Below are positions 1 through 4,591 of a stretch of 4,591 bases of DNA, one piece after another; positions within the stretch are counted from its first letter, which is position 1; the number at the start of each line of letters is the position of its first letter. Below the pieces are notes generated by a model. That model saw only the letters and a list, made by a program, of their open reading frames with translations, ran no database searches and was not told the origin of the DNA. Origin of the DNA: a virus (lineage: Duplodnaviria > Heunggongvirae > Uroviricota > Caudoviricetes); IMG/VR virus record IMGVR_UViG_2734482569_000010; one strand, written 5' to 3'. The position numbers and the translations under genes are program-made.

Positions 1-41
1 GCTTTGAACTCTTTAGAGTAACGTTGGGTTTTTCTGCTCAT
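1..41 (-). CDS. IS3-family transposase OrfA, N-terminal 14 codons only (continues beyond window start)
   Basis: Start ATG at 41-39 on the - strand, AGGAG 6 nt upstream; translation MSRKTQRYSKEFKA. All three + frames have stops within 1-60, so this stretch is not + coding. Confidence 0.55.
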   Translation of the reverse strand, partial: MSRKTQRYSKEFK

Positions 42-105
42 TATTAGCTCCTTCTGATGCCATTCTATTTCAGGAAGGAGTGTCCGTTAAACTCAGGCTA
101 CCTCA
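1..105 (-). mobile_element. Terminal segment of an IS3-family insertion sequence (IS600-like), truncated by the window edge; inferred IS terminus near 103-105
   Basis: The - strand carries a Shine-Dalgarno (GAAGGAG) and an ATG at 41-39 opening an ORF that reads MSRKTQRYSKEFKA and leaves the window, which I recognise as the N-terminus of IS3-family OrfA (IS600-type). Reverse complement of 76-105 reads TGAGGTAGCCTGAGTTTAACGGACACTCC, a TGA-initiated terminal inverted-repeat-like end. The exact boundary is uncertain by about 10 bp. Confidence 0.6.
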
Positions 106-782
106 GGTTATTCGCTTCTGGGCATGGGCGGATCAACAAATGATAGACGGTAATGCAGATTGTAACGCTCGCGGCGTTACAAAAAGTGCAATAGATCGCA
201 TCACTTTTATGTCTGGTTTTGCTGATGCGTTAATTCAGGTTGGATGGCTGGTCGAAAATGACGGAGGGCTTTCTCTACCTAACTTTGAACGTCATAACGG
301 AAAAAGCTCTAAAAAAAACGGGCGGTTACAAACGAGCGAGTAACAAAAATACGCGAACTGAAACGAAAAGGTAACGCTGCCAGCGTTACACAAACGGATC
401 AAAAAGCGTTACCAGAGGAAGAGGAAGAGGAAGATCTAAATACTGATCTCCCCCTCGCCAAAAACGAGCGTCTAAAAAATTCGAGCCGGAGGCTATTGAG
501 CTGCCCGATTGGTTGCCGGAAACACTCTGGCATGAGTGGGTCCGGTTCAGACAGGCATTGCGAAAACCGATTCGAACGGAGCAGGGCGCTAACGGGGCGA
601 TACGGGAACTGGAAAAATTCCGTCAGCAGGGTTTTACACCTGAGCAGGTGATTCGACACAGCATCGCCAATGAATACCAGGGCCTGTTCGCGCCGAAAGG
701 TGTTCGGCCTGAGACGTTGCTCCGACAGGTTAACACCGTCTCGTTGCCGGACAGTGCGATCCCGCCAGGCTTCAGGGGGTAA
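106..782 (+). pseudogene. Phage replication initiator/organizer protein (Rac YdaU-like) with DnaT-like C-terminal domain; 5' end removed by the IS insertion, two apparent -1 frameshifts
   Basis: Protein-like translation is continuous only by reading frame 2 (to stop at 341-343), then frame 1 (313 to about 476), then frame 0 (to TAA 780-782). The switches coincide with an A8 run (311-318) and an A6 run (474-479). The frame-0 segment has no ATG/GTG start or Shine-Dalgarno, only TTG at 513. The C-terminus ...VNTVSLPDSAIPPGFRG matches from memory the end of E. coli primosomal protein DnaT (...NTVSEPDSQIPPGFRG). The first ~9 residues of track ORF 80-343 are IS-derived. Confidence 0.6.
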
Positions 783-788
783 CGGACC

Positions 789-1516
789 ATGAAAAATATT
801 GCGACAGGCGGCGTTCTGGAACGCATCCGCCGACTGACCCCGCCACATGTAACCGCCCCATTCAGAACGGTAGCGGAGTGGCGCGAGTGGCAACTTGCTG
901 AAGGCCAGAAACGTAGCGAGGAGATCAACCGCCTGAATCGCCAGTTGCGGGTGGAAAAAATTCTGAATCGCTCAGGCATCCAGCCGTTGCACCGTAAATG
1001 CTCGTTTGCGAATTACCAGGTGCAGAACGACGGCCAGCGATACGCGTTAAGCCAGGCGAAATCCATCGCCGATGAACTGATGACCGGGTGTACAAATTTT
1101 GCGTTCAGCGGAAAACCTGGTACCGGGAAGAATCACTTAGCGGCAGCTATCGGGAATCGCCTGCTGAAAGACGGTCAGACAGTGATTGTGGTTACCGTGG
1201 CTGATGTTATGAGCGCCCTGCNNNNNNNNNNNNNNNNNNNNNNNNNNNNNNNNNNNNNNNNNNNNNNNNNNNNNNNNNNNNNNNNNNNNNNNNNNNNNNN
1301 NNNNNNNNNNNNNNNNNNNNNNNNNNNNNNNNNNNNNNNNNNNNNNNNNNNNNNNNNNNNNNNNNNNNNNNNNNNNNNNNNNNNNNNNNNNNNNNNNNNN
1401 NNNNNNNNNNNNNNNNNNNNNNNNNNNNNNNNNNNNNNNNNNNNNNNNNNNNNNNNNNNNNNNNNNNNNNNNNNNNNNNNNNNNNNNNNNNNNNNNNNNN
1501 NNNNNNNNNNNNNNNN
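789..1516 (+). CDS. DnaC/IstB-family AAA+ replicative helicase loader (Rac YdaV-like); 3' end lies inside the N-run and is not determinable
   Basis: ATG at 789, 6 nt after the upstream TAA. Walker A motif FSGKPGTGKNHLAAAIGNRL is present, and the N-terminal region resembles prophage DnaC-like proteins. Only 789-1221 is visible. No stop occurs in any frame in 1517-1535, so the stop must lie inside the masked region. The track ORF 789-1955 is an artefact of translating N as X. Confidence 0.8.
1222..1516. other. Run of 295 N (masked or unresolved sequence) inside the DnaC-like gene
   Basis: Directly visible. The length is roughly what is needed to finish a DnaC-sized protein of about 245 aa before the next gene at 1533, suggesting length-preserving masking rather than an arbitrary gap. 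Confidence 0.95.
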
Positions 1517-1532
1517 AGTTTCAGGAGGATTT

Positions 1533-1955
1533 ATGGCGAAACCTTTTACTCCCGAACAGCGGGAAGAACTGAAGACGCGAATTGTGGAACTCGTGCATCA
1601 GGACGGTCGGGTCACGATTCGGCAGTTGTCAGATGAAACAGGTATCAGTCGTGCGTCTGTCGGTCGCTTATGCATAGAACTGGTCGCAAGTGGTGATGTA
1701 TATAATTCTGGCTACGGCTTATTCCCGTCTGAACAGGCTCGCAAGGACTGGCAAAGCGCCCGCAAAAAACTCTCGAGAGTAAAGGTGAGGAAACCGGTTG
1801 TTGTTGATCCGGACCTTATCTGGTCATTACCTGACGGAGAAATACGCCGCTACGACAGGCGCCTGAATATAATCTGTCGCGAGTGCCGGAAGAGCGAAGC
1901 TATGCAGCGTGTACTGGCTTTCTATCAGGGTAATTTTCAGGAGGCGATACTGTGA
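1533..1955 (+). CDS. ren: Lambda Ren-like protein with a winged-HTH-like N-terminal extension
   Basis: AGGAGG at 1523-1528 then ATG at 1533; 141 aa ending at TGA 1953-1955. C-terminus ...ICRECRKSEAMQRVLAFYQG resembles the lambda Ren C-terminus (...KECRQSAAMKRVLAVYG, recalled from memory). The position immediately downstream of the P-analogous DnaC-like gene matches lambda ren. The N-terminal segment TIRQLSDETGISRASVGRLCIELVASG is HTH-like. Confidence 0.7.
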   Translation: MAKPFTPEQREELKTRIVELVHQDGRVTIRQLSDETGISRASVGRLCIELVASGDVYNSGYGLFPSEQARKDWQSARKKLSRVKVRKPVVVDPDLIWSLPDGEIRRYDRRLNIICRECRKSEAMQRVLAFYQGNFQEAIL

Positions 1956-2012
1956 ATGAAATTAGCTATCAGGCTTCAATTACCGCTGGCATTCGCATCA
2001 AAGGAGAGGAGC

Positions 2013-2369
2013 ATGGAAATAAAACCAGAAGATGAGTTAAGCAATATCGTTTTATTTCCGGTAAAAGAGGATGACCCTCGTAATCAGGTTAATTTTCTTT
2101 ATGAGCCATCGGAAAGACCATATTGCCATCACGCCTCTGTACGGGTTGACGAAAAAGAGCGTCAGGTCCGCTGTAAAATCTGCGGTGCGGTTGTGGAGCC
2201 GTTTGACTGGATGCTCTCTGTGGCAAAAAGAGAAACCAGACTGGCAGATGATGTAAGGCTATTGCGCCAGGAGGAACAGGAAAGGCGGAGAAATATAGAA
2301 AAGCTGATACAGATTGAGCGTAACGCGAAAGCGCGGATACGCAGGGCGACAAAATCCAGAACTGAATAA
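2013..2369 (+). CDS. Small hypothetical phage protein with Cys-x14-Cys-x2-Cys (possible zinc-binding) and a basic, coiled-coil-like C-terminus; alternative start at 1956
   Basis: ATG at 2013 follows a strong Shine-Dalgarno (AAGGAGAGGAG, 6-nt spacing). The frame is also open from ATG 1956, which abuts the upstream stop as TGAATG with AGGAGG 11 nt upstream. Sequence includes ...PYCHHASVRVDEKERQVRCKICGAV... and an Arg/Glu-rich tail. Stop is TAA 2367-2369. Confidence 0.65.
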   Translation: MEIKPEDELSNIVLFPVKEDDPRNQVNFLYEPSERPYCHHASVRVDEKERQVRCKICGAVVEPFDWMLSVAKRETRLADDVRLLRQEEQERRRNIEKLIQIERNAKARIRRATKSRTE

Positions 2370-2516
2370 TTAAATTTAGCACTGTTAAAAATTTAATCCT
2401 TAACCGGAGGGATTTCTGCACCCTCAAATCATCAGGAGACCACCCGAAAGGGCGGGGAGCAGTCACACATCTGTTTCCGATAGCCCCGTTCTAATGCTAC
2501 ACTCTTTGATATTTTT

Positions 2517-3203
2517 ATGACCCCAATAAACATATTTATGACAGTTGCTGATTTCAAACGGCCCAAATTGGAGCTCCCAAACGGGGCAAACAAACTACTA
2601 CTGCACTCTTGCTGTGCTCCATGTTCCGGTGAGGTGATGGAGGCGCTTCAGGCCTCGGGAATCGACTACACCATCTTTTTCTACAACCCGAACATTCATC
2701 CTCAGAAAGAGTATTTAATTCGTAAGGATGAGAATATTCGCTTTGCTGAACAACACGGCGTGCCGTTTATTGATGCTGATTACGACACAGACAACTGGTT
2801 TGAACGAGCCAAAGGAATGGAATGGGAGCCCGAACGAGGGATCCGTTGCACCATGTGTTTTGACATGCGTTTTGAGCGGACAGCGCTGTACGCCGCTGAA
2901 AATGGTTTCAGTGTGATCAGCAGTTCACTGGGCATTTCACGCTGGAAAAATATGCAGCAGGTTAACGACTGTGGGCGGCGAGCCGTCGCGCATTATCCGG
3001 GCATGGTGTACTGGGATTATAACTGGCGCAAGCAGGGCGGCTCGTCCCGTATGATTGAAATCAGCAAGCGCGAAAAATTCTATCAGCAGGAATATTGTGG
3101 CTGTGTGTATTCTCTGCGCGATACCAATCTACACCGCAAATCTCAGGGACGCCCTCTTATCAAAATTGGTCAACTCCACTACGGTAAAGAAGAGAAGGAG
3201 TGA
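2517..3203 (+). CDS. queH: Epoxyqueuosine reductase QueH (DUF208 family) homolog
   Basis: 228-aa ORF with the QueH signature motifs [25 protein letters not shown] and QEYCGCVYS, with the Cys pattern expected for its metal sites. The start is ambiguous between ATG 2517 and ATG 2538; neither has a clear Shine-Dalgarno. The frame is closed upstream by TAG at 2481-2483. Confidence 0.85.
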
Positions 3204-3224
3204 TTTTATGGGGCACCTTTCTGA

Positions 3225-3254
3225 TTGATTTCATATTGGCGAGGTAAGTAGAAT
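3225..3254 (+). promoter_or_regulatory. Putative sigma70 promoter P1 (TTGATT, 18-nt spacer, TAGAAT), predicted start site near 3261
   Basis: -35 TTGATT at 3225-3230 and -10 TAGAAT at 3249-3254, about 20 nt after the queH stop and pointing into the masked locus. Sequence pattern only. Confidence 0.4.
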
Positions 3255-3272
3255 GACTGCGGGTGCTTGAGG

Positions 3273-3309
3273 CTATCTGCTTCAGGCATGAACACCAAAA
3301 GGCAGATAG
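3273..3309. repeat. Perfect 8-bp inverted repeat CTATCTGC / GCAGATAG separated by 21 nt
   Basis: 3273-3280 is the exact reverse complement of 3302-3309. It lies in the predicted 5' leader of the P1 transcript. A third direct copy, GCAGATAG, occurs at 3760-3767. Confidence 0.55.
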
Positions 3310-3354
3310 AGAAAAGCCCCAGTTAACATTACGCGTCCGGCAAGACGCTTAACA

Positions 3355-3655
3355 NNNNNNNNNNNNNNNNNNNNNNNNNNNNNNNNNNNNNNNNNNNNNN
3401 NNNNNNNNNNNNNNNNNNNNNNNNNNNNNNNNNNNNNNNNNNNNNNNNNNNNNNNNNNNNNNNNNNNNNNNNNNNNNNNNNNNNNNNNNNNNNNNNNNNN
3501 NNNNNNNNNNNNNNNNNNNNNNNNNNNNNNNNNNNNNNNNNNNNNNNNNNNNNNNNNNNNNNNNNNNNNNNNNNNNNNNNNNNNNNNNNNNNNNNNNNNN
3601 NNNNNNNNNNNNNNNNNNNNNNNNNNNNNNNNNNNNNNNNNNNNNNNNNNNNNNN
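3355..3655. other. Run of 301 N (masked or unresolved sequence) between promoter P1 and the intrinsic terminator
   Basis: Directly visible. Content is unknown; the flanks suggest a short + strand transcription unit. Confidence 0.95.
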
Positions 3656-3679
3656 CATCCTCAACGCACCCGCACTTAA

Positions 3680-3722
3680 CCCGCCCATCGCTGTGATCTC
3701 TCAGCGTTTCGGCGGGTTTTTT
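3680..3722 (+). terminator. Rho-independent terminator: two-tier GC-rich hairpin followed by a T6 tract
   Basis: Outer stem CCCGCC (3680-3685) pairs with GGCGGG (3711-3716); inner stem CGCTG (3689-3693) pairs with CAGCG (3702-3706) around an 8-nt loop. TTTTTT follows at 3717-3722, then GTTGTTT. The T-tract is on the + strand only. Confidence 0.55.
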
Positions 3723-3742
3723 GTTGTTTATTTCCGGTGAAT

Positions 3743-3770
3743 TTGATTCGCGCACCTTCGCAGATAGAAT
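3743..3770 (+). promoter_or_regulatory. Putative sigma70 promoter P2 (TTGATT, 16-nt spacer, TAGAAT), near-duplicate of P1
   Basis: -35 TTGATT at 3743-3748 and -10 TAGAAT at 3765-3770, the same hexamers as P1, with ACT 2-3 nt after the -10 in both. Sits between the terminator and the ORF at 3852, giving a leader of about 75 nt. Confidence 0.4.
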
Positions 3771-3851
3771 CGACTCACTTAAGTAGCGCGCAGGGAGAAG
3801 AGGGATGGACCCCGAACAGGGGAGAGCTATTTATCTGGAAGGATTCTGAAG

Positions 3852-4139
3852 ATGAAAATCGAAGAATTGCGTGAAATTTTTAGTGAAAATGGCCTCTATG
3901 CTGTGCGCGTTGAGAATGGAGCGATTGTCAGCCATTGCCGCATTAGATGTTTGCAATCTCAACAAAGGAAGAGCGGTGCTGTGTTATTTTATTTTTGTAA
4001 TGGACTTCTGACGGACGGTTTTATTTTGCGTGAGGACGAATTTGTCACATCATTACGGGTTTTGAAAGAGATTGGTTTTAAGGCTGGTTTTCTGCTTTTG
4101 CTGAAGAATAAACTCATCTACAATCTTGAGCAGGATTGA
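3852..4139 (+). CDS. Hypothetical small protein (95 aa), AT-rich relative to its neighbours
   Basis: ATG at 3852 with GGAAGGA 8 nt upstream. Translation is protein-like with mixed hydrophobic and charged residues. Stop TGA at 4137-4139. No family recognised. Confidence 0.55.
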   Translation: MKIEELREIFSENGLYAVRVENGAIVSHCRIRCLQSQQRKSGAVLFYFCNGLLTDGFILREDEFVTSLRVLKEIGFKAGFLLLLKNKLIYNLEQD

Positions 4140-4177
4140 ACTCCTGCTGTGTAACACCGTGCCACCGGAGAAAGCCG

Positions 4178-4531
4178 ATGGCACATATACAACTGGTCAA
4201 ACAAACCTCTTCCGGATTACTTCTCCCGGCGACGCCGGAGAGTTGCGATTTTCTGCATCAAATCAAAATAGGTGAGTGGATACACGCAGACTTTAAGCGT
4301 GTGTGTAACTACGCATTCCACAAGCGTTTTTTCAAACTCCTGCAACTGGGTTTCGATTACTGGACTCCGGTCGGTGGGGCGATCACGCCTCGCGAACGAA
4401 AACTGGTGTCCGGTTTCGTTGATTACCTGTGTGAATCAGTAGGCCGGGAACATACGCCAGCTCTGAGCGAAGCCGCAGAGCAATTGAGGTGTACTGGCAA
4501 TAGCGGACACTACCATTTGTTCTTTTTTTAA
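4178..4531 (+). CDS. Hypothetical phage-associated protein (117 aa)
   Basis: The track ORF begins at TTG 4136, but ATG 4178 with GGAG 7 nt upstream is the more credible start. Translation MAHIQLVKQTSSGLLLPATPESCDFLHQIKIGEWIHADFKRVCNYAFHKRFFKLLQLGFDYWTPVGG... ends at TAA 4529-4531. No confident family assignment. Confidence 0.6.
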   Translation: MAHIQLVKQTSSGLLLPATPESCDFLHQIKIGEWIHADFKRVCNYAFHKRFFKLLQLGFDYWTPVGGAITPRERKLVSGFVDYLCESVGREHTPALSEAAEQLRCTGNSGHYHLFFF

Positions 4532-4591
4532 GCAGCCATCTGATGATATTTTTCCCTGAAGGCTGCCGGGGAGATATTCCCCAGACGAGAG

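Follow-up and report, generated by a model that had tools for sequence, protein, structure and literature searches.

A probable replication-initiator pseudogene with three lesions in a Rac-like prophage remnant of Shigella sonnei

What broke the gene at the head of this prophage segment, and does the intactness of the genes behind it signal selection by the host? We address this question in a stretch of viral DNA of 4,591 bp (the window; IMG/VR record IMGVR_UViG_2734482569_000010), with a focus on its first 782 positions. We conclude that positions 1-782 are very probably the downstream half of an initiator pseudogene in a Rac-like lambdoid prophage remnant of S. sonnei, disabled by three independent lesions in the course of neutral decay. 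None of the evidence gathered contradicts the pseudogene reading. The kind of event is already known: this is an ordinary dead gene, of a sort that is routine in IS-rich Shigella genomes. Its import beyond annotation is small, and its value is that of a clean example of Shigella prophage decay, in which IS insertion, homopolymer slippage, and direct-repeat deletion are found together.

Source of the window

The window includes two N-masked stretches, at 1222-1516 and 3355-3655. Its three unmasked segments show 0 mismatches against loci L004 and L005 (GCA_000815825.1, GCA_965230885.1), which belong to a set of eight comparison loci from independent assemblies, retrieved via an 87-aa ORF at 80-343. 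About 105 nt of the same IS stand at both window ends, and the longest contig bearing the 87-aa protein is merely 2-5 kb in 397 of 481 index blocks; on these two grounds the window has the appearance of an entire short-read contig whose assembly broke off at IS600 repeats.

The N runs differ from the true lengths in L004, where the 295 N correspond to 312 bp and the 301 N to 285 bp. The corresponding L004 sequence comprises the 3' portion of ydaV and the hok/mok region, the latter with a predicted 70-aa Hok_Gef ORF.

Three scans returned little. At gathering thresholds, an Rfam scan of the window gave 0 hits. Promoter and terminator consensus patterns occur in the window at chance level, with nothing usable for queH. 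An exact-pattern scan for the IS/gene junction found no match in one-genome-per-species contigs, a set presumably without an S. sonnei-type genome.

Identity of the interrupted gene

The gene that the window enters from the left is best understood through an intact counterpart. The best complete E. coli match is FDAARGOS_944 (locus L001), where an uninterrupted 789-nt CDS encodes 262 aa. The gene order of L001 (262-aa CDS, ydaV, DUF977, 118-aa ORF, queH, hokD, 95-aa ORF, and DUF1367) is also that of the window, where the first gene appears as follows:

106-782, plus strand: 3' part of the initiator pseudogene, the counterpart of nt 106-789 in the intact gene (alignment to L001 3398-4186; phrog_2509; stop codon at 780-782)

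A PHROGs comparison of the intact ortholog gives phrog_2509 ("replication initiation protein", 1.2e-89 over residues 1-262) and phrog_678 ("replication initiation O-like", 7e-26). Phage records name the homolog "DNA replication protein O". In L001 and L004 the gene sits between the immunity/cro region and the helicase loader, in the order cI-like, Cro, YdaT, initiator, YdaV. Toward its C-terminus, residues 170-262 resemble the DnaT C-terminal structures 2RU8 (9.5e-5) and 9ZBT (3e-4), and the last 124 aa (residues 139-262) are 81% identical to the C-terminus of K-12 YdaU. On the strength of the phrog_2509 match, the C-terminal likeness to DnaT, the "protein O" records, and the DnaC-like ydaV that follows, we assign the gene by sequence as a lambda-O-type prophage replication initiator. 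The preliminary description, made from the letters of the window, had likewise seen a prophage replication initiator, and the full-length phrog_2509 match followed by a DnaC-like ydaV bears this out.

The same description called the gene YdaU/DnaT-like, a label that fits the C-terminal domain (81% identity to YdaU; likeness to 2RU8) and fails for the N-terminal domain, which is not of the DUF1376/YdaU type. Pfam returned no family match for the intact 262-aa ortholog, DUF1376 included, and the N-terminal part gave no alignment to K-12 YdaU residues 1-161, the DUF1376 domain. We rejected membership in the YdaU family (DUF1376), given that Pfam result and an alignment to K-12 YdaU restricted to residues 139-262. 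Full DnaT membership was rejected as well: the NCBIfam DnaT model, whose cut-off is 201 bits, reaches 16 bits, over the last 19 residues only. Judged from these comparisons, what the initiator and DnaT appear to have in common is a C-terminal domain, not family membership. The N-terminal domain is presumed, from the PHROG and record annotation, to recognise the origin.

Insertion of IS600

The first of the three lesions occupies the left end of the window.

1-105, minus strand: IRL-side end of a 1264-bp IS600 (IS3 family), with 100% match to E. coli IS copies and a full copy in L004
106-108, no strand: right-hand copy of the 3-bp target-site duplication GGT, from the L004 flanks compared with the intact gene

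IS copies 100% identical to window positions 1-109 number in the thousands in E. coli (E 3e-49). Locus L004 carries, at 8763-10026, a complete 1264-bp element that holds window 1-105 and is 99.7% identical to the RefSeq element [quoted passage not shown]. The element ends with window position 105, in the terminal sequence ...CCTCA, and homology to intact initiator genes begins at 105/106. The earlier proposal that an IS3-family, IS600-like element ends at about 105 inside the gene is thus exact, and comparison with E. coli IS copies and the RefSeq element identifies it as IS600.

The start codon of orfA lies at 41-39 on the minus strand, and the gene runs leftward out of the window with an N-terminus that reads MSRKTQRYSKEFKA. 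The element ends in TG...CA with imperfect inverted repeats (IRL TGAGGTAGCCTGAGTTTAACGGACAC, IRR TGAGGTGTACTGGCAATAGCGGACAC), and every locus has gene calls for an orfA of 100 aa (HTH_Tnp_1) and an orfB of 272 aa (rve). Because the RefSeq reference copy is labelled "programmed frameshift", -1 frameshifting between orfA and orfB is predicted from annotation. Near-identity, length, TG...CA ends, the orfA/orfB pair, and the 3-bp duplication all place the element in IS600.

The insertion itself can be read from its flanks. In L004 these are ...GGGAAGGT before IS600 and GGTTATTCG... after it, where the intact gene reads GGGAAGGTTATTCG; GGT stands on both sides of the left IS600 and occurs once in the intact gene. 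The 5' 105 nt of the initiator lie directly beyond IS600, outside the window. The left IS600 is a simple transposition after initiator nt 105, with a 3-bp GGT duplication.

This flank arrangement is retained in 6 of the 8 loci, the exceptions being L005 and L009. The outer flank of the left IS600 in L005 is not the initiator 5' end, and the cI/cro/ydaT region is absent, which suggests a secondary IS600-mediated deletion. In L009, a Rac-type ydaV abuts IS600 with its 3' end, the joint itself being marked by an N, and beyond ~1414 the locus departs from the window sequence; it may be a scaffold join or a recombinant.

Two frame lesions beyond the insertion

Alignment to the intact gene reveals exactly two length differences within 106-782. 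The features that bear on the frame, all from this alignment, are these:

311-318, plus strand: A8 run in the context TCT-A8-CGG, A6 in intact orthologs; a gain of 2 and the first frameshift
449-455, plus strand: retained copy of the 7-bp direct repeat TCCCCCT; the 10 bases TCCCCCTAAA are deleted directly upstream, giving the second frameshift
474-479, plus strand: A6 run, identical in the intact ortholog, with no lesion

Expressed as position modulo 3, the initiator occupies frame 2 as far as the A8 run; frame 1 carries it between 319 and the deletion; and from 447 onward, through the stop codon at 780-782, it is in frame 0. Frame 2 continued past the A-run meets a TAA at 341-343. Two -1 frame changes are needed to keep 106-782 open, as the preliminary description had deduced, and the A8 run that it took for one frameshift site is A8 where the intact ortholog has A6. 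Its second site, the A6 run, was misplaced. Frames 1 and 0 are both open over 447-651, the interval in which this run happens to lie. The true lesion is a deletion of 10 bp (TCCCCCTAAA) between two TCCCCCT repeats, with its junction at 448/449. The alignment to intact genes that had been called for returned orthologs in which one uninterrupted ORF contains A6 and the 10 bp missing here. A programmed frameshift or a split gene was ruled out, since the intact orthologs have this structure.

In silico repair completes the account. With IS600 and one GGT taken out, A8 returned to A6, and the 10 bp put back, the sequence yields a 789-nt ORF. Its 262-aa product is identical to the E. coli protein, and the two genes differ by one synonymous nucleotide.

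An artefactual ORF in public annotation

The junction of IS600 and initiator has given rise to an annotated protein.

80-343, plus strand: artefactual 87-aa ORF, read from the sequence, with a GTG start in the IS600 end, initiator codons 36-104, and the tail NGRLQTSE

The ORF starts in the IS600 inverted repeat and continues through 69 initiator codons to an 8-residue frameshifted tail. The exact 87-aa protein is found on 492 public contigs under the name "putative bacteriophage protein [Shigella sonnei]". The S. sonnei name confirms the suspicion of a Shigella genome that the preliminary description had voiced, and what hundreds of S. sonnei assemblies list as a "putative bacteriophage protein" is an artefact of the fusion between an IS and a pseudogene.

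Are the small indels real?

Homopolymers and short repeats are typical sites of error, and both small lesions fall in low-complexity sequence. One may thus suppose that the two frameshifts are sequencing or assembly errors and that IS600 alone disrupts the gene. Scattered broken ORFs in some long-read assemblies (a split ydaV in L008, a shortened ORF in L011) lend this some colour. We regard it as extremely unlikely: the same A8 and the same 10-bp deletion recur in 8/8 independent loci, the A8-dependent tail of the 87-aa product is present on those 492 contigs in 481 index blocks, and a 10-bp deletion is atypical as a read error.

A8, the 10-bp deletion, and the IS junction are common to all eight loci. 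A survey of 5,426 complete E. coli genomes gives the other side of the comparison. The A-run region matches in 132 of these genomes, all below 99% identity, such that A8 occurs in 0/132; the 12 E. coli matches listed align 81 query bases with 79 record bases, which is A6. The deletion region matches in 578 genomes, 0/578 of which span the junction, and the listed alignments all start at window position 449. By these counts, neither indel is present in the complete E. coli genomes. The lesions are real and fixed across independent assemblies.

A slippage-prone linker, and palindromes within the gene

Both small lesions fall in the low-complexity linker of the initiator, which carries a further repeat.

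415-432, plus strand: hexamer repeat GAGGAA x3, encoding the acidic linker EEEEEE (comparison of loci)

The A-run is also known from another record (P0002) as an in-frame A9 variant (KSSKKK). The GAGGAA hexamer is present in 3 copies in the window, L004, L005, and L009, in 6 copies in L006-L008 and L010, and in 7 copies in L011. By the variable homopolymer length (A6, A8, A9), the direct repeats, and the variable GAGGAA number, the A-run and linker region is intrinsically slippage-prone.

Among S. sonnei strains GAGGAA is a variable-number tandem repeat within a dead gene. A literature search for an MLVA locus matching this repeat returned nothing relevant.

The gene also holds a repeated motif of another kind.

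162-180, no strand: palindrome GTAACGC-N5-GCGTTAC, candidate initiator or operator site (pattern count; 0 expected by chance)
371-389, no strand: second copy of the palindrome, candidate site (pattern count; a further half-site at 406-412)

For the half-site GTAACGC, 0.36 occurrences would be expected in the window; 6 are observed, all but one of them within 162-412. A related palindrome with a shorter spacer (N3-N5) lies at L001 3365-3385, 12 nt upstream of the intact start codon. We propose the palindromes, from their sequence, as candidate initiator-binding, origin, or autoregulatory sites. The IS600 insertion of S. sonnei lies between the upstream palindrome copy and the two internal copies.

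Neighbouring genes and the question of selection

The gene that follows the initiator is the helicase loader.

789-1221, plus strand: visible 5' part of ydaV, a DnaC-like helicase loader (NCBIfam PRK12377 1.8e-85, DnaC 4e-47); the remainder is N-masked

In the identical locus L004, ydaV is intact (248 aa), and all 747 nt compared agree with the E. coli ortholog. Between the IS600 copies as a whole, the S. sonnei and FDAARGOS_944 prophages differ by 5 substitutions and the two indels over 4390 aligned columns. By gene, the nucleotide differences from the E. coli prophage are as follows:

ydaV: 0
queH: 0
95-aa ORF: 0
DUF977: 1
118-aa ORF: 1

In the same per-gene comparison, rem is identical to the E. 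coli prophage copy.

These numbers bear on an explanation given in the preliminary description: IS600 and two poly-A slips, at A8 and A6, killed the replication gene, and the contrast with an intact cargo (queH and small ORFs) reflects retention of that cargo by host selection. Parts of it are sound, namely the IS end at 105, the A8 lesion, the need for two -1 changes, and an undamaged queH with the same sequence as in E. coli. As a whole we find it improbable. The intact ortholog has the same A6 run, and the second lesion is the 10-bp deletion at 448/449; ydaV, itself a replication gene, is equally intact; and DUF1367 is cut by a second IS600. The per-gene dN/dS-type comparison, with 5 substitutions in 4.4 kb, is without power to detect selection. 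At ~0.1% divergence from an intact prophage, intact ORFs are the null expectation and carry no signal of selection. The lesson is a general one: intact neighbour genes at such a distance from a live prophage do not amount to evidence of selection.

The prophage QueH is an epoxyqueuosine reductase encoded at 2517-3203 (Pfam 1.9e-65), identical to the E. coli prophage copy. The host normally uses QueG. At 90% identity, the QueH cluster has 2308 members across Enterobacter, Klebsiella, E. coli, and Shigella. A literature search for queH in prophages found nothing relevant.

The second IS600 and the wider prophage

The right end of the window is formed by another copy of the element.

4485-4591, minus strand: IRR-side terminus of another IS600, oriented like the first, which truncates the DUF1367 gene at 4178-4484 (Pfam, L004)

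The window's 107 nt match at 100%, and the full element, at L004 14407-15670, differs from the first at 2 of 1264 positions. This copy interrupts the DUF1367 gene between window positions 4484 and 4485, such that Pfam DUF1367 is covered over positions 1-101 of 198. No target duplication is found at the second IS600, whose flanks are AAT and GTT, indicating later recombination. On its far side in L004, a 160-aa integrase fragment abuts modC, which implies an IS600-mediated inversion or deletion.

Two near-identical IS600 copies in the same orientation, 2 differences apart in 1264 bp, bracket a segment of 4.4 kb, an arrangement that brings to mind a composite transposon able to move queH and hok. 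Target duplications speak against it, and on these grounds we rejected it. The left IS600 has its own GGT/GGT with the gene halves contiguous across it, and so inserted alone; the outer flanks of the pair, GGT and GTT, form no duplication. The segment is moreover collinear and, in substitutions, 99.9% identical with an ordinary E. coli prophage. A composite transposon is highly improbable.

Beyond the pair of IS600 copies, the prophage is disordered. Upstream of the left copy, L004 holds a truncated ydaT, cro, a cI-like repressor gene, and DUF1391, followed further upstream by a partial IS600, IS3- and IS110-family elements, and lysis genes in inverted orientation. The locus, as read from its gene content, is a scrambled, rearranged, defective prophage remnant. 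The designation "cryptic, replication-defective prophage" proposed earlier holds in its first part, given the rearranged and defective context in L004; the replication defect is a prediction from sequence.

L004 also contains 712 bp of a third IS600, a partial copy, at 6380-7091.

Neutral decay or adaptive silencing?

We propose the following mechanism. IS600 would have transposed after nt 105 of the initiator, with duplication of GGT; the A6 run would have slipped to A8 (+2); and the 10-bp deletion would have arisen by slippage between the two TCCCCCT repeats. A functional initiator could then, we infer, no longer be made, and the IS, which points the other way, should cut the downstream genes off from the early promoter on the cro side. 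With no functional initiator and the early promoter uncoupled, the prophage origin would be unable to fire. Since the wider locus has been scrambled by further IS elements, these steps probably reflect how a defunct prophage decayed neutrally as IS elements underwent their known expansion in Shigella. Every Shigella species has undergone expansion of IS1, IS2, IS4, IS600, and IS911, and no Shigella reference genome has fewer than 199 pseudogenes (Hawkey et al. 2020, PMC7373316).

The concentration of damage in one gene suggests another cause. Between the IS copies, all three disabling lesions are in the initiator and the other ~3.6 kb are free of indels; both small indels fall in the initiator's 677 bp out of 4380 bp, which has a probability of ~0.024 if they are uniformly placed. 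The initiator could have been inactivated under positive selection, if origin firing in a non-excisable prophage is harmful to the host. The integrase of L004 is reduced to the 160-aa fragment past the second IS600 by modC in a rearranged locus, and, to go by general lambda biology, replication in situ would not be rescued by excision. Such adaptive silencing is unlikely in our view. One knockout would be enough, and three suggest relaxed constraint and hypermutable sequence; the A-run is seen as A6, A8, and A9, and GAGGAA is variable; IS600 struck DUF1367 too; and the data seen contain no independent recurrence in other lineages. A hypermutable linker, together with relaxed constraint after the first hit, accounts for the clustering of the indels more simply than adaptive silencing does. 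A more elaborate form, in which S. sonnei was selected to silence the origin, the IS600-bracketed queH/hok remnant is kept as useful or addictive, and the palindromes mark an uncharacterised origin within the gene, we hold to be quite improbable.

Relation to known systems

Among known systems, neutral decay of this gene most resembles the IS pseudogenisation described for Shigella (PMC7373316). The likeness extends to an IS600 in coding sequence with a 3-bp duplication, a host that is S. sonnei, further small indels in the dead gene, and IS-mediated rearrangements of the flanks; nothing of substance sets the two apart.

The gene itself compares with the lambda O and O-like initiators (phrog_2509, phrog_678) in its two domains, its position after cro and the genes in cII position and before the helicase loader, its low-complexity linker, and the repeated DNA motifs that it contains. 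It differs from lambda O in its surroundings and parts: the helicase loader here is DnaC-like (YdaV), not lambda P, and the C-terminal domain is DnaT-like. Furthermore, the motifs here are palindromes ~200 bp apart, a candidate origin, and not four tandem iterons.

Another neighbour is the YdaU-YdaV pair of the K-12 Rac prophage, which shares gene position, the ydaV partner, and a C-terminal 124 aa at 81% identity, along with the neighbours ydaT, DUF1391, and cI/cro-type genes. The N-terminal domain of the initiator is unrelated to that of K-12 YdaU and lacks DUF1376, which makes the gene a mosaic relative and not a YdaU member in the Pfam sense.

Follow-up and report, generated by a model that had tools for sequence, protein, structure and literature searches.

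Why should temperate lambdoid phages carry a gene for the last step of queuosine synthesis when their host already possesses an enzyme for the same reaction? The question is raised by an open reading frame (ORF) at positions 2517–3203, on the plus strand, of a 4,591-nt stretch of tailed-phage DNA (IMG/VR record IMGVR_UViG_2734482569_000010), which is referred to below as the window. A preliminary description of the window had read this ORF as a homologue of the epoxyqueuosine reductase QueH, carried as cargo by a lambdoid prophage. QueH is an iron-sulfur, cobalamin-independent enzyme that converts epoxyqueuosine (oQ34) to queuosine (Q34) in tRNA-Asp, tRNA-Asn, tRNA-His and tRNA-Tyr, and queuosine adjusts how codons for Asp, Asn, His and Tyr are read.

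Identity and start of the QueH gene

The ORF is uninterrupted over 228 codons, and the profile comparison with QueH/DUF208 that had been suggested for its product returned a significant match, covering positions 1–174 of the 175 of Pfam PF02677 (QueH) with E=1.9e-65; the score of 220.6 bits, set against a cut-off of 23.5 bits, places the match far above chance. A sequence search also recovered the PDB chains of T. maritima QueH (E=5e-22). An AlphaFold2 model of the product (pLDDT 77, pTM 0.79) exhibited T. maritima QueH as its best five PDB matches in Foldseek, with a TM-score of 0.86, an rmsd of 2.4–2.6 Å and E-values of about 1e-11 to 1e-12, and the next folds in order, those of TtuA, LarE and argininosuccinate synthetase, appeared at an E-value of about 1e-5, some six orders weaker than QueH. 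The prophage protein shares with T. maritima QueH (PDB 7LC5, 7LC7 and 9DEU) the same full-length domain, the same fold and six invariant cysteines together with one histidine.

The conserved residues of the ORF, numbered from ATG 2517, are H30, C32, C33, C36, C111, C114, C194 and C196, and the metal-binding pattern is kept, with H-x-C-C-x-x-C in the N-terminal part, C-x-x-C in the centre and C-x-C in the C-terminal part, the ligand roles being taken from PDB titles and conservation. All of these residues other than C36 (H30, C32, C33, C111, C114, C194 and C196) were invariant in an alignment of 14 gammaproteobacterial QueH sequences with the T. maritima protein, in which C36 corresponds to Asp13 of T. 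maritima. The PDB entries of T. maritima QueH include C9S and D13N mutants, and show that the N-terminal positions hit by these substitutions are mechanistically important. The exchange of Asp13 for cysteine was considered as the loss of a catalytic residue and rejected, since all proteobacterial copies have cysteine at this position, as do Acinetobacter and five distant homologues (31–49% identity, S. aureus type included), with CCAPC as the usual form in Acinetobacter and the five distant homologues; cysteine is the family norm and T. maritima the outlier. Comparison of the Cys, Asp and His positions with the QueH structure, which had likewise been suggested, found none of them lost, the Asp13 position carrying the customary cysteine. 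With a match over the full profile, the predicted fold and all conserved residues present, the reading of the ORF as a QueH homologue was borne out, and its assignment to this family is regarded as very probable.

Coordinates, strand and reading frame were also correct as first described, and only the start is probably to be moved, because ATG 2538 (codon M8) is the more likely queH start by comparison with related copies. PGAP starts the gene at ATG 2538, ATG 2517 is absent from the queH of E. coli A10, all 80 queH copies on viral contigs have ATG 2538 as their first codon, and the N-termini of QueH orthologues align to M8; these four observations together underlie the preference. No Shine-Dalgarno sequence was found before ATG 2538. 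The queH coding sequence, of 221 amino acids, is given here as 2538–3203 (+), following PF02677 and the PGAP start, with ATG 2517 as an in-frame alternative.

The protein family, its reaction and the gene name are already in databases, and PGAP already names the gene 'epoxyqueuosine reductase QueH'. The record of coliphage HannyBb labels the queH product 'hypothetical', and the QueH family stands as 'unknown function' in PHROG 3217, the profile of which does not extend over the first 40 residues, CCAPC included; for PHROG 3217, the present identification represents an annotation gain.

Prophage setting, spread and neighbouring genes

The window begins with the orfA-proximal end of an IS600 element (IS3 family; 1–105, minus strand), 100% identical over 105 nt to an IS600 copy (L244, 2774–2878), followed by the 5'-truncated remnant of a YdaU/O-like replication-initiator gene (106–782, +), in which PHROG 2509, 6451 and 678 matched on two fragments. 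Compared with the intact gene of the prophage in E. coli FDAARGOS_944, this remnant has its frame shifted by +2 within a run of A (about 311–318) and has lost 10 bp (about 449). It is followed by a DnaC-like helicase-loader gene of the ydaV type (789–1518, +; NCBIfam PRK12377, E=1.8e-85; PHROG 50), which is ydaV in the FDAARGOS_944 prophage and has its C-terminal half under an N mask (1222–1516), and by the DUF977 or 'Ren-like exclusion protein' gene (1533–1955, +; PF06163, E=1.1e-33; PHROG 142, E=2.7e-44). An apparent ORF of 388 aa at 789–1955 was rejected as an artefact of the mask, which fuses these two genes. A small zinc-ribbon-like phage ORF (2013–2369, +; PHROG 1621, E=5e-56), given with the PGAP start in the FDAARGOS_944 prophage, lies between the DUF977 gene and queH.

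Downstream of queH, the second masked stretch (3355–3655) hides hokD, the coding sequence of which is placed approximately at 3431–3586 (+) from the PGAP HokD at 21915–22070 of the FDAARGOS_944 prophage sequence (L001). At 21745–21920 that sequence displays a match to the sok family (hok/sok regulatory region, Rfam RF01794) with 117 bits, compared with a gathering score of 59, and this match maps to 3261–3436 (+) of the window, where it is partly masked. Judging by the prophage sequence that underlies this mapping, the masked unit is the known hok/sok type I toxin-antitoxin. A hairpin with a U-run at 3678–3726 (+), with an MFE of −25.1 kcal/mol and z = −4.74, no shuffle folding as well, is the predicted intrinsic terminator of the hok transcript. 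It is followed by a phage ORF of 95 aa (3852–4139, +; PHROG 340, E=6e-20) and by the N-terminal half of a DUF1367/NinB-like gene (4178–4482, +; PF07105, E=9.8e-47, positions 1–102 of 198; PHROG 319). The NinB-like gene is cut by IS600, homology to the FDAARGOS_944 prophage stopping at 4484, and the window closes with a second, orfB-distal IS600 end (4483–4591, minus strand), annotated as an IS600-family transposase and 100% identical over 109 nt to L244 1613–1721.

The two IS600 copies that bracket the window represent opposite ends of the element, in direct orientation and at 100% identity; the left one cuts short the O-like replication gene, as the right one does the NinB-like gene. The prophage of the window is a decayed remnant, not an intact one. 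An IS600 composite transposon was considered from the bracketing and rejected, for neither IS600 junction was present in 5,426 complete E. coli genomes, so that the bracketed segment shows no sign of mobility; the window must also stem from outside this set of genomes. Within this 4.4-kb remnant queH, the DUF977 gene and the hok locus survive, and the survival of queH fits host-level retention, short of proof.

A fuller setting is seen in the FDAARGOS_944 prophage, to which positions 1517–3354 of the window are 99.8% identical. This prophage adjoins ybhA in the gal-bio region and extends from int to tail genes: it starts with integrase, excisionase, Gam, RecE, CI/Cro-type regulators, YdaT and the O-like and DnaC-like ydaV genes, continues with DUF977, the small ORF, QueH, hokD, DUF1367 (NinB-like), DUF1364, DUF1133 and four tRNA genes, and finishes with lysis, terminase, head and tail genes. 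The queH gene likewise comes after the DUF977 'Ren-like' gene in the isolated coliphage HannyBb, in an O157:H7 strain, in an ST131 strain and in the wild-bird isolate A10, at loci with Rac-like or Qin-like backbones. The slot of queH is the interval between the replication/Ren-like genes and the NinB/RusA/Q-type genes of a Rac/Qin-type lambdoid prophage. The lambdoid location first proposed is thereby confirmed, with the DUF977/PHROG 142 gene, the DnaC-like loader and the O-like gene upstream and the NinB-like DUF1367 gene downstream.

Among 5,426 complete E. coli genomes, queH DNA was detected in 995 (about 18%), near full length in 985 of the 995, at 1,014 chromosomal and 3 plasmid sites, and the laboratory lineages B and C of E. 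coli belong to the carriers. Matches to the flanking DUF977/hok DNA occurred in 4,433 E. coli genomes, as compared with the 995 that contain queH. The QueH-encoding viral contigs of IMG/VR number about 199, of which roughly 180 are of the E. coli type, and among 50,697 deposited phage genomes one verified phage isolate contained the gene. A queH record of Acinetobacter phage MD-2021a was rejected as phage evidence because it is plainly chromosomal, and Staphylococcus and Listeria 'phage' records and faecal contigs with queH, being unverified and unannotated, were not accepted. The gene is accessory in E. coli and its nearest homologues outside Escherichia are chromosomal, in agreement with the claim that it is cargo; the objection that it might prove to be core chromosome does not apply, the gene lying inside a prophage and varying between genomes. 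Literature searches found no papers on phage- or prophage-borne QueH, and queH as a recurrent, self-contained cargo of temperate phages in this share of E. coli, about 18%, appears to be undescribed.

The preliminary description had further proposed that queH, the masked transcription unit beside it and two unknown ORFs form an uncharacterised accessory system. That QueH is part of such a multi-gene accessory or defence system would suit a slot that elsewhere carries conflict-related cargo, including hok/sok, an NgoMIV-type restriction-modification pair and an AIPR abortive-infection gene. The composition of the loci makes this highly improbable, however, as the masked unit is hokD/sok, and the PHROG 1621 and PHROG 340 ORFs occur at 14 and 18, respectively, of the 80 viral-contig queH loci, the former also in Stx2a phages without queH. 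The DUF977 gene is the constant upstream neighbour (75 of 80 loci), hokD was present at 65 of 80 and the restriction-modification pair at 12–13 of 80, and the gene 3' of queH varies between hokD, the NgoMIV-type pair, DUF1971 and AIPR. In HannyBb and A10 the block of homology stops 4–6 nt from the queH stop codon, the chromosomal queH orthologues have entirely different neighbours, and PADLOC returned nothing meaningful for QueH or its neighbours. The synteny comparison across related prophages thus revealed no fixed queH block, the downstream gene differing from prophage to prophage, and the proposal of an accessory system was not upheld: queH is cargo on its own, in a slot where diverse genes have accumulated.

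The morons of lambdoid phages are cargo genes with transcription of their own, set between genes that the phages conserve. The queH gene resembles them in being a single gene of variable presence with a promoter-like element upstream of it, in a slot shared with hok/sok, restriction-modification and Abi genes. Unlike morons, it has no dedicated terminator directly after it; the scan found none between the queH stop (3203) and the hok region, and the first strong terminator 3' of queH is the hairpin at 3678–3726, after hok. The cargo also differs from the surface, virulence or exclusion factors of lambdoid morons in being a tRNA-modification enzyme.

Origin, upstream element and selection

In a scan with one genome per species, QueH was observed at 75–92% identity across Proteobacteria, and only the E. 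albertii locus had lambdoid neighbours. The nearest sequences outside Escherichia were those of Scandinavium (92%), Kluyvera (91%) and Enterobacter (88–90%), the genes of which sit among ordinary chromosomal genes. Compared with the chromosomal QueH of Scandinavium, Kluyvera, Enterobacter, Erwinia, Providencia and Photorhabdus (79–92% identity), and with that of T. maritima, the prophage copy is distinguished by its carriers, which are temperate phages and what remains of them, and by a host in which QueG is already present.

A second lambdoid group (L180–L185) encodes a QueH that is 87–89% identical to the E. coli phage type and is absent from the E. coli genomes. Its queH occupies the same slot, from the replication genes to RusA/Q, but on the strand opposite to the phage genes, and adjoins the AIPR abortive-infection gene. 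The QueH of this group shows about 93% identity to the Enterobacter chromosomal protein and 88% to the E. coli phage type, which is itself closest to Scandinavium. As both phage types resemble some chromosomal copy more than they resemble each other, the identities argue for at least two independent captures of queH by lambdoid phages. Two further mobile contexts of queH were also observed (L187 and L226).

In the otherwise diverged DNA upstream of phage and chromosomal queH genes, one stretch, GCTAC, is invariant as part of TGCTACA(C/A)T (window 2495–2503, +). In the window the element reads TGCTACACT, about 35–43 nt 5' of the ATG, and the second lambdoid lineage (L182) carries TGCTACTAT upstream of queH. 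The TGCTAC form was present in 7 of the 8 closest relatives, and the pattern TGnTAnnnT was detected in the equivalent 60-nt window at 21 of 79 loci, compared with 2.3% of control windows. TGCTACA(C/A)T is built like an extended −10 promoter and is proposed here as a putative one. A generic sigma-70 promoter scan upstream of queH returned none, so that it is conservation across genera on which the proposal rests. The retention of the GCTAC element from phage to chromosome, in DNA that has otherwise diverged, suggests that queH was captured together with its native promoter. Because queH runs antiparallel to the phage early genes in L180–L185, it would need a promoter of its own there, and could be transcribed without readthrough from the early genes of the phage. 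The 170-nt spacer upstream of queH was also considered as the site of a structured RNA or attenuator, and this was rejected, as the fold was no better than shuffles (z=−1.06).

The sequences of the gene itself exhibit a high level of constraint. Among five divergent copies the dN/dS of queH was 0.027–0.041 at dS up to 0.44, and all 80 viral-contig copies are intact with 221 codons, comprising 17 nucleotide alleles and only four protein alleles, which differ at two residues. On these two grounds, the low dN/dS and the intact copies, queH is under strong purifying selection and the enzyme is maintained. A neutral hitch-hiker or decaying remnant of a gene, without current function, would be in keeping with a window prophage that is degraded, flanked by IS600 on either side and frameshifted in its replication gene, and with an E. 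coli host that already has QueG; it is nevertheless very unlikely in view of a dN/dS of about 0.03, the intactness of every viral-contig copy, the near full length of 985 of the 995 genomic copies and the retention of all invariant residues.

Proposed role in the lysogen and competing explanations

E. coli is without de novo B12 synthesis. Its core enzyme for the reaction oQ34 to Q34, QueG, is not homologous to QueH, depends on cobalamin and a [4Fe-4S] cluster and requires imported corrinoid, and the two enzymes share the reaction and coexist in one genome. The queG gene was present in all 5,426 complete E. coli genomes, so that queH in E. coli is always a second epoxyqueuosine reductase. The dependence of the oQ-to-Q step on cobamide in E. 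coli and Salmonella has been described (PMC4646009, citing Frey 1988), and QueG is counted among the cobamide-dependent enzymes of E. coli (PMC11841063). QueH is known as a non-orthologous, cobamide-independent replacement of QueG (PMC5372724, PMC6461909), and QueG and QueH coexist in one genome in S. aureus (PMC13443448).

The reading preferred here is that a temperate lambdoid phage acquired queH by itself, as one gene, from the chromosome of a member of the Enterobacteriaceae, along with about 50–75 nt of upstream DNA that would include the native promoter of extended −10 type, and that the gene came to lie in the variable cargo region that separates the replication/Ren-like from the NinB/RusA/Q genes. 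In the lysogen, queH would be expressed from its own promoter, and on induction also by early-right readthrough where the gene is co-oriented, as in the window. With QueG in need of imported corrinoid, the prophage QueH would act as a lysogenic-conversion back-up, with which the lysogen could complete queuosine whether or not vitamin B12 is supplied. Against this reading stand the negative sigma-70 scan, the lack of a Shine-Dalgarno sequence before ATG 2538 and of a terminator right behind the stop codon, and the fact that oQ in place of Q has no known growth phenotype in E. coli, where deletion of queG left growth unaltered in one assay (PMC11841063). Taken as a whole, this account of a functional, captured QueH as a B12-independent back-up is considered likely; the activity of QueH in E. 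coli, the function of the promoter and the physiological benefit are the parts of it that we infer. Among the roles first proposed for the gene, supply of queuosine under limiting cobalamin is the one best supported by context, and an interplay with nucleases that target Q34 tRNAs finds no support here.

If QueH acts in this way, about one in five sequenced E. coli would carry a phage-delivered, B12-independent bypass, and the Q/oQ status and the phenotypes of queG mutants may be strain-dependent in a manner missed by work on K-12. Temperate phages may in this way shape the tRNA epitranscriptome of their hosts.

Queuosine-pathway enzymes are likewise known from phage genomes in another setting, in which phages carry folE, queC/D/E and dpdA to modify their DNA (PMC6884629). 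A function of QueH in phage DNA 7-deazaguanine modification, rather than on tRNA, would follow this precedent. The genes of the preQ0/archaeosine type act before or at base insertion, on phage DNA and with DpdA, whereas the queH prophage holds only the last, tRNA-specific step and no DpdA; neither a dpdA/tgt paralogue nor preQ0-synthesis genes are annotated in the 32-kb FDAARGOS_944 prophage. A role in DNA modification is extremely improbable on this comparison. Epoxyqueuosine is, to our knowledge, not a known DNA base.

The main rival to the B12 back-up is that QueH serves the phage itself: upon induction or infection it would be translated chiefly from the early-right transcript and then convert oQ to Q in host tRNA, and the phage would gain either better translation of its own genes or an override of a host Q/oQ stress response to infection; this mode of expression and the proposed gain are, jointly, rather unlikely. 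The position of the gene is favourable to it, since queH follows closely on the replication genes and is co-oriented with the early-right operon, both in the window and in most E. coli copies; the second lambdoid lineage speaks against it, as the gene there lies antiparallel to the early genes. Also in its favour, in Shewanella phage infection was reported to induce only queG among the Q-pathway genes, with Q/oQ rising and with effects on biofilm and resistance (2026 preprint), and queG frameshifts occur in phage-resistant Vibrio isolates. Against it, on the side of translation, the usage of NAU and NAC codons is the same in prophage and host genes, the NAU fraction fU being 0.54 in 40 prophage genes and 0.53–0.62 in host genes (p=0.30), and a codon-bias rationale for queH was rejected on this ground. 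The tRNA genes of the prophage (Ile, Arg, Thr and Gly) are not Q substrates. A benefit to the phage is also at odds with the intact queH in a remnant that is unable to replicate as a phage, and with the single verified isolate among the deposited phage genomes.

A wider form of the argument would place queH in phage-host conflict. The BtuB receptor is used by phages and colicins. It is possible, and we hold it to be a speculative minority view, that a self-promoted queH was captured repeatedly because control of the oQ-to-Q step pays in such conflict, the gene acting as a lysogenic-conversion factor on the tRNA epitranscriptome and not simply as a metabolic spare. In that case the tRNA of the lysogen would be locked in the full Q state whatever the B12 supply, for instance after loss of BtuB, and the translation of NAU-rich stress, biofilm and mutagenesis genes, together with the outcome of superinfection, could shift. 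As the oQ-to-Q step has been reported to be a regulated node in phage infection, queH offers an easy experimental handle on it.

A decayed replication gene and IS600 ends around queH

The YdaU/O-like replication-initiator gene upstream of queH (window 106–782) is a pseudogene, which was compared with the intact copy in L001, a near-identical prophage record from E. coli FDAARGOS_944. Its 5' end has been lost to IS600, and relative to the L001 copy it carries a +2 shift within an A-run (about 311–318) and a 10-bp deletion at about 449. Phage replication is impossible for this prophage remnant; queH is nevertheless intact. The 388-aa ORF at window 789–1955 was rejected as an artefact, in which the N mask at 1222–1516 joins two genes, namely a DnaC-like ydaV gene (789 to about 1518) and a separate DUF977 gene (1533–1955). 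A small ORF of the phage protein family PHROG 1621 (window 2013–2369) displays a weak TFIIB-type zinc-ribbon match, and a strong Shine-Dalgarno sequence precedes its ATG at 2013; this ORF is also common to Stx2a-converting phages.

Termini of IS600, an IS3-family element, occupy both window ends (1–105 and 4483–4591) in direct orientation, each showing 100% identity to the reference copy. With IS600 on both sides, the 4.4-kb QueH segment resembles a composite transposon in layout. Neither the left nor the right IS600 junction had a match among 5,426 complete E. coli genomes, so that this DNA comes from a different genome, one rich in IS600.

The hokD/sok locus downstream of queH

The masked transcription unit noted beside queH in the preliminary description is identified, by sequence matches, as a hokD/sok type I toxin-antitoxin locus (window 3261–3726, mask 3355–3655), with an Rfam sok match of 117 bits and a PGAP annotation of hokD that comes from the near-identical record. 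The locus is closed by a strong terminator hairpin at window 3678–3726 (z = −4.7).

QueH in phage records and other prophages

QueH is poorly annotated in phage resources. The family listed as PHROG 3217 with 'unknown function' is QueH minus its first 40 residues, the CCAPC motif being among those missing; the gene of the isolated coliphage HannyBb (L003, 6001–6687) is labelled 'hypothetical protein', and a start-truncated QueH copy in an Acinetobacter record (L167, 5109–5678) is annotated 'putative prophage protein'. The 'Acinetobacter phage MD-2021a' records, L167 (CAKLQH020000001.1) and CAKLQF020000001.1, which span 328–379 kb, were not accepted as phage genomes, as they look like bacterial chromosomal contigs because of their neighbours soxR, cynX and tadA.

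The IMG/VR contigs L180–L185 represent a second lambdoid prophage lineage with queH, in a non-E. coli host, where the gene displays 87–89% amino acid identity and lies antiparallel to the phage early genes. Furthermore, QueH of the IMG/VR 'viral' contig L226 is 100% identical to the genome copy of Erwinia tracheiphila (L100) and has an integrase, a transposase of the IS256 type and DNA methylases next to it. The locus may be either a third mobile context for QueH or an over-called provirus. Defence cargo occupies the slot directly 3' of QueH in other prophages. In an O157:H7 strain (Z1768; L004, 6872–8882) it is a cytosine methyltransferase with an NgoMIV-family endonuclease, whereas the second lambdoid lineage (L182, 8827–10548) has an AIPR abortive-infection protein of 573 aa there.

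What the first reader, a model, noticed from the sequence alone, without database searches (positions are those of the whole stretch)
3225..3770. Duplicated promoter architecture and a thrice-repeated GCAGATAG motif flanking the masked locus
P1 and P2 share identical -35 (TTGATT) and -10 (TAGAAT) hexamers and the downstream ACT. The octamer GCAGATAG occurs inverted at 3273-3280, direct at 3302-3309 and again at 3760-3767, overlapping the -10 of P2. This suggests a common regulator binding both units, or duplication of a regulatory cassette; the 8-bp palindrome with a 21-nt spacer could alternatively be an RNA hairpin in the P1 leader.
Basis: seen in the sequence. Interest (0 to 1): 0.45.

Follow-up and report, generated by a model that had tools for sequence, protein, structure and literature searches.

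The report
hok/sok toxin leader plus rem promoter
The masked locus is an ordinary, already well-understood hok/sok toxin-antitoxin cassette in a decayed prophage: the inverted GCAGATAG pair is a conserved hairpin in the toxin mRNA leader, and the third copy and the look-alike second promoter (which drives the neighbouring rem gene) are coincidences.

Summary

P1 is the hok mRNA promoter, with the start at about 3261. The inverted GCAGATAG pair (3273-3282 with 3300-3309) is the inner helix of the hok leader's 'tac' stem-loop. It matches Rfam RF01794 at 117 bits and is kept by compensatory changes (A:U, G:C, U:A, G.U) across genera. The 5' end GGGTGCTTGAGG pairs with the 3' fbi box (3659-3671).

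P2 is a separate promoter for the downstream rem-like antirepressor gene. Its -10 TAGAAT is invariant in 32 distinct upstream variants.

- **Third GCAGATAG:** it overlaps that -10 and occurs only in the window's own lineage.
- **Shared -35 TTGATT:** at P1 it results from a lineage-specific 10-bp deletion.
- **Duplication:** the two 5' regions show no similarity beyond short words.

The 'RNA hairpin' alternative is right. The 'common regulator' and 'duplicated cassette' readings are not supported. This is already known biology, of low interest. The one loose end is an almost invariant ~75-nt rem leader of unknown function.

The parts
3225..3230 (+). P1 -35 hexamer TTGATT of the hok promoter. 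It holds this position only in this lineage.
   Evidence: Six sister variants with the same QueH-side flank carry 10 extra nt (CGGGAGTTAA-like). They use TTGGCG with a 17-bp spacer, and TTGATT then lies 28 bp from the -10.
3249..3254 (+). P1 -10 hexamer TAGAAT of the hok promoter
   Evidence: It lies 6 nt upstream of the conserved leader start GGGTGC. In 79 distinct hok upstream regions this position always holds a -10-like hexamer: TAGAAT 38, TATATT 11, TATAAT 7, TAAGAT 5, TAAAAT 5 and others.
3261..3722 (+). Full-length hok mRNA: inferred start at G3261, end at the terminator T-run. The middle part is masked in the window.
   Evidence: The RF01794 match begins exactly at GGGUGC. The L001 equivalent (4023-4470) folds at -191.2 kcal/mol, z = -7.96.
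3261..3272 (+). tac element, the 5' end GGGTGCTTGAGG
   Evidence: It pairs with the 3' fbi box in the MFE of the full-length RNA. Nt 1-8 pair with AAGCCCC in the 60-nt leader fold and in the Rfam consensus. Element names come from PMC9841398.
3273..3282 (+). Left arm CTATCTGCTT of the inner helix of the tac stem-loop. It also supplies the loop and 3' arm of the nascent-transcript metastable hairpin (3263-3273 with 3279-3289).
3300..3309 (+). Right arm AAGGCAGATAG of the inner helix.
   Evidence: Covariation in 44 distinct leaders: column 15-47 AU 25, GC 15, GU 2; column 21-41 CG 39, UA 4, UG 1. 81% of cells are paired against 28-45% with slid partners. Erwinia has U:A at the same position.
3314..3320 (+). 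AAGCCCC, the 3' side of the outer tac stem (ucb / anti-SD region)
   Evidence: It pairs with 3261-3268 in the Rfam consensus and in the 60-nt fold. In the full-length fold it pairs with the GAGGCC mok Shine-Dalgarno region.
3306..3354 (-). Visible 3' part of the predicted Sok antisense RNA: terminator hairpin and U-tail. Its 5' part and its promoter lie in the mask.
   Evidence: On the minus strand of L001: TTGCCT, 17 bp, TAACCT, then a transcript of about 70 nt with a single-stranded 5' end, a long hairpin (-30 kcal/mol) and CUUUUCU. This is inferred, not measured. The simple promoter scan did not flag it.
3355..3655 (+). Masked stretch. In near-identical genomes it holds the mok Shine-Dalgarno GAGG and start, the Sok promoter on the minus strand, and the 51-codon hokD ORF. 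The true length in L001 is 285 nt.
   Evidence: L001 annotation hokD. Pfam PF01848 HOK_GEF at 81 bits. mok is in frame with hok. L167 and L168 match the 524 nt compared to the left of the mask exactly.
3659..3671 (+). fbi (fold-back inhibition) box CCTCAACGCACCC, complementary to the mRNA 5' end
   Evidence: One search shows the pairing. The box was found at the expected distance in 73 of 78 leader-bearing loci.
3679..3722 (+). hok mRNA intrinsic terminator, AACCCGCC...GGCGGGTTTTTT. The loop carries a 23-nt insert that forms a small hairpin of its own.
   Evidence: One search gives the structure. One search shows that K-12-type loci have the short CCCGC-TTCG-GCGGG version. The scan missed it because of the long loop.
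3743..3748 (+). P2 -35 hexamer TTGATT of the rem promoter
   Evidence: In 31 of 32 distinct variants a TTGnnn hexamer lies 16 or 18 bp upstream of the -10, in unrelated spacer contexts.
3765..3770 (+). P2 -10 hexamer TAGAAT of the rem promoter
   Evidence: Invariant in all 32 distinct variants, at a fixed 14-16 nt from the invariant leader block.
3760..3767 (+). Third GCAGATAG copy. It is a chance match whose last three bases are the first half of the -10.
   Evidence: The same site reads CGGAATAG (10 variants), GTAAATAG (4), TTAATTAG (4), ACGGCTAG (4), CTGACTAG (2) and others elsewhere. GCAGATAG occurs only in the window type and two one-substitution derivatives.
3777..3851 (+). Near-invariant 5' leader of rem. 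Function unknown.
   Evidence: It is not unusually stable (z = 0.11). It shows no compensatory changes and has no Rfam match.
3852..4139 (+). rem-like ORF of 95 aa, a homologue of the Qin prophage antirepressor Rem
   Evidence: 68% identity to K-12 Rem, E = 2e-34. Rem is described as an antirepressor of DicA in PMC10448788.

Best explanation
The region holds two adjacent but independent transcription units of a lambdoid (Qin-like) prophage remnant.

- P1 (TTGATT, 18 bp, TAGAAT) starts the hok mRNA at about G3261.
- The first 60 nt form the tac stem-loop.
- During transcription, the tac 5' end first pairs with the sequence just downstream of it, giving a metastable hairpin.
- In the finished mRNA, the tac 5' end pairs with the fbi box at the 3' end (3659-3671), and the anti-SD (ucb) region covers the mok Shine-Dalgarno. 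The toxin is therefore not translated.
- After slow 3' trimming, the 5' end refolds onto the ucb. mok and hok become translatable unless the short-lived antisense Sok RNA, made from the opposite strand, binds and triggers decay.

Unit 2 starts right after the hok terminator. P2 (TTGATT, 16 bp, TAGAAT) transcribes a conserved leader of about 75 nt and the rem-like antirepressor gene.

The third GCAGATAG copy and the identical -35 hexamers are coincidences with no regulatory meaning.

What is shown here:
- the identity of the locus;
- the conserved helix with covariation;
- the 5'-3' complementarity;
- conservation of both -10 elements;
- non-conservation of the third motif.

What is inferred from the published R1 hok/sok model and not measured here:
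- the transcription start sites;
- the Sok transcript;
- the order of refolding steps.
For: Identity of the locus:
- Flanks at 99.9% identity place an annotated hokD between them.
- Pfam HOK_GEF scores 81 bits.
- RF01794 scores 117 bits against a gathering score of 59, E = 8.7e-28. It starts at GGGUGC, and its consensus pairs exactly the two octamer arms.
- The same family scores 86-142 bits in Erwinia, Kalamiella, Photorhabdus, Kluyvera, Pantoea and Citrobacter. The helix there reads CUUUCUGCC/GGCAGAAAG, CUGUCUGUC/GGCAGAUAG and similar.

The helix:
- In 44 distinct leaders, 81% of cells are paired against 28-45% when partners are slid. Two pairs change on both sides. No shuffle out of 500 reaches the observed covariation score.
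- G.U variants occur only in the sense of the + strand, which points to RNA rather than DNA.

Folding:
- Full-length mRNA: nt 1-12 pair with CCUCAACGCACCC, z = -7.96.
- 38-nt and 60-nt fragments give the metastable hairpin and the tac stem respectively.
- These match the published description of tac/fbi/ucb and the metastable hairpin in PMC9841398.

P1: a -10-like hexamer lies 6 nt before the leader in 79 distinct contexts.

P2: TAGAAT is invariant and TTGnnn lies at 16 or 18 bp in 31 of 32 variants with unrelated spacers. The downstream ORF is 68% identical to Rem.

Independence of the two units.
Against: - No expression data. Both start sites and the Sok RNA are inferred from sequence.
- The hok ORF, the mok start and the Sok promoter are masked in the window itself. 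They are read from L001, L167 and L168. The mask is 301 nt, but the sequence there is 285 nt in L001, so the window's own copy could differ.
- The MFE of an arbitrarily 3'-truncated mRNA kept the metastable hairpin instead of forming the tac/ucb stem. The activation step is therefore not reproduced by thermodynamic folding here.
- The covariation sample consists of closely related loci. The shuffle control does not correct for relatedness.
- The simple scan did not detect the Sok promoter or the terminator.
Confidence: 0.92

Rival explanations
1. A common DNA-binding regulator recognises GCAGATAG at the P1 leader and at the P2 -10, and co-regulates the masked locus and the downstream gene.
For: Three exact copies within 500 bp, against 0.07 expected for this octamer. 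One copy overlaps a -10, which is a classic repressor position.
Against: - The P2 copy is absent from 29 of 32 distinct P2 variants, while the promoter itself is conserved.
- The two leader copies change in a complementarity-preserving way, including G.U, rather than preserving sequence.
- hok and rem units occur separately.
- 43 octamers occur three or more times in this window.
Confidence: 0.03
2. P1 and P2 are products of a duplication of one regulatory cassette.
For: Identical -35 and -10 hexamers and a nearby GACT in this window.
Against: - The spacers differ in length (18 against 16 bp) and in sequence.
- The best local alignment of the two 5' regions is the 9-nt word GCAGATAGA. It scores 18 against 16 +/- 2.3, and 213 of 1000 shuffles are as good.
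- The P1 -35 identity arose through a 10-bp deletion found only in this lineage.
- Relatives of each promoter diverge from one another in different ways.
Confidence: 0.03
3. The invariant TAGAATC at P2 is conserved as RNA, instead of or as well as serving as a -10. In transcripts that read through the hok terminator it would pair with GGAUUCUG next to the rem Shine-Dalgarno and block rem translation. Only P2-initiated transcripts would then be translated.
For: RNAalifold pairs UAGAAUC with GAUUCUG: 7 pairs, kept in 17-20 of 20 sequences. The C after TAGAAT is also conserved, which a -10 does not require.
Against: - There is no compensatory change, because both sides are simply invariant.
- L002 breaks two of the seven pairs yet keeps TAGAATC.
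- TTGnnn at exactly 16 or 18 bp in unrelated contexts is the signature of a promoter.
- A terminator sits directly upstream in most contexts.
Confidence: 0.1
4. The 8-bp inverted repeat with a 21-bp spacer is a DNA operator for a dimeric protein acting on P1.
For: It is a perfect 8-bp palindromic pair just downstream of a promoter.
Against: - The variants keep complementarity through G.U-type changes that would be A-C mismatches on the other strand. The base identity also switches among A:U, G:C and U:A.
- The helix is part of a curated RNA family structure.
- It takes part in mutually exclusive RNA folds, as published for hok.
Confidence: 0.03

Closest known systems
hok/sok (parB) of plasmid R1 and the chromosomal hok family (hokA-E); Rfam RF01794; Pfam PF01848
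   Same: - A toxin of about 50 aa, with a mok reading frame and GAGG Shine-Dalgarno.
- An antisense Sok unit.
- A leader starting GGGUGCUUGA, with the tac stem-loop and ucb.
- A 3' fbi box complementary to the 5' end.
- A metastable 5' hairpin and an intrinsic terminator.

   Different: - The inner helix reads CUAUCUGC/GCAGAUAG instead of the family consensus CUuUcuGcc/ggCagAaAG, an A:U where the consensus has U:A.
- An extra hairpin of about 20 nt in the second leader stem, also seen in other hokD-type loci.
- A 23-nt insert in the terminator loop.
- A -35 created by a 10-bp deletion.
hokD (relF) of the E. coli K-12 Qin prophage
   Same: Orthologous toxin and the same downstream neighbours, hokD followed by rem. 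The fbi box, terminator, rem promoter and rem leader are shared.
   Different: In K-12, hokD starts 72 nt after relE. No room is left there for P1, the tac/ucb leader, mok or Sok. The window carries the complete cassette, with QueH rather than relBE upstream.
hokW-sokW of Sakai prophage 5 in E. coli O157 (PMC8621323)
   Same: [quoted passage not shown]
   Different: A different hok subfamily and a different position in the prophage. No function was tested for the present copy.
Rem antirepressor of Qin (PMC10448788)
   Same: The ORF downstream of P2 is 68% identical to Rem and sits in the same synteny. Rem relieves DicA repression of dicBp.
   Different: That paper states that the condition inducing Rem is not known. 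It does not mention a rem promoter, and I found no description of the rem promoter or leader in the papers I searched. Unlike the Gifsy antirepressors, there is no LexA box here.

Membership tests
[quoted passage not shown] | Small hydrophobic Hok/Gef toxin ORF (Pfam PF01848) | tested here: met
   The 51-aa ORF in L001 scores 81.1 bits against a cutoff of 22. It is masked in the window itself and is read from near-identical L001, L167 and L168.
[quoted passage not shown] | hok mRNA leader / Sok target region matching the curated covariance model RF01794 | tested here: met
   117 bits against a gathering score of 59, full length 1-157, + strand. The first 94 nt of the match are visible in the window (3261-3354).
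[quoted passage not shown] | Long-range tac/fbi pairing between the mRNA 5' and 3' ends | tested here: met
   Nt 1-12 pair with CCUCAACGCACCC in the MFE, z = -7.96. Both boxes are visible in the window (3261-3272, 3659-3671). The fbi box is present in 73 of 78 loci.
[quoted passage not shown] | tac stem-loop (tac/ucb) supported by covariation | tested here: met
   (AU 25 / GC 15 / GU 2; CG 39 / UA 4). (U:A in Erwinia). (60-nt fold at -24.1 kcal/mol, z = -3.5).
[quoted passage not shown] | Refolding from the fbi-closed form to the tac/ucb-open form after 3' processing | tested here: inconclusive
   The MFE of an arbitrary truncation (L001 4023-4400) kept the metastable hairpin rather than forming tac/ucb. 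The true processing site is unknown.
[quoted passage not shown] | Metastable 5' hairpin in the nascent transcript | tested here: met
   The first 38 nt fold with nt 3-13 paired to 19-29, -17.1 kcal/mol, z = -4.3. This matches the description in PMC9841398.
[quoted passage not shown] | mok reading frame with its own Shine-Dalgarno upstream of hok | tested here: met
   GAGG at L001 4124 and ATG at 4136, in frame with hok, giving a 70-aa product that still matches PF01848.
[quoted passage not shown] | Antisense Sok RNA with its own promoter | tested here: inconclusive
   A candidate exists: TTGCCT, 17 bp, TAACCT, followed by a hairpin-plus-U-tail transcript of about 70 nt. The consensus scan did not flag it, and there are no expression data.
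[quoted passage not shown] | Toxicity of Hok and its neutralisation by Sok | not testable with these tools
   Needs cloning and expression as done for hokW-sokW (PMC8621323).
Rem antirepressor module (Qin-like prophages) | Protein homology to K-12 Rem and hokD-rem synteny | tested here: met
   68% identity, E = 2e-34. Synteny. No Pfam family exists for it.
Rem antirepressor module (Qin-like prophages) | Relief of DicA-type repression | not testable with these tools
   Shown only for K-12 Rem (PMC10448788).
LexA-controlled antirepressor promoters (Gifsy type) | LexA box (CTGT-N8-ACAG) at the promoter | tested here: not met
   No match with up to 1 mismatch anywhere near P2. The only two matches in the window are at 684 and 1626.
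   Third copy present in 3 of 32 P2 variants. The alignment is not above shuffles. The -35 identity is due to a lineage-specific deletion.

The most novel reading that the evidence does not exclude
The invariant TAGAATC -10 and the nearly invariant ~75-nt leader (3777-3851) would form an undescribed cis-regulatory device that gates production of the Rem antirepressor. Rem's inducing signal is unknown.

The leader is more conserved than the rem coding sequence. It contains two GGA motifs about 45 nt apart, AGAGGGAUGGA and GGAAGGAUU at the Shine-Dalgarno, and a CCCC/GGGG hairpin.

Candidate mechanisms:
- binding of a translational repressor such as CsrA (my own reading of the motifs, not tested);
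- a downstream operator;
- anti-SD pairing in read-through transcripts.

If true, the leader would be the missing input of the DicA/Rem switch in Qin-like prophages.
Probability: 0.25. Interest if true: 0.45.

Novelty: already known. Interest (0 to 1): 0.12.

Why it matters
For the finding as stated, it matters little. It re-identifies one of the best-studied RNA-controlled toxin systems, and it shows that the apparent 'shared regulatory code' is a coincidence. This saves follow-up experiments (EMSA, regulator hunts) that would lead nowhere.

Two small points have some value.
- This prophage remnant carries a complete hokD cassette with promoter, leader, mok and Sok. The K-12 reference copy has lost these parts, so this copy is a better model for hokD regulation.
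- The rem promoter and leader are under strong purifying selection across many otherwise mosaic prophages. That gives a concrete place to look for the unknown signal that turns on the Rem antirepressor and hence the dicBF cell-division inhibitors.

Tried and rejected
- **Duplicated cassette.** Smith-Waterman of the hok 5' region against the rem 5' region with 1000 shuffles gave no signal.
- **Common operator.** Conservation of the third octamer was checked in 6 E. coli loci and 160 viral contigs. It is absent.
- **LexA control of P2**, by analogy with Gifsy antirepressors. There is no LexA box.
- **Structured RNA in the rem leader.** No Rfam hit, single-sequence z = 0.11, and no compensatory pairs in 20 sequences. 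Not supported, but not excluded.
- **Leader peptide in the rem 5' UTR** (ATGGACCCC...TGA, 14 codons). Read from the alignments. K-12 stops at codon 4, L002 at codon 9, the L136 type is fused in frame to rem, and the L122 type is out of frame. It is not a conserved ORF.
- **Folding of a 3'-truncated hok mRNA to show the tac/ucb switch.** The MFE kept the metastable hairpin, so the result is inconclusive.
- **The simple promoter/terminator scan.** It missed the hok terminator (long loop) and the Sok promoter (weak -10).
- **Other known RNA families in the neighbourhood, including the equivalent of the first masked stretch.** Only sok and four tRNAs reached the gathering score.
- **Large protein searches** (search for homologous proteins, representatives, structure prediction). 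Not run, because the identity of the locus was already unambiguous.
Full report
**1. The observation**

- P1: TTGATT at 3225-3230 and TAGAAT at 3249-3254, 18-bp spacer.
- P2: TTGATT at 3743-3748 and TAGAAT at 3765-3770, 16-bp spacer.
- CTATCTGC at 3273-3280, GCAGATAG at 3302-3309 and again at 3760-3767.

A pattern search finds exactly these three octamer copies. It expects 0.07 copies for this octamer in dinucleotide shuffles. The consensus promoter scan on the unmasked equivalent finds exactly these two promoter-like sites in 1 kb, with 1.0 +/- 1.0 expected.

A post hoc octamer is weak evidence, however. In this window 43 different octamers occur three or more times on either strand, against about 9 in shuffles.

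**2. What the masked locus is**

Both flanks of the mask match E. coli FDAARGOS_944 at 99.9%. In that genome the 285 nt between the flanks carry an annotated hokD type I toxin gene.
- Upstream lies an epoxyqueuosine reductase QueH gene.
- Downstream lie a hypothetical ORF, then DUF1367, DUF1364 and DUF1133 genes and tRNAs. This is a lambdoid prophage late-regulatory region.

A Shigella flexneri and an E. coli genome match the 524 nt compared to the left of the mask with no mismatch. The Shigella locus (L168) differs from the window by one substitution in the 291 aligned bases to the right of the mask.

The 51-aa ORF is a Hok/Gef protein (PF01848, 81 bits).

Rfam RF01794 ('sok') matches the + strand from GGGUGC, which equals window 3261, to the hok start codon. 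The score is 117 bits against a gathering score of 59, E = 8.7e-28. The model describes the sense-strand hok leader that contains the Sok target.

**3. The inverted GCAGATAG pair**

The Rfam consensus structure pairs gcCUuUcuGccuc with gaggCagAaAGgc. In this locus that is CUAUCUGCUU (3273-3282) with AAGGCAGAUAG (3300-3309). The result is ten pairs around a 17-nt loop, enclosed by GGG-UGCU (3261-3268) paired with AAGCCCC (3314-3320).

I collected 80 viral-contig hokD loci and aligned the 44 distinct leaders. On the Rfam structure:
- 81% of cells are standard pairs, against 28-45% when partners are slid by 1-3 columns.
- Column 15-47 is A:U in 25 sequences, G:C in 15 and G.U in 2.
- Column 21-41 is C:G in 39, U:A in 4 and U.G in 1.
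- No shuffle out of 500 reaches the observed covariation score.

The shuffle control does not correct for relatedness. The same family was therefore also examined in Erwinia, Kalamiella, Photorhabdus, Kluyvera, Pantoea and Citrobacter, where it scores 86-142 bits. There the helix reads CUUUCUGCC/GGCAGAAAG, CUGUCUGUC/GGCAGAUAG and CUAUCUG/CAGAUAG. One position thus takes U:A, A:U, G:C and G.U. The G.U variants make sense only as RNA of the + strand.

**4. How it works (published model, checked against this sequence)**

PMC9841398 summarises the hok mechanism.
- A tac/fbi interaction between the 5' and 3' ends locks the full-length mRNA.
- The ucb anti-SD covers the mok Shine-Dalgarno.
- 3' trimming lets tac refold onto ucb.
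- A metastable 5' hairpin prevents premature translation during transcription.

In this locus:
- **Full-length mRNA** (L001 4023-4470): it folds with nt 1-12 (GGGUGCUUGAGG) paired to CCUCAACGCACCC, which is window 3659-3671. The inner helix is intact and AGCCCC is paired to the GAGGCC mok Shine-Dalgarno region. The energy is -191 kcal/mol, z = -7.96.
- **First 38 nt:** they form the metastable hairpin (nt 3-13 with 19-29, z = -4.3).
- **First 60 nt:** they form the tac stem-loop (-24.1 kcal/mol, z = -3.5).
- **fbi box:** found at the expected distance in 73 of 78 leader-bearing loci.
- **mok:** GAGG, then ATG after 8 nt, in frame with hok.
- **Sok (minus strand):** TTGCCT, 17 bp, TAACCT is followed by an RNA of about 70 nt with a free 5' end, a long hairpin and a U-tail. 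Its 3' end overlaps window 3306-3354. The Sok unit is inferred only.

An arbitrary 3' truncation did not reproduce the tac/ucb switch in MFE folding.

**5. P1**

In 79 distinct hok upstream regions the hexamer 6 nt before GGGTGC is always -10-like: TAGAAT 38, TATATT 11, TATAAT 7, TAAGAT 5, TAAAAT 5 and others. P1 is therefore the hok promoter, and TAGAAT is just one acceptable version.

The -35 is not conserved. Six sister variants share the window's QueH-side flank. They read ...TTGATTTCATATTGGCGAGGTAACGGGAGTTAAGTAGAAT, with TTGGCG at 17 bp and TTGATT at 28 bp from the -10. The window type lacks 10 nt there, and this moves TTGATT into the -35 position.

**6. P2**

The ORF at 3852-4139 is 68% identical to Rem of the K-12 Qin prophage. 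The hokD-rem arrangement is that of K-12 and O157. Rem is an antirepressor that relieves DicA repression of dicBF, and its inducing signal is unknown (PMC10448788).

I used 80 more viral contigs found with the Rem-like protein together with the earlier loci. They yield 32 distinct P2 upstream variants.
- All 32 have TAGAAT at a fixed distance from an invariant leader block.
- 31 of 32 have TTGnnn at 16 or 18 bp, in otherwise unrelated spacers: TTGAAG-18 in 11, TTGATT-16 in 7 (from three unrelated contexts), TTGAGG-16 in 6 and TTGCTT-16 in 4.

This is the signature of a selected sigma-70 promoter.

The octamer at the 'third copy' site is CGGAATAG (10), GTAAATAG (4), TTAATTAG (4), ACGGCTAG (4), GCAGATAG (3, the window type plus two one-substitution derivatives) and others. 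Only the TAG of the -10 is conserved.

**7. Independence of the two units**

- 57 of 86 hok-side loci have no rem leader downstream.
- L005 and the L136 type have the terminator remnant, P2, the leader and rem without hok.
- The best local alignment between the two 5' regions is the 9-nt word GCAGATAGA. It scores 18 against 16 +/- 2.3, and 213 of 1000 shuffles are as good.
- No LexA box lies near P2.

The common-regulator and duplicated-cassette readings are therefore rejected. The RNA-hairpin reading is confirmed and can be named.

**8. Comparison with what is known, and novelty**

This is a member of the hok/sok family. The features I could test were met, apart from the refolding step and the Sok promoter, which stayed inconclusive. 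The toxicity assay is not testable here.

It differs from the K-12 hokD reference in retaining the full regulatory apparatus. In K-12, hokD starts 72 nt after relE.

Prophage-borne hok/sok loci are known, for example hokW-sokW (PMC8621323). hok genes are reported to be enriched in prophages (bioRxiv 10.1101/2025.08.07.668861). The finding is already-known biology.

**9. A loose end**

The rem leader (3777-3851) is almost invariant across loci whose upstream regions and rem coding sequences diverge.
- It has no Rfam match.
- It has no unusual stability (z = 0.11).
- It shows no compensatory changes.
- Its short upstream ORF is not conserved.

RNAalifold pairs the -10 sequence UAGAAUC with GAUUCUG beside the rem Shine-Dalgarno. 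That pairing could matter only in read-through transcripts.

Two GGA motifs resemble CsrA sites. This is my reading of the sequence and was not tested. The function of the leader is unknown, and it is the only part of the region that might repay experiments.

Noticed in passing
window 3777-3851: The 5' leader of the rem-like gene is nearly invariant (CTTAAGTAGCGCGCAGGGAGAAGAGGGATGGACCCCGAACAGGGGAG.GCTATTTATCTGGAAGGATTCTG) across loci whose upstream regions and rem coding sequences diverge. It has a CCCC/GGGG hairpin with only G.U-type changes and two GGA motifs about 45 nt apart. It has no Rfam hit and no unusual stability.
   Followed up: partly
window 1-110 and 4480-4591: Both ends of the window are ends of IS600 (IS3 family) copies, typical of Shigella and EIEC. 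The right-hand copy cuts the DUF1367 gene after about codon 104: homology to intact prophages stops at 4484 and Pfam matches positions 1-101 of 198. The segment is a prophage remnant bracketed by two IS600 copies.
   Followed up: partly
window 3231-3248 (P1 spacer): Relative to six sister variants with the same flank, this lineage has lost 10 nt (CGGGAGTTAA-like) between short direct repeats. That replaced the usual -35 (TTGGCG, 17-bp spacer) by TTGATT (18-bp spacer). The effect on hok promoter strength is unknown.
   Followed up: partly
window 3687-3709: The hok terminator loop carries a 23-nt insert (CCATCGCTGTGATCTCTCAGCGT) that is absent from K-12, O157 and other loci. The insert forms its own small hairpin.
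   Followed up: no
window 1222-1516 (first masked stretch): By coordinate offset from L001, it appears to cover the 3' part of the ydaV (DnaC-like ATPase) gene up to just before the DUF977 gene. In the L001 equivalent no Rfam family reaches the gathering score. Why it is masked is unclear. As with the hok mask, its length differs slightly from the real sequence.
   Followed up: partly
window 80-782: The gene annotated as one 262-aa hypothetical protein in L001 (739-1527), upstream of ydaV, appears here as two separate ORFs in different frames (80-343 and 513-782). It also runs into the IS600 end, so it is probably a pseudogene. Not verified by alignment.
   Followed up: no
L207 150-297 and L210 262-289 (Erwinia sp., Kalamiella sp.): CRISPR-DR4 repeats lie about 100 nt upstream of a strong hok/sok leader match (L207 392-540, L210 386-534). 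A hok/sok cassette therefore sits directly next to a CRISPR array.
   Followed up: no
L194 456-603 and 1085-1233 (Photorhabdus temperata): Two hok/sok leaders lie in tandem about 630 nt apart on one strand. Many other Photorhabdus contigs carry hok copies.
   Followed up: no
window 2517-3203: A QueH (epoxyqueuosine reductase) gene is carried in the prophage immediately upstream of hok (Pfam 220 bits). About 940 of 5426 complete E. coli genomes have this QueH-hok junction over at least 80% of the query.
   Followed up: no
L115-L120 upstream of rem (about 100-170 nt before the ATG): Some rem loci carry short tandem repeats (TTGTATTTG / TATTGTTTG units) in place of the hok terminator, just upstream of the rem promoter.
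   Followed up: no
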